The position numbers and the translations under genes were made by a program. Of a DNA stretch of 64,000 nt, positions 1 to 64,000 are shown piece by piece. The stretch is from NCBI GenBank assembly GCA_036172245.1, contig JAYWIR010000047.1, forward strand, positions 124,001 to 188,000, given 5' to 3'. Source of the DNA: Raillietiella orientalis. Its lineage: Eukaryota. The notes beneath the pieces were generated by a model. It did not search any database and had not been told where the DNA came from. It saw nothing but the letters and a program-made list of their open reading frames with translations. How positions within the stretch are numbered: the stretch's first letter is position 1; the number at the start of each line of letters is the position of its first letter.

Positions 1-1979
1 TTTTTATCGAACAGTTTCCATGGAAAGGAAGTTAAAAAAATTTGTGTGTGTGTTTTCTTTGGTCCCGACAGCCTGTCCTTTTCCGTTCATGACCCTGTGA
101 AGGAAAACTCAGTTTGTACGCATAAACGAAAACGTTCTCCGTCGAGGACATCTTGCCCCAGAAAATGCCAGAGATGGCTTGGGGGGAACGAAACAGCTCC
201 GTTTTCCTGGAATCAGTCGGAAACACGCCCTCCCGCTCTAAGCACGAAGTGATGAGCAGGCGTTTGTAAACGGAAAAGGACAGGCGTTCAAGATGGGGGG
301 AGGGGAAGAAAATAAATAAATAAATGGAAAACATAATTACCACTTGTAGAATCCGGGTGCGACACACGTATGTACAGGATGTGGAACAGAAAGTGCACGG
401 TTATGAACATACTTCTATCGCCAAAAGTGCTCCAACCGGGTTACCAGGATTTCAGAAGAGCACATCTAAATAAGCAAGGTCTAAATCAGAGACGGAACGT
501 GATGAATATCTGTCGACGAAGTGAAAATCCCCCTATCTCCAATCACGAGGGCTTCTTTCTTCTTTCTTTTTTTTTTTTCAAGAAAATGTCAGATGTCAGA
601 TGGAAGTTTCCATCTCGTGGAGGCAGAGGCAGAATCCTCGACTTCAAGCAGACGCAGAAATTCTGCCACCCGCATGCTTTTTCTCATTTGCGTCTCGATT
701 ACGCCACTAATAAAAAAAAAATAAAAATTTGCGTTGCAATGGAAATGTCGTGCGTCTCGGAATGTTTAACCGAAGAACATCTCGATCCCCATGGGCGCAT
801 TCCCTCTTTTTTTTCCCATCTTACCAGGCTCGTGAAAGGCCCAAACGGATTTTTGCTATTTCAAGGGCATTTCGAAATTTCCGCTTCTCCGCTCTGGGTC
901 CTCCGGAACAACAGGATCTGGAAGCTACGAAACTATGGACCACCTACGGGCCAGGAGGAGATGCAAGCTGATACGCAAGCGAACGGAAGATGAGGCAGTG
1001 AAGAGTGCGTCTGATGCCGTCGCATCTCTCTCACAGGACATCGCAAAGTCCAAACTGATCCAGGGAGAGAACAAAATCGCGTCGAGAGCGAAAGAGCCCT
1101 TCAAATTTCAATCGCAGACGATTATCGAGCAGCTCTCGAAGCAACCTCGGCGGTTCTTCATACAGGTCTCTGAGATGCAGGATGCGCTCAGTCCGAGTTG
1201 ATGAAGAACCGGATGTGGTTCCAGATTTCCGTCGCAGTGGGAAGGGGAACGAAGGAATAACAGCGTTACGAACTGCTGTGAGTGCCTTGCCATGATAGAA
1301 GAATGCTGTTCTTTCACAGCATTCTTCTTCACAGCAGAGTCGATCCGAACGGTCCATTCTACTGTTCTAAAACTCAACGCGTTCAAACCCGCAGGTTGCG
1401 TTCATATGAGCACGGACGGAATCCGCCCGGCACGGCAACCTCCATCTGCTGTGGTTCAAGAAAGCGGCGGCATCCAACGTGGCTTTCCCAAACAAGCAGG
1501 GTCGAGCTAAGGGACGAGCTGATCCCGACAGATCTCTGGAGCTCCAGATATTCAGAACGGGAGGTGCTTGGAGTGGTTTCTTCCTCGCATTCGCTCTTGC
1601 GCTCATTTTGTCCGAGAATTTCTGACCAATACGTTGAGACGGCACTGAAGCGAGGTGATTCGAGCAAATCTGAGCTTTCTTAAGCACTTTCAATGAAAGA
1701 GCTATTTGAGTGCTTCACTCTCTCCATTTTGTTATAATGATGTAAGTATGCTATTTTTGAAAATCCCCTCTACGGCAAGCAATGGCCGAACGCCTCCAAC
1801 TCAAATCCCCCCTTGTAAACCATTGTGTCGCACCAGCGACCATCTGGAAAAGCAGAGTTTGGCTTGATTTTTTCTTGGAACGAGAAGGAACAGAATTAGA
1901 AGAATCAGAATCGTTTCCGGTCATCCTCTCATGTTTTGTTTCGTTTTTTTAAGGAAAAAAAAGCCGGCGATTGTAAATA

Positions 1980-2322
1980 CAGTGGTACCTCGGTACTCGT
2001 CGATAGTTCGTTCCGGAACTCGTGACGAGTGCCGAAACAGAGGAGTACCCAACGAATTTTTCCATATAAGTATGATTAACTCTTAAAATGTACGGAAAGC
2101 ACACAAAAAGGAACAACTCGGGATGCTCTCCGTGGAAATTCCGTGGAGTTCTCTGTTCGCGATCTACCACGAGACTGAAGTGTTCACATGCTTCATCACG
2201 ATAGCGGGATGTCGAGTACCGAGCATGCGCCGAGTGTCGAAACAATTTCTTTTACTTCGTCAAAATGCGACGAGTACTGAGTTTGAAAAGTTCCTACCCC
2301 ATCGAGCACCGAGGTGCCACTG
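1980..2322. mobile_element. Tc1/mariner (pogo/Tigger-like) MITE, 343 bp
   Basis: Left TIR CAGTGGTACCTCGGTACTCG; the right end reverse-complements to CAGTGGCACCTCGGTGCTCG (18/20 match). TA lies on both sides (1978-79 and 2323-24). No transposase ORF. Confidence 0.9.
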
Positions 2323-3179
2323 TACTTGTTCTAGCCCTGATCCACTCCTTTCAGTGGCTGCATCTAAAATGCCGAATCTGGGCCAGTGTATCGAGCACAG
2401 GACATGAATGACCTCTCCCGATCAAGTGAACATAACCATGGGATGCATGAGCCGAGAGCGGAACGTGTTTCATTTTACCAGGAATGATGGGAGACGGTCA
2501 TCACGTCTGAAAAGAAGAGCTTCTAAACGGTCTGCAGTGATATCCCAGAAGTGTCAGACAAGGTCTGCTTCATCCGTGATGACCTTTGGGCATCTAGAGG
2601 GATGCCTGTGGCTGTAGCTCGTCACCTAGGGGTGTGCCTCGTCCTCGAAGTATACCCTTCCTTCTTATCAAGGAAGGCGGAAGCTGCTGTTTGGATATAC
2701 CTGATGAGCGAAGATGAGAAGATAGCCTCCAGTGATTCGTGGGAAGGTCGCGCAGGAGCAAAGACCCCCTACCGAAGGGCCCCATTCATCCTGGTGAAAA
2801 GTAAGGGAAGAATCAAAAATCGATCCAAAGCATGAAAGGAAAGTCTTCGAGGCTCCAGCCGTAAAGTCCAAGCGGCCAAGCGCTCTGGAAGGACCCCTGG
2901 ATCGACGAGCCTTCGGCTAGGAGTTTGCTTTCTCAGCTTCTTGTCACGGAAGCGCGCAGTCGCTGCGCTTTGGAAACGCCCCACAGTCGAGTTCCGACAA
3001 CGCCTGCCTCCTAGCGCGCCCCATGCGCTGTGGTCATCTGGTGCCAGCTGCGAAAGGCGTATCGGGCTGTGCCAAGTCGCGGAGCTCGAAATCGAAATCT
3101 CGAAATCGACGTCGCTCGCAGCCAGCACCAACGTGACCTTGTGAGTGCCGGCTGCGATCTTAGCTGGCTCCTCGCCCCC

Positions 3180-3895
3180 TCGAGGCAAGACCGACCCGAC
3201 CGGCGTCCATGGCGGGAGAGCGTGAGGAGCGCATCTCGTCCCAGTGTGTCCGCACAACGCGCGCCGCTTCCACTGGACGCGGGGAAGAGTAAGGCCTGAA
3301 TGTGCCAGGTGTGGAGAACGGAAATCGCTCCCTCACCTACTTGTTGATTGTCCTGCCTTCCGACCCCTTTAGGAGCGGTTCGGGACGACCATCGGGCTCC
3401 CAACGGGCAGCGCGCCCAGAGACGTTTTCCGGCTTCTCTTCGTGCAGAACGCCCTGCAGCTAGCCGCAGCCGTGGCAGCACTATGCTGCATCCGAGGCAT
3501 CATGGTGACTTGGAGTGATGCCCACGACGGAGATCGTCGTAACGAGAAGGACGTCATCCCATATGCGGTCTGCTTCATGCAGAGAGCTACCGGATGGCCC
3601 CAACTAAGTGGAATGCTGATGGACCTCAAGGGCATCCTGCGAAGAATGGACCCTCCTCCAAGTGGACTGTGATTCCTTCCTCTCCCTCTAAACTCTTTTT
3701 TTTTTTTGATTATTTTTTATTTTTCTTCTTGTTTTCTCCCCCATTCCCTCCCACTGCCGAGGAGTGTCACGCCGGGCTGCGTCCCGGCGTCCCGGCAGGG
3801 CCGGTGTTGTGTTGGCCGTTAGTGGGATCTTGTACCACGTTTCTTGTAGAGTTTATTTCAATAAACGCCCCGGGTGTGCCCGGGTGGCAAACCCA
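3180..3895 (+). mobile_element. 3' end of L1/Tx1-clade LINE (ORF2 C-terminal zinc finger plus 3' UTR)
   Basis: Translation near 3290 gives PECARCGERKSLPHLLVDCP (zf-RVT CCHC) and runs to GILRRMDPPPSGL* at 3672. A T-rich 3' UTR, AATAAA (3860-65) and a terminal hairpin follow. Homologous to the minus-strand copy at ~13908-14930. Confidence 0.8.
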
Positions 3896-4200
3896 GTGTG
3901 TCCGCACTGCGCGACTCCCTGACTCTGGGGCAACTTGGGTCCCGCCATCTGCCATTCCTCGCTTTGCAGAGCGTGCGTGGCACCAAGGGACCGTTTCCCT
4001 TGGTTCGACATCGGCTCAGGAAGGGGGGGGAATCGCATAAAGTGGAGTACGACCTCCTGTTCGGCCGAAAGCAGAGTCTGCTTTAGTGAGCCCTGCTTTC
4101 GGCTGAGCAGGAGGTTGTGAGCTACAGTGGGCGAGTACTTTTCACGCCTCCCAAGCGCACCTTCGGTCACCAGATAGGGTGCCCTGTGCCATGCCCACAC

Positions 4201-4945
4201 TGGAGGCCACGCGGCTAAGGTCTCCGAGCATGGTACCAAAAGCGCTGCGGGTTCGAATCCCACCTGGGGAAAAACCGACGCCGGGAAACGGGTGCGTCGT
4301 GGTTTTCGAGTTTCCTCCTCAAGATGACGCTGGTCGACCCACGGGCTTCGGATGCGGCACTGGTGGAAGCCGGATGTCCCCGCCGGCTATACGGGATTTA
4401 AAAGTGGACCTTTTGTGGTCCTTCCAGGACTTCAAAGAGCCAGTCGGGGTTCCCTTCCAGTTGCGAAAATGGAACCGTTACCACGAAACTGGTTGATGCC
4501 CTCCTTGGGGGTCGCTTCAGGAGAGTCCTTTAGAAAAATTGGAAGGCATCACTCCGAGGTCCACTTCAGAGGAAGAAACGAGGAGCGGTCCCCTCGCGGG
4601 TTCCATCGGAGCAGAGATTCTAGGAGCGGATCCTTTCCGAGTTCCCTTTGGAGAAGAAGCGAGGAGCGGACCTATCCAGGGGATTCCTCCGGAGAGAATA
4701 AGGAAGTGGTTCCCTTCGGGGTTCCACTATTGAGCTCAAGAGGGACGGACTTCCTCCTCAAGAGGAACGGGATCTCTATGGATACAGGATGGAGCCCTCC
4801 TTGGATCGACAGGGTGGTCACTGTACGGTCACTCCCTATAACTATGAAGAGTGACACGCACTCACGGGTTACGTGGACAGCGTTAGAAAGCATTGTGAGC
4901 TCCCCTTACCCCCTAGGGAGGCAGGCGGTTATTCAGCATTTGACG
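4201..4945 (+). mobile_element. tRNA-headed SINE-like element, copy 1
   Basis: A-box-like TGGAGGCCACGCGGCTAAGG (4201-4220), B-box GGTTCGAATCC (4250-4260) and shared core CAAGATGACGCT (4320-4331). The body has CCTTCGGGGTTCC-type subrepeats, and the tail is shared with the copies at 9760 and 24090. Confidence 0.65.
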
Positions 4946-7900
4946 AACCAACCGCAATTTCCAGTCGCTAGGGTTGCTGTGGTAGGTGGTTGACCGGTGC
5001 AGAGAAGGGTCAGCATGGCAGTCACCGAGAAGGAGCGATCTCACTCCCGACTTTTTCCATGCCGGCGGAAGCCTTTCGTCGCGAGCCACCGAGGAATCCG
5101 GCTATTTCTGGGAGTGAATGCAGGTGGGCATACGTCACGCGCCTCCCGCAGACCTCCCTTTTCGGTTTCGGTCCACTGTGCAGAAGTCTGCTCACCGTAC
5201 CTAAAAGTCCACCGCGAGAACCAGGCACCGCGTCTCTCCTCTGGGTCACACTTGAACTTCCTCCCGCAGGGCACGCAGGAAGCGAAGCAGCAGCAAGCGA
5301 AAGGAAGGACCGGATAAGGAGGTCCGAAAAACGAAAACGGGAGGAAAACTCCTGACTCTGGACCTCCGCGTGCCGGGCACTTCCAAGGCTGTCGATCTAG
5401 CTGCCACGATCGGTGCTCTCCTCTCGATCTTTGTGAGGCCTCGAAATCCCAGCTCTGCTCGCAACAGCTGCTGGTGCCTGCACCACATTCGAGTCCCCGG
5501 GTCGAAGAACAGGAAGTGAGACAAACGGCGTGGCCACCGCCGCCGCATCCGCGGAGGCGCCTCGTGAGTAGGCTCCAGCATGGCTCACGGGACCGTGCTT
5601 CTTTCTAGTCTGTTCCGGCACTTCCGGAACTGCCCAGGCTCCTCTGTCAGGACCTCTCTCGCCTCCCCAAAGCATCCAAGCGAGATGTTCGTTCAACTGC
5701 GCTCAGGAAGGACACCAGGCTGTTTTTCCCCTCCTCAGTCAGAAAAAGGCCAAGGAGGAGAACGATCGCGTCTGCAGCGCTTCAGCCTCCGTGGAAAACG
5801 TCAATCCGTGACGGATTTCCGGACGGTCCTCCCATTCACTGGCACCGACCGGTCCCTGAGCTCCTAGCGCGGTAGGCCCGTGGCCGCTGGCACTCCCAGT
5901 ATCCTCTTTGTCTTGCTCAGTCACTTGGAGCGAAGCTGCCGGAAGCTCCTCTCGCGCCTCCGGGCATCTTTTCCCCCCAGGGAATCCCGGCGATACGACT
6001 CATCCCCTCCGTTTGAGCCGGCTGACCGGGGGACCGCGCGAGTCTGCAGAAGACATCCACAGGCTGCAGGGATACGTTTTCAGGATCGAGAGGAGGCGGG
6101 GGAGGGCTCCGCGAAGCCGTCGGCAATCGTGGGGTGGCTCGCATTCTCCCTCCCCCCTTGCTTGGGTCTCGCACTTCCCGTCTTCCAGAGAGGAAGTCCT
6201 TTGCTTCCCAATCCAGGGATTCCCTCCGCGAAGTGCGAGCCGGAGACTATTCTCGGAGCCCCCTAGGAAAGGAAGGTAGGGAGAGAATGGGTTCCCTCCT
6301 CCTCCGGATCCACGTCTTCCTTTCCGTTCCGCTGTCGGCAGCTCGGAGGTGGTCTCCAGTGCTTTTTCAGGAAGAGGAGACTCCGATTCAGTCGAGGAGA
6401 GTTCGACCTCGCGCGCAATCCTGTCAGGAGGGAAGGAATAAGGGGATTGCGAAGTCCCTGGAATCCTTCCGGGAAAACCCATCCGACCTCGCTGGTCAGG
6501 TTTGCTGCGCGCCTGATGATTTTCAGACTGTGCACCCTGTCGAGGTTGGAGGTTCCAGGAAGGCCGTAGCACCTCTAAAATCCCTCCCGCTATTCCCCCT
6601 TCCTGAAGCGGTGGTGGTCTTTGCTGGGTGGCCTCCGATCTGACTGTTGTGCAGGAGGCAACGGCTTCTCTCGGCTCAACACGCAGTCGGATGTTGTGCC
6701 TTGGGCGAACCTGAAGTCGCTGACGGTGCCGTTGGGACGTCAGTCACTACCGCCACGTAGTTTCCGCGGGCTCAGCTGACCACGTGATATGAGTCGGCCA
6801 AGCGTCTCTGGCCGTGCACCCTTTTCTTCCCTCCGCTGCACAACCAGGGGCGGGCACTCTTCGGACGGAGTCCTCCGAGGACCTGCTCGCCCCCGCCCGC
6901 TTTCTCTCCGATCCTGCCGGAGGAGAGCAGTGGGAGAGGGACGGAGGAGGGGAATCACTCAGGGCTGTGAGATGAGAAGGCGGGCATGACGAAAGAAGAT
7001 GAGAATGGGGAAGAGGGGGGATGGAGCGGAAGGAAGGTTCAATCGTTGAGGCGGAGGATTGCGTGTCAGGTCAACTTCGCATCCCTCCCTCACAGGTTTC
7101 CTGCGGGTCGCACCGAGACAAGAGACAGGAATGAATCGGGGCAGCAGCGAAAGTAGATTTGTCCCTCCCACCCCGTCACATCTTCCCCTTTCCGAAGCGT
7201 TCCCAGTCGCCTTGGCGACGGCACCCTCACGCTTCCTTCCCCGCCCCCGGAGGATGACTTCACGCCTCCTTAAGCCGTTCCCGGCCCAATTTCGCTCCTA
7301 CGGCTTCAGTCCTCTGCCAAGTCCCTTTCTGGTTCCATGGCACGACTTCTTACCCTTTCTTCTCCTCCCTCATCTTTTGAACTTCCACCTCCTGCATCCC
7401 TCCTCCTCATCTCCTCCTCATCTCCTCCTCATCTCCTTTGTATCCCCTTTTCTGGCCCCTGCTCCAGAGCCCCATTGGCCTGCCAGGGACATTTTCTTTC
7501 CAGAGCTCGGCAGCCGCACGGAGGTTTGGACCACGCACACCGGGGCTCTTGACCTCTACCTGCACCTCACCCGCCCTCCTACATCCTTGAATTCCCCTTT
7601 CTCTCCCTTTTTGGCATCTCGGAGGGGGAGCAAGGATGGAGGAGAGAAAAGATCGCTTCCGGCGCCATGAGTGCAGGCGTCCTCGCGTGTGTCTGTAGGA
7701 ATGCGTTTCGTCCCTTTCGGCGGTTCTCTGCGTTAGAGACAGGGTGGGTGAAGGGTGCACCGGGAGCTTCGGAGGTGAAGACCCTTCCTTCTCCCTTCTT
7801 GAAGGGGGGGAAGGGGGAAGTACTGTGCACTCAATCGTGCCGTGCCAAGGAAGTGAGAGGAAAAGAAGGAAAGGAGGAGGAGGAGGAACCGGAGAAACCC

Positions 7901-8049
7901 CATTCTGGGGAAGGGACTCATCTGAGATCTCCCCATCGCCCTTGCGGTGGCTTTTTCTAGGTGGAGAAGACGGATGAGCGAAAAAGATGACGCTGACCCT
8001 TGTTCAGCGAGCACTTCTTGAAGGAAAAGGGGCTGTCTGTCCTAAGGGT

Positions 8050-9560
8050 GCGATTCTTCTGACTATGGTGCTTTTAGCCACAAGCAGTCCTGGAGATCCG
8101 GCTTCCAGCCCCCAGTCTTACTAACTGGCGCCAATGAGAAGCCAAGCGTACGAGCTCACCCAACGAGACGCAGATGCAGAGTGCAATAGCGTCCTCAGAT
8201 CTCCTGTGGTCCCTCGCCAGGCCACTAGACTGGATTCGAGGTTCATCGCCATTTGGAATGCTTCCTGGATCCTCTTCAGGACATCATGACAGGCAGGCAG
8301 GGCCAACCTTGAGGCAGTCTGCCTCCTTCGGCAAGCCCACAAGGATGTCGTCCCCACTTCCTCGCCTTATCGCTTCTGTCCTTACCGTTAGGGTGCTGCA
8401 GACTGCGCAGATCACTTTGGATCGGACAGCCCTTTCCTGAGCCGTCTCTCCCAGCCTCTCATCCCTCTTTCACGGGGCAAACCTTAAAGTCCCAAGTCCT
8501 CGGGACAAAGCAAAGGGCGTCTACATCTTCGCGCAGCTGTCCACTGTCGGTGAGGAAGTAGCTGGCGAAGGTCCGCTCGGAGATGGCGTCCTTATCGGCT
8601 CGGAACCTCACCAGGAAGAGTTCATGCAGGTCCCTTACGTTCCAGATGTCCAGGATCTACGGGAGTTCGGCCGGGATCTCCTTCAGCCCGAAGGCCGTCT
8701 TCACGAGGTGGACCATCTTCGAGTCGAGGATGAAATCCGGGGAAGAAGAGAGCCGACATGTTTGGAATACGCGGTTAGTCTCCAGTAGCCAACTGCAGAA
8801 GCACGGGCCAAGGTCGAGGTAGTCGCTCTGCAGGCCAGCAAGGTTTCCACGGGGCGGCGATTGCCATCCGGTCAAGGAAAAATCCCCCTCTTGCGATTCT
8901 CCTCCTCTCCTTCTTCCTCATCCTGCTACAGGATCGCAAGTACCCTAGAAAAAGGTCTGCAGGCAGGTTGCACTCCATCATTGCCAGTCCGCTCGCATAT
9001 CCAGGGCACGGGGAATCTCGTCCAGCGGAGTGTCTCTTTGTGAACGAGAAGCGCTTGCCCTCACGGCGGCATCGTTCATGAGGTCTTTACAGTCTGGACA
9101 GAGGGACACTCTCCATTCCCACGAAAGGTCTACCCAAAGATTCCAGTGCTGTCTGGTCTGGTGGGCCGCCTTAGCGTGAAGCAATTAGGGCACCTCAAGG
9201 CAGAGAAGCTAGTGGCAAGCCAGCTTTCTCCACCGCCTTCCGGTCTCGAACCAGCAGCCGGTAAGGTTTCTCTCGAGCAACTCGCGAGGCCTGCCGGGCG
9301 CTCAAGTCTGGAGCAGCGCAGGACATCACCGCGGAAGAGCGTGGGCGATGGAACCACCTTGCCTCCCCCATAGGCAGATCAGACTTTCGCAGGGACGTCG
9401 CGCTCATCCCCGAGGAAGCTGGTTGGCAGCTGTGTGGTCTCCAGCTCAGGCTGGGTCCCTTTCCCGCCCCTTGAGCTCCGATTGGGTACTCAGTGGCCTA
9501 CCTGAGGCTCCGACCGCCAAATCGGTTCCGCCAACCCTGTTCTGAAATCCCCACGGCCCG
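8050..9560 (-). pseudogene. Degenerate gag/ORF1-like retroelement remnant with N-terminal CxxC pairs and a decayed zinc knuckle
   Basis: Minus-strand fragments read LRCPNCF...VSLCPDCK, then a helical region (FCSWLLETNRVF...LHELFLVRF), then a decayed CCHC-like TACG*KHHSQKN near 8060-8095. Frameshifts and stops are present. The 5' part is repeated at ~10620-10960. Confidence 0.4.
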
Positions 9561-9759
9561 CGCGTTTCGCTCAACGCAGGCTTTGCGTGCGCGCGCCTGA
9601 ACACCGCGTTGGCCTCCTTGGTCTCCCAGCCGGGCGTAGCCGCTCGCTTGATGCCGCGTTTGCCTTTTTTCCGTTAGCTGCTTTCGCTGCTCTCCTTCCG
9701 AATTTTTCCTTCCTTTTTTTCGGGTTTTCCTTTTTTTTTTGGTTCCCAAAATGCTGAAG

Positions 9760-10540
9760 AACCATTCCCTTCCTTTGAAGGAGGTCACTAAGCTCTTCAA
9801 CGCTGTCCAGAGTGCGTGAGACCTCTTAAAGTTAAAGGGTAACCTTAGAGGCGCCACCCTATGGATCCAGGAAGACGCCAAAAAAGGAGTCCGTTTCTAT
9901 TACGCTTAAAAGGGACTTGGAAGGGAACCCCGCTCTGGCTGTCTCCTAAGGGACCACCATATGGATCTAGGAAGGCTCTGGAGGAAGGAGTCCGTTGCTC
10001 TCACGGCTGGGATGAAACCCCGAAGGGACCCTCTTCCTCACCATCTCTGGATAGGTTCCTTCGAAGACAAGAAGATCACTCCTTGTTTCTTCTACGGATG
10101 GATCCCCAGGAAGGATCCACTCCTTGTTTTCCTCTAAAGAAAACCCGAAAGGGGCGCTTTCCAATTTCTCTGAAGGGAGCGGCGCGCTTCTTACACTCTG
10201 GAGAGGCAACTGCGGAAGGGGGCATCAACCAGCATCATGGCACGCGACGGAGGAATCCCCCGAGGATAGGAGCGGCCCCATTTCACAACCCGAGAAAAAT
10301 CCCGAATGGAACCGGCTCCTTGATTCTTGGAAGACCCCGGTTTGTCAACGGGGGCATTCGGATGTTTCCGGCTTCCACCAGTGACACACCCAAAACCTGT
10401 CGGCATACCAGCTCATCCTGCGGGGGGGCTCTAAACCCACGACGCGTCCCTTATTTCTCCGCGTCGACCTGTCCCCGGGCGGGGTTCGAGCACGCGACGC
10501 TTGGCGTCACGCGCGGAGAGCGTGGCCGAGCGGACCTCCA
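9760..10540 (-). mobile_element. tRNA-headed SINE-like element, copy 2
   Basis: The reverse complement starts TGGAGGTCCGCTCGG...TGCTCGAACCC, then the family core (CAGGATGAGCTGG, CTGGTGGAAGCCGG), then the tail CTGGACAGCGTTGAAGAGC matching copy 1. Confidence 0.6.
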
Positions 10541-10619
10541 TCCTTCCCCGGGCTCCAGGGCTTTCCACTCGCTTCTTGCGCCACGAGGATGCAGCGTGGT
10601 GTCTTTGCATCTCTCCTAT

Positions 10620-10960
10620 TCCACCCAAAGTTCCTTGCTTTGGGGGATTTTCGCCATGCTTCCGACGCAGCTCGGAAGAAGCGATGCCTGCCTCTTTGGA
10701 CTGCACAGAGGGACACTGTCCATGCCCACGAAAGACCCGCCCAGAGGTTCCCGTCTGGTCTGGTAGGCTGCCTTAGGGCGAAGCAATCCGAGCACCTCAA
10801 GGCGGTGAGGCAAGTGGAAGTTCACCCTTTCTGTTCAGTGGTCTCCTGGCGTCGGTCCATCAGAAGCCCCACGATGCGTGAGCAGGCGCAGCCGTGCTCA
10901 GTCGGGAACAGCGACGCGGTGCTTCCTTGTTAAGAGGGATCCACGTGACCAGCTGGAAAG
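10620..10960 (-). repeat. Second partial copy of the 5' part of the gag-like remnant
   Basis: 10740-10815 aligns with 9135-9210 (GTCTGGTCTGGT...GCACCTCAAGGC). The translations are LRCSDCFALRQPTRPD versus LRCPNCFTLRRPTRPD. Confidence 0.6.
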
Positions 10961-11242
10961 TGAGCTGGATAGTCACAGCTTCACGCACAGGTGCTTTTTT
11001 TTTTGCCGCCTATTTCCCTCGTTTTCATTTTTCTTTTTGAATGCCCCTTCAACTTTGGTGGTCTAACCGTTAGGTGAGGAAGAGAGTCCCACAATAAGGA
11101 GGCCTCGGAAGCTTCTCCCGGTCCGCAGACTTCCTTGTCCCAGGCGAAGAGTGTGCAGGCGACCGCGCGACCGACGGTGCACCCTGCGTGGAACGGCTGC
11201 TCCACTTGGAGGGAGAACGCGCCCGCTTGGCACTTTGCTGAG

Positions 11243-11770
11243 CCCGCGTCGTAGGCCGGCGGTTTACGACGGTGGTCTCCGCGCGTGCCACCATGCGTCA
11301 TGGGTTTGAATACTCCAAAGGAATAGATGCAGTGCGTCGTGGGTCCCGAGTTCACCCCACAAGATGACGCTGGTTGGCCTACATTCATCCGGGTGCAGCA
11401 CTGGTAGCGGTTCAAACCGGATGCCCCCCGATGAGGGCCGGGACAAATGGGAGTTGACCTCCGGGTACTTCCAGAATCATGGAGTGGGAGCTCCCCTTCG
11501 GTTGTGAAGGAGCGGACCCCCATTCCGGGGAGGACCCCTCCGCGTCGAACTGATGGAGTAGGTGTGTCGCCACCACCTCTCCAGGGAGTGCAGAGACGCG
11601 AGCCGATCCCTTCGGGGAAGCTGCGTCCTTCTGAATTTCGGAAGCGTTCTTTCTGGGTTCTCTTCAGAGGAGTAAAAACAGGAGCAAATCCCTCCAAGGG
11701 TCTCTTCGGACAGAATAAGGAAGGAGATTTCCCGTCGGAATTCCCCTTCGGAGAAAACCAGGGTGTAAAG
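11243..11770 (+). mobile_element. tRNA-headed SINE-like element, copy 3, running directly into L1 ORF1
   Basis: B-box-like GGTTTGAATAC (11303-11313) and core CAAGATGACGCT (11360-11371). The body is colinear with the copy at 32830-33657 up to CGGAGAAAACCAGGGTG. Confidence 0.6.
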
Positions 11771-12673
11771 GAGGAAGAGTTGGAAGGTCTCTCCGTGCTT
11801 AGTGGGGGTCAGCGGGTGGAGCGGACTTGCAGGGATGCAAGCCTGGCTCAGCGCCTGTTGAATACCCCCATTACGCTGGAGGGCAGAAAACTCTTCCCGG
11901 TGACTAAGGACCGCTCATTAGTAGCGCACCTCACTGGAGTTACCTTCCGCATGTTGAAAACCGGGGTGCAGAAGGAACTCAGTAAGTACGGCACAGTAAA
12001 CGCGCTCTGGACCAAGCCCAACGTCTTCCAAACCTATGGAAGACTGTTCAGTGACATGGCCGCAGCGCGTGTAACCGTGCACGAAAACGGCGGGCTACCC
12101 CACAAGCTCGACATCGGCAACGAGACGGTCGATGTCTGGTACGTGGGTAAGCCCAAGTACTGTGATGCCACAGGGCACCTGAAAAAACGGTGCTCTCACA
12201 TCCAGTGTTTCCTATGCGGAGAGAAGGGCCACCTCTGGAAAGTGTGCCCAAAGCGTGAAACTATGGCTCCCTCTGCTTTGAAAAAAGCCAAGGGGAAACG
12301 CGCGGAGCAAGCAAAGAAGTCTAAAGAGGCTACTGCAAGGCGTACTCAGAAGCCAGAGCCCGAACCCTCCCAGCAAACGCCGGTCGAGAAAACTCCCGAC
12401 GACGCTGGTGAGAACAAGGGCTGGCGGACGGCGAAGCCGAAAAAAGTTAAAAGAACTGAGGTCCCGAAAGCAGAAGGTGCAGCGAATCCTTTAAATAGGA
12501 AACAGCGCCTCTCATTGCTCCGCGAATGTTCGGTCGCCTTGGAGCGCGTGGGGGCCTTGGAGGCCGCCACCGGGGGAGATATCCCCCTCCTGGTTTGCGT
12601 CGAAGCCGCGATTCTCGAAGGCGAACCCTCTGTGCAAGCAGAGGAGGAGCCGTGCCGAACTCGTCAGCCGTGA
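11447..12673 (+). CDS. L1/Tx1 ORF1 (RRM-like region plus CCHC zinc knuckles); the N-terminal ~105 codons overlap the SINE-like body
   Basis: Open 408-aa frame containing VQKELSKYGTV, VDVWYVGKPKYCDATGHLKKRC and CFLCGEKGHLWKVCP. Confidence 0.75.
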   Translation: MGVDLRVLPESWSGSSPSVVKERTPIPGRTPPRRTDGVGVSPPPLQGVQRREPIPSGKLRPSEFRKRSFWVLFRGVKTGANPSKGLFGQNKEGDFPSEFPFGENQGVKEEELEGLSVLSGGQRVERTCRDASLAQRLLNTPITLEGRKLFPVTKDRSLVAHLTGVTFRMLKTGVQKELSKYGTVNALWTKPNVFQTYGRLFSDMAAARVTVHENGGLPHKLDIGNETVDVWYVGKPKYCDATGHLKKRCSHIQCFLCGEKGHLWKVCPKRETMAPSALKKAKGKRAEQAKKSKEATARRTQKPEPEPSQQTPVEKTPDDAGENKGWRTAKPKKVKRTEVPKAEGAANPLNRKQRLSLLRECSVALERVGALEAATGGDIPLLVCVEAAILEGEPSVQAEEEPCRTRQP

Positions 12674-13073
12674 GATCCCGGCACGAAAGGCCTTGAGAAG
12701 GCCGACCGCGGTCAAGGCACCTTAAAGCAGGTGATCCTGATCCTGATCCGTATGCCGGAAGTGCGTCCTCCTCCGCGGAGGCGCCTCCAAAGAAGACGGG
12801 ACGGAATTCCAAGAATCCAAGGAGGCGCATCCCTACCAAGAAGGAGGGGAACGCACCGGCAGCCGAGAGGGAAGCCGGCAGCGTGGGAACGGAGGAAGGG
12901 ATTTTCCGACTTCCACCAATGCAGTCTGCTGAGGAATCGGCCCCCATGGAGGAGGGAGAACCGGTGAGCGATGCACCCCCTCCTCCATCCGTCCCGCCCG
13001 ATCAGGTGGCGGGAGTCCCATTGCCACTTTCCCAGGAATAACACCTGGGCTTGCCTGTCGCCGTCGGATACGC

Positions 13074-13883
13074 GTGGCCTGTTGGAACGTCAACGGGCTG
13101 CGCGACGACGGCAACAGATGGGACACAGCCGCCACCCTGCGTGACTTCGACCTGGCGCTCCTGCAGGAGATCCACGTGATCACCGCGGAGAACGCCCAGG
13201 AGATCGAGAGGATCGCAGGGGGGCGGTTGCTGTGGCAATGCGGCGCCCGCAACACCTGTGGCGTCGCGTTTTTCCTGAAGCCAGCTGTCGACGCTGCCGT
13301 GAAGGGCGTGCGCTTCGACGGCGCCGGTCGGGTCGGCCAGCTGATTCTCAGATGTTCCAACACGATCGACCTCCTCGTCACAAACGTGTACGCCCCAAGC
13401 GGTCCTCTAAGGTACGAGGAGAGTAAGGCGTTCCTGGAAACCTTGAAGCGCGACTGGCTGGTGGAAGCGAACGTGCATAGGGCTCACCTGATTGCTGGCG
13501 ATTTCAACCTTCGCCTGCTCTCAGGTGATCTCCACACACAGGAACGGACGGCTAACGATTTGTGCGCCGCTATGCGCACGCGCAACTTGCTAGGGGACCT
13601 CCCGGAAATGGTCAACAGCATCGACCTCGTCTTCCTCGACGACGACCCGTGCCCACGGGTCGGCAGACGGGGGAAACTTCCGTCGGAGCTGTCTGACCAT
13701 TTCCGGTTGATTTTCGAGGTATGCCCGTGCGATAAGGACCCCCCATCCAGGGCGTGGCGTCTGTCTGGCGACTGGACGCGATTCTCAGGTACGAAACGAC
13801 ACCTTTGCCAATTCCTGAGAGGCGTCACCCTCCAGAATCTCGCCGACTGGAACCGCATGAAGGCCTTGGTTCGCAAGTTCTGA
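13074..13883 (+). pseudogene. ORF2 apurinic-like (APE) endonuclease domain
   Basis: Motifs WNVNGL, LQEIH, NVYAP, GDFN, IDLVF and SDH; the frame ends at a premature stop before the RT. Confidence 0.9.
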
Positions 13884-13907
13884 GAGGAGTTTCCCATGCA
13901 CCGCCTG

Positions 13908-14930
13908 GCCCCCGGATTCGGGATTACCAGCCGGTCACGCCGGAGCGTTTATTTAAACTCTACAAAAACGTGGTTCGAGACTCCACTAAAGGCTAACACA
14001 ACACCTGACCTGTCGGGACGCTGGGACGCAGCCCGGCGTGGCTCTCCTCGACAGTGGAGGGGGGATGAAGTACAAACAAAAAGAAAAATAAAATATAAGG
14101 AAAACAAAAAGAGTTGGGAGGGACGGGAAGGGATCACTGGCCACCGGGAGGAGGGTCCATCCTTTACAGGATGCCATTCAGGTCCATCTGCATTCTTCCC
14201 AGCTGGGGCTATTCCGTTGCTCTCACTAGAAAGCGAACAGCATATGGAATGACGTCCCTGTCGTTAGCATCATCTTATTCGTCGCGGTCATCGCTCCAAG
14301 CCGCCACGATGCCGCGGACGCAGCAAAGTGCTGTCAGGGCTGCGGCAGGCTGCAAGGCGTGCCGCACGAAAAGAAGCCAAAAACGTCTCTGAGCGCGCTG
14401 CCCACCGGGAGACCGAGGATCGTCCCAAAACATTCCCACAGTGGACGGAGGGCAGGGAAGTCAACAATCAAGTGAGGAAGGGATTCCCACTCCCCACACC
14501 TGGCACACTGAGGATTCACAGTTCCCCTCGTTCAGTAGAAGCGACGTGCGTTGCAGGGTAGACCCCAATGCAACAGCAGCAGCGCCGACTCCCACCACTT
14601 AAGAGGCAGAATCCTTGATCCATTTAATACCGGGGGCCACTTCAGCTCATCCATCAGGATGGCGAGCAGCTCTCCTTATCTTGTTAATCTACGCGGAAGG
14701 ACGCTCAGGGTGGTGGCGTCCGCCAGCTCTCCCATGGTCCAACTGCTCATCTTCTCTCTCTCTGCGATTCGATAGGGGACTTGCCACTTAGGCATCCGGC
14801 CGCTGCAGAGGGCCCTCAGTAGGGAGGGCAGTGCCGTAGCCAAAGGGGTCGTCTCTGCTCATGTGTTCCTGGCGGGACACTCCAGAATGGACCGCCGAGA
14901 GCAGGGGGCGTAATTCGAAACTCTCAGGCA
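13908..14930 (-). mobile_element. Nested 5'-truncated L1/Tx1 copy between APE and RT
   Basis: Minus-strand PQCARCGEWESLPHLIVD zinc finger and a 3' UTR that is the reverse complement of 3740-3890. Boundaries are approximate. Confidence 0.75.
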
Positions 14931-14984
14931 GTTCCAGTTGTTACTTCTATGGTTTATCTTCTCCCACAATCCAACAGATTCCTC

Positions 14985-16620
14985 CAGTCATGTGGAGGAG
15001 TTGACGGGGCTGCATACTATCCAGCCGTTCTCCTTGGCCAGTGTGGCCATGCGTCCAAGGAGAAAGCCGCATCTTATTTTCCGGCCGGGTCACAGAAGAA
15101 AAGAGGGGACCTCCGTCAATTAAGCAACTGGCGTCCGATCACGATCGTGAACACGGACGCCAAGTTGTTCGCCGGACTATGGGCTGCGCGCTTGGGGAAG
15201 GTGGCCAATTCCATAATTAGCCAGGAGCAGACTTACGCTGTTCCCGGGCGAAGTATGGAGGCCAACCTCTTCTTCGCGAGCACATGGTTTCATGTGCAGA
15301 GGTGTGAAAGCAAGAAAGAGCGAATGATTGGCAACCCCACTTTGGGGACGCCAGCCGGCCAGGGAAGGGAGACCTAGCGATCGCGGTCGATCTCCACAAG
15401 GCGTTCGATTTTCACCCGGGTTTCGCCGGGGCGTTTATTAAAAAAATAAACTTTTACAAAGACGTGCTGTGGCTGGACCATTGCGCCAGCCACGCACGAA
15501 GAAACACAGAGCCTGCCGGGTCACCGGTTCGCAGACCAGTACGGTCCACCACGGCAGCAGGGGGAGGGAGAAAAACAAAAAACTAAACACAAAGAAAAGA
15601 AAAGGTGGGAGGGTACGGCAAGGGATCACTGTTGCTGCTGGGGCCGTTGCATCCTTCGAAGGATGCCGGCAAGCTCTTCCTGTATGTTTGGATCCAGGTG
15701 GGGCCATTGCGACGCCCTCCTCAAGAATTCAGCGGCGTGCTGGATGGCACCTTTATCGCGAGGTCCTCCCGTAGCCTTGGTCCAAGCGGTGACGATCCTG
15801 CGTAGGCCGCACAGGGCTGCGTTCGACTGCGTGGACCAGGAGCTTCTGCTGAAGCTCCTATGTCGCATGGGCTTGCCACCCTCCCTACTCTCGTACCTGC
15901 GCTCCTGCTGGCGCAATGCGCTAATTAACGTCTCTTTCAGTGGACAAATAGCGTACGGCGTGCCGATGCGGCGGGGCATACGGCAGGGCAAATAGCCTCA
16001 ATTCCCTGCTCTTTAGCACCTACTTTGAGTTGGTACTGAGAGCGTGCAGGGTGACTTTGGCTGCCTTGCCTAGCTCGTGCCCCGGCACGCCCGCTGTAGC
16101 AGCCTATGCCGACGATCTTCTGCTGATGTTGCCCATGTCCGCCCCGCAGCCGCAGTCGAGGACTTCTTCGATCTGCTAAGCCGCGGGACTGGACTGCGAG
16201 TGAACAAGGCAAAGTCGTCGGTGGTGGCGGTTGGTGCGACGTGGGTCGGAAGGCCTGACTGGATCCGTTTGGGGATCCCCACGTCCAGATATCTGGAGTA
16301 CCTGGGCTCCCGTTGGGGGATTTCTGCCTCGCAAAAGCCTGGTCAGGACATCTCCGAAAAGTAGAGTTGGCGATCGGCCCGTTTTGGAAGGCAAGTTTCT
16401 CCTGCCGGAACGGGCCGCGGTGTGGAACGCGTTCACGGTTCCCATCCTCCGCTCTCTGCTTTTTGTTTGCACCGTCCCGCCCCAGTTGAAGAAACGGACG
16501 AAGGACTCCTGGGGATCGCCCTTTGGGCAAGAGGGAGGCCCCGAGTCCCCTTGAAGGACTTGTGTGCTCCGCGTCGGGATGGCGGTCTCGGCCTCCTGAC
16601 GCTGGAGCGAATGGAGAACT
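14985..16620 (+). pseudogene. ORF2 reverse transcriptase domain (disrupted)
   Basis: LSNWRPITIVNTDAK, EQTYAVPGRS, AVDLHKAFD/CVD split by an insertion, RRGIRQG, YADD at 16105-16116, GLRVNKAKS, YLEYLG and LCAPRRDGGLGL. Confidence 0.9.
15409..15818 (-). mobile_element. 410-bp 5'-truncated LINE insertion with 8-bp target-site duplication
   Basis: GCGTTCGA is duplicated at 15401-15408 and 15819-15826. The insert encodes the ORF2 C-terminus (LAGILRRMQ) and ends with AATAAA, a hairpin and AAAA on the minus strand. Confidence 0.9.
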
Positions 16621-17402
16621 AGCTGCGATGGCGCATCATGGCCATCATAGCGAAGTTATGGAGCACCCCGACAAGCCCCTTGAGTTGCTTTGCCTGCAGC
16701 GCAGCACGCGTGGGGCGTATCAATGGAGCGCGAAGGTAGTCCCTCGGAGGCGCAGCCGAGGCGACTCCCGGACGCCAGCGTGCACTCCGAGGATTGGAGT
16801 GTCTTCGGCAACTTTCTTAGGACTTCGTCCTTCGCACGCCCCCTCGAGGCGCTGGGGATCGTTGCCGGGTCGCTCCGGTTACCCTGCGCCCCCCCAGACC
16901 TCCAGGGTGTTTCAGCTGGTACAGTGGAGACGCTCCTCGTTAAGAAGCGAGGTGGCGCTGGAGGTGAGAGGCTGGGTGGCACGGTGGCAGGGTGCCTCTC
17001 ATCCAGTTGCATAATGCGAGCGTCCGCCGGGCACTCGGCCTGCCGGGCAGGTCTTGTGCAACCTCCTCGGCATTCACGCACCGGACGATTTCCACCGAAG
17101 CGGATGCGACGGTCCTTGCTCATTGTTGCTGCCTCTTTTTTTTTCAAAGAGCTCACCCGACCAAGACGTTCCTCTGTGTTCTCTCGCCTATTCTTCGTTG
17201 CTCCGGTAAAAGTTTGGCCTTCAGTCCGGCTCTGAGGATAAGAGACCGAGGCTGGCCTTTCCCTCGCAGCCACTTCGTCGCGGTCGCTCCCAGGAGGCGC
17301 TCGGAATGCGAGTCGGAGCCCCCTCGATCCGCCCTCGGACAGCCGATTCGCATCCAGCACCGTAGAGTCTCCCTCGGAAGCTATTCCCGGCCTCCCACGA
17401 GG

Positions 17403-18470
17403 ATGCCGAAGATCAGTCTCCACGCCGTCCTGACGCTCTCCCTCCTGGCGCTCGCTGCAAGTGACCTCAAGAAGCTGGTGGGTCTGGCGGCTTTGCTATA
17501 CCTCAGTGCGAATTCGCATAACGGTGAGAGGGAGCATTTGGGTCGGGGCGGGGTGGGGGAGGGGGAGCTTCCCTTCTTCGGTTCCTGACCCCCCTTCCCT
17601 CCTGAACTCTCTCACCTCTTCCTTCCCCCCCTCCTCAGGACTTTCCATTCCCGGCATCGTGATGCCTCCAATATCTCCCGCGACCATCAGCAGACCAGTC
17701 GTGTCCTACCCTGCAGTGGTGCAGCCCGTGGCGTCGTACTACCCCCTGCAGAGTCCCGTGGCCTCCTATCCCGTGCAGTCATCTCTCTCATACCCCAGCG
17801 TCTACCACCCCGGGCTCGTTCAGGACCCCATCTCCTCGGGATACGTAGATCCGACAATGATCACGTTCCCTTCTGGCCTGCCGTTCCTCAAGGCCATGTT
17901 CCCGGGCTTCAACCTGGCGCTGCGCTTCTCCTCTCAATATTCCGGAGGGATCAGGTCAGTTGGCCCTGCAAACCCGCCCCAGTAACCTTCCCTCCTGCTC
18001 TCTCTCTATGGCTCACTCAGCGCAAGAAATGCTCAGGAGCCCCGCGAGGCTGACGGTGCCGAGGAGGAGCACTGGGAGAAGCTGACGCAGCTAGACCACC
18101 TCCACTGCCTCAAGAAGCACTTGTGCTATCTGGGCAGCCTTCAGGGAGTGCCGGTCCACGCAAAGGAGAGAGTGCTGCTGGAGAGACTGAGGTAAGGATG
18201 GTTTTCCCTGCCCTGCTTCCGGGTTCCCGGGGGATCTGGGGAAGGAGGGAGACCGGACGCCTCCCATATGCCGTCGACAGCCTTTTCCCGTCTTCCAGGT
18301 CGTCCTCCAAGCTGAAGAGCGCAAAGAGGTTTGCACAAGCGCTTCGCAGCGGGAGGAGGGGGCCCCGGGCGTGCGAGGAGATCTACGCCTCCTGCCCACA
18401 TGATTTCCCGCTCATGAGGAGGATCATCGTAGGGGGTATCTCCTCCTGGGCTTCCAAAATGGAAGCATGA
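17403..18470 (+). CDS. Secreted Pro/Val/Ser/Tyr-rich protein with a C-terminal DM4/DM12-like cysteine domain, 4 exons, 259 aa
   Basis: Exons 17403-17523, 17639-17954, 18021-18191 and 18299-18470 join by GT-AG introns into one frame (780 nt). Signal peptide MPKISLHAVLTLSLLALAAS. The C-terminal HCLKKHLCYLG...FAQALRSG...CEEIYASCP resembles the arthropod DM4/DM12 pattern (assigned by eye). Confidence 0.8.
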
Positions 18471-21400
18471 AAGAGGGGAGGAGCGAAGACTCCTAATTCC
18501 TTTCGTCCCCCCCCCCCCACTCGCGCGTCAGCCGTTCCTTCCCTTCCCTGCTCGCTGCTCGCTTCCGGTGCCGCCGGAGTGTGAGCGCGCTGCCCCACAC
18601 CCTCTTCGGACCTCAGGATTCCTGCCCCTGTCTACCCTCCATTTCGAAAGAGACCGAAGCGGCGCGGTTCCTGGAGAAAGTCGGGAAAAGAAGGAAGCTT
18701 GAGAGAGCGATTTCCCCTGGAAGACGCTGGACCGGACGCTGATGAGACGGCGGACGTCCCGCCTGGAAGGAGACGGCGAGGCAGACGCTTTGTGTTTGCT
18801 TTTTTGGGGGGGGTCTCTTGCCCTCAGGGCAGGAGGTCCTCGATCGCACGCACCGGCGCATCCTCTCCCGCTACGACGTAACGATGGGAAATAAAGACGC
18901 ACGTGCATTTCGAAGCCTCCTCCTGACGGCGTTTTTGTGAAGAGCGGAACAAGGGCCCGAAAATCGGGAGGGACAGCCGGAAAGATTCTCCATCTCCCTG
19001 GAAACGACCCGGGGATCCCTCCCTCGCAGCGCCTTGGGATGCAGCTGCAGATCCCTCGAAGCAGCGAGCTTCATGGGAGGAAGGGCGGCTGAGCGGTGGG
19101 AGGAGGTTCCGTTCCTCGGACCGCTCGCTCCTGGTCTGGCGGTGCCAGCCGGGCACGCGGCACCCCTCCAAGGTTCGACCCGAGGTCTCCGGTCGCTAGG
19201 AAGGGTCAGGGAGCAGTTTCCTAAGAGGTCTCGAAGAGGAAGATGCTGCAACCTCCAGGAGCGCGGCCTCCGCGGCTCATCTGCAGGAGGAAGGAACCAC
19301 CTCGTCCCCTTGAAGGAACAGTGCCCTGCAAAGTGCCCAGCGGGCATGAGGGGTTTGCAGGGTGGCGGGAGGAGCGAGAGGGGGACGACAACGTCATCTT
19401 CCCTGTAACCTCGGACCCCGGGCCCATGACACGATCGCAGAGGGTGGCGACATCATTGCCAGCTTCCGAGGCCTCCAGCAGGGCCGAGGAGGAGCGGACA
19501 CCGGCCGATGCGCCGCCTAGGCGACCAGCCATGCACTTCGCTAGGACGCCCGCAAAGCAGCTCCGAGGAATGCCCTTGGGATACCTCGCTAGGATCAGGG
19601 ATGGCTGGATTTCTTGGTGGAGACGTCCTCGTGCCTTTCCTCCCCCTCTCCACCCCCATTCCTCGGCATCAGTTCTGGCACGCGAAGCCAGAATCGAGGC
19701 GCGACACGGCCTTCTTTGCCCCGTCTCCTCGACTGTGCATCTTCGGGAGGCCGCAGCAGCGCTCAGGCCCCAGAACAGATTTATCTCCTCCTCCCTTTAC
19801 GGTTCAGAGTTTCAGCCAGTCACCCACTTCTCCAGACTTACCCACCCTCCCGTAATCACCCCCCAAGGTCTCTCGCCGGTCGTGCAACGGAGACCGCTCT
19901 TTTCCCATCGCAGAGGATGGGAGGGGAGTGGGTACGGACCGAGGTAGGGGGTGCGTGGGTGGACAGGACACTCGCTGAGGGTAACCCCATGCTGCATCGC
20001 TCTCCCGATTCCCTCATCAGCGTAGCCTTTTTCTCCCTTTTCAAGCGGTTGTGGAGACGCAGGGACAGGGAGAGCCGTTGGAGCGCGGCCATCTTCTCCG
20101 ACCGGCCTTGCGGCGGCGAGTCGGAGGGAACCACCGTGAGGGACGCCTGTGGTGTTGCCCAGACAGCAGCGCTCAATTTCCCTGACAGCGGTGGGTCTAG
20201 GACCGCAGCAGCCTGGAGAGCGTCCCGGGAGCCCCCGCGACTACAACGTTCCAGCACGGAAGGGTACTCGAGCTGAGGGACAGAGAAGCAAAGGGTGTCC
20301 ACCACGACGCCACTCTCTGAGAGCATCCCGAGCTGCAGGAAGATATCACCACTTGCCTCCCTTCCCATCCTCTTCCCTCTCACGCTCGGATGCTCGTGGG
20401 CGCGCCAGCAGCAGCTGATTTTTAGACCTTGTCCACTTTCTAGGGGCATAGGGGGGGAGAGACGAACGAGCGCGAAGATTTCTTCAACCCCTTTGAGCAA
20501 ACAGATGGCGCGGGAAGCTGCCTCCTCGCAAAGAATGCCGCCGGTGGGCTTCCGGCCTCAGTCCTGACCGTGCGCTAGTCATCTGAGCCGGCCGACGGTG
20601 ATCCTTTTCCTCCCTTTGACGGCCCACACAGAAGCACAACCAAACTCCCCGAGGCCAAGTCCCTCACCTCCCTGCGGCCCGCCTGGTCTTTCCGCGCGGG
20701 GCCAGTTGACCAACGGCGGCTATGAGGTCGCTCGAGAAATTCCGTCCCGATCCATTCGTGAGAGCGCCGCAGGGGAGAAAAGGAAAAAGACGGCGGAGTC
20801 GCCTCCCTTCCGGCGCAGATTTTCGCGCCTCCTCCCACGCCTTCAGGCCGGCAGCTGTGGAAGGCGAACCGACGGGCAGAGCCCACCTCGGTCTACTCCG
20901 CTTGGGGAGATCCGCGCGAGCAGATCCCGGTGAGACGGTCTCGCCTCCGTCGTGCCCCTCTGACGATGGGACGGAAAGAGACGGGCTGGAAGGGAAAATT
21001 CGCGGCCCGCGCTGCGCCTGAGCCGCCGGAGGCGCCCACATACCGATGGGATGGGCGCCGCCTCTCTTCCGGTCGCTACGGGCTACAGCCACCACGTTCG
21101 GAACGGCTTCTCGGCAACCCCTCAGCGCAAAAGAAGAGTTGGGGGGCGATGACGAAGGAACGTGGGCGATTGGAAGAAGGGAACCTGAGGTTGGGAGGCC
21201 AGGGGTGTGGACGGCACTTCTAGAGTGCCCGTTGCTGCTCACCTTCCGCTCGTGTCGAGGGCGCATCACCAGAGGACGTACGCCAAAGTAGAAGCTGCTG
21301 GATCTCGGGAAAAGGCGGTAGCGCCTCCGACGTGCGCTCGGCTTGCAGCCATCGCCTCACGCAACCCTGGCGATGAACTCCTCAACTGTTGGCTTCTTCT

Positions 21401-22859
21401 TCCTGGAAGCTCCGACAGGGTAAGGCCGCTTCCCGAAAAATTTGGATTCCTGAGAGGGCCGCGGCTCTCCCTCCTCCCCGCTCCGATGAAACCGTCGAAT
21501 ACCTGAGGAAAAGAAACAGAGGAAGAAGAAGAAAGGAGAGGGCTGTGAGAGGGGAAGTCAGCAGCTGCTTGAAGCCGAAGGGAGCAGGGAGTGATGTTTT
21601 GCGTGATGGGTTGCTCAGAACTGGCCCACCCTCCCCAGAAGCCAGCTCCACGACGGTTACTCGACGCTAGTAGGGAGGCGGTCGATTTCGAGTGGTTCGG
21701 CCTGTAAGACTGCCTATGGCCTCCCCCTCACTCTTAGAATCCACGTGGACCGCTTAGGGATCAGCTGTCGTCAGGGTTGCCACCAAAACTCCGTCTCAGT
21801 GCGAAGACGGCGGCGAGCCCAGCTTCTGCTGCCCGGGCTGGGCTTTCGTCGTGTCTGACCAGGCAGGAACCACCTTCTCTCGAAGGGAGGAAGGCACTCT
21901 CGTGTGCGTGCACTGTTGGTGGGACGCGCCCCGAGGTTGGGGAACCCCGAAGAAGAAACAGGTCAATCGAGAATCCTTTCTAGAAAGTCTTTTCCGTGGG
22001 GGCTGGCTGCCAGTGCGATGGCGCAAGCGGGTCGGCGGTCACTATCTGGGAAGGGTGACGCACGCCCGTGCGGGCCGCGTTTCCCGACCGCTTTCACTTT
22101 CATTGGGTTCCTTTCTTCGAGAGGTCGAGGTTTTTGTCAGCGGGAGCCGAAAGCAGCTCATCTCGCTCCTCTGGAGGCTCCTGCGCCACGACCTTGAGAG
22201 AGGAAGGAAACGAGCGCATCTTCTCTCCTGCTGCTTTCGTCATTCCCTTTCGAAGCGCTTTCGCGAGTGGATTGCGTCCTTCCAGCTGAGACGCGAAGCC
22301 CCGGTGGAAACTTGCCGTGTCAGACGGCCCCGATGCCTCGACCTGGAGAGAGGAGCAGATCGGCTCCACAGGGATTTCGCTGCCGCCATCCCCCTCTATC
22401 CTCACCCCCCACCCCTTGCTCCCCTTCCCAAAGAATCAACCCTGAAGCCTCGGGTATTGGTGAGCAGTGACCTTGCGGTCCGAGGTGGGTGACCCTTCCC
22501 CTGCCTTCCCTCACGTGTCCCGACCTCTGTGGTTTCGGTGAGTCCCTCGGCTCACCGCAGCAAGGGGGCGAACGGTGCACCCCTCGAAGGTCCATTACCC
22601 CGTTCCAAATCCGGAGCGAAAGAGGGGAAAGGTGGGAGAAAGCAGAACCGGAATGCGAAGGAGGAATCTCGGGAAGGGATGCGCGGCGAGCAGTAGCTGT
22701 GCGGACTGCATACCCCCACGTCCGGCGTCCCGAACCAGATTGTCTTCTTGCACTTCTCGCAAGGACGCGCCACCTTGAGCGTGGGGCCGCCCGTCCCGAT
22801 CGGTGCAGTGGAAAGCGCGCAGGCCGCTTGCTAGCCATGACGGGACGGCGGGCAAGCAG

Positions 22860-24150
22860 GAAGTGCGACGGTCTTCGGCAGCGGATGCGGACGTCGGGAT
22901 TCTCTGGATGCCTTCAGCGGTAGCCGAGAGCAGGAAGTGGTCCGGATGCCCCCGTCGACTGGCTGAGATTGGAAGTCGGCCCCCCGGGATTCTTCCAGGA
23001 ATCAAGAAGTCGGTTCCTTTCGGGTTCCTTCTGTTGCGAAAATGGAGCCGTTACCATAGAGCGGGTTGATCTCCCCTTCGTGGAGTTGCCTCTCGAGAGT
23101 GCCTGAAGAACGCCCTTCAGAAAAAGTGTGGAAAATTGGAAAGCCGGACGGTGGAAGGCCCGATGGCTCTTGGAGCGTTTATCACGCTGGGCTGCATATC
23201 GTAGCGTTCCTGGTAGAAGCGATCAGCTTTGCCGGGTTCCTTTCGGAAGCTGATAGGCGTCTTCGTGCCGTTCCTCGATTCCCCGGGGATCACCCGGGAG
23301 GCGGCCTGTCTCCAGTCATGTGCAACTCTTCTTGCTGCAGAGGGAATCGACACTGAGGGATCCTCCTCTGTTCCCTTTCGGCGAATCATTGCCAATGCAC
23401 CAGTAGCGAGTGGGGGCTGCGAGAGGGGCGCGGATGGCAGGGCTTCTTTGCAACCTGAGGTTTGGCATCCGGGACACCCGCTCTGCGGGTCTGAGCAGCA
23501 TAGTGACCTCAGTCCCCTCCCCTCATCCGGAAAGCGAGGGAAGATGACGGAGGAGCCAAGGGGATGGGGCTGCACCAAGCCCACCAGAGAGCTCTCCCGA
23601 ATTCTCAACGCACGTGAAGGGAGTCGGATGCGTCCAAAAATCGCGGCAGTAAATTCTGAGCGACTCCATGGGCGCTGCGAATGCCCGGAGTTCGGGAAGA
23701 AACATTGCCATGGCTGCCTTTTGCGATGGAGCCGTATGCCATGGAGGCCCTGACTGGAGGGACGAGTGTCTGAAACGTGCTGCTTCCTTCGGAGAGCGCC
23801 TCTTCAGAGAAAATTGGGGAGCGTCCCTTCGGGGTTCTCTTCGGAGGAGGATAAAAGCAGCTCATCCTTTCCGGGTTCCCTTAGGAGAAGAAACGGAGTG
23901 GCTCCACCTCCGGGGGTCTCTTGTCTCTTCAGGGAGAATAAGGAAGAGATAGTTCCCTCCGGGGCTCCCTCCCGAGCATGAGAGAGGAACGGACTCCCTT
24001 CTCCGGAGCCCTTCCTAGATTCTTAGGGTGGTCCCTCAAGTGTTGTCTTATGAATTCAAGACCTACACGCAGCCTCGGGTGATGTGGACAGCGTCAAAGA
24101 GCTTCGTGAGAGCCCCTGAAGGAGGCGGACGACTCTTCAACACTCCTAGA
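22860..24150 (+). mobile_element. SINE-like family copy 4, lacking a clear head and split by an unrelated insert (~23110-23770)
   Basis: 22940-23100 aligns with 4370-4530 (TTGCGAAAATGGA.CCGTTACCA), and 23780-24145 aligns with 4510-4940. Confidence 0.55.
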
Positions 24151-24589
24151 GAACCAAAAGAGGGGGAAAAAAGCAGAAAAAAAAAAGCAGAAAGTAGAAA
24201 AACCCGGAAGGATTTCCAGCATCCGGAATGGGAGCAGAAGGCGGAAACTGTGCGGCGGATGTCTTTCGAGCGAGTCAGTTTCCCGCGCGCGCGCGTGGAG
24301 GACCGCGGGTCGAGGGGAGGCGGGTGCCGGCCGCCCTGCCTCCCATTCTCGGGTTCGGCGCGGGCGGGCTAGTGGACTGCTCCTCGCAGCACAAGAAGCT
24401 GCATCTCCGGACGAGAGAGGAAGTGGAAGGAGCGCAGTCGCCCGCGAGATCACCGACTTCTCGCAAGGAAGGCGCGGATCGCACGAGAGGAAACGGACGG
24501 ATTGCGAGTCAGGGCTGATTGTTCTCTGGCTGACGGCGGGTCACGCGCCACCTCCGCCTTCTTTGTGCGCAGCTTCTCCCGTTCTTTCG

Positions 24590-24591
24590 TT

Positions 24592-24623
<32 letters not shown>

Positions 24624-24624
24624 T
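24590..24624 (+). repeat. (TTTC)n microsatellite
   Basis: About 8 tandem TTTC units. Confidence 0.9.
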
Positions 24625-24994
24625 TTAGAACAGCAGAGAGCGCACGCACGCAGCCAGGAGCCGGCGCGAACTCCACGGAAACTGCTCGTCTTTAACAGAA
24701 TGGCACTTTTTTTCCCCTTAGGTATTCGTGTTTGGGGGAAAGGTGGGAGCAGAGATCCGCTTCCCTCTGGATAAGAGTCCACGGGCCTGGAGTGAGATAG
24801 ACGTTCGTCTCGCAGGATCCGAGTCGGAAGGAGCGCCTCCGACCATCAGCAGAAGGCGTCCAGCTCATCCCTTGGGTTCCACTCTCCTTCCACTCCTCTC
24901 CATCGGTGCGGCCCGGCAGGCGACGGTGTCTAAGGGTCTCTGAAGGCCCTGAACGCGATTTCGGGAGGCAGCGACCTACAGACTCGGAGGGGGC

Positions 24995-25427
24995 CTACTT
25001 CTCCAGGAAAACGTCGCCTGGGTCGAACACGTCCTCCAAGCTTTCGTCATAGTCGAATCCGGTATTGGGGAAGGCCGTCGGGAAAAAACCGAATCCTCCT
25101 CCAGGAGCGTAGGGGAACGCTCCGAAGTGCGTCGGTGGCTGGTACCCTCCGGGAAAGAAGCCACTTCCCGGATAGTAGCCTCCAGGATAAACGGGAGGCG
25201 GGTAGGGGTAACCTGGAAATGGCCGAACGGCTTATCGAGGACAAGGCGGGGCGGGGGAGGTGGTCCACGACCGACTCACCCGCATGCGGTTCCAGGGGGA
25301 TCACATTTTGTTGCAGGTACCACAATGCGGCCAGCGCGAGGAGGTGCCCCGAAGCCGTCTTGCTCGACAGCAGCGCGGTCGTCAGGAGGGCGATGCACAG
25401 CATCCTGGACTTCGTGCCCTCGGCCAT
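24995..25427 (-). CDS. Small secreted Gly/Tyr/Pro/Phe-rich (cuticle-like) protein, 2 exons, ~121 aa
   Basis: Exons 25427-25280 and 25212-24995 are joined by a GTGAGT...TTTCCAG phase-1 intron. A hydrophobic N-terminus is followed by GYPYPPPVYPGGYYPGSGFFPGGYQPP and an acidic tail ending in TAG. Further 3' exons are not excluded. Confidence 0.7.
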
Positions 25428-27949
25428 TGTTACTTCGACTAGGGGAGATTTCCTAGAAAGGAGACACCAGTCGGATCCACGAGCCAAGCGCCCTCCCCGA
25501 ACCCGGCTGTGGATGCAGCAGAGCAACGGCTCCTCCCTTCCCGCGCGTGGAGGCAGGAGAGCCCGGGTGAGGGAAGAGGGGGAGGAGCACAACGGCGTCC
25601 TCTCCCTCACGAAGAGGCGAAACGTCTATCGGGACGGAGAGTGACGGCGGGGGCGGATGAGGAGGAGGGTCCGCGCTCACCACCGCGCAGATCTTCCGGC
25701 AGGCAGCTTCCCGCTCGCCAGGCGGCGAGAGGGTTGCTCCAGCCGAAGGCTCACCTCGAAGGGGAAAAGGGAAAAATCCGGGATCTGGGGTTTGGGAGGA
25801 ACGGTGGCTAGAGATTCTTCGGAGGAAGCGGGCAGAGGGAAGGGGGAGGGAGAGGGTGAAGAATCCTCTCTGGAGACCGTGCGACCGCGGCGTCCGCATC
25901 GCGGGTTGCGAGCACCCCCTCAAGATGACGCTCCAGGCTTCGGGAGTGCCTTGGAAGGGTGTGCTTGCGTCGCTGCTCACTAGCTGGGGACCGGTTGGGG
26001 AGAAGCAGCAGTTCTTGATCCTTTCCCCCCCCCCTTTAAAAAGTTGGGGTTCTCTCGGTGGAATCACCGGTGGGGGAGAGGGGTAATAAGTCGGACATGT
26101 ACCCGGGGTGTCCTTGGAGATCGCGCTTTGAACCTGGATAAGAGCGGACCACGGGCAAGGGGTGCAACTTGGGTCCGGAATGGGAAAGGAGAGGCTGGAG
26201 GACAGTCCGTCCAATCCCGATAACGGGCGAGGAGGAAGCGGAGAGAGCTCGGGCAGGAGGGAAGCCAGCGACGCCTCCTCGCGTGGCTGGAGACACTCCG
26301 AGTGGCAGTGCAGGTTCTTCCGGTGGGTGCCCCGACTCCCCTCTCTAGGGCGCTCGGCTCCCGTAAAGAAGGGCATCGCGGGGTTTCTGCGGCCGTGGCC
26401 GCAACCTTCCCGCGGACCGATCGGAGGCGGATCCTGCTGCTGCAACATCAGAGATCTCTGGACAGAAGAACCTTTCACCTGCTTACGTGAAGATGCGGAT
26501 GAGAATGGGAGAAAAGCCTCCAGGAACCCACGAGCTAGGGTCGGGGCCGGGAGAGCAGGGCGCTGGTGCTCCCGAGCCGGCCTGGGGGCTTCCCTTCCTT
26601 CCCCTCCTCGAGTCCAGTCCGGACTTGAGGAACAGCGGGGACGGAAGCCGAACACAGAAGGAAGGCGCCGCTGCTCCTCCCGGACCACCACCTCGGTCTC
26701 GACCTCCCTCCCGGAGTCGGTCTGGGAGTGAGAGCGCAGCCCGGAACACCTCGATGAGATTGCATGGAGCCTCTCCTCCTCCGAAAAAGAGGAAGGGCCG
26801 CGTCCCGCAAACCCGGGGGGCGGCGACGGGTGGAGTGCTGCCGCGGACCCTGCCGGTAGTGCGCGTGAGGAAGCGACCTCGGAAACCCGCCAGGAAAGGA
26901 GGGCGGGAGAGTCGATCTGGGCCTTTCTGGCTCTCGGGGCACGCGCAAGTCACTCGGCTCCGAAGATAGGCGCAGCGCGCGCGTGTCCCCCAGGCGGGAA
27001 TCCCCACTCACCCTTGCGTTCTGCTCGCTGCAGTGCGGGGTCCACGGAATAGCTCAGCGGCAGCCACCGGCACGGGACGTGAAGAGGAGGCAACTTGACA
27101 GCCGCCGCCGCGTAGAGGCTGCTTCTGCTGTCCGGTAGCCCTCCCACTCCAGCACTTTCTCCGGCGTGTCGCAACGGTGTCGTCGCGAACGGGTGTTGTG
27201 CAACGGACCCGAACCGCGATGACCGCCCTGCGGCCCTAAGGCGGCGTCGAGACACGCGGCCCCCCTTCTTTACCCTCTCCCTCTTGGGCGGACTCGTGTC
27301 GAACTCCTCCTCCCCTGAGAGGCTTTTGGCTGCGGAACCCGCCCTACCCGCCCGGGGGAAGAACGTGGTGTCTCCTGCTGTCCCTGTCCTTTGCCTCGGC
27401 CGCGGGGCTCGCTCGCTCGAGTCAGGCGGCCACCGTCTCATTCAGCAGAGCGCAGGAGAATTTCCCACAGGGAAGGGGAGGAAGGGGAAGAGAAATAGGG
27501 GCAGAAAGGGGGGGACAAATGGGAGGGGAGGCAGGACAAGCGTGAAGCAGTAGGAGATGGACGTAACTCCCATCCTCGCTGTTCCCGTGGAAGAGGAGCT
27601 TTGCATTGCTTGCAGGCCGGGGCGCAGACTATTGCCACCCCTAAGTGGCATCGCTCGCCTACAGGTATTTCGAAAAGAACGGTGACCGGTGGGTTGCGCG
27701 GGCGGGCCTTGCGCCGTCCCGCTGACCGTCCTTCGGGGACGAGACGGTCCAGGTGGGGAAGAAAGGGGGAGAGGAACCTCTCAAAGTCATTCCGGCCGGG
27801 ATCGCCTCTAGAGTTTCGATCCGGATGCATTGCCAGCTGATCCTCAGGGTTTGGACGTCAGGAACGGGGTCGGAGAATACGCTGCCGAGGAGGAGAGGAA
27901 AGGAGGAAAGGAGAGCTCGGTTCCCCGGAGGCACAGCTACCCGAATGCA

Positions 27950-29450
27950 TTCCCGTCCTCCAGAGAGGTCCCCCAGGTCTTCCTATAACCGCGTGTCAAA
28001 GGAGAGGTGGCCTGCTGCTTGGAAGTCGCCGATCCCATCTCCCATTGGAAGGCGCCTTGTCCAGGAAGGAGAGCCGCACCCAAAGATCAAGGTACGCAAC
28101 GGCGGACCGATCTCCAAGGAGGATCTGAGATCTTGGGCATCCTGGTGGACGACTACGACCTTTCTCATCCCACTTGTCCCGATCTCCCCGCCTTTCTCTG
28201 GGGGAGGTGCTTGCCGCGCCCCGGCCTCGTGCCGACCTCCTTGCCGCATCCCTCGGGAGTTCAGGTCCCTCGGGAGAGGGACAGACCACCCCTTTCTGGG
28301 CACCTTCTGCCACTACTACCACGTCGTCCCGTCGGGTGGAAGCGGGTGCCGTCTTCGGATCCGCTCCCCAATGGACAGTCACTGCGGTCTCCAAAGCGCT
28401 CACCAAAGCTCTCGCGGGCGGGCGGCGAGGAGACGACAACAGATGCCCACCGACATCTCCGCATCGCCAGACCTCGCTGACGCTCCTCTTCGAGAGGGAG
28501 GCTGCGCACCGGCGTCCGCGACGGGTCCGTGCCTCCCGTGGAGCCTGCGCAGCAGAAGGCCGGATGAGATAATCATCCCGTCTCCTGAAGGATGCCCCGT
28601 GGAAACTTGGAGATCTCAGGCCTCCCGACCAACGGTCTCCGTCCCTCTTCGTCGCCAACAGACTGCCATCTTGCTGACGGCGCGCCGGACCCTCTCCCTC
28701 CCTCGAAACGCATCAGCGGGGAGGATGCCTAAGGAGCGCACCCGCTGCGGGACAAGGGGTGGAAGACCACTATATACCCTCCTGTGGAGCTTTTTTTTAG
28801 GGAGCTGCTGACTTCTGCGGGCTGGCCGGTCGCCTCCTCCCCGGCGATCCACGGCCGCGTGAGAATCGCGGCATCCACCAGTACGAAGGAAGGACGCGGC
28901 TACACTGGAGGACCGTTTGTTATCGCCCGTAGGCGAAGGGCGACGAAGTGGTCCGACCCTGGATATGAGGAACGAAAGAACTTTCGGACGGCCGCGGGCA
29001 GAAGGACTCGACCCTCTTCCCCTGCTTCTTTGCTGCCCGACGCAGGTCCTTGCAATCTTTGGGAGATTCAGCGCCTTGGGATCGTCTCGTTTGGTCACCG
29101 GCACCTCTTACTCCTCCCTGTTGCTGTCTCTAGCGAGAGGGACGACCCTGAATGGGGAGGTCACAAAATCACGCATCCGACGTTTTCCTAGGTGCATCAC
29201 GGATGGAGGAATGCGTGAAAGGGCGTTCGGGGCACACTAGCGGCGTTCCTAGAGGCTGAGTCCTCCTGCCTGATCCAGAAAAAGCAATGGGGATCCCACC
29301 CGACCGACTTAGCTGCCATTCGGCGGACGTGGATGGACCTCTGCCGCTACCTGGCGTTCCTCGTCTGATTCTTCCTCGCATCCAGTCGAATCTTCGCCAT
29401 GGCAGCTCGGGTGAGGTCCAGGCGCCATCCGGGGAGGTGGGACTTCCATC
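27950..29450 (-). mobile_element. Highly degenerate L1-like ORF2 3' remnant
   Basis: Minus-strand fragments VTKRDDPKALNLPKI (GGLxLP-like) and VWRCGDVGGHL (decayed zinc finger). Confidence 0.35.
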
Positions 29451-30192
29451 CCTTTTTCTGGATCGTCTCTGAGCCGCGAAAAGACCGTCGACGGGCACCG
29501 CAACGCCTCCGCCACGTTCCATTACCCTGTGCGGATCAACACGCCCCAGCCACCGCCACATATGTCACATAGCTGAAAAGCATAACAATTCGGGCCAGTT
29601 GACTTAGAATCACTAGTTTAGCAACTCCCCCGCGACCCGGAGCTGGAAGCCCGCAGCATTCAGGCTGTTTTCTCCCAGCCTCCCGCCCTTCGAGTCTCCG
29701 CCGTCTCCGACCGACCGCGCGCGCACGCGTCCTTCGTGCCTTCGCGTACCCCACGCTTGCCGGAGGATGAGAGCAGCCTATGCGTCCCTTCCGGAGGCAG
29801 GGACGCACCGGCCGAGAAGGACCCCTTCTTCGCGTCCGAGAAGCGCTGAAGGAGGATGCGGTCCGAAGTGCTCCAGAAGTGGATGGACCCCGGCTCGGCG
29901 GATATCGGGCACTCGCGTCTCAACGAGCCGAGTCTGACGTCACATACGAATGAAGGCGTCCCCTAAGCAGAGGCGAGCGTGTGTGCGAAGTGTCGGCGTT
30001 GGACGGTTCGCCTCGAGGCTCTCAGCTTGCGTTGCTGGGGAACCGCACCTCCTTCCCTCTCTCCTTTCTTCTCTTCTTTCCGTTGATAAACGGCAGCACC
30101 TGTTCTTGAGTGCATCGTTCGAGCATCTCCCCGTCTTCCTTTTCCTGGTATTCATCTCACGCACCATCCCCGACCCGACCGTCTCCTCTCCT

Positions 30193-30831
30193 TCATGTGA
30201 CTTCACGAAACCACGTCAGCGTCCACTTGAACGATTCCTCCACCTCATACGTTTTGGAAATGTACTCATACATTCGAGAAGTCCAACTACCCATTTCAGA
30301 CAGCGTCCATGGATACTCAAAAGCCGGAACATTTCGGTACGAAACCTTCAATTCTAAACCTCCTTGTATCCTTCCAGACTCAGATAAATCCATCGTCATA
30401 GGCTCTATAGTGTAGCGGATTCCTACTAACTTCGCCTCCAGAAAAAAATTCTTCAGTTCAGATTAATGTCATCTTTCCAACCATTTATCCATTGACAGCG
30501 AGTCAGTCTGCTCTATAAACATACAGCTCGCATTGAACTTGCCGCGGGTTGCTACCTTCACCAAACAGTAGAAGTGGCCTTGCACTATTTCCTCCCTCGA
30601 TACCTCTCGCTTTGTGGATACATTCTTACAGCCAGTGCTCAAAATCCTACTCTTCTTTGCATATCTCCTTTTCTTTGCACATTTCCTGCTTCTCTTTCTA
30701 TACACTCTCCTTTTGGCCGACAATTTGGGCTTTTTTATTTTCCTTCCATCTTCAAATCCTTTCTTTTTCCGAGCTACGACCGCCAAACTCCTCTCTTTCG
30801 GACGCTTGATGCCCTACTGACTTACCTTCAT
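30193..30831 (-). pseudogene. cap: Viral capsid-like gene, N-terminal part
   Basis: A single frame from ATG 30831 with three internal stops. The Arg/Lys-rich arm (KRRVYRKRSRKCAKKRRYAKKSR) is followed by ELKNFFLEAKLVGIRYTIEP, which resembles the jelly-roll strand motif of CRESS capsids. It is divergent from rep across the origin. Confidence 0.75.
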
Positions 30832-31059
30832 TAGTTACTCTTTGTAAAATACCCCTTCCTGTTTTACTCCGTCACGATTTCATTAAGCACCTCATTACCT
30901 GATCACGTCTAACTGCGCACGCGATCCTTATCTTCACCTTGTCACGGTATCGTTTACATTCCACTCTGACGCATCCACTCAATTAATCATTCCCTCATCC
31001 ACATTCCCTTCACACGTTCCAGCACTTCTACCTTATCAGACTTTCGTTAATCTCAAGAC

Positions 31060-31110
31060 CTAGATAAGGGCCATCTGGGTAATACTATTAGCTAGATGGC
31101 CCTTGTCCAG
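31060..31110 (-). promoter_or_regulatory. Rolling-circle replication origin stem-loop with nonanucleotide TAGTATTAC
   Basis: Arms CTAGATAAGGGCCATCTGG (31060-78) and CTAGATGGCCCTTGTCCAG (31092-110) form a 19-bp imperfect stem. The 13-nt loop reads CTAATAGTATTAC on the minus strand (nonamer 31087-31079). Confidence 0.95.
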
Positions 31111-31113
31111 ATC

Positions 31114-31121
31114 TATATAAA
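31114..31121 (+). promoter_or_regulatory. Candidate TATA box of viral rep
   Basis: TATATAAA immediately after the origin hairpin, 60 nt upstream of the rep ATG. Confidence 0.6.
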
Positions 31122-31180
31122 CTCTGCGTCTGATAGCCTTTACCAGTCTTACTTTCAAGCCTCTGCAAATTCATTTAAAA

Positions 31181-32013
31181 ATGCCAAACGCCAACTACTC
31201 CTCCTGGTGCATTACCCTCGATAATTGGAACCAAGATGAGCTGCAATCCATCAAATCATGGTGAAGATAACACGTAACCTTCTCCATTCTCGCAAAAGAG
31301 GAAGTAACCAATGGTACTCCGCACATACAAGGATACATGCAGTTGCATAAACCTCGGACACTGCCCCAACTGCTACGACCCCCCTTTTTACGAGAACCTC
31401 CGGAACATGCTAAGGGAAACCCCCTATCGAACCTGAACTACTGCAGAAAGAAAGATCCAGTAAACTCATCCAGACGGGACATGATGAACGTTATATTCTA
31501 GAAAATCACATGAACTTTTACATCAGACACATTGCGTTCATCAAGGAATGCTTTTGTCTACATAGAGCGACAAACCATTCAAATCCTATGGAAAACCTTC
31601 GCCTACGAAAATGACCAGTTGGCATTCTCGAGCATCTCAGGAGACCACCTCATTCAAGGAACATGTTATGGGTCAAAGACGAGAGAGGCAACGACGGCAA
31701 AACCACATTTGCCAAATACTCGTTCCCCGAAGATCTGCCATCTACCTACTGTCTTGTAAAAAGGCTGACACGGCTCACCTCTACAATGGAGAACCAATTA
31801 GCGTTGTGGACCTCACCAGAGATGATCGAGAGATAGCACAATCAAGAGTTTGAAGAACGGAATAATTTCTGATCCTAAGTACCAAATATCGATGAAATAC
31901 TTCAACACACCCCAGATCATAGGTATGGCTAACTGGAACCCAGACGGTCTTCAGATAGATGGCGAATTATTTTGAAATACCAAGAGGAAGAAAGCCAATT
32001 TCTGCATTGGTGA
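31181..32013 (+). pseudogene. rep: CRESS-DNA virus replication initiator protein (HUH endonuclease plus SF3 helicase), disrupted
   Basis: Motif I WCITLDN (~31205), motif II PHIQG (31319-33), motif III YCRK (31439-50), Walker A GNDGKT (31687-704), Walker B VVDLTR (~31803), LKNGIISDPKY, motif C GMAN (~31922) and Arg finger SDRW. Stops at 31262 and 31268 plus several frameshifts. Confidence 0.93.
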
Positions 32014-32069
32014 AGACAACTCCATACAACCGTACATTAGACAGCGACAACAAAATGTAAATGATACTG

Positions 32070-32089
32070 AATAAATTCTTTACTTTATT
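32070..32089. terminator. Convergent polyadenylation signals of rep and cap
   Basis: AATAAA on + at 32070-75 and on - at 32089-84; the latter overlaps the TAA that ends the capsid-like frame. Confidence 0.65.
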
Positions 32090-32416
32090 GTTGCATCTCC
32101 TTATCTCTTATTCCTCTAAACATTCGACACATTCTTCTTATTCTGAAAAGAGGTGCATCTCTTTTCAACAGTCCTTCTGTTGGATAAACGCCTTGTCTGC
32201 AATCAACTTTCAGTTCGTCTGTACATCCATTCCTGGCATGTGCTTCATTATGAAATAATTCCCAAGTTACATCTTCAATGCCGTCTCTCTACTACTATCC
32301 AACTCTATCCATATCGACCTCACTGTTCTCACGTCATATCCTTCTCCGCAATTATCCATTCTTTTCCTGTAAGCAGGCACGTAAAAACTAGCACTTCTCA
32401 CGCTGAAATATATCTT
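32085..32416 (-). pseudogene. cap: Viral capsid-like gene, probable C-terminal part
   Basis: The minus strand reads KIYFSVRSASFYVPAYRK...RSIWIELD and, after a frameshift, ...CRMFRGIRDKEMQQ*, ending at the polyA signal. It has the same strand and composition as the N-terminal piece, as expected if a circle was opened inside cap. Confidence 0.6.
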
Positions 32417-32829
32417 TCCAGCAGAAAGCAAGATCGGTTTCGGACACATGAGGACGCGTCCCTCGGCCCGAAATCCGGAAGGAGGTTTCCCAGCGATCCG
32501 AGATCCCCCCCTGCTTTCCGCTGAGCTCCTCGCGGAAAGGAGGGAGACAGCACTCGGTGGCCACTGGCCTCCGAGGTTACCCACCACCCCTGGGTCGGAG
32601 GCCTCTCGGAGGGCTTCTGGGGAGAGAACATGCGACCGTTGCCGGCATGGGCAGCGGTCCCTGCTTCCCGCTGGGTGATCGCCTTGGTGCCCCCCCTCAA
32701 GAGTCCGTTTGCTCTCGGGCAGAGAAAGATCCTTCGTCCTGTCGTCCTCGCAGATGCGAGGGCCCCTCGGACAGCTCTCAGAGGGGGACACCCTGTTTTG
32801 TTTCCACGCCTCTCCACCTGAGGCAAGGG

Positions 32830-33657
32830 GGCATAATTCTTCAGGATAGGGCACCCCGGAAGGGGGTTCCGCCCTATAAATCCAGGAAGGGCTCGGAGTC
32901 CGTTCCTCCCACGCTTGGGAAAGGATCCCCCTCGCATGGGGGGATCGCACCTTCCACCCTGGTTGTCTCCGAAGAATAACCCCGAAGGAGAACCTCTCCT
33001 TCCTCATTCTTCCGGAGGAACACCCCCCAATGGGGAGGGGCTGTCGTCTCCATTTCAACTTCTCCGAAGGGAATCCGGAAAGGATCCTCTAGGAATTTAC
33101 TAGGAATTTCTTCTCCGGAGGGAACCCGCAAGGGAACCGCTCCTGTTCACTCCTCTGAAGAGAACCCCGAAGGGACGCTTCTGAAACTCAGAAGGGGCGC
33201 TGCAGCTTCCCGCAGGGAATCGCTCTCGCTTGCTTCCTTGCACTCTTGCACTCTGTGAAGAGGCGACAACTAGGAGGGTAACCCCCGCTTAGGGGGACCC
33301 AGCTCCATCGAACAACTAGGAGAGGTGCCCGCGAGGGCTCCTGCCCCATGTTGAAACCGGAAGGGTACCCCCGCTAAGGGGGTCCGCTCTTTGTTGTACG
33401 ACCGGAGGGGGAACTCCCCACTCCTTGGATTCCCGGAAGGACCCGAAGATCGACTCCCATCATTCCGGCCTTCATCAGAGGCCTCCGGCTTAAACGACCA
33501 CCGGTGCCACGCCCGAATGTCTCGGCCAACCAGCGCCATTGCAGGAGAAACGAACGGAACCCAACGACGCAGTTGCGTCAGTTTCTGCCAGAGTATTCGA
33601 TCCCGCGACGCATGGTGCCACGCGCGGAAGCCTTAACCACAAGACCTCCGACGCGGG
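32830..33657 (-). mobile_element. tRNA-headed SINE-like element, copy 5
   Basis: The reverse complement begins CCCGCGTCGGAGGTCTTGTGGTTAAGG...GGATCGAATAC (B-box-like, 33603-33593). It matches copy 3 at the head and copy 4 at the tail. Confidence 0.6.
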
Positions 33658-34912
33658 CAGAGGGAAACATCTTCCTCGCAGCCAAGTGGACCACGTACCA
33701 AGATTGGCCAAGTGACATGTCTGATGAAAAGAGGTGCTCCTTCCTCGTCTCCTTGACCACAGGCTCGCTCAGGAGACGTGGACGCGCGACACGAGACGTC
33801 TCTCAGAGACGAGGCATCCTTCTGCCTTTTCTGGCTCCAGACGCGTGCCCGATGAACTTCGGGACGACACGAGGACGCAGCATCCCTGCGCGAAGAGGAA
33901 AACGTCGAGATCTTTTCACACGTCACCCAGCCCTCATCCGGCGGGCCCGAGACCGGGAAGGCGGGACATTTGCCCCCATCCTCCTTGATGTCTCGCTCGG
34001 AGCGCTGTTGGCGTGGGCCCAAGTAGGGAAGGCATTCCGGAGGCTTCGGGAGGTCCCGCCTCGCTCTCGTCGCCTGCCGGAACGTCCCTGGCTCTCCTTC
34101 CTCCGCGGGCTGAGAAACTCCGCAAGGGGAAGCCGACTTCAGTGGCCTCCTCTCCAGGTCGCCATCATCGTCCCTCGTCGCTCGCCGCCTACTACCAACC
34201 GCTCCCGGGGGTGGATGCTTGTGTCACGCGACGTCCGCTGCTGCTGCCCTTCTCCGTGCTCCGCGGCAGCGCCACCACGCGGCGCCCCGCCGTCGTGCGA
34301 GATTAGGGGAATGGGTGCCTCGAGTCCTGCGGACTCTAGGAAGGGACAGGGGAACCGAAACGCGTGTTTCTCCGCCATGCTCCCGCCGTCCCCGAAGAAG
34401 ATCCGGAGTGCCGCCGTCCTCTCCGGGATGAATGGAAGCTCTGCGTGGACCGGCAAGCGCGCTCAAGGGAGAGCGTCCTCGGAAGGCGCGGGGATAAACG
34501 GAGCCACCAGAAGTCTCAGGAGGCCTGGCAGCGCTCCACGGGTCGCCCACCTGCCGCGGTCGGCACCATCGCCACATCTCGCTCGGCAACCGGGTCCTTC
34601 TGGCAAGGGATCGGACCCCTCGGATCCCCTTAGTCCGCCCGGGACTGCGATCACTTCCCGCTTCGGGGGCGACCTTTCAACTGATTCTCGACCCCACCCA
34701 CCCACTGCTGTGGTCACTAGCCGTTTACGCGCTGGTCTTTTCGCCCATGGAAAGAACCACAGGCAGGGCCGCCGTCACGGTCGGGCGGACGCACACTCCG
34801 TCCACTTCATCAGGACGTGGTCGGAAGGCACGCCTTTCCATTTCCGTGCCTCTTCCACCTCCTCGCCTTCTCTGCCTCCCCCATCTCTTTCTCTCCTCCA
34901 CTCGGGTTCTGT

Positions 34913-36419
34913 TCAAATCCCGAAAGATATTACAAATAAATATACATATATATACATCTTGATATATAAATTTATATGGGGATTAAAGTACAGATTAGTG
35001 CATATTGTAAAGATTATATATCTACAGATAGACTGGAATACAAATTTATTTTGATCTACATATTTACTGATACTCATCAACATACATATTATCAATACAA
35101 TTAATAGGAGGCCTATTACATATATTTATACATCGATTGATGGATAGATAAATAGAAATTGTGAAAATTAGAAACAAATGAATACATATGGTATATGTAT
35201 ATTAATGCACAAATTGATATATAAATCAACATTGAGAGGAATACCCTAATTTATTTTAACTAACATAGTTTTACATTTTAACTAACATTTATTTTAACAT
35301 ACATAGTAACTGATATTTATTAATCTAATACTATTAACAGTAATATTGTTTTAGCATATATATATTTATTAAGGTATATTATTAATATAATGAATGTGCT
35401 TTTCATATATCAATACATACATTCGTATATACATTAACATATATCATAAAGATTATAAAAGATGCATACGTGTTTATTAGTATATGCATCTCTATACGGA
35501 TGAACATATGAGAATATATTCATGTGTTTACTATAGATATTAACACAACTAATTATATGTTTACCATGCACATTTATGTATGAATTAATGTCTAGATAGA
35601 AATATATTATAAAGTTTGTAAAAAAATAATGCATATGTTTATTATGTACATTAATATACATATTTACATATGGATTAATATATACATTGATTTTAACATA
35701 CATACTTATTAATGTAATTTCTAATACGCACTCAATACATACATTGTAAATATAGTATAAATGCATATGTTCATTATGTACATTTACATATATCTATAAT
35801 AAATGTAAACTGAATGAACATATCAACACACATGAACATATGAACACAATGTTTTCAAAATTAAAAAAAAAATAAAAATGAATGATGACATTTAAAAATA
35901 GCAGTAAATAACAAAAAAGATCAACAAATTAAAAAGGCAAAAAAGAAAATTTTGTATTTGATATTCCCATCACGTCCAACAATCAGCATGTGGCACTTCC
36001 TCTACGAATGACGAATTCCTTTGTCGGGATTTTGTTCGATAGATACATACGCATGTTTAGAATCCGATATTCATACATCATTTCACATATACTCATTATA
36101 TGCATACAAATATGCTGCTATGTATGAGAAACATATATATTTTCCTTTGCTATAATCTTTATAATATATATCAATAAAATATATTAATAAGTATTATTAA
36201 TTATACCAAAAAATATTTTTGATAAAGTAGATTTGAATATTAACCATGATGCAAATATATGCATAGATATATATTAATGTACATAATAAGGATATATATT
36301 TCTCTTTCTTTATAATCTTTATAATAGATATTAATCCCTATGGCAATCCATATATAATTTATATAATTGTATACATAATTAGTACGTATATCTGCTTTTA
36401 GAGTCCTTAGGGATTTTGA
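34913..36419. repeat. Extremely AT-rich 1.5 kb insert with ~110-bp imperfect terminal inverted repeats (non-autonomous DNA transposon-like)
   Basis: Left end TCAAATCCC...TATATAAATTTATATGG...TATTGTAAAGATTATA versus reverse-complemented right end TCAAAATCCC...TATATAAATTATATATGG...TATTATAAAGATTATA. Internal CATATGTTTATTATGTACATT-type repeats and abrupt GC edges. Confidence 0.55.
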
Positions 36420-38449
36420 TTGGCACTGCCTCTCCTCCTCCCACCACACCATCATCATCATCCTTATCATTGCCATTATCCTCGTCTCCCTCACCCTCAT
36501 TCCCTTCCCTATCCCCGCTCTTATAACATCATCATCATTCCCTTCTCAACATCGTCGCCCTCATCCCCACACTTCTCTCTCCTCCTCATCCTCCACGGCG
36601 ATGCCCGTGGAATCTGCCCTCCCAATCGCTTGCTCCACCACGCCGCCGAGAGCTACAGCCTCGGAATAACGGAATTCCCCGAGGAGGTCGCTCCTCCTGC
36701 CATCCTTCCGCCTTCTCCCCGGCCTCTCCCTTGTTCGCTTCCCCTGCCCTCAGTGAGACCCGGCCATCCGAGCCTCGCGCCAACTCTGTCCCCTTTGAAC
36801 TCCCCAGGACGAACCGGGAGAAAAGAGGGCAACAGGGAGGGAAAAGAGGGAGGGAGGGCAACATGACTCGAGGTTCACGCTGCCTCATCTCCTCTGGAAT
36901 GCCAAGGCAGGACGCGACCGCTTCCCCCTCCTAGCTCTTCCTCGCTCTTCTTCCGGATGTCCCTCTACGCAGCCCACTATCCTTGGACCGGAAAGTGTCC
37001 CATCCCCTCCACGGCGTCCATCCGTGAGAGACTGGGAGATGTGCTCCTGCTAGCGACCTCCATGCGTCCTTTCGCAAGCGACCATCTTCCCCTCTCCCCC
37101 TCCTCCCCGGTGCTTCCTCCTTGATCTGTCTTACTCCTCACCCTCCATCTTGCCCCTTGCAGGAAGCGCCGAAGGTCGCGAGCTCGTGGGACAGCCCGTG
37201 TCTCCTTTCCTAACCTGGAGGCAACTGAAGCGACACGAAAAGAGCCAAGAAGCTGCTCGAGGAGGAGGTCCAAGGAGGGGCTACGCTTGGAGGAGAGAGA
37301 GGGTGAAGGAGGCGATGGCGGCTTCTGGTCCCGACTTTGTGCCTACCCTCCTCCCTTCCTCCTCCTCCTCCTCCTCTCCCTTACTCTTCCTGCGCGACTT
37401 CTCGGCTGCTTTCGTGTTGCGCCCTCCGCCTCCAGGCTCGAGGTCGAGGCTCAGCCTGTCCCCCACGGCGAGTTCCGTCAGGAAGGACAGCGAAGAAGAC
37501 AAGCAAGGGAAGGAACGATGCTGTACCCATTGACTGTTTCGCTTCGAGGTTGTCCCTTCCCCCTCCTCACCGAGACGCAGAGGGACAGGAGGCCTGCGAT
37601 TCCCCTGATCAGATCTCCCGGGTTCCTCCTGGAGTAGGGAACTCCTCGGAGCGCCTCCGGATGAGGCGAGACACTTCCGAGTTTCCTCCGGATTCCTTGC
37701 GAGCTGAGGATTGGGATTTCCTTCTTGCAGCGGAGGAGGTGGGGAACCGGTTCGGAGAGAGAGAGCACTGGGGGCAGTCTCCAGAGCTTCCCGTACCCTC
37801 TCCCTGCCTGCCCCCCTCCAACGCTCCGCTCTGTTTGCTCCGGAAGAGGCGGTTCTTCCCCCCCCCTCTGCCCTCCTTCCCCTCTCCTTTCTTGGTCCTG
37901 GAAAGCCGTTCGTCCGTCCTGTCACGCTGCCGCCTCACCGCACGCTCGGCTGGCGCGCACAGCCCTACCGAGGCGACTTCCGGACTCTCCTTGACGCCTC
38001 CGCCGGCTCCCGCGGAAGGAAATGGCACGCGCGACCTCCCCGAGGAATGCTCGGCCCTCGACGGCTGCCTCCCTAGGGCCCTCCACCTTCCTTTGCGCCA
38101 GATGGAAATTTTGTCCTCCCGCGTTAGGGAGACCGGGCAGCGCTACCCCTACTCGTCTCCCGCTGGAACCCAGTTCGCGTCGACCGCCTCTCCAGGAGCG
38201 GGCTGGACGTCCTCTGGTGGTCACCCACCTCGAACACTGGGCAGGTCGGCACTGGGGAGGAGGAAACAAGGGTATTGCGCGCCTTGTTCCGTCCTCCTCA
38301 CTTACAGCAGGGGAACGGGGGTGGCGTGGCTTAGCAGCGCGGGACCGGCAGACTTGGGAGGGAGAAGGGAGAGGTGCGCAGGTTCCGCGTGACCATGACG
38401 ACGACGGCGCGCATCGGATCTCCCCCCTCCCCTTCCCTCTCTCTCCTTC

Positions 38450-39130
38450 CCAGTCTACGCCTCCCGTTTATGGGTCGTGCCGGAGATCGCTCCAGCTGCT
38501 CCGTCGGCAACCCAGCCTCCATGACATCAATAACAACAACATGCGGAGAGGTGCTTGGCCATACGGAAAAGCGTTTCCATGCCAATGGTTTTCCTCTGAA
38601 GCCTATAAAGGGCAGATTCCGGGAAAGGACAGAATCAGTGAGCATCTGGGTGGCTCCCTGAATCGCAGTGGACAGTTCCAGGAGCTTCGACGTGCTTCCC
38701 CGGCCGACAGGGTAAGGAACTGACCAGGACCAAATGGGGAGGGGGTAGAACTGCTCGTTGCCCTTGGTTACAGAACGCGTGGATGATAAAGAGTACCGTC
38801 CTCCCCTCCCTACCACAAAGCTGCTATTCTTCTCTTCCGAGAAAGGAGGAGAAAGCAGAGAAGACAAGGCGTCCTGATCTTCGGAGCTGGAGGTCGAACT
38901 TCCCCTCAGAGCGACTCCAAGCAGCGTAATCACTTCCTCCCAAACACGCATCCTGACCGCGCGCTTGGCATGCAGAAGCTTCCGGGAGGGTCCAGGAGCA
39001 TCCCTTTGGGTTCCCCTTTCCCCTCTCCCCCCTTCCACTCCTCCTCAGGGGCTCCCTCTCGGAGGCGGGACCTCCTGAGGATCCCGGAAGGATACCCCGA
39101 AATGGATCGTCGACCCTCCCCTCGGGTGCC
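38450..39130 (-). mobile_element. Degenerate L1 ORF1 remnant preceded by a fragment of the SINE-like body
   Basis: LSTAIQGATQMLTDSVLSRNL...VMEAGLP parallels ORF1 at 11447 (LVAHLTGVTFRML...HENGGLP). 39065-39115 matches 33420-33460. Confidence 0.35.
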
Positions 39131-40456
39131 TCGAGGCTGGGCAGGAACAGACGAAACCCGGAGCTTCGTTCCGGGGACACTCCGGGATTAACCTCGTTCG
39201 GGGAACTACCAAACAACGGTGGGATCCGCGCTGCGCGCCGCACCGGCCGGCCCCGTCCCACCGGCCCGCAGGACGAAGGAGGGGTAGCTACCGCGGTCGC
39301 GCTTCCGGGCATCGCACCCCTCGCTGAGGGCCGCACGGACGCTGCCGGATCTCCTGGACCTTCCGAGACACCGGAGAAGTGCGATGCGCTAGAGTCTCGT
39401 CCCCCGAAAGATCGTTTCTTTCCGGTGCTGCATTGGCCACTGGGCCGACGTCGGGTGTGTGGACCGCTCTATGAGTCGAGTCATTTCCGTTGTCCCTCTC
39501 TCCCTCTTCCTCTTGCCCTTTCGATCCATCCGATTGCGCCCTTCGCGGGATCCAAAGGCAAAGAGGAGCACCTGGAGTGATTTGGAGAAGAGACTGAGGC
39601 ACTTGGCTGAATAGGGATGGGGTGAGGTGGTCAGGTGAGTGCAGCCCTTGCGTTCCTCATGCCCGTGGCGCCTCGTCGCTCGTGTCTCTGCTGCCGCGCT
39701 CGTGACGACCCAGCCAGTGTGGAGGGAAAACTCGGACACCCGAAGGACAGGTCGTGCGGGAGGCTGACGGGGTCTCCATCCCAGAGTTGGTAGGCGGCGA
39801 CTGCCCGGCTGCCTCCAGGGCACGCAGCAAAAGGCGAATGGAAAAAGGATGTGAAGACTCGGGAGAGAGGTGGGTCTCCATCATCGAACGGCACGGGCCT
39901 GCGTCCGCTTCGTTTATCCTGAGGGAAAATTGAGGCGGTAGTCAGGCTGCCGCGCCTACGGAAAGCGGGAGCGGCAGAGAGTGGGCCAGCGGAGATACCG
40001 GCGATGAACCTCGAGGAGAGGGGGAAGGCGTGTGCGCGAACCAACGACTCCAGCTGCTCGACTGCTCTTCAGCGCGAAGCACACACCCGGAAGTAGTTTC
40101 CGGTGCCCTGCACGTGCGCGCTCAGCCGGTGACTTCACCCCCCCCCCCCCTTGCCGCCTCCTTTTGACCCTGCTCGGGTCGCCGCCGGTTCGGGAAAGCC
40201 AGGGGCCTGCTACTAGCTGCCGCCGTCCTCGTCCGCTTGCGATCGCGATGCAACCGCCCAGCGTCGCAATCTACCGCGCCGCCAGACCGGCTGGCGAGTC
40301 CGCTGCCGGCCACCTACTCCCCCCTAATGCCTGCGACTGACGCTCGAACCGGATGCTGAGCTAGGCGGGGGTGCGCGCCGTTGCCGTCGCCGCACGCCCC
40401 GCTACTGGAGGACTCTCTGACGCGAACCTTTTCGTGCTTTTCAGGTCTGCTTCGAG

Positions 40457-40894
40457 ATGAACGTACGGCACGCGTGCATCCTCTTCGCGTTCCTTCTGTG
40501 CACAGCCCTCGTCCTGTCCGACTATTACGACTACGACGGTGGCTACCATGACTACGATGGCTACGGCTACGACTCGTACTACGACGACAAAGGCAACAAG
40601 GGCAAAGGTCAAAAGAGCAAAGGGAAAGGATACAAGAGCAAGGCTTACAAGGACAAGGGAAAAGGGAAAGGGAAAGGAGAAGAGTACGGCTACACGGGCG
40701 GGTACGCCCCCTCCTACAGCAGATTCAACCCTTACCACAACTATGGACACTCCTACAGCTCGTACAGCCACCACATTCCCTCGTACTCCGTGCAGAGTCT
40801 GCGGTACCCTTCCTTCCACCGTTCCGCCAACACCTTCTTCAACTTCCGCCAGTATCCGCAGCCGCGGCCGCTCTTCATGACAACCTTCGCGTAG
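40457..40894 (+). CDS. Secreted Tyr/Gly/Lys/Asp-rich low-complexity protein, 145 aa
   Basis: Signal peptide MNVRHACILFAFLLCTALVLS and strong C/G third-position bias. Splice acceptor CTTTTCAG ends at 40444, just upstream. AATAAA at 40965-70. Confidence 0.85.
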   Translation: MNVRHACILFAFLLCTALVLSDYYDYDGGYHDYDGYGYDSYYDDKGNKGKGQKSKGKGYKSKAYKDKGKGKGKGEEYGYTGGYAPSYSRFNPYHNYGHSYSSYSHHIPSYSVQSLRYPSFHRSANTFFNFRQYPQPRPLFMTTFA

Positions 40895-42752
40895 ATCCTC
40901 CCTTGTCCCTTTTACCCCCATCCTGCACCAGAACCATCGTGGAAGCGACAGCAGTAACAGCAATAATAAATGCGCCAGCTGAGCCGTCCTTGACCATCAT
41001 CTCCTAACAGAACTTGATCGGTTATGAAATGAGGACGTCATCCCTGACGTCTTGCTGCCTTCGGAGGCCAATGCAGTCTCCGTCGTACGACGAGAGCGCA
41101 GGGGAAGCTTCCGGAAGACCAGACCCCCAGGGCATCTCGAAGTCCCATGCCTGAAGATCCCTTTCTGCACCTTCTCTTTCCTTAGGCATCAGCCACCAGA
41201 GGAATCCGGGCGGTCTTTCAAAGGCAGAGAGGTCTATGGATCCGTGGAAGGCACAGCGGCCACCATTCTTGCAGGAAGAGGAGTCGAGCTGTTGAGAGGG
41301 GAGGGAAACGCCTATCACGACCTGTTGTGGTACTGATCTATGTGGACCTCTTTTAGAGGTAGTTTCAGCAGTCGGGACGATCCTGGTTCGCAGAAATGGC
41401 ATCCGCCCGCGCACCCGGCTGGTGCGCACACCCTCCTATAGTCCCCTCGAAAGCAGGCGCCTCCTCTTCAATGACTCCATGGGCATCGTGGGCAGCGTCA
41501 GCAGTCTTGTCCCGAGGAGTTTCCGGGCAGAGTAGCGATCGTCGATCCCTCCCAACGGCGTTCGGACGGATTCGTTCGTTTCCTGAGGAAGGACGATGGC
41601 TGCTGACTGTCTTCCCGTTTCTTAATGGCCTTTGTTCACCGCTCTGCATTTGCAGCCTCCTGTGTTGCCGTCCTTCGAAGGATGCCACGACAGCGCATGC
41701 CTCGAAACCAGACACGAAAAAGGATGGAAAAGGAAGCGAGGAAGGAAAATCCTCCGTCGTCCTCTTCTCCTGATCCCTTCTCTCTTAGGAGACACTCAGC
41801 ACCACCGTCACTACCACCTTAGAATCCCTTCGCATTGCGCTCAACACATTTCGCAATTCTTCTAGGAAGGCAAAGGGACTCCGCCAGCTTCTCAACCCTT
41901 CTGGACCAAAAAAAAAAAAAGGCTTTTCGCCATTCAGGGACGGGAACCAGTCCGGTGCTCCGCTGATCCCAACTGGGATCGTGTAGGATGCTCACTCGAG
42001 CGTGCTGCTGCCCCGCCGCTGCTCCCGAACTCCAAACCCGACTACCAGGAAGAGCCCCGGAAACCGAGGACAAAACAAAATGGAGGAGAGCAGCTTGAAA
42101 TTCTTTCACCGGAGCGGCGATGCGGCGAAAGCTGCAGAAGATGCGGGAGACGGCCGATGAAGAGGCAGGATTCCGCCCAATCAAAATGGGCTTCCACTTG
42201 CTCGCCGAAGAAGAGGCAGGGAACGGTCCCTTCCACGTGGGATTCCGGTAAGCGTGTCGGCAGCTGAATTCAGCGGCCGCTTCAGTGCCCGTGGAAACCT
42301 CGCAAGCCTTCTTGACTGAAAAAGCGGAGAACGGGTCAGCGGTATTCGGAAGGGAGGTAGCATCTTCTGAAGAAGAAGATGACCAGAGGGCGTAAGCAGG
42401 TGGGAAGCGTTCCCGGAAGCACTTGCGGCCGTCGATTCTAAGAAATCGAAAAAACGGCATTGGCACGAAGCCGTGCTCTTTCCTCCGTCTCAAGCAAACA
42501 CTTTCAAAGACTTCCTACTTCCCCTTCCCGTTCGAGCCCCAAAAGAATCCGGGAATCTTCGTGTTTTTTGGCCTTTGGTACGTGAAGCAACATCTAAACA
42601 GGGGAGGGCTCATTCCGTAGAGAGAGATGCGCATAACATCATAGGAAGAGCGCCGTGAACGCCACGCGATGGAACGAGAGCTTTTGCACGCGCGTTAGCA
42701 GATGGCTCTGCAAGTCGCTCGCAGGCTCCACCAGCCTTCCGCGACTGGAGGG

Positions 42753-43900
42753 TTTTCCACCCGGTGACTCCGGGGCGTTCATTTGTAAAAATAAACCAGT
42801 TGGGAACAAGGCTCATGACCAACGACAACAAGAAACAAAATGGGTGAACATGGAGAACGGAACAGAGAGTCCGGAACAGAGGAGGGACTAGAGGAGGACA
42901 AAAAAAAAAACAAAATGGGTGGGAAGGGGCAGCAATTTTTGGTTCCGAGCCGTTTGCACCGGGATAAAAACAAAAAGCACAAGAGAATTACGGAGAGAAA
43001 TGAGGGTGGGTGATATGAAAAAAAAAAAAGAATAAAGGGAAGGAAGAGACGAGGACCACCGGGTCCGCCGTTCCAAACCGTCCATCAACCGGCGGTGGAC
43101 GCCGGTGATCACCTCCTTGGCTTCTTCTGCCAGATGAAGCCATCTTGCAGCCGCTCTGATGTGGGTGGCTGCCATCCTGATGACCTCCCTTCGTTGCATA
43201 GTGGTTCCTAACACCAGTCGGCCCCCAATGATGGCACAGATGCAACCCATGGTTGCAATAACGGCGCCCTTCGAGAGGTCTCTCGGCGCGAAGAATCGCT
43301 TCAGCACGTCTCGGTTGGTGTCCCCCTGGTGCAGGAGTGCTATTGGCAGCCTCTGCCACAGTTATTGGAGGGCATCGCAGTCCAAAAGCAGGTGCGGGAT
43401 CGACTCCGTCTACCCGCACCTGCACAGTTTGGTGGTTCAACCCCTCCGGAAAGTCGATGCCGTCTCTCGTTACACTGGAATCCCTAGTCGATGAAGAGCA
43501 ATACGGACTGCTTCCAGGCGAGGAGGAACAACGAACCGTCCACACAATGGGGAGAGATCACAGGTCCTTCAGGGCAACACTCAAGGGTTCTCCCTACGAA
43601 ATGAGTTCCTTCGCTACAGAACTCGGAGTGGCAACATCCATCAACTCACGCGTCTTCCAGGCACCGAGGAGTTTTGTTTGGCGGAGAAGGTAACACTTGG
43701 TGCAGAGGGGTTCCTCCGATGGCAGTCAGCAAGACTACGGGAAGCGAACTCTGCCGTGAAGACGTGGCACGGAACACTACATGGATGGGCAGCACACGTC
43801 TTCTGACCACAGGAGGGTACCGCCAGCCAGGAATGAGCCAGGGAAATAAGCTAAAACAGTCATCGTTTAAGCAGACAAAAACTGATTGAGGGAGGGGAGT
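42753..43900 (-). mobile_element. 3' end of L1/Tx1-clade LINE
   Basis: Minus-strand LCRCG*TESIPHLLLDC zinc finger, a T-rich 3' UTR and terminal AATGAA-CGCCCCGGAGTCACCGGGTGGAAAA hairpin. Confidence 0.7.
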
Positions 43901-44349
43901 AGGAACTTTGAAAAAATGAAAAGCAAAAAACGGAGGAAAATGATAAAGAGTTTGCCTTTTCTCTCTCTCTCAGATTTATTACAGAAAGCAGACTCAAAGT
44001 TACATGCATTGCGTCATGATTCATCATTTTTCATCTTGAAAGCTCAACGTTTTAGCCGAGACACGTGTCTACGATAGCGAATTTCAGTGTTACCACGCAT
44101 CTGGTCCCTCCTTGATGAAACGCAACTTTCATATGCAGCTTGGCGACTCGAAAATCAGAAAAAAAAATGAAAAAAAAAACAGGACAGCTCTAGTGATTGC
44201 CTTCTGTTAAGGGCCTCAAAAAAAAGAGCCAGAAAGTGATCCGCTTTTGACATTCATGGTAAAGTGATGCAGACGGATCGACATTGAATTCCTCAGTGTC
44301 TCTGCGTGGGACGAGAGTATGGCTGCTTCCTGAAGATTGGCCGCCAGGC

Positions 44350-45050
44350 ATCAGCGCACGGATTCTTCTCCCCCCTCCCTTCCTCTTTCATCCTTGTCCT
44401 GCCACTCCCCTCCTCATCGATGGCAAGGTATCGCATCTCATGCTTAGCGCTTGGATTCTCGGGGCGCCCGCGCCACTTGCATCCGTTCGGGAGCCGCCAT
44501 TTTGTTGCAGAAGGCTTGCATGTTGAACGTGATAGGAAGATCTGTGCGTCCGATAGACGTCTGTCTTGGGGGCACCTCCCATCCATGAGTTGCCATCTCA
44601 TCCCGATGTCTGCTTTCTCTGCACTGGGAATTCCGGTGCAACCAGCGCAGGCACCTGGTTTTCGGTGGCACCTGGTTCCAGGTTGCGTCCCCGAACTGTT
44701 GGAGGTGCAGGACGATCGAATCGTTTCCACACCTCTTGTTGGACTGCAGTGCCCCGCAGGACGTGTGGTGGATATGCCTTCGCTTCGTCGCTCCGCCACC
44801 CGGTGGATGCCGCTTTGGACCTGCCGCGGAGATTCCTCACGCGAGGCGGACCCACGGCAGGCGCTGAGATGCTGCATCCACGCAGTCGTCGCGGTCCGCC
44901 GCTCCGTGCTGGAGTTTCACTCTCAGCGAAGGAACGCCACCCGAAAAGCAGTCGCCTCGATGAGAGGCGGCTACGAGGTGACCTCATCCGCACGAAGTCT
45001 CCGGGGGGGCCTTGCATTTAGCGTCGATCCTGCTACTCAGCGTCAAGCAC
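44350..45050 (+). mobile_element. 3' part of L1-like ORF2 (zf-RVT)
   Basis: NCWRCRTIESFPHLLLDC near 44695-44750. 44620-44960 is a close reverse-complement match of 58950-59270. Confidence 0.7.
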
Positions 45051-45329
45051 GAGACCGGGTGCGAAAGCGTTTCGACGTCGTCTCCGGAGGATAAGTCGGA
45101 GATCAGTCCCTCCAGATACCAGAGGATGCTCACTTGGAACCACGGAGGAGGAAGGAGCCATCCTCATGCTGTTCTGGATACACTACTTGCGGTTCGAAGG
45201 GAAGATCTGGATTCTTAGCGAGCGGCCTCGGCTGATGGCAGTCTACTGGTAGGTCGTAGATCGGCAGCAGCAGAAACGCCCTTTATTTGTTCGACTCGAT
45301 TTGTTAAGTGTTTAATGAAATCACCCCAC

Positions 45330-48245
45330 CGCGAGTCGGACTGGGGAAACAGCAGCGGGAGCGCTGCGAGCTCTGCAGGGGTGCCACCTCCAGTCGAAGT
45401 GCTGTCTCACGAGTGTTCGGCGTGGACACACCCAACCTTTCCAGCCTGTTCTATAGTGAAGAAGAGAAGCGGAGATGAAGAACAAAGTGGAGAGCATGGA
45501 GGCAAGGCCATCGGCCAAGGCAGCAAATATGACGGCAAGCAAGGCACCCGTGGCTCTGCCGTACGCCACTGTAGCCGTGGCAACGGGAGCGTCCGTGACT
45601 AACATGGAAAGAGGCGTGATCTCCGGAAAGAAAATTAAGAAAGAAACGGAGCACGATGCAGACTTTCGGAACAAAAATAACGATGGTCACTCTCCCGGGG
45701 GGACGTTACCAACAATGCGGTGCGCTACATCTACTTCGTGATCCACCGCAGGAACATCGAATCCCAATGGATCAAGGCGATCGTGTCGTTCGTCGGGGGT
45801 CCTCGGTGTACACAGACAGCCCGGACGTGGTTGACGACATCCTCGTCAACGGGCCATTCCTCCGCGGGATCTTTGAGGATGCTGCGACAACCACCCATCT
45901 GTCCGGGTTAGAGTGCATAATGGAATACGTCACGAGTACTTTGAACAGTTTGAGGAGGTCTTCGACCTCACCGAGATGGTTCATAAAGATGGAACGTACA
46001 GCACACAGGCTCTACTGAAACTCCGAATGAACAAGGGCACCAAAGTCCCCAACATAGCGTGCCTCGATGCAGGAAACTGACTGAAAGTTACACTCCACGG
46101 AGCTTCAAGTCACCTACTGGGAGTAGCCTGAACGGTCCTGCCGAGATTGCATGTCGTTCGGGCATCGTACGGCAGCATGCTCTAGAGGCAGACGCAGGAA
46201 GTGAGGGAGATGGGCCACGAGGCGGCCGAACGCGTGCTCCCGAACCGCTGCTTTGTCCACAGCGCGGCAGGATACGAGCGCAAAGGCTGACCCAAGTTGG
46301 TAGAACGGACGACGTTCCAGGAACGCAGTCGCACAGAAAAAGAGGAAACTCAGAAGGAGGCCCCTATTCCCCTCCCTTCCTCCATACCCAACCCAGCCCC
46401 GCCCCCAGAAGGAAGAGAGACAACCTAAGGAAAACACGCACTTGCGCGGAAGAACATTCTCAACCACGCAACCCTGCTGCCTCAGCAGCAAGGGCGCGTG
46501 GAGCCTATGTAAACCGCCCACGCAGAGAATCCTGTTCCCACTTTCTCCGAGGCAGCCGAGGAGCAGACAGTTTCCGCCGAACTGCGCGTCAGGATAGAGT
46601 ACCTACACGTGAAGGTGAAAGAACAGATGACCCCGGAAGAAAGAGGGTCTTGAGCGACATGCTTAGAACCTGAGGGAGCAGTCCATTCTCTCGCCGGTGA
46701 GAAACCACCTGGAGATGGAGGTCTACGTAACAGCGCAGCCGGCCCTGCTTCCGGCGGAACGGAAGCGTAAGGGCACGCGGGCTTCCGTGGCTTGCACGAG
46801 GCACTAGGCAGCTCCCCATGGATAGCTGCCGCATCGGAGAGCGAAGTTAGCACCACGGTGGGCTACTGCTGCATATCCGATGATGACAGCTCCCAAGCAG
46901 AGATGCCAGAGGAAAGGCCCTATGGCCAAACAGGACACCGACCGACCCCAGCAACCGCGCTGAGGTCCAAAACGGAAACGAAATTGGCGCCAACGGCGTT
47001 CTTCCACACTCGCTGCTAGATCGTGGGAAAATTCCTATCGTCTGTAAAGGAAACCAGGGTTGCATGCTGGAATCTGAATGGATGCACCCAGCCGAGGAGG
47101 AGGATGCAGCAAGAATGGCTTCTTCTCCAGAACACCTGCTGCCTCCAGGAAACCAACCGGCTGGCCCCGGAAATAGAGAGAGATCTCGGTCAGCAGATGA
47201 GGACGCAGCTCTTTGCCGACTAGGGCAAATCCTATAGGAAAGGGGTCGCCATTCTACCTACTGCCGGTCATCCTGGAAATGTTCTGCAGATGGGGAGGTC
47301 GCGTCCTGAGCCTCCGGATGGCGTAGTCCGGAAGCGCTCACCTGTTCGCAGTGAACGTGTGCGGACCACATCTGAAGAAGGAAGCCTCTGCGAAGGTCCT
47401 CGATGGACCTCATGAAGAGCAAGATAACGGCTAAGGAGGTCCTCATACTGGTAGGCGGCCTGCTGAACGAAGTGCGCGTAGTCCACATCTACCAGTGGCT
47501 GGCGGAGGATCTTGTCCTTGCGTGTATGGGGCGAACCTGACCCCAGCTGACTACACGCTGCACTCTGAACAACCGCATCCAGAGGAATCCAGGAGCTGAA
47601 CACCGGGATCTCAGGCCACCCTCTGCTGAAGCTGCAGATGCAGGCGAGGAATCCCAGAAGGGAGCACGCGGAGCCCAGGGCGGCATTCTTCTGCATGCCT
47701 ACGTGGTATCAGTACTACCTTCCGTACCACCAAGTGATAGAGGCTATCCTGCCCACGACCACCATGGAGCGCATGGCCGACTGGGATGCTCTGAGGCATG
47801 CAATCCACATCATTTCAAACATGCAGTACGGCGATAGAAAACTATGTGAGGAAGCGTACAAGGAGATGCACTATCAACTTCCTTTCCACTCTGAGTGCTG
47901 GAAAGAGTACCAGAGACGCTCTCTGGACTGCAGCGTGAAAAAGGACATCGGGAGTGTTGTTTTTCTCCACACATCTGATCGTCCCTCAAACCGATATCTT
48001 TCACGTTCACCATTATGGCCGAGACTGCCAAACCTCGGAGGAGGTGTTGGGAGCCTTCCAGTACATCGAGCTATTCCACAGGAGGAGTTTGCACCCGGGA
48101 GCTCAGGAACGCATACTTCGTAACGTGAAGAAGCACCTGAGCTCTCAAGGAAGTGCTGAGCTGGACGCTGAATTCTCCCTGGATGAGATCAAGACAGCGT
48201 TTGAGGAACTCCTCAAGGACGTGGCGGGGGACCCCGACAGTGTGA
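45330..48245 (+). mobile_element. Degenerate L1 element: ORF1 remnant, APE remnant and start of RT
   Basis: Decayed knuckle RCFVHSAAGYERKG near 46245, then VACWNLNG and CLQETN at 47059-47157, then ELDAEFSLDEIKTAFEELLKDVAGDPDS, the linker preceding RT. Confidence 0.65.
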
Positions 48246-49468
48246 CTGTCACGCAGTCGGCGTTACCTGCCCGCCTATCTGCGTCTGTTCCGCCAACTAC
48301 TGGACTGCACTGCAAGGTAAGGACGACTGTCTGCCTCCAATGTCGGAGAGTTGCTGTACAAGGAATTCGTGACTCCGACTTGCTAGGTTAAGAAATTTGC
48401 GCCAGTGTGGAAGAAGAAAAGGACGGAAATGAGAAACAGAACGAAATAAGAAATATGAGACAAAAGATCGTCCTATTCAGAAGGAATCTTCTGGATACAG
48501 TAATCATATGATTGGAGGGACAAGTGTGATCCTAGATCTGCTGCTCTGACTGGAATGATAATTGTGCGATTTTTAGAAAGAAAGAGAAGAATGATCGCAC
48601 AGATCAACTGACCACTCAGCCCTCGCCTTCAAGCTGTATTCCACTTTTTGATGCATTTCATTTAATGCAATTTCTGCGTATGTTTGTGATTATTGCACTG
48701 AAATGATTTAATGCATGATTTAATGCAATATTTCCAAGCATATCTATTTCTTTCATTGAACTGGCCTTCTGTAATTACCCTCATTTATCTGGATTTTCAG
48801 TAAACCAGATGAGTCCAGGTATAATTCGATTATACAGAAGATAAACATTCATTTATGACCCACAAATATAATTATAATCAAAGAAACAATAGGGATCTTC
48901 ATTATGCAAACACATCATATTTTATTTTTACAAGACGAGAATTCTAAATAGAGTACGTTCCTTAATCTCAGCTAGATTCTTTTTCCTTGATTAATGAAAT
49001 AATTTTGTACTTCCTGAAGAGCTGACTGAAGGTTACACTGCGATTACAGTACAATTGCCGCAGAAATCGATTTTTATGCCAACCACCATTGCATCAATAA
49101 ATTCGTTTCTACGGTGTTTTTTATTTTATTTATAAGTAATTAATTAATTAATTATTTTTTTTATCACCTTTGATGAATTTGAAATAATGCATGGCGTTTC
49201 GGAAGGAATTGAATGATGGTAGTTCTGAAATCATACCATATCCGCTTTCTATTTTGGAGTCTGATTCGTGTGCACGTGTCGCGATAATGAAGGTTTATCG
49301 GAAAGGTTTATAGAGTCTTAGAGATAAAACTTGCAGGTGAGTATTAATAATAATATCGTCGTTTAGTGCAGAGTTAAATGTCGTGTGCACTTAACTGTGC
49401 AGTATCTGGTATGCAATATTGTGAAAATCAATTTTTGCTTCATAATGTTTGAAATTTATTTCTTTAGC

Positions 49469-50946
49469 ATGGTGGCTGCAAAGAATTTACCCGCGGTTCC
49501 AGAAACCATTTTGAAAAGAAGAAAAAGAACTATAGAGAACAGAAAGAAACGATTGATCGCGTTAGCTCAAGTATGTTGATCTTCACTAAAATTCACTATT
49601 CCAGAGTACCGCATTTGTATGTAGTTTACAAACATGGAAGATTAGTTTTGTGCACAGTATTTGAAAGTAACTTTTGGTATGGTAGAACATGCATTGTGAG
49701 ACTCGTAATGATTTGTATGGCATGATATGCTTTTGAGTGTTTGGTATTGTTACTCAGTTCATGAAATGCGTTGTGCTGTCTTCCAAAAAATTGGTGTACC
49801 CAGCTTGCTTACCGATGATGTAATTTTTCTGCAGTCAAGGAAGAAAAGAAAGTGGAAGAGGCACGAAATCTTTAAACGAGCCGAGCAGTACGTAAAAGAG
49901 TACAGAACTAAAGAAAGAGATTTGATCCGGCTGAAAAGACAGGCTAAACAGCATGGACATTTCTATGTTCCTGATGAGCCAAAACTTGCTTTTGTAATTC
50001 GTATTCGTGGGTAGGCTGCAACGTAAAGATGCTTAATTTTACTAACCTTGTTTCAAGAATTAATGGAGTTCATCCCAAGATAAGAAAGGTACTTCAGCTG
50101 TTCCGTTTGAGGCAAATTAATAATGGCATATTTATGAAACTTAACAAGGTTTGTTTGGCTTGATTCTTTTGGGGGCCTCTAGTGTTTGGGCAGTGAATCA
50201 CTTGTAAGATTTGACAATGCACAAGAGGCAGAGTAATATCAGATTTAATCTCAACAATTTAGTATTTGTTGATTCATGCTCTGATAACAATAGGCATCCA
50301 TCAATATGCTGCGCATAGCAGAACCATACATTGCATGGGGCTACCCAAGTTTAAAAACAGTTAGACAGCTCATTTACAAACGTGGTTTTGCCAAAATTAA
50401 TCACCAGCGAATTCCAATTCATCGGAATGAAGTAATAGAAAAAAAATTAGGTAAGCATTTCTTTTGCTGTATGCACAGACTTTATAACTAATTGTGCATT
50501 TTCCAGGAAAATTCAACATAATATGTATTGAAGATTTGATTCACACCATCTACACTGTGGGAAAGCATTTTCGACATGCCAATAATTTTCTGTGGCCATT
50601 TAAGGTAGGTCGGAATTTCTTGCTCTCTGACATTTTGGAGGGAAAGCTTTTGCCATCTTTTTCCAAGATATCCAAAGCAAGGTCTGAGGTCTATCCTGCA
50701 AGCTAGTTTTCGTTTTTACAGTATTAATTGGTACATGTTTGAAACAACTCGCGTTTTTGACCTGCAGATAAGCTTCACACTTTTTTTTTTTTTTTTTTTT
50801 AATCCGTTGTTTTATTTGTTCATTTTTTTCCGTAGTTAAACACACCTACTGGTGGATGGAGGAAGAAAACGAACCATTTTGTAGAAGGAGGAGATTTTGG
50901 CAACCGGGAAAATTTCATCAATGAACTTTTGCATCGGATGATTTGA
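49469..50946 (+). CDS. RPL7: 60S ribosomal protein L7 (uL30), 6 coding exons, 244 aa
   Basis: Exons 49469-49570, 49835-50010, 50058-50148, 50294-50450, 50507-50604 and 50836-50946 (735 nt, all GT-AG). Motifs [50 protein letters not shown] and [18 protein letters not shown] at 50966-71; likely 5' UTR intron 49337-49467. Confidence 0.97.
50173..50292 (+). ncRNA. Intronic box H/ACA snoRNA (predicted 28S rRNA pseudouridylation guide)
   Basis: Hairpin 1 GCCTCTAGTG...CACAAGAGGC (50175-50229); H box AGAGTA (50230-35); hairpin 2 with TATCAGA/TCTGATA lower and TCAACAA/TTGTTGA upper stems; ACA at 50287-89, 14 nt from the pocket top. The pocket strands TTCATGC and TTAATC complement GCAUGAA-UG-GAUUAA of large-subunit rRNA. 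Confidence 0.88.
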
Positions 50947-53900
50947 AATGTTATTGATCGCACTTAATAAATATCAGATCAAATTTGCTTCCTTCAGTTT
51001 TGCAATTCAGTAATGATGTTTATTTGCTTTTTTTTTTTTTTTCTTCTTTTTTTATGGCATGCAAGTTATTTGTTGACTCAAAAAGTGAAACAAGGCTTGA
51101 TATAAATTCTTATTCCAACAAAAAAAGATGTCGACTTATTGATGCAGACTGACCAAATCTGATATATCAGGTGGTCAAAACGTGATTTTCGGGAAATGAG
51201 GATATCAGTCATTAATGTTTATGTGAGATAGCAAGGTTGCCAACTTTTATGTATGTGGAACATACAGATCTGAAAAAGCACCGAAAAAATCCAGTTTGTT
51301 GTGCAGTGTTATTGATGTTAAAAATATGAATTTGTTTCTGTGCACACAAAGCCAATTCTCAGTACATGCTTTCATTTTTTATCTTCCTTTTTTTCCATGC
51401 TGTTGACTGATACTCATAGGGACATGTCACATTCAGGATGCACATGTTCCGTTTTATTTTTCTCCAAGCACCTTTGTTCTGAGTTCATTCTCAGAAATGT
51501 GTGGTACCTAGCTACCAAACCCTTTTTTGGAAATGTATTTGTGACATTTCATAATCATACTTTGGTTGTAAATCTATCTGTTGATTATTTGCTGTAGGGA
51601 TCCATCCCATGTTCCACACCATTATTGTAAGCCATTCCATACTGATAGACTAGATGGAAATTAGACTCCTTGTTGATTAACAATAGGCGATTTTCGTAAT
51701 AACTAGATTTCCTTAGAGATGGATTCTTGGTGTATTCCAAAGGCAAGTATTGAACAAGAAAGCAGAAACTTCCTTGTCAGCATAATTTCAGTTGCTCAAG
51801 ATTCATTCTCTGCATTCTTTATGCCTTCTTGCCTTGTTCATCAAAAATATCGATGTTATACTGAGATGTATAGCATCTCATTATTGATTTGTCCAGTGTA
51901 CCTCTTGGGATAGTTATAAGGTTTTCTTTCCAGCAAAAAGCAATTGAGAGGTTTTGCTGCACACTTGAATCCCTCAGTAGAAAAAATTTTGAGGGGTTGC
52001 TCAGCTGTGTTTATTTTCTGTCTGAAGAAGTTTTGTTTTCTATTGAGGTGTTAGTTCACTTGGAAGATTTTGGTGTTTACATTTCCAGAGACCTTACTGG
52101 AGTGGAGGAAAGTTGAAACAAGATGGATGTGCTTGTTCTGGGTACAATGTTAGAAGTTTTTGATGTACCTTTATATGGTGCGATGCTGAATGAATTCCTC
52201 TTCCCTGGGACTCTAGAGCCACACAATCCTTGAAAATATCCTATTACAACCATGTAACTTGGTCTGCGCGCTTTTCACTTTTAGTATGCTGCATCTGTGA
52301 AATAAGGGCAAGCCATGGATCCGAGATCAACAAAGGAAGCCTGAAAGAGGAGGGCAAGACAAAGTGTAATCTTCCAACATCCAACCACCGTCCCTTTCTT
52401 CGTTGGATTGATGTCTCCCTTCGAAGGACTGCAGTAATTTCCATCCTTCCAGTGGTCCGCACTGCATAGTGGGCTACAGAATGAACGACGCATGCAATAC
52501 TAGACTGGAGTCTGGAATATTTTTTTTTATTCATCTTGAGGAACTAAAGGCTGACGGGGGTGTGCATGACTATGTAGTGCAGGAGCCAAACAAGAACCTG
52601 TGAGCACATCCCAGTCGTCTCAGGAGAAGGAAGACAAGATAGCAACGGGATCGCAACCCCCGGTTACGATGCTCGTTGAAAGAGACCAACAACGTACATG
52701 GACCATTCCTGGACGTCCCTGTAATGAATGAATAGCCTCCCTGTTTTGTTCTTCCCTTCTCTCACATCCTGTGATTTAGATATCAAGCAGAATAAATACT
52801 ACTCTTTATTTCATCTACTTTGACGATATGACTTCTCGCACAAAATATTACCATTTTGATCCCCAGGGACTCTACAAAGAGTTGATGTAACAGTTGTGAT
52901 AGAATATTTTCTACCTGGTCTTACAGTATGTGAAGCCGAGATTTGATAAGAATAAAGCCAAGCTCGGAAACCCTTTGCTTTCTAAAAACAATGGTCTCAA
53001 ATGTTCATTCATCAAACTGAAATGTTCATTACACAAATTAATTGTTAAGAGCAAGGAGCAAAAAGATGAGAATAACTGACTTGTTTTTCTGCGAGAGGGA
53101 AGCGCTGTATCCTCAACGCTGACCAAGAGATTGTAGCCAAGAGAAATTCTTAAGGAAATATTTTCGGAGATTTTGCTCGTATTTGGGAAATCTCTAGCGT
53201 CATATCAGATGAGTTGCTGATTTGTAAAGAAAGTTTTCTACTCATTTTTGGCCAATGAACAAGTCTCAGGCATTCCATGAAGCAGTGCAGCTACGTCGAA
53301 ATAATGCAATGTTTCGGTGATCATCAACTTTTGATTTTGCTGCAAACAAATTATCTACAAAGAAAGGATAATTTCCAAGAAGGTATAGCAAACCGATTAT
53401 GTGTGGAAGCAAAAATTATGTCTTTTTGCTGAATATATGCATTCGCTTTTATTGTTCGTATAGCAGGGGCTCAAAATGGCTGCAAATGATCCTCAATGCC
53501 GTTTTTTGGAAACTGGAAAGATGGAAGCCCATCACTCTGCGGAGGCTCCATTCTCTTGTTGAAATCAAAATCATGGGAGGCCAGTTTTCAACTAATGCTT
53601 TTTAGATTGCATTTTATTCACTTCTATTGGAGAAAAGACAGCTGCATCTAATTTTATGTGCGAAGCATTCAGAAACATAATTTTCATGAGTTCATTTTAC
53701 GAACCATAGCATTGGTTTATTTTTAAAGGCATAGGTTATCTTTGCAACCGTGAAGATCTGTCACTTCGAAAAATTATCCTCTTTCCACACAGAAATCGAA
53801 AAAAAAAAAAAAAGCATTCTTTTTCAATCAAGTTTGGGCAGAGATTCGTTCTTGTACTTTACCTACTGAAGTCAAAGAAATTGTTTTCTTGAAAAGATTC

Positions 53901-56532
53901 AAGTGGATTTTCATTTCACATTCTGAAAAATGAAAACTTCATTGTATGATGAAGGCATTTCTTTATGAAATGAAGTACAATAAAATATGAGAGCTAGAAA
54001 CACTCAAAAGTTTCTCTTGCACACTTGGACTTTGCTTTGATTATCAAAATTTTGGATGAGTCTTCTACTCCTAAAAATGGAACTTTGCCTACAGATTTTA
54101 ACATGAAATAGAACTTTAGCTCTGTGCTTCTTCTATCTGTATTAGCACAAAAAATAATCCATAATGGGAATCTCCAGAAGATGGGTACAAAAATGCATTG
54201 CAATCTTTTTACGTAAAGTCAACTAATAGACAAATCATGCACGCAGTGTTCCAAACTTCATCAAATATGCCTTTGAGGTGTTTCTTCCATTTGTCGAAAG
54301 CGCAGCATTGGATGGGAAGTTACTGTGGATTCCTTGTTAATAGTTTATTAATAAATACGAGTTTAGTATTGGTGTTTTGCTTCTTGAATGAATTTGTATG
54401 AATTTATAGCTTTCAAATTACTACCTTCGGTCTCATCCATGCTTCTTTGGGAGAAAAGCTAGTTCGTTAGTAAATATTTCATTTTATTCATCAGTTATAA
54501 ATAAGTGAAGATATGTTTGATTCTGTTCCATGTATGAAACTCATCTATCAATCTGGTATCCGAAATTGCTTAAGTACTTGCAATAAAAACCCCATATTAA
54601 ATATTTGTGAATGTATATGCGAAAAATATGTTTTTATTCCTTTCATTATTCGTTATCACATCAAGTTGCCCTTTATACAAGAGACAGCACTTTTGGTTAT
54701 CATTACGTCGTTGCCAGGCTTTCACGAATCTTACAAACTTCTCCCATTTCAGGTAGCGAAAGCTGGCCGGAGTTTCTGGAGATAAGTCAGAGTTTGGGAG
54801 AACCAGAACACTGCTCTGGCATACAGAACTTGCATGATAGTCAAAAAAGTATATGCGTCTTGTTTGGAAATTTTGTGCAGAAATGGTTGCATTAAGTCTG
54901 GACAAAATTGATAAGCTTGTTTTGAGTATCGCTATAAAACATGTTGCCATTGAATTATCGTTAGTTGCATACTCGGATTCCGTTTACACAACCGATCAGA
55001 ATCATTATCTGCTTTGTAGAAACAAATATCTAAAAATAATCAAACGAAGAATTTCTTCTTGGACCTTTCTTTGATCTCAGACTGTTCGAAAGATTACTGA
55101 AACCAAGCAGCTAAGATGATGATGATGATCTCAACAAAAATAAGGCAGGTCTGCTTTCTATATTTGGCTGAAATAAAGGAGATCGAGCGAAACAACTTTA
55201 CACCTAACTGGAAAATCGGAAAAACCACTCTCATATTTATCCGTGCATTTGTAATGTTGGAAATAATCAAATGTAAGGTCCGATAAGATAAAAAGAAAAT
55301 ATTCACACTTTCGACTTGGGCACATTTCAAATCTAAAATATATGTAAGTTTATAATTTATTCTCGTGCAAGAGGCATGCTGTTGAATAGGAAATTCATAT
55401 CTTCTGAATAATACAAGTTCGGCCACGCTCATATTTGTCTTCATAACAGTGAATTGGATGTGAAGATGCCTCAATGGAATTAAAATGACGCCAATCTTTT
55501 GAAGTTCGGAGATATTCTAAATACACGGCTTGTTTGCACAATACCTTTACTTGCATTTATCGATTTTGGCATTAAGTGCTTTTGCTTTGCTTTCCTCTTG
55601 TTAAATGATATGCTGACCGTTTTCGAATCTTATTTTTCTGTCAGATTTTGCAACCTTACAGAAGAATGTCTTTAGTTGTGTAGCTTGATGTTTTCATGTC
55701 CTCAAATTTCATGATTTTCAGGCACTGTTCCAGATTCCATCCTTTCAAATGAATCAGTACAGATGATAACCTGTTCTTATGAAACAGGAAAAAAAAAAGA
55801 TGTCCTGCAAAGACAAGTCCACACAAAATGCTTTTTAAATGAAACACAGTATGGGAGTAATCCTATGGTTGCTATTTTCGATGCAATATAGTCATAAAAT
55901 GCAAAATTATATTCCCTAAAGGATTTGGAAAAATAACTGTTTCAGAAAGATTAGTTTGATCTTGTTGAGGTACACATTCTTTGGGTCGCATGCTGTGAAG
56001 CACTTCTTTCCATCGTACACAGAACTTCTGTTATATCTCTAATTCTTGCTAATCCATTCCTGTTTTGTTTTGAGAAGTGATGATATATTCTATCGATGAT
56101 GATATCCACAGATTGCCACTTTATAGGAAGTTCCATGTTAAATTGCAAACCTAATAACTCCAATTGTGTATTTATCGTGACACGTGTCCTGAAGCAAACA
56201 TGTTGAACGTGAGTGGGACATAATTGAGATGTGCAGATGATGTTCATATGAATAGAATGAGGAGGCAAAACGGATTACGAAGAGCGGATTAATTGCCAGT
56301 TAATTAATTGCCATTAAATCAGTGCCACTTCCCACTGTCCTGCAGCAGGCGCCTCATTTCTGTGGGCTTCGTAGCAGTCGGGGAAAGTGCAACAGTGAAT
56401 GTGTAAAACAGCGTGTGGAACAGACTTCTGTGTCCGCAGGGTATTTGTTCGGCAGGTGGAACAATGTGTAGGGGTTAACTTTGTGCTTTTGATGATTACT
56501 GCATTTTATCGTATTCCAAGAGGATTTCAAAC

Positions 56533-57879
56533 ATGTCTGCTGAAATAAATCCTTCCAGTATACCGACCAGAGAAGTATTTACTATTGCCGATATGGCAAA
56601 ATGGGAGAAATCGGAGGCATACAAGGTGTGTTCCTTTTAGAATGTCTCATTCAGTTCATAAAAGTTAAAGATCAGGGAAAAGGGGCTTTTCATTCACAGG
56701 GTCTTCCTTATTAATTCGAAAAATTAATAAATTCGGATGAGTTTAACTACTTAAAAAAGGTCTATATTGCCTTGAGCGCTGTTTTCATGGTGCTGCAGCC
56801 CGCGAACTGTGGCCCAAGTACTGTCCCTACATTTGAGGATGTTTATGTATATTTGTTTAGGAGTATACTTCCTTCATTCTTGCCTTGAACGCTGCTGTTA
56901 AGGGAAAACCAACGACTGCCACTTGTCTGCCCAATGTTCATATTCAGAACTTAGTACATGTACTTGATACTTTGCATAATTTAGTGAATGAAATACCTCC
57001 CATTGAACAACCACAGCGATTTGGGAATAAAGCATTTCATACTTGGTACAAAGCATGTAGAGAGGTAAAACTCGAAAATTTTACTCTTATTAAGTATCTA
57101 TTAGAAATCAGGGAGCTTGTTACAGAGTGCACTTCCGGAACAATTCCATTTTGCAATTCCAGAATTATCATCATACTTAACTGAAAGTTTTGGTAATGCT
57201 ACTCGTATCGATTATGGCACTGGACATGAAATGTCTTTTGCCATGTTTCTGTGCTGCCTTTTCCAGATTGGTTTGCTAAAAAGTGAGGACAGATTGGCAA
57301 CTGTATGTCAGTTGTTTCAAAGGTTGACAACAAACTATATTTTGCCAATATCTAGTTTCTATTCTATTCTGTACACAGATATTTGCAACTGGTACGAAGT
57401 CTACAGCTTGTTTATAGAATGGAGCCAGCTGGAAGTCATGGAGCTTGGAGTCTAGATGACTATCAGTTTCTTCCTTTCCTCTGGGGCAGCAGCCAGTTGA
57501 TTGGTGAGATATCCATTCATGTACATGTAGCACCCACAATGAATGTAGGGCATCCCAAATTGGAACCCAAAATGTTCCCAGATGAAGCCATAGCTAGAAG
57601 ATATGCTTCAGATTTCATGTTCTTAGAATGCATAAAGTTTATCTTTGAAGTGAAAACAGGTCCATTTGCTGAACATTCTAATCAACTTTGGAACATCAGT
57701 GGAGTTGCTACATGGGAAAAAGTAAATCAAGGACTCATCAAAATGTATAAAAAGGAAGTAAGTTCAATAACTGCAGTGACATCATTTAGGGGATTAAGGT
57801 TTTAGGTAAGTTTCCTGTCATTCAACACACATTGTTTGGTTCCATTCTGAGAATCAATCCAAGCACTGCACAAGTATGA
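56533..57879 (+). CDS. PTPA: Serine/threonine-protein phosphatase 2A activator (PTPA/PPP2R4), 6 coding exons, 309 aa
   Basis: Exons 56533-56625, 56861-57064, 57105-57322, 57379-57503, 57549-57757 and 57799-57879 (930 nt). Motifs QPQRFGNKAF, SFGNATRIDYGTGHE, MEPAGSHGAWSLDDYQFLPFLWGSSQL, KTGPFAEHS and KFPVIQH. AATAAA at 58043-48. Confidence 0.95.
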
Positions 57880-58934
57880 ACTTATTGTGATCCCTAATTT
57901 GGCTTATATGACTGCTTCATATTTTGTAACGAAGTTAACAAAGGTGTTTTGTTGAAATCTCATTTTTTATTGTTTTTTTTTTTGTGGTCCTTGTGAGTAT
58001 TCAGAGTATAGTATGAGAGAAAAACTTGTTATGGAAATTTTTAATAAAGAACTAAAATTGTAATGTCTATCAAAAAACGTTTTTCCACTGAACTGTTAAA
58101 TCTATTCTATAAAGTTCGACAATAAATATCATGTACGAGTATTTGCAGATTTTTATTCTTATTATTTACTGTGCCTGAGTACTTGTATTGGAGATGGAAA
58201 AGTGTATGTCATTAAAGTATGAGCTATTTTCATTCATAAGTCTTGATAGCAATTGTCAAATGGGTAAAAAAACTACCCAGAAAATGGAAAATCAAGAATG
58301 GCAAAGGCATCTAATGCATCTATTAAGCATCCTTTTAAAAATATTTTTGCATGTTTAATATATAGAATCAAAAAAAAAAAAAAAAAAAAAAACATGGTCT
58401 AAATAACATTCTCAGAGGGCATTTGCAAGGTAATATACTTTGTTAAAGATCAAGTTCCCAATTTAATGTTTTGTTGGAAAAATTGATGGAAGAGAAATAA
58501 AAGTCCGCGTTTGTTATGGAAATCTACGTAGGTGCGCGGAATCGTTATGGAGAAACAAAAGCGAGGTGGATGTGAGGTAGTGAGAAACGAACTGAAAAAT
58601 ATCCTTCAAAGTCTGGCTGACACCCCCAAACAATTATCTGAAACTGAATTGGAAATTCATTAATGTTGTTTTTGTTGGAATCAGGTGCAAAATTATTGAA
58701 TTAGAGTTCTCAGTTTAAGGATTTAAATTGTTCCCGTCCGTAGTGAATCTTTCCAGATTTGCAAAACTAAGAAAAAGTGTGGAAACGAATGGGAAAGCAT
58801 ACTAGGGAAAGACTAATTACAAAACTCAGAGAAGTAAGGTTTAAACTCTCGAATAGAAAAGAAATCAGAATCACTGAAAAATCTGCAGTTGAGACGTTTG
58901 AAAGAAACCTGAAAGGATCAATTTTATAATATCA

Positions 58935-61750
58935 AAACGAGCTACCCTGACGCCAGAGGCGGCTGCCTTTCGAGTGGCGTCCCTTCCGCTGTGACCGAGG
59001 CTCCATCACGGAGCGGCGGACCGCGACGACGGCGCGGATGCAGCATCTCGGCGCCTGCCGTGGGTCCGCCTCGCGTGAGGAATCTCCGCGGCAGGTACAG
59101 AGCGGCATCCTCCGGGTGGAGGAGCGACCATGCGAAGGCATCTCCACCACACGTCCTGCCGGGCACTGCAATCCAACGAGAGGTGCGGGAACGATTCGAT
59201 CGTCCCGGACCTCAAACAGTTCCAGGTGCCTGCGCTGGTTGCACCGGAATCTCCAGTGCAGAAACAGTAGAACCTCCTCTTTCCTACGTAGAGGTAGCAC
59301 TGTAGTGTCTACACATGGGGGAGGGACAAGTTCTTCGGGGGACGCAGCAAGCAGGTCACTCCACCGAACGAGCCCCTTCTCCCGAGAACGACGCGTGGCG
59401 GCGTCCACCAGCACGCTCGTCTTGCAGCCGTCGAGAAGTTTCTCGAATGCTGCCATTTTTCAGGACAACTCCCACCCCGCCGGCTGGCTGCTGTTTTCGT
59501 TTGCCCTGAGGGCAAACAACGCCGCTGCAAGGGCAAGGCAGCTATTTCTGATCGCTGCGTCCAGTCCTGCAGGATACCTCCTAGCCGTTTGCATGGGAGT
59601 TTCCGTAGCGTAGTGACAAGGGACGGACGAAGCAGAAGTTCCTATGAGCGCAATTCCAAAGTGGTGCCACCGTGGACTGCAGTGCCTCCTGCCCCCAGGC
59701 ATTCCAGTTTTGGAGGCTGCAGGAGATCCATGGGTGAATGGACTTGGTGGTGTCTTCATTGAAACGCAAGCCTCGCTCCTGAAAAGCTGCATCATGTGCC
59801 TTCTCTTCGAATTCCCTCTGCATCCAAACTGCAGAATGATTTCTTTTTTGTAGTCTCCAGATTTTGATGGGCTGTTCCACAAGAGCTGCTGACGATAACC
59901 TTCGAAGCTTTCGAGATTTTCGCGTTACTTTCCTTGAATATCAGAAAAATCCCTCGGGACATTCATTTTTTCCTGCTTTCCTCTTCCTTACGGACCGACA
60001 TCGTATCGCTTCAGCAAGCATTCCCTTGATGTTTCCCTTGTTCTCTTCATACCTCACTGCCATGTTGCGTGTTAATAACGATGTAGATTGCACACTTCGT
60101 GATGTTCCAGTTTTCCTTATCTCTTTCGGAAATGCTCTGTCGCAAACACTCAACTTTTTACTCCTCTCATGTTGACATAATGCAAGCAACGCTTTCTTTC
60201 GCTGGTTCTTCCTTAAATTTCCCGTCCTCATCCCCAAACTCACCATAGGATGATCTCATGAAAACGTGCTTTCATTCCAGAATTGCGGATCCCTCATGAG
60301 ACGTCCGTTACTAAAAAGTGAGTATCGGGGTATTCGGAAGGAATCCAATGGACTCCCAAAACCTCCGTCAGGAAGTTGCACACCTGGCCTGCCCGTGGCG
60401 TCAGATTTTCACTTTTCCTGTTTGTACCCATGTCACCCTGCCCCTAATCATGGCAATACCATAGGATTGGTGCCTCCCAGCCATTATTTCATGCGATCCG
60501 CATCCCTTCAGTTGTATGCCGATAGACACTGAGCAGGAACGGGTGAGGCTCCTCTCTCCAGGATCCGACACTTCCGCCTTTTCGCAAATGGAAGGCTTTT
60601 ACGCACTAGAAACAAGACTGCCCTGCTGATCCTACGATTTCTTTTTTTAAGAGACTGCCTGATGAAGAAAAGCGGCCCTTGTGATTTGTGTTGCAATGCA
60701 TTGCATCCGATTTTGGTGCAGCCTACGAGCTTCCCCTAACATCATGCGGTTTGTGGTTCAGGAGAATTCGATATCCTTTCCGCGTACTTTCATCCTTGGA
60801 TCCAATTGCATATACGACCGTCGGATATATGACTCTGGGTTTTCTGTTTCCTTGGCTTGCAGCTACCAGGAAAATGCATTTTTATTCTAAACGCTTTCTC
60901 CTTTTCCAGGGACCTGCTGTTCCTTAAGAAGTTCTTTGGATCACTTCGTCGGTTCGACCCTGCTTCTAGTAGCGTCCCTTGATTTTGTTCATCTGGTTTT
61001 CTCCTTTTCAGTCCAGAACGAATCTCTTAAGGTATTTTCGCACACTTGGCCTTACGGGATCAATATGTCACTCTTCATTTGTATTCTCGTGCCACTGGTC
61101 CCTAAGATGTCCACCCGGCGGAAGTGGATCCGCGGGCACCTGGCTCGGAGTCGGCACTCCCGGTTCCTGGAAATGCGCAAGCACGCCAATTGATCTTCCT
61201 GGTTCCATTCTGCCCGCACTGTGGGCAGGTGTGGCTGGATCCAGAGTCGAAGTGGACCGAAGTCACCAGCGGCGTCCAACTGGCACTCATCCAGAGACTG
61301 GTGCGGGACTGTGTTGGCCCTGGTGACCCCAAGCAGCTGCCGGTGAGCGTCGCGCTGGCCGAGCACTCTCAGTCCTTGGTGGAGCTCATGCGTGCCGGAG
61401 ACGGCGGCGTTGGCGATGGAGAAAGCTGCTGCGGAACGGCGGCCGTCAGCAGCTCCGAATCGCCCGCCAGCATGCGTTCCAGCGCAGGAGGCGGCTCTCA
61501 CCATCCTGAGAGCGCCCCACCCTCTCGGAAGACCGGCTCGAAGACCAGGATGGTCAAGTTCTTCCGCAGGTTGCTGCTCTGCGTTGCTCCTCGGCGTCAC
61601 CAACGGACAGCCGTTGCTGAATAAAGACCGAGCTCCTCGGTTTCCTTCATGTGGAACGCGTTCCACATGAAGGTCTGAGGCTGCAGATTTGGTCGGTTTG
61701 GCGGGGCGCGTAGCGACGCGAGACCTTGCGTGCGGGGCTTCTCGTCGCAC
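58935..61750 (-). mobile_element. Degenerate L1-like element (ORF1 knuckle remnant through to ORF2 3' end, internally decayed)
   Basis: VHFDSGSSHTCPQCGQNG near 61200-61255 (ORF1-like). The ORF2 end TIESFPHLSLDC near 59165-59200 is homologous to 44620-44960. It may be two separate fragments. Confidence 0.5.
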
Positions 61751-63344
61751 CGTCATGTCCCGCCTCGCACGTGCTCTTTCAGTGTGCCTCCGATGCCGCT
61801 GGCACGACGTGCCTTGTGTCCTGCTAACCGGCGAAACAAGGAGAGCGCAGCGTCCGGTGGGGGAGATGAAGAGGTGGGAGTGAGCAATCGGGATGGGCCG
61901 ACTCTTCCAGCTCAAAGATGGTAAGATGAGTTGCCCCTTCGACGTAGTGGACGTGTCTTCCCGCCGTAGGGATCCCTTAGTTCCTCGCTCGTGCTGGACG
62001 TGGCGGCGTGCAGCGTCTTTACCGCTTGCCAGCCGTCGAGGAGTTGTTCTTCAGCACTGCTGTGGTGCAGGGAAGCTTCCATCCCGTAGCTAGCAACTGC
62101 CGTTTGTACCTGCGCAGTGAGCGAACACGCTGCGGCAAGAGGTGAGGCTACTGGATGGGACTTGCAGCTCCAGTCCTTTAGGACGTCATTCAGAAGGCTG
62201 AACGTGAGGGTTCTCAGGAGGCGAGGCTTTTCCGGGGACGCAACTCCAGGTTGTCATCCCGAATCCCGACCGCCTTCCGCAACCAGACGTTTCGGTTCAC
62301 TGGGGGGCAGTCGTCCTCCCTGAGCCTCAGCACTCCTTTCGATGGCCCCCGTCGGAGGCCGTGTGACTGCTGAGATTCCCACGCGTGGCACCACCTAGCG
62401 TCGCGGGGAGTTCGGGCACTCGAGAAAGGGTGGAGGGCTCTCGAGAAGATGCCTCCCAACATTTCAAAAGGTGCGGAAGAATAGAGGGCGAGGGACAGGC
62501 CACGATGGCTGCTGATCACAGAAGGGGGGAAGCAGAACAGTGGTCAGTCCGTTGAAGACGGGCGTCACACATGCGCACACATATGTACACATATCGCCTT
62601 CTCGGCCTGTTGGCTAAGATCAAAGTGTACACATATACATGTGAAATTTAGTGTGTTGATCCGTGTTTCACTGTAGGCTGCCAAGAAAACAGAGATGCTG
62701 AAAGTGCAAGATGAGATAAAGAGCCTTATCTCGGAAACATGGGGGCGCAATCTTCTGTTGAAGGATGGGAGGAGAGTGCTCGATGAGGGTTTCCTGCTCC
62801 AAAGGGAACTCTGAAGGGAAGCTGCTGACCCGTCTGGATCAAGGTCTTGTTTCAGAGCTGCTGACAGCCTTATTGGCAGCACCTTCTCGGTCTCGTGTAC
62901 GTCTGCAGCAAGGCGGCACTTGCTCTGTCGGCAAAAACGACGGAGAAGATTCGATGGAACGGAGGCGAATGCGACCCCGAATCCAGCGCTGGATGAACGT
63001 CCATCTCGCTCAGCAGAGGCTCTGGCGTGAAAAGAGGAGCCTCTGCCATTCAGTGATGCGGCGAAGAGCGAGAGAAGTGGGTTGCTCCCGTTTGGGGTGT
63101 GTCCTGTGGACGTTGGTGGGTGACTGCGTGCGGAAATGCGCGCGTGGCATTTTCGAGTCGGTAGGGAGGGAAGAAGGAGGAGTATGGTTACAGCAACGCT
63201 GCGATGGCAATGGTCGCGGAGCACAAACACTTCCAGGGCACTCAAAAAGCTGCTGCGAAGAGCTGGATGTTCCTGGCCGCCGGGGAGTGCGCGGACTCTC
63301 GTGTCTCGCTGGCCGAAACGGCAAGTAGCAGAAAGTTCGCAGCA

Positions 63345-63746
63345 TCACTGATTTCGGCTGCCGAAATCACTGATCTGGAGCAGCAGGAGCTCGATCTTTT
63401 TCTGGAGACGGTAAGGCGCGATCCTGACTTCCAGGTTCTCGAAATCCACGGCTTCGATTTCGTTCCTCCACACCTTGGCGCTCCCGTCGGCACGAGACAG
63501 CATCCTTTCGAAGAGGCTCGCAACTCCGCAGAACTCCCTGAAGGTCAGGCAACCTTCGCGTTCCAAGTCGGTCAGGGAGACGATTTCCTCGACGCAAGCG
63601 CCAGAGACCGATCTTCCCGCAATGCACGAAAGTGCCGTCCCCAGTCTCTGGAAAGATAGCGGGTCGCTTTTGCGCGCAGTACCGTTCATCCACCCCACCA
63701 CTCCGAGAAGCGCGGATGCAGTTGTTCTCAGCTGCCCCCAACCCAA
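63345..63746 (-). CDS. Probable terminal exon of an EF-hand-containing protein (5' boundary uncertain)
   Basis: LSFQRLGTALSCIAGRSVSGACVEEIVSLTDLEREGCLTFREFCG has calmodulin-like helix-loop-helix spacing (DxxxxGxLxFxEF). An in-frame acceptor TCTTTCCAG precedes 63647. Confidence 0.55.
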   Translation of the reverse strand: MGWGQLRTTASALLGVVGWMNGTARKSDPLSFQRLGTALSCIAGRSVSGACVEEIVSLTDLEREGCLTFREFCGVASLFERMLSRADGSAKVWRNEIEAVDFENLEVRIAPYRLQKKIELLLLQISDFGSRNQ

Positions 63747-64000
63747 GTCGTCTTTCCTGTTCCTTCACGTGAGACCGAAGCGGGGAATAGAGTTCGTCCG
63801 CTCCGGAGGCGCAGAAAGCGTGCCATTTTTACACGCATACGCGCTTAAATCCAAAAACGTCCTTCATCTCTACTTCCTTACACAGCTGGGAAGGAAGCCA
63901 AGTACTGCCGTCATCGACTTCGCGACCTCCTTGATCGGCCGACCCACGCCGGCCGAGACGATGCTTGCGGACCGCGCTACCTCCATGTCTTAACCCCAGG

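What the first reader, a model, noticed from the sequence alone, without database searches (positions are those of the whole stretch)
30190..32420. Apparently genome-length endogenous CRESS-DNA virus that the ORF track misses
Seen: the RCR motifs I-III and SF3 helicase motifs of Rep in order across stops and frameshifts, a divergent basic-armed capsid-like gene, a 19-bp origin hairpin with canonical TAGTATTAC, a TATA box and convergent AATAAA signals, all within ~2.2 kb of lower-GC DNA embedded in host transposon sequence. Established: this is the layout of ambisense Cressdnaviricota genomes, and reported endogenous copies are mostly rep fragments. Inference: this is a fossil of a whole virus. 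It would link a probably unclassified CRESS lineage to this invertebrate as host and could be reconstructed as a circle.
Basis: partly seen in the sequence, partly recalled or inferred. Interest (0 to 1): 0.9.

Follow-up and report, generated by a model that had tools for sequence, protein, structure and literature searches.

The report
Decayed genome-length CRESS-DNA virus fossil
A roughly 2.2 kb stretch of this eukaryotic chromosome piece is the broken remains of what looks like one whole small circular single-stranded DNA virus, from a lineage otherwise known mostly from metagenomes, so it hints at that lineage's host but is a familiar kind of viral fossil.

Summary
Window 30196-32420 is 42.5% GC inside 62% GC DNA. 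It carries three parts.

- **Rep pseudogene (31181-32013, + strand).** It matches CRESS-DNA Rep profiles colinearly across five reading frames. Pfam Viral_Rep scores 32.3 bits. A profile of 36 clade Reps hits five ORFs at E 3e-5 to 3e-14 and nothing else in 64 kb.
- **Origin-type stem-loop (31056-31114).** Its loop holds the window's only TAGTATTAC.
- **Divergently placed 212-codon frame (30831-30196, - strand).** It has the most basic N-terminal arm of 627 window ORFs.

Rep has three in-frame stops and at least four frame changes. The capsid-like frame has three stops.

In trees, Rep falls outside the genomes with circovirus-type capsids. It sits in a fully supported group with two named Anicreviridae (Mulpavirales) and Rep-like proteins on long contigs, one named as from the Mytilus edulis genome.

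Three things are not shown:
- The capsid assignment rests on position, size and charge only; no sequence or fold match was found.
- No read or contig bridging a junction was available.
- The flanks are not demonstrably transposon.

Genome-length endogenous circoviruses are already published, so this is a new member of a known kind. Interest is moderate.

The parts
30196..32420 (.). Virus-derived insert, about one unit genome. The boundaries are approximate: the left edge lies between 30040 and 30196, the right edge between 32420 and 32435.
   Evidence: GC is 0.425 against 0.622 in both flanks. The base-composition skew changes at about 30040 and about 32430. The stretch is unique within the window.
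31181..32013 (+). Rep pseudogene (HUH endonuclease plus SF3 helicase). In-frame stops lie at 31262-31264, 31268-31270 and 31612-31614. Frame changes fall within 31456-31519, 31704-31722, 31823-31838 and 31942-31951. The terminal stop is at 32011-32013.
   Evidence: Pfam Viral_Rep scores 32.3 bits, E 1.2e-7, covering profile positions 3-81 of 82. The clade profile hits five colinear ORFs at E 3.3e-5 to 3.4e-14, and the next hit in the window has E 0.76. tblastn gives four colinear HSPs in frames 3, 2, 1, 3, with E 3.9e-28 for P0155 and 3.5e-26 for P0169. The last frame reads RSSDRWRII..., against the clade consensus LSxDRWDI.
31056..31114 (-). Origin-type stem-loop. The nonanucleotide TAGTATTAC sits at 31079-31087 in the loop, on the minus strand.
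   Evidence: DNA fold of -14.2 kcal/mol, z -4.39, with 0 of 200 shuffles as stable. Inverted repeat of 29-nt arms, 83% complementary. The motif occurs once in 64 kb against 0.06 expected.
30193..30831 (-). Capsid-like frame. ATG at 30831, 212 codons in one frame, in-frame stops at codons 6, 121 and 123, end stop at 30193-30195. It has a lysine/arginine-rich N-terminal arm.
   Evidence: Translation. K+R is 28 of the first 60 residues, the highest of 627 window ORFs. Relatives have the same divergent position and a basic arm. No Pfam, PDB, homologue, cap-profile or hhalign match was found.
32014..32420 (-). Right-end segment. It is either the 3' intergenic region or the C-terminal third of the capsid gene separated by the integration break. 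Minus-strand open frames lie at 32088-32288 and 32267-32419. Convergent AATAAA signals lie at 32070-32075 (+) and 32084-32089 (-).
   Evidence: Sequence and ORFs. AATAAA positions. Its composition is like the rest of the insert. No protein match.
31114..31121 (+). TATA-like element, 60 nt upstream of the Rep ATG.
   Evidence: TATATAAA has 4 matches in the window against 0.26 expected; the other three lie in the AT-rich block at 34.9-36.4 kb.
30040..30195 (.). Pyrimidine-rich (+ strand) tract next to the left edge. Whether it is viral or host is undecided.
   Evidence: GC is 0.54. On the minus strand, GC skew is +0.50 and AT skew +0.42, unlike both the flank and the insert core.

Best explanation
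[quoted passage not shown] It lies in a eukaryotic, probably animal, chromosome and has decayed since. The original virus would have been an ambisense circle of about 2.2 kb. An intergenic stem-loop carrying TAGTATTAC served as the rolling-circle origin. Rep was read rightwards from it, and a capsid gene with a basic DNA-binding arm was read leftwards. The circle was opened away from the origin, near or inside the 3' part of the capsid gene, and joined to host DNA (inferred; probably non-homologous end joining, not Rep-mediated). Both genes are now dead and nothing suggests a present function. Shown: Rep homology and its breaks, the origin hairpin, the layout, the compositional island. Inferred: capsid identity, unit length, germ-line integration, mode of integration.
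For: **Rep homology**
- Pfam Viral_Rep is above its curated cut-off on the stop-read-through N-terminus.
- 1230 library proteins match at E<=1e-3, the best at 39-45% identity.
- 88 of 88 full-length relatives hit only 31100-32100 in the whole window.
- Five colinear clade-profile hits cover endonuclease motifs I-III, Walker A, Walker B and motif C.
- 58 of 93 clade-conserved columns are kept.

**Origin and signals**
- Origin hairpin and a unique nonanucleotide.
- TATA-like element and convergent poly(A) signals.

**Layout matches relatives**
- In 16 of 69 relatives' genomes the nonanucleotide is likewise antisense to Rep.
- The insert size matches relatives, which are mostly 2.0-2.7 kb.

**Placement**
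- In a tree of 66 rows, a split with 100 SH-aLRT support puts the window's Rep with two named Anicreviridae and nine Rep-like proteins on 10-794 kb contigs, one of them named as from Mytilus edulis. 27 other CRESS Reps lie on the other side, including all 10 genomes with Circo_capsid.

**Decay and context**
- 6 in-frame stops and at least 4 frame changes.
- Four 151-nt contigs of a DNA run are identical to the insert. Two of them cover a capsid-frame stop and the last Rep frame change.
- Eukaryotic intron-bearing genes (uL30, PTPA) lie on the same contig, 17-25 kb away.
Against: - No read or contig bridges either junction; one search found only internal pieces, and the run may be the assembly's own sample. 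Integration therefore rests on the assembly and on the decay.
- The capsid-like frame has no detectable relative. Tried: Pfam, PDB, a 5.8-billion-protein word search, 690 ORFs of 155 CRESS genomes, 11 cap-cluster profiles, and hhalign (probability 1.9%). Its AlphaFold model is unusable (pLDDT 42).
- At 212 aa it is short for the group: only 3 of 58 relatives' caps are 215 aa or less.
- About 400 nt at the right end are unexplained.
- The Rep sits on a long branch (1.81), so its exact sister group is unsure.
- GC skew on the origin-bearing strand (+0.285) exceeds all 98 relatives (maximum 0.268) and is unexplained.
Confidence: 0.8

Rival explanations
1. Assembly chimera or contaminant: an exogenous circular virus from the sample was stitched into a host contig.
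For: No junction-bridging read or contig was available. CRESS viruses are common contaminants of genome projects, as PMC6069186 notes for short contigs (passages).
Against: - Both genes are dead, with 6 stops and at least 4 frame changes. A replicating contaminant should have open genes.
- Two of these defects are present in independent 151-nt contigs.
- Depth of the insert pieces is about 2, not the excess expected of an episome.
- The insert is one permuted unit inside a 64 kb contig that also carries host genes.
Confidence: 0.05
2. Only Rep plus the origin region is viral. The left-hand 'capsid' frame and the right-hand 400 nt are other low-GC DNA, so this is a partial fossil rather than a genome-length one.
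For: No sequence, profile or fold evidence supports a capsid. The frame is shorter than 55 of 58 relatives' caps.
Against: - The whole of 30196-32420 shares one composition and one strand skew, distinct from both flanks.
- The frame starts at an ATG placed as in relatives, is open for 212 codons apart from three stops, and has the most basic arm in the window.
- 50 of 79 relatives' capsid ORFs also have no Pfam match, so a blank is expected.
- The total length equals a unit genome.
Confidence: 0.12
3. The element belongs to Circoviridae (circovirus or cyclovirus), as TAGTATTAC and the layout might suggest.
For: The TAGTATTAC nonanucleotide and the ambisense two-gene layout. That these mark the family is recalled, not tested here.
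Against: The window's Rep is separated from all 10 genomes with Circo_capsid by branches with 99 and 100 SH-aLRT support. The capsid-like frame has no Circo_capsid match even at E<=10. The Rep C-terminus carries the clade-specific S.DRW motif.
Confidence: 0.03

Closest known systems
Anicreviridae (order Mulpavirales), e.g. Otevirus soksuewis and Dragonfly larvae associated circular virus-10 (Manawavirus)
   Same: The Rep groups with them on a branch with 100 SH-aLRT support. It is 35% identical to the Otevirus Rep over 255 aligned residues in four colinear frames. It shares the clade motifs GN.GK[ST], KY.S and S.DRW. Genome size is about 2.2 kb (contig lengths).
   Different: This copy is chromosomal and dead and sits on a long branch. 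The family's demarcation criteria were not on hand, and only two papers in the library mention the family. The capsid is unrelated in sequence to any fetched.
Endogenous circoviral elements made of complete tandem genomes in cyprinid fish (PMC6372831, passages read)
   Same: A genome-length integration of a CRESS-DNA virus, with both genes and not just rep.
   Different: Those belong to the genus Circovirus, in vertebrates, arranged in tandem, and share about 70% nucleotide identity with a living virus. This is a single permuted unit of another order, and no relative reaches 50% identity in the Rep N-terminal domain.
Rep-only CRESS-derived elements in invertebrate and protist genomes (PMC3198968, PMC6069186), plus Rep-like proteins on 10-794 kb contigs such as P0233, named 'Mytilus edulis' by NCBI
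   Same: Same kind of event, and for P0233 and eight others the same Rep clade.
   Different: Here the origin hairpin and a capsid-like frame are kept next to Rep.
Circoviridae (Circovirus, Cyclovirus)
   Same: Ambisense two-gene circle with TAGTATTAC in a stem-loop between the 5' ends.
   Different: Rep is not in that clade and there is no Circo_capsid match.

Membership tests
Cressdnaviricota (CRESS-DNA viruses) | Rep with an HUH endonuclease domain (motifs I, II, III) | tested here: met
   Viral_Rep PF02407 scores 32.3 bits against a cut-off of 26, covering profile positions 3-81 of 82. Clade-profile hits at E 3.3e-5 and 3.4e-14.
Cressdnaviricota (CRESS-DNA viruses) | SF3 helicase domain fused to the endonuclease | tested here: met
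   Clade-profile hits at positions 185-218, 213-254 and 260-296, with E 1.7e-8, 1.6e-5 and 1e-10. Pfam helicase models did not match the separate fragments.
Cressdnaviricota (CRESS-DNA viruses) | Origin stem-loop with a conserved nonanucleotide | tested here: met
Cressdnaviricota (CRESS-DNA viruses) | Capsid protein gene (single jelly roll) | tested here: inconclusive
   A basic-armed 212-codon frame sits in the right place. It has no homology and the model is unusable (pLDDT 42).
Anicreviridae | Rep clusters with named members of the family | tested here: inconclusive
   It lies on the same side of a 100 SH-aLRT split as Otevirus and Manawavirus Reps, but on a long branch and outside the subgroup that holds them (quick tree, LG+G4). 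ICTV criteria were not available.
Circoviridae | Rep within the Circoviridae clade, and a Circo_capsid-type capsid | tested here: not met
Endogenous viral element | Viral sequence continuous with host DNA | tested here: inconclusive
   It is continuous in the assembled window, which carries host genes. No junction-bridging read or contig was found in the one run available, and no whole genome is held.
Endogenous viral element | Loss of coding capacity consistent with neutral decay | tested here: met
   Three stops and at least four frame changes in Rep, and three stops in the capsid-like frame.

The most novel reading that the evidence does not exclude
This is a complete, circularly permuted unit genome of an otherwise unsampled Anicreviridae-like virus fixed in an animal germ line. 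In this reading the capsid gene is split by the integration break, with its first two thirds at the left end and its last third at the right end. That would be the first genome-length fossil of this family and direct evidence that the family infects animals. The extreme excess of G over C on the origin-bearing (packaged) strand would then record strand-specific damage or editing of the single-stranded genome.
Probability: 0.3. Interest if true: 0.55.

Novelty: new member of a known kind. Interest (0 to 1): 0.4.

Why it matters
Anicreviridae-like viruses are known almost only from faecal, nest and environmental metagenomes. Their hosts are listed by association only (table in PMC11945456, passage read).

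A chromosomal fossil on a contig that also carries ordinary host genes gives a direct, though ancient, host link. It also preserves the non-Rep parts of the genome (origin and capsid-like gene) that most published endogenous CRESS elements lack.

It does not change how such viruses or their fossils are understood.

Tried and rejected
**Capsid homology: nothing found**
- Pfam at E<=10.
- PDB sequences; the best E-values were 0.4 and 0.93, to unrelated proteins.
- Word-indexed search of 5.8 billion proteins.
- phmmer and tblastn against 362 plus 328 ORFs of 155 CRESS loci. Only arm-composition matches appeared.
- Profiles of 11 capsid clusters. The best E was 0.026 at about 7 bits, and the arm-bearing ORF was the top hit in 4 of 11.
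- hhalign against 38 capsids gave probability 1.9%.
- AlphaFold2 on the single sequence gave pLDDT 42 and was not searched further.
- The ESM Atlas would not take a stop-read-through protein. I did not pursue it.

**Searches that failed or were unavailable**
- The first Rep searches found nothing useful: the word-indexed search with the 76-aa fragment had 0 hits, and a close-relative scan of viral contigs gave 1 weak locus.
- No whole genome is held. Other copies, empty sites and orthologues could therefore not be sought.

**Reads**
- One DNA run was listed, with 14% of the words. No RNA holder was listed.
- Laying that run gave four internal 151-nt pieces and no cover at the junctions.

**Mutation spectrum at conserved Rep columns**
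- 19 single-step differences were seen, with G>A 4.0 and C>T 0. That is too few to show strand-specific editing.
- CpG observed/expected is 0.83 in the insert against 0.89-0.94 in the flanks, which is no signal.

**Poly(A) position as a guide to the capsid end**
- Only 9 of 58 relatives have AATAAA within 10 nt of the capsid stop, so this is weak.

**Other**
- Rfam found no family in the window.
- I considered a very short intron to explain the first Rep frame change and rejected it. The only GT..AG candidate I read is about 33 nt long, and the alignment to relatives needs no insertion there.
Full report
**What is there**

The window is mostly 58-65% GC between 3 and 47 kb. Positions 30196-32420 drop to 42.5% GC, against 62.2% in the 2 kb on either side. 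The stretch is unique in the window. Finer profiles put the right edge at about 32420-32435. The left edge lies between 30040 and 30196. The 155 nt in between are a pyrimidine-rich tract of 54% GC that resembles neither the flank nor the core.

**Rep**

An ATG at 31181 opens a frame that reads MPNANYSSWCITLDN..., then PHIQGY and YCRK, with stops at 31262 and 31268. With these two stops read as X, the 106 residues match Pfam Viral_Rep at 32.3 bits against a cut-off of 26, E 1.2e-7, over positions 3-81 of the 82-position profile.

phmmer against 1.84 billion representatives gave 1230 proteins at E<=1e-3. The best scored 69 bits, and identities were 39-45%. No relative therefore reaches 50% identity in this domain.

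All 88 full-length hits, searched by tblastn against the whole 64 kb, matched only 31100-32100 (96 HSPs, none outside).

A profile of 36 Reps of the nearest clade was run against all 2099 stop-to-stop ORFs of the window. It hit five ORFs and nothing else below E 0.76:

| ORF | Profile positions | E-value |
|---|---|---|
| 31121-31261 | 5-29 | 3.3e-5 |
| 31271-31498 | 34-96 | 3.4e-14 |
| 31615-31833 | 185-218 | 1.7e-8 |
| 31566-31850 | 213-254 | 1.6e-5 |
| 31826-31972 | 260-296 | 1e-10 |

These run in profile order but in different frames. tblastn shows the same path in frames 3, 2, 1, 3, with E 3.9e-28 for P0155 and 3.5e-26 for P0169. A fifth frame, 31945-32013, reads RSSDRWRII... and then stops. 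It matches the clade's C-terminal consensus LSxDRWDI.

The helicase motifs are readable directly. GNDGKT matches the clade's GN.GK[ST], VVDLTR matches V.FD..R, and KNGIISDPKYQIS and MANWNP match the following conserved blocks.

Rep is therefore complete in extent but broken by three in-frame stops (31262, 31268, 31612) and at least four frame changes (within 31456-31519, 31704-31722, 31823-31838 and 31942-31951). One stop falls on a clade-conserved column. 58 of 93 conserved columns keep the clade residue.

**Origin**

Positions 31056-31114 form an inverted repeat. As single-stranded DNA it folds to -14.2 kcal/mol, z -4.4, and 0 of 200 shuffles fold as well. The loop holds TAGTATTAC at 31079-31087, the only copy in 64 kb against 0.06 expected.

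The motif is on the minus strand, antisense to Rep. This orientation is a known arrangement: 16 of 69 related genomes have it, 34 have the other, and my scan found none in 19. That scan's loop limit missed the window's own hairpin. A wider limit gave 27 antisense against 71 sense among 98 genomes.

TATATAAA lies 60 nt before the Rep ATG.

**Capsid-like gene**

On the minus strand an ATG at 30831 opens one frame of 212 codons down to a stop at 30193. It is interrupted by stops at codons 6, 121 and 123. Its first 60 residues hold 28 K+R, the highest of 627 window ORFs of 60 aa or more; the next highest is 23.

Six of the eight relatives inspected have the same plan: Rep rightwards, hairpin near the Rep start, and a divergent capsid of 244-330 aa with 15-24 K+R in the first 60 residues.

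I found no sequence, profile or fold support. This blank is expected, because 50 of 79 relatives' capsid ORFs have no Pfam match either. The capsid call is an inference from position, size and charge.

**The right end, and where the circle was opened**

After the Rep stop come AATAAA on the + strand (32070) and on the - strand (32084-32089). The latter overlaps the stop of a 67-codon minus-strand frame, which is preceded by another open frame up to the edge. Two readings remain.

- **(A)** The capsid is the 212-aa frame, and 32014-32420 is a long 3' intergenic region. Relatives have 86-371 nt there.
- **(B)** The circle was opened inside the capsid gene, so that 32420-32088 encodes its last third. 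The total would be about 320 aa, as in L096, L099 and L106. The stop at 30193 would then simply be the first stop in host DNA.

Reading B is favoured by capsid length. The median is 268 aa in 58 relatives, and only 3 are 215 aa or less. It is also favoured by the poly(A) signal at the frame's stop, though only 9 of 58 relatives show that feature. I rate A and B about equal.

Either way, the insert equals one unit genome, permuted relative to the origin. The break was therefore not at the origin nick site. That argues for end joining and against Rep-mediated integration (inference).

**Which virus**

Two quick maximum-likelihood trees (LG+G4, SH-aLRT) were built, with the window's Rep read through using X at every break.

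- In the first (96 rows), the window's Rep fell in a clade of 11 with 99 support. The other 85 Reps lay apart, among them all 10 genomes whose capsid matches Circo_capsid.
- In the second (66 rows), a split with 100 support separated two groups. One group of 39 rows held the window's Rep, two named Anicreviridae, four other named CRESS viruses or records, and eight Rep-like proteins on contigs of 10-671 kb. The other group held 27 rows.
- The two named Anicreviridae are Otevirus soksuewis and Dragonfly larvae associated circular virus-10 (genus Manawavirus), in order Mulpavirales.
- One of the four named records is an NCBI protein from Mytilus edulis on a 794 kb contig.

The window's Rep has a long branch (1.81) and groups at 92 support with four unnamed proteins. 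It is Anicreviridae-like and is not in the clade of genomes with circovirus-type capsids (Circo_capsid). Family membership proper was not decidable here.

**Is it really integrated?**

The same contig carries eukaryotic genes with introns: a uL30 exon at 49712-50011 and three PTPA exons at 56861-57802. The PTPA exon scores about 160 bits against one set of PDB PTPA chains and 80-90 bits against the other set. My recall is that these are human and yeast respectively, which would fit an animal host.

The one public DNA run that holds part of the stretch gave four 151-nt contigs identical to the insert, at 30517-30667, 30691-30841, 31862-32012 and 32263-32413, at depth about 2. None bridges a junction. 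Two of them cover defects: the capsid-frame stop at codon 6, and the last Rep frame change. Those defects are therefore not errors of this assembly alone, although the run may be the assembly's own sample.

A replicating contaminant would not carry ten inactivating lesions. I put a chimera at about 5%.

**Flanks**

No transposon domain was found in 41 flank ORFs between 22 and 42 kb. Repeated DNA related to a LINE-like element begins about 560 nt to the right. That element carries zf-CCHC and endonuclease domains at 11435-13883. 'Embedded in transposon sequence' is therefore not shown for the junctions themselves.

**Unexplained**

On the origin-bearing strand the insert has 27% G against 15% C, a GC skew of +0.285. 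This exceeds all 98 related genomes, whose median is -0.01 and maximum 0.268. The skew spans coding and non-coding parts. The pooled spectrum at conserved Rep columns is too small to test strand-specific deamination, and CpG is not depleted.

**Comparison with the literature**

Passages read in PMC3198968 give 302 Rep-like against 3 capsid-like endogenous sequences. [quoted passage not shown] PMC6372831 describes complete circovirus genomes in tandem in cyprinid fish. Only two papers in the library mention Anicreviridae, and both only in lists.

A genome-length CRESS fossil is thus a known kind of thing, uncommon among published invertebrate cases. I found no endogenous element reported for this family in the passages of those two papers that name it. 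That is a thin basis for claiming a first.

**Verdict**

This is a real, well-supported endogenous CRESS-DNA virus fossil, about one genome long, of an Anicreviridae-like lineage. Rep and the origin are shown; the capsid is inferred. It is a new member of a known kind, of moderate interest.

Noticed in passing
window 34920-36410: A 1.5 kb block of 21-26% GC, rich in TATACAT-like low-complexity sequence, sits between 60% GC flanks. It has no tandem array beyond an 18-nt unit repeated 1.9 times, and no coding signal was seen.
   Followed up: partly
window 11435-13883: LINE-like retrotransposon remnant. One ORF has a CCHC zinc knuckle (19.6 bits), followed by an ORF with an Exo_endo_phos endonuclease domain (E 1.5e-11). 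Pieces 71-78% identical to it and to other places in the window recur at 32978-33628, right of the insert.
   Followed up: partly
window 49712-50011 and 56861-57802: Host genes lie in the 35% GC part of the window: a ribosomal protein uL30 (L7) exon, and three exons of PTPA, the PP2A phosphatase activator, separated by short introns. The GC-rich, repeat-like block at 3-47 kb contrasts sharply with this gene-bearing DNA.
   Followed up: partly
window 30196-32420, minus strand: G exceeds C by nearly two to one on the origin-bearing strand (GC skew +0.285). This holds across genes and spacers alike and is larger than in any of 98 related CRESS genomes.
   Followed up: partly
P0175, P0187, P0199, P0202, P0210, P0215, P0233, P0242: Rep-like proteins of the same clade sit on contigs of 48-794 kb, one named as from Mytilus edulis. 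This suggests the lineage has left fossils in several eukaryotic genomes.
   Followed up: no
window 30647-30682: An 18-nt unit is repeated in tandem at 83% identity inside the basic arm of the capsid-like frame.
   Followed up: no

Follow-up and report, generated by a model that had tools for sequence, protein, structure and literature searches.

The 64-kb window analysed here, part of contig C47 of a 210-Mb eukaryotic genome, contains the remains, embedded in the chromosome and no longer viable, of a small circular Rep-encoding single-stranded DNA (CRESS) virus of the Cressdnaviricota. The copy probably stems from an unnamed, nanovirus-related (Mulpavirales-like) Rep lineage, whose members would have worked like the Anicreviridae (formerly CRESS4) and other type II CRESS viruses. 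It is not a member of the Circoviridae and, judged by motifs and genome layout, not of the Nanoviridae or Smacoviridae. What is new is a relative of known viruses and not a new kind of hybrid, the body plan being already normal for the Anicreviridae.

The element extends from about position 30286 to about 32410 and is near unit length, representing a circle of ~2.1 kb opened inside the cap gene, with about 25 positions of the capsid profile left without a match at the opening. It forms an AT-richer island amid GC-rich DNA. The range 30831-32013 given in the first-pass annotation covers part of the element but omits the body of cap (to about 30286) and a second cap piece (32088-32410). Stops and frame changes interrupt both rep and cap, and hence no present function is assigned to either gene. 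This copy ranks among the more decayed members of the family found in the genome and is unique there, the next DNA match being 68-71% identical. The right flank carries a high-copy host repeat that is not viral (32788..32997), as judged by DNA matches in the same genome (1298 first-look candidates, of which the 40 scored matched at 82-91% identity, self excluded). No clear target-site duplication was found, the longest word common to both edges being 8 nt. Among public sequencing runs, one DNA run with a small share and no RNA run was listed as holding the element, and four 151-nt pieces were identical to it, none of them across a junction. The viral genes are decayed and, as assembled, continuous with the chromosomal contig, as in an endogenous CRESS element.

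Two other features were observed in the window. A 1.5-kb island of about 22% GC (34920-36420) lies within GC-rich DNA and includes long inverted repeats (35413-35459/36309-36355 and 35621-35671/36257-36307), and the frames at 11435-13883 recall a non-LTR retrotransposon in encoding an endonuclease domain (PF03372, E 1.5e-11) along with a weak zinc knuckle.

The rep gene is read on the plus strand. The part encoding the HUH nuclease (31181..31459) includes the motifs WCITLDN, PHIQG and YCRK and two in-frame stops; the 93 N-terminal codons match PF02407 (E 7.6e-8), and this part is 53% identical to that of the sister copy L014. The middle part (31460..31665) has one in-frame stop, and about 100 nt were lost near 31460. 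The SF3 helicase part (31666..32013) retains five motifs distributed over three frames, namely Walker A LWVKDERGNDGKT (31666-31704), Walker B VVDLTR (31803-31820), the KNG..KY motif LKNGIISDPKY (31850-31882), motif C GMANWNPD (31922-31945) and SDRW (31951-31962). All five motifs quoted in the first-pass annotation are therefore present, but they do not belong to one intact gene, as four frame changes, three in-frame stops and the deletion of about 100 nt have broken the window Rep. The helicase pieces alone matched no Pfam family, and the open frame of L014 (Rep P0004) was used as the query in place of the broken Rep. The motif ‘MAN’ was rejected as a nanovirus marker, given that M occupies this site in only 3 of 19 genome copies, the others having F (13), S (1) or a gap (2).

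The cap gene lies on the minus strand in two pieces. The 5' part (30286..30831) encodes an Arg/Lys-rich N-terminus and is broken by three in-frame stops, and its segment 30286-30717 matches positions 9-151 (iE 1.4e-21) of a 296-position profile built from 37 sister-capsid frames of the same genome. The 3' part (32088..32410), in two frames, converges on the end of rep and matches positions 177-269 (iE 6.6e-13) and 244-289 (iE 1.7e-6). Cap-like matches in the same genome number 25 at E<=1, self included, and the window cap alone matched no Pfam family. The modelled sister capsid points to a circovirus-class jelly-roll, an assignment at the level of fold class only. Its predicted structure (pLDDT 56, pTM 0.56) had the capsid of BFDV as the best PDB match (E 3.3e-6, TM 0.44), and in BFVD it retrieved CRESS and cyclovirus capsids, with an anicrevirus capsid at rank 50. 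The Atlas clusters agree, a smaco-capsid cluster appearing only as the 30th of 30. A single-sequence capsid fold was set aside (pLDDT 31). At the sequence level, the sister capsid matches PF02443 below the cut-off (E 6e-6, 27 bits against a cut-off of 36), with 4 of 13 members matching at E<=1, and two of the three named anicrevirus capsids likewise match this family below the cut-off (5e-6 and 1e-7). None of 1750 candidates was a sequence relative of the sister capsid, nothing useful was found in the PDB by sequence or profile, and none of 52 matches to its pattern in JGI metagenomes held.

Between the divergent ATGs at 30831 (-) and 31181 (+) lies the 5' intergenic region (30832..31180), which holds the origin stem-loop (31056..31114, minus strand). 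The underlying inverted repeat (31056-31114) has arms of 29 nt and carries the nonamer TAGTATTAC in its loop, at 31079-31087, and the first-pass assignment of the nonamer to the minus, cap-sense strand between the divergent ATGs was borne out. This is the sole exact match within the window, but a search tolerating one mismatch gives 6 matches where 2.6 are expected, and hence the nonamer alone proves little. Folded as single-stranded DNA, the hairpin has an energy of -14.2 kcal/mol (z -3.8), and none of 200 shuffles was as stable. Among the 30 best Rep loci of the genome, 20 have a nonamer no more than 250 nt upstream of Rep, in every case on the strand opposite Rep, and 13 of those 20 also keep a divergent cap. 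Cycloviruses, too, have their origin nonamer between divergent genes and on the cap strand. However, 80 IMG/VR relatives with the same helicase type differ in this respect, 26 having the nonamer on the strand opposite Rep and 37 on that of Rep, with no nonamer found in the other 17, which makes origin polarity a poor lineage marker.

At least 76 matches to PF02407 were found in the genome (94 candidates scored), the window copy being one of them, and they are spread over many contigs. Of 35 loci, 21 share a stretch of 36-63 nt, AT-rich and bounded by GT..AG, at one and the same offset between the Rep domains, with six loci doubtful and eight having none. It lies about 80 nt after the codon for the motif III tyrosine (loci L012-L041, L049, L059 and L002). 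As judged by its sequence pattern, this stretch is probably a host-sized intron of the living virus, located between nuclease and helicase. In the window copy, the loss of ~100 nt near 31460 removes the corresponding site, as seen in a DNA alignment with 8 sister copies. Several Rep matches follow one another on the same strand at distances of 1.8-3.8 kb, separated by cap pieces, at C40:320980-323034 (L017 and L028) and on C106, C68, C81 and C4, as if multimers or partial tandem copies had been inserted. At two loci on different contigs (L004:1-1108 and L005:1-1962), the helicase half of Rep follows a long, unrelated frame of Cys-, His- and Pro-rich sequence, with which it is continuous or from which a single stop separates it.

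Searched against 1.84 billion representatives, Rep P0004 had 13,471 hits; identity over the top 150 is 29-45%, with no named virus close. This agrees with the earlier suggestion of an unnamed group. Names were looked up for 14 of these 150, including the top ten, which comprise a protein annotated as hypothetical (rank 1), Dragonfly larvae associated circular virus-10 (rank 5) and eight unnamed sequences. The rank-1 hit P0189 (MCK5919361.1), a hypothetical protein according to its Methylococcales annotation, has two CRESS4-like helicase domains in tandem and no nuclease, and may be a viral fragment that was wrongly binned or assembled. Dragonfly larvae associated circular virus-10, the nearest named virus among the hits looked up, is placed by the NCBI taxonomy in the Anicreviridae, order Mulpavirales, and is one of six CRESS4 rows in the PMC5923481 supplement. 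Three other CRESS4 rows are Anicreviridae by name and the Rep of the fifth is named Otevirus soksuewis, while the old names of the fifth and sixth rows are filed as unclassified Circoviridae. The best 120 hits listed by a word-based search all carry the same sets of nuclease and helicase motifs. A phage collection yielded one distant Rep with this helicase type, 30% identical, in the 19.6-kb linear record of Pinkberry virus LS07-2018-MD00 (L065, OP947160.1), which was discarded as irrelevant to placement. A description of the lineage was not found in the literature searched, which was covered in part, and an earlier report is possible.

Compared by eye with the six CRESS4 rows in the PMC5923481 supplement, the family helicase follows the CRESS4 pattern motif by motif, reading W..D..G..GK, AD..(H/Y)AY.GE..V.FD(L/F)(S/T)R, KNG..S.KY, FANW.P and S.DRW. 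Motifs like those of CRESS4 are shared by an amesuvirus and by unclassified rows and are thus not exclusive to the Anicreviridae. Further points in common with the Anicreviridae are a monopartite genome of 2.1-2.3 kb with divergent rep and cap, a (T/C)AGTATTAC hairpin on the cap strand, a circovirus-like nuclease and a circovirus-class capsid. In the cluster of Dragonfly larvae associated circular virus-10, the Rep locus L087 has the cap start at 1084 (-), the nonamer at 1145 (-) and the Rep start at 1180 (+), which is the arrangement of the window. The three named anicreviruses show the same layout, in which a cap-strand origin goes with a nanovirus-related helicase and with a nuclease and capsid of circovirus-like type. 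Like the Littorina CRESS4 virus, they are listed as type II in PMC4498126 (Table 1) and PMC6186406 (Table 3), type II being the cyclovirus-like arrangement with the origin on the cap strand, as defined in PMC10142553. Anicreviridae capsids are grouped with those of the Circoviridae in PMC11945456. The traits shared by the Anicreviridae, which are not known to be formal criteria (a monopartite ambisense genome, a cap-strand origin and a circovirus-class capsid), are all present in the family. The first-pass annotation had taken a cap-strand origin together with a nano-type helicase as the sign of a mosaic virus. That reading is not supported, since named Anicreviridae share the layout and polarity varies; the apparent mix is an existing body plan. 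Likewise, the helicase had been described as nanovirus/smacovirus-style, and its motifs match those of CRESS4/Anicreviridae rather than those of nanoviruses or smacoviruses.

Phylogenetic trees were built from ten genome copies, the window copy and nine others spanning the family of at least 76 matches, together with 64 database rows (3 named anicreviruses, 11 look-alikes, 30 other alpha/nano-type and 20 circo-type). Three of nine Anicreviridae genera are represented, nanovirus, alphasatellite, amesuvirus and smacovirus sequences were left out, and circo-type rows (L161, L169, L180 and L182) were labelled by motif and not by name. As the model was LG+G4 without mixture, the rows were trimmed to the P0004 columns and similarity played a part in the choice of look-alikes, the deep branches are to be read with caution. 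The ten copies form one clade in the helicase tree (100/98, 58 rows), the nuclease tree (100/92, 74 rows, with the bootstrap not fully settled) and the full-Rep tree (100/99, 59 rows). The same three subgroups recur in the helicase, full-Rep and 74-row nuclease trees, whereas a 35-row nuclease tree merges two of the three and its inner groups differ partly from those of the helicase tree. Given one clade per domain and the same subgroups, nuclease and helicase mostly descended together within the family, and the window copy is not a private recombinant. Nor do the copies nest in one established genus, the outcome that the first-pass annotation had named as counting against its view; they form a clade of their own in the domain and full-Rep trees.

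The family helicase groups with full support among alpha/nano-type helicases, apart from the 20 circo-type ones, and the helicase and full-Rep trees both split the family from the circo-type rows (100/100). This placement, together with the absence of the circo-type motifs GP.G.GKS, IIDDF and ITSN, supports the earlier proposal that the virus lies outside the Circoviridae. Cycloviruses resemble the family in the type II layout with its cap-strand origin (PMC10142553), in similar nuclease motifs and in the capsid fold class, but their helicases read GPPG.GKS, IIDDFY and ITSN or ITSN-like (rows in the PMC5923481 supplement), and those of the family do not. Nanoviridae and alphasatellites share the broad helicase class (KNG/KD..S.KY, FAN/MAN and S.DR); by motif comparison only, their Reps differ in reading IIWVYGP.GGEGK, FD(I/F/V)PR and S.DRI. 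The sites of difference from the family, for smacovirus rows as well, are thus the context of Walker A, Walker B and the last motif, as compared by eye. Their rep genes stand alone on a circle (type VII) and their capsids belong to another group, whereas here rep and cap lie on one circle and flank one origin, as they also do in 13 of 30 sister loci. Smacoviridae have a distantly similar helicase, with D(M/L)PR and K(N/D)G..D.RY. However, nine smacovirus rows lack the WCFTLNN/PHLQG/YC.K nuclease set, while the family nuclease matches PF02407 with PHLQG/YC.K, and the smacovirus capsid is larger and of another group.

Anicreviridae are defined by Rep phylogeny. Membership of a divergent kind, as a new genus-level branch, would explain the layout, nonamer, capsid class and helicase motifs, all as in the CRESS4 rows, and the finding that the nearest named hit is an anicrevirus. 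A joint clade of the family with 14 anicrevirus-like rows was not rejected for the full Rep (AU p 0.19), nor was one with 10 such rows for the helicase (AU p 0.20). However, in the best full-Rep tree the three named anicreviruses fall in a marked 14-row clade (96/99) that excludes the family, which is set weakly (80/91 and 82/76) beside unnamed environmental Reps, and family Reps are only 33-37% identical to theirs. A family capsid profile run against 473 frames of 161 IMG/VR loci found none of the anicrevirus capsids (best E 0.39). The family also differs in its probable short intron, the three named Reps being single open frames, and is known here only from endogenous copies. Membership of the Anicreviridae is therefore not shown, and a new genus within that family is considered unlikely, though it deserves to be kept in view.

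The domain trees leave recombination neither shown nor excluded, as the nuclease tree lacks resolution above the family level. A swap older than the family is possible, the origin of the nuclease not being resolved. Under this alternative, the fusion of a nanovirus-related helicase with a circo-type nuclease, from a circovirus, cyclovirus or CRESS2-like donor, would have preceded the spread of the family in the host, with the hybrid passing to all its members. The nuclease scores 74-85 bits with circovirus-like Reps and up to 92 with other circo-type Reps, as against 63-71 with the named anicreviruses, although the latter, too, have nucleases that give high scores with circovirus-like ones (82-126 bits) and are interspersed with them in the tree. 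In the PDB the family nuclease matches circovirus Reps best (E 3e-14), followed at E 5e-5 by the next set of Rep entries; in the Atlas it found no named family beneath the rank of phylum. Most of the best 78 IMG/VR nuclease matches listed have circo-type helicases, with the qualification that the helicase motif classifier left 50 of 77 rows untyped, many of which show IIDDFG by eye. A joint clade with nine anicrevirus-like nucleases was marginally rejected (AU p 0.042; the nine alone, p 0.215, not rejected), and groupings with three circovirus-like (p 0.17), one cyclovirus-like (p 0.27) and two other circo-type nucleases (p 0.35) were not. In a tree of 95 columns, however, the family nuclease lacks a resolved place, and no donor was identified. 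Nuclease and helicase share none of their 24 best hits, but CRESS4 members reach only 0.19-0.23 on the same connectedness measure and are nevertheless treated as a coherent group in PMC5923481. Moreover, the circo-type pool was picked by nuclease likeness and the other pool by whole protein or helicase, so that both rankings are biased and little weight is placed on the connectedness value or on nuclease-only rankings. In favour of a joining, the probable intron sits between the two domains. An old chimeric Rep is regarded as rather improbable, and even a proven old swap would not be unusual, given that ~71% of unclassified Reps are chimeric according to PMC5923481.

That the element is a product of faulty assembly, or a contaminating free virus merged with the contig, is hardly credible: no reads span the junctions and no target-site duplication beyond an 8-nt word is evident, but several stops and frame changes in both genes would be unbearable for a replicating virus, 76 Rep matches are spread over many contigs, and the copy is unique, with its next DNA match at 68-71%.

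The preferred reading remains a dead endogenous copy of a virus that worked like the Anicreviridae and other type II CRESS viruses. CRESS virus Reps nick the nonamer on the packaged strand and unwind the DNA, leading to rolling-circle replication, a scheme outlined in part in PMC5923481. By analogy, the cap strand would be the packaged strand of the living virus and carry the hairpin, while Rep would be read from the complementary strand and probably spliced by the host at an intron of roughly 40-60 nt. The HUH domain would nick the nonamer and the SF3 helicase would unwind the template for rolling-circle replication, and a circovirus-type jelly-roll capsid would package the circle of roughly 2.1 kb. 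One such circle, opened inside cap, would then have been joined to repeat-rich host DNA, presumably through chance capture of a broken circle, and have decayed there. The lineage appears to have entered the host genome many times, and nuclease, helicase, capsid type and origin polarity seem to have travelled together through its sampled history.

According to PMC6186406 and PMC9615429, endogenous CRESS elements (CEV/CVe) of invertebrates and protists likewise comprise multiple Rep insertions per genome, spread over the Rep tree. However, up to 19 per invertebrate host are cited in PMC6186406, whereas at least 76 Rep matches are present here, many with origin and cap. A more far-reaching interpretation is doubtful, namely that the copies represent an unnamed cressdnavirus lineage of family rank with a spliced Rep, itself an ancient fusion of circo-type nuclease and nanovirus-related helicase at the site of the intron, with a capsid having no sequence relative in the collections searched and with dozens of separate insertions tying it to one eukaryotic host.

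The claim of a mosaic adds little, as the same trait set occurs in named Anicreviridae. CRESS viruses with nanovirus-related Reps are known mostly from samples of the environment or of whole animals, and their host is not proven. The Rep insertions found here, at least 76 in number and many with origin and capsid, tie one such lineage to a specific eukaryote. The family of copies, rather than this copy by itself, allows the co-divergence of Rep and Cap and the history of the intron to be studied.

Follow-up and report, generated by a model that had tools for sequence, protein, structure and literature searches.

The host gene and its introns

The DNA analysed here, the window, is a stretch of 64,000 nucleotides from Raillietiella orientalis (GenBank assembly GCA_036172245.1, contig JAYWIR010000047.1, positions 124,001 to 188,000). 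On its + strand, at 49469..50946, lies a gene for the ribosomal protein RPL7/uL30, whose six coding exons (49469-49570, 49835-50010, 50058-50148, 50294-50450, 50507-50604 and 50836-50946) make an open frame of 244 codons with a single terminal stop. Exons 2 and 3 score above the cut-offs of Pfam PF08079 and PF00327, exon 4 matches solved uL30 chains (E 2e-21), and the best named matches of exon 2 are to scattered animals, at 72–83%. A putative further intron in the 5′ UTR, 49337-49467, is suggested by its GT..AG borders and by the paralog of the gene. The intron of interest is the third of the coding region, or the fourth if the putative 5′ UTR intron is counted, and occupies 50149-50293 (145 nt, GT..AG, with identical borders in the paralog): a 26-nt leader is followed by a predicted box H/ACA RNA gene of about 118 nt (50175-50292, + strand) and that in turn by one base. 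The original prediction had named RPL7 intron 3 as host, and the Pfam and uL30 matches, together with the coding-region intron count, bear this out.

There are exactly two RPL7 genes in the genome, one on the window contig (C47) and one on another contig (C88), while the same kind of search finds RPL5 at one locus and RPL3 at one main locus. When 20 kb were compared, similarity between the two contigs was confined to about 2 kb around RPL7. Both frames are intact, with the same residue in 233 of 245 codons and 79% identity at four-fold sites. The duplication is a gene-level one, and the snoRNA was copied along with the gene.

The other introns merit a brief word. Those at 49337-49467, 49571-49834 and 50605-50835, 62–73% identical to their counterparts and so near neutral, hold neither a convincing paralog-shared H/ACA target nor paralog-shared antisense of at least 10 nt. 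The second of these, at 264 nt long against the 38–68 nt of most introns here and 67% identical to the paralog, has two weak pocket targets common to both copies, which are unconvincing. The last intron, 50605-50835, has in both copies a short and a long hairpin with ANANNA between them and then an ACA, 56 nt from the acceptor; several blocks of 10–13 nt are identical within an overall identity of 73%, near neutral, and there was no rRNA target common to both paralogs. It is possibly a second, atypical, H/ACA-like RNA. The 47-nt intron 50011-50057 carries a yeast-like UACUAAC branch motif, not conserved in the paralog, 13 nt from its end, and an AAG acceptor.

Predicted structure of the intronic RNA

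The 5′ hairpin (50175..50229) has a lower stem at 50175-80/50224-29 and 50183-85/50221-23 and an upper stem, imperfect in the window copy, at 50193-50201/50206-50215. In the hinge is the H box AGAGUA (50230..50235; consensus ANANNA), and beyond it the 3′ hairpin (50238..50285), with its lower stem at 50238-43/50280-85 and its upper stem at 50251-57/50266-72. The ACA box (50287-89) and a 3-nt tail (50290-92) fall within 50287..50293, the intron ending four bases after ACA. Features that mark the H/ACA class include two hairpins with hinge and tail, an ANANNA H box, an ACA box after the 3′ hairpin, and pockets that pair over at least 8 bp around an unpaired UN with the target U 14–16 nt from the H or ACA box; all of these are present, the distance being 14 nt for both pockets. 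The mature 3′ end, which in this class falls three bases beyond ACA, would be at 50292. The class assignment and the 14-nt spacing between 3′ pocket and ACA, measured from the pocket's top, had been put forward from the sequence at the outset, and folds, boxes and stem covariation sustain them; what that reading of the anatomy had missed is that tail and splice acceptor share bases, a matter to which we return.

How well does it fold? The minimum free energy structure of the whole RNA, taken as a 120-nt stretch, is the two hairpins, with z -1.94 on the + strand (10 of 200 shuffles as good), but the opposite strand folds at z -3.34, so that the fold on its own is no proof of an RNA and does not tell which strand would carry it. 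Taken by itself, the 3′ hairpin reaches z -3.14, with one of 200 shuffles as good. Across all of the window Rfam gave no match that reached the gathering score and, at E up to 10, five weak and irrelevant matches only in the 2 kb around the RNA; the Rfam comparison suggested with the original prediction thus yields nothing at threshold, though relatives of the RNA match SNORA48 and ceN84 below the cut-offs. A U17/snR30-type pattern had one match, with the motifs 12 nt apart in unrelated-looking sequence, and was not used.

The 3′ pocket and its predicted 28S target

The left guide strand of the 3′ pocket (50245..50250) forms 6 bp with 28S rRNA 3′ of the target U, and the right strand (50273..50279) forms 7 bp, 14 nt before ACA; all 6+7 pairs, around an unpaired UG in the organism's own 28S (contig C464, L014), are Watson-Crick. 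This is the best among 1540 U scored, the next best reaching 7.5, in a set comprising the 18S, 5.8S, 28S and U6 pieces of this genome (U1, U2, U4 and U5 lying outside it), with rRNA targets read from separate contig pieces. The substrate occurs at 16 places, the uninterrupted 28S piece being that on C464. Originally proposed as GCAUGAA-[U]G-GAUUAA, it had to be found in the 28S of the species itself if the idea was to stand, and there it is, with 13 bp. Many 28S fragments (L002-L008, L016-L021; contigs C33, C72, C81, C83) start a few bases before this site and are joined to non-rRNA sequence, some of them within a 9.5-kb repeat on C72; their start point is close to the insertion region of R1/R2-type elements.

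The position of the target U had been given as yeast U2314 (snR86) and human U3797 (SNORA48), and both numbers prove right. Placed at yeast 2314, it lets 18/18 base identities at modified sites fit, the 18 positions coming from a table in PMC8307265, against 11 in the next register; placed at human 3797, five of five human modified-site identities fit. That table gives snR86 as guide of yeast Psi2314, the entry for SNORA48 in the 2016 human catalogue gives 28S-3797 for the second hairpin (PMC4914119), and a supplement to Taoka 2018 has the identical sequence context at human Psim3797 (PMC6182160). From established H/ACA biology, the RNA would very probably direct conversion of the U equivalent to yeast 2314 and human 3797 to pseudouridine. 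The 3′ guide pattern matches 18 places across the genome, and of these, judged by eye, only the two RPL7 copies have the full 7-nt strand in a clear hairpin; this search by guide pattern, which a strongly diverged third copy would escape, found no other convincing copy.

Comparison of the two RPL7 copies

The duplication offers a ready yardstick. Neutral divergence is given by the 79% identity at 75 four-fold sites and by the 62–79% of the five other RPL7 introns; the host intron on C88 is 83% identical to that in the window and folds better, at z -4.79. Identity is unevenly spread along it. From 50239 to 50292 the copies agree at 51 of 54 positions (binomial P 0.0015 at the four-fold rate), whereas the 5′ hairpin, 50175-50231, agrees at the neutral level of 45/57 (P 0.56), as does the 26-nt leader (19/26). 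All 13 pairs of the 3′ hairpin are invariant, and so are all nine of the 5′ lower stem; these helices, 22 pairs in all, and every guide base are unchanged. The nine pairs of the 5′ upper stem fared differently: four are invariant, one has changed in a compensatory way, one has a G-U in exchange for an A-U, and the other three cannot form in the window copy. The paralog's H box, AAAGUU, is off consensus at its last base, and its ACA is conserved. The 3′ hairpin is under selection between the RPL7 paralogs.

It is against this background that a deflationary reading has to be weighed, namely that the locus is a snoRNA pseudogene or a chance fold and has no longer been made since it slid onto the splice site. 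The want of an Rfam match at threshold and the modest fold of the whole RNA (z -1.94) are what such a relic would be expected to leave. It would hardly be expected to leave a selected 3′ hairpin, stems invariant between paralogs and a perfect 13-bp guide with no other convincing copy in the genome, and we regard it as highly improbable. The sequence features make it very likely that the intron encodes a working box H/ACA snoRNA, about 118 nt long and equipped with two guide pockets, which from established H/ACA biology would bind dyskerin/Cbf5, NOP10, NHP2 and GAR1. The gene itself is unremarkable: it adds another to the known intronic pseudouridylation guides, although the conserved group to which it belongs escapes Rfam at threshold.

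The 5′ pocket

The original prediction could assign no target to the 5′ pocket, and one has now been found. The left guide strand (50186..50192) forms 7 bp, one of them G-U, with 28S 3′ of a U, and the right strand, AAU (50216..50218), which begins 14 nt ahead of the H box, forms 3 bp, which makes 10 bp. The U lies 123 nt upstream of the 3′ pocket site on the same 28S piece (C464, L014) and, by the register check, is the equivalent of yeast 2191 and human 3674. In the 2191 row of the yeast table the guide is snR32 (PMC8307265), and yeast 2191 and 2314 are each more than 85% modified (PMC8307265). For human the figures are 99% at the Psi3674 equivalent and 100% at that of 3797. No other target among the 1540 U scored pairs over 3 bp or more on either flank alike in the pockets of both paralogs.

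The pairing alone is within the noise: the strict scanner did not rank this target among its top scores, and the pocket scores 9.5 where chance pockets in control introns score up to 12. Support comes from the relatives, in which the right strand, of 3 bp in the window, is mostly the 4-bp form AAUC, with 4–8 bp in most of them.

Might the 3′ pocket be the only active one here, the 5′ hairpin decaying though structurally needed, and some other RNA guide the 2191 site? The neutral identity of the 5′ hairpin between paralogs, the three upper-stem pairs broken in the window copy, the 3-bp right strand and a score inside the range of chance pockets are all as that reading would have them. It is less comfortable with the distribution of changes, since the 10 guide bases and nine lower-stem pairs are unchanged between paralogs and 12 other hairpin positions differ, or with the 14-nt H-box spacing kept in both copies, and the 10 bp exceed the 8 bp that PMC6049503 gives as the minimum for H/ACA guide pairing. 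We judge decay of the 5′ pocket to be unlikely. Two-pocket activity is preferred: from established H/ACA biology the RNA would likely also direct conversion of the U equivalent to yeast 2191 and human 3674 to pseudouridine, its 5′ pocket being the weaker of the two.

Relatives in metagenomes and in Rfam

A scan of metagenome contigs for three of the guide strands plus ACA gave 81 loci with 73 distinct cores, and scoring of the 3′ stem left 31 distinct non-self candidates, among them L084 and L102, which scored under 9 and were put in manually. These 31 distinct sequences have both pockets in the same order. The fourth strand, AAUC, formed no part of the search; it stands 14–16 nt before an ANA in 21 of 29 cores with the 3′ hairpin and in 3 of 44 without, two of those three being L084 and L102, and as the cores are related the 29 are not independent events. 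Once two near-duplicates are removed, the 29 relatives left of the 31 vary at both partners in 14 of 15 stem pairs, a result matched by none of 500 shuffles, and slid controls drop to 31–47% paired; the 3′ stems had partly been selected for, the 5′ lower stem, in which four of the five pairs vary in this way, had not. An absence of stem covariation in relatives had been named at the outset as a finding that would tell against the RNA, and the stems do covary. The automatic pocket picker chose the wrong register for four of the 31 (L011, L027, L058 and L086).

A model, R1, built from the 29 relatives with none from this genome and with an RNAalifold structure of the 3′ hairpin only (10 pairs), gives the window copy 37.5 bits, the paralog 40.9 and the next sequence 13.5, scores which, like the 3′-stem covariation, are partly circular, with overstated P values, because guide strands and, in part, 3′ stem pairing were used in selection and many of the relatives are close kin.

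The relatives also connect to named families. When 18 of their loci were run against Rfam, L044 matched SNORA48 (RF00554) over its full length at 28.2 bits (gathering 50; E 0.0015 in an 801-base search) and L104 matched ceN84 (RF01655), also over its full length, at 36.5 bits (gathering 80). The consensus lines of both families carry both pockets by eye. By score the window RNA is in neither Rfam family. In function it is the counterpart of SNORA48 and ceN84. A chain of sequence matches runs from the window RNA through the relatives to SNORA48, with model R1 as a link that shares the guide strands used to pick those relatives; distant homology, by way of an ancestral gene common to SNORA48 of vertebrates and ceN84 of nematodes, is probable.

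Hosts differ. Among the 18 loci are BET bromodomain genes (L032 and L085, with L044 by the same exon) and a class II tRNA synthetase (L048, L051). RPL7 was considered as host of the relatives and dropped, as it was found at none of the 18 loci and tblastn with five RPL7 proteins gave no match in the metagenome loci. At L032, L085 and L044 the intron that holds the relative is followed by one and the same BET-bromodomain exon (DVFEM.YA.MPD). At L044 there are two copies and a sub-threshold SNORD10-like match, which echoes the human pairing of SNORA48 and SNORD10 in EIF4A1. A SNORD36 match above gathering (34.8 bits) at L084:2921-3006, on the - strand, is 1.3 kb upstream of the relative there and on the same strand as it, and the two probably have a common host.

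Known guides and a possible second target of human SNORA48

SNORA48 (ACA48, RF00554), from an intron of EIF4A1 in which SNORD10 is its neighbour, guides the same large-subunit U (28S-3797) from the same 3′ hairpin, and both its Rfam consensus and the human sequence have the same two 5′ pocket strands in the same places. It differs in length and setting, being 135 nt in EIF4A1 as against 118 nt in RPL7, flush with the acceptor. The consensus of Caenorhabditis ceN84 (RF01655) has all four guide strands in the same order as the window RNA; no on-topic paper on ceN84 targets was found by title. In budding yeast the same two U are targets of two separate RNAs, snR86 (25S Psi2314) and snR32 (25S Psi2191), where here there would be one dual guide, and snR86, at about 1 kb (PMC5824354), is unlike the window RNA of about 118 nt, which has no Rfam match to any family.

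The invertebrate copies, by showing where the 5′ pocket aims, make SNORA48 a candidate guide of human 28S Psi3674. Its first pocket, aligned by eye, lies 14 nt ahead of the H box and can pair with the Psi3674 context over 7 bp, of which one is G-U, on one side and 4 bp on the other. There is a U-U mismatch beside the target, a variant that recurs in the relatives L058 and L086, and a mismatch in that place is tolerated given extensive pairing, according to PMC6049503. In the 2016 human catalogue, for the rows listed, the first hairpin of SNORA48 has no reported target and 28S-3674 is absent (PMC4914119). A literature search by title gave no guide for human Psi3674/U3695, and the main text of PMC8522698 mentions none. 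We lean, with no great firmness, to the view that these RNAs form an ancient family of animal dual guides and that the 5′ pocket of SNORA48 would guide human 28S Psi3674. Misregulation of SNORA48 has been tied, in a preprint (bioRxiv 2021.11.10.467884), to a ribosomopathy locus in hypertrophic hearts, and a second target would change how loss of SNORA48 is read.

The ACA tail and the splice acceptor

In both RPL7 paralogs the third base after ACA, the last of the RNA, is the A of the acceptor AG, which in the window is at 50292-93. An ACA tail that doubles as a splice acceptor is an unusually tight fit. Is another acceptor available? Of the 11 AGs in 50191-50340, only the one ending at 50293 gives an in-frame, stop-free exon, and as the RNA ends on the sole usable acceptor, a branch point at the usual distance lies inside the 3′ guide hairpin. 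Candidate branch As are at -22, -18 and -10. Those at -22 and -10 are YURAY-type and in the folded intron are paired with probability 0.95; that at -18, in the right guide strand of the 3′ pocket, is mostly unpaired (0.78). With three U from -15 to -4 the acceptor ties for lowest among 32 introns from four genes, in a small-intron genome where weak acceptors are common (pyrimidine count at most 6 in 5 of the 32).

Elsewhere the spacing is looser. Three relatives with BET hosts have 24, 58 and 90 nt from ACA to acceptor. Among the 28 relatives with downstream sequence, 4 also carry an AG at four bases beyond ACA; in one of these four, L051, some 300 nt separate it from the next exon that can be recognised. 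That being flush with the acceptor is a rule in this genome was an idea that did not survive its single comparator (n=1), the H/ACA-like candidate in SF3B3 intron 4, where 47 nt lie between ACA and the acceptor. In SF3B3, RPL3, RPL5 and an L4-family locus Rfam turned up no additional H/ACA RNA, and in a thin literature search no title dealt with an H/ACA RNA that runs right up to its own acceptor.

How could both products be made? The simplest order of events would be for the intron to be spliced first, from a branch A inside the 3′ hairpin (-22, -18 or -10), which implies that this hairpin is unfolded while the spliceosome works. Once the lariat is debranched, the 26-nt leader would be trimmed and the 3′ end would lose at most one base; proteins would coat the 3′ hairpin only after its release by the spliceosome. 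If the snoRNA is accepted, this order, with splicing first, the branch within the hairpin and late protein loading, seems to us reasonably likely.

A more eventful arrangement would have the RNA made instead of the mRNA. H/ACA proteins would load on the nascent 3′ hairpin and hide branch point and acceptor, a course we think doubtful; the intron would be retained and the RNA cut from the unspliced transcript, the overlap then acting as a switch that relates RPL7 output to free H/ACA core proteins, which is doubtful to the same degree. There is precedent of a sort. The box C/D RNAs SNORD86 (in NOP56) and SNORD2 (in EIF4A2) control host splicing in cis, as their structure can mask the branch point in the intron that carries them (PMC11028025); they do so by pairing with flanking intron, while the window H/ACA RNA itself holds the candidate branch region and acceptor. 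The shared bases of tail and acceptor in both paralogs, the pairing of the -22 and -10 As, the U-poor acceptor and the stop or frameshift that follows from every other AG would all suit such a device. The -18 A is mostly free, though, and acceptors in this genome are often weak anyway; the only two RPL7 genes have intact, conserved frames, and with just these two genes splicing must be efficient. That H/ACA loading and RPL7 splicing compete for the same 30 bases as a built-in switch between snoRNA and RPL7 is an unlikely reading of the sequence, and literature searches showed no such switch for an H/ACA RNA.

The clash between splicing and RNP assembly would vanish altogether were the branch point upstream of the RNA, at the A at intron position 15, with the folded hairpins bringing the acceptor near and the RNA carried in the lariat tail. 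That A and a U-rich run are in the leaders of both paralogs. Against this, the A is only 14 nt from the donor where the shortest of the 32 introns is 38 nt, eight AGs would need to be skipped, and the leader is conserved only at the neutral 19/26; an upstream branch strikes us as very improbable, and splicing from within the hairpin followed by late assembly remains the preferred course.

On the textbook view, human H/ACA RNAs assemble co-transcriptionally and independently of splicing. An H/ACA RNA with zero spacer is a natural test of whether such particles can form once splicing is over, on a debranched lariat in which the branch had been internal to the RNA. Parts of further literature were covered as well (PMC5699541, PMC6466398, PMC8609340, PMC3342880, PMC11880993, PMC10454564, PMC9198423).

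Two introns in other genes of this genome attracted attention. The long introns SF3B3 intron 8 (L110:3258-3425) and RPL3 intron 6 (L111:3350-3519) have C-box-like and D-box-like motifs and, without an Rfam match, 10–11 nt of antisense to the organism's own 28S, which makes them candidate box C/D RNAs.
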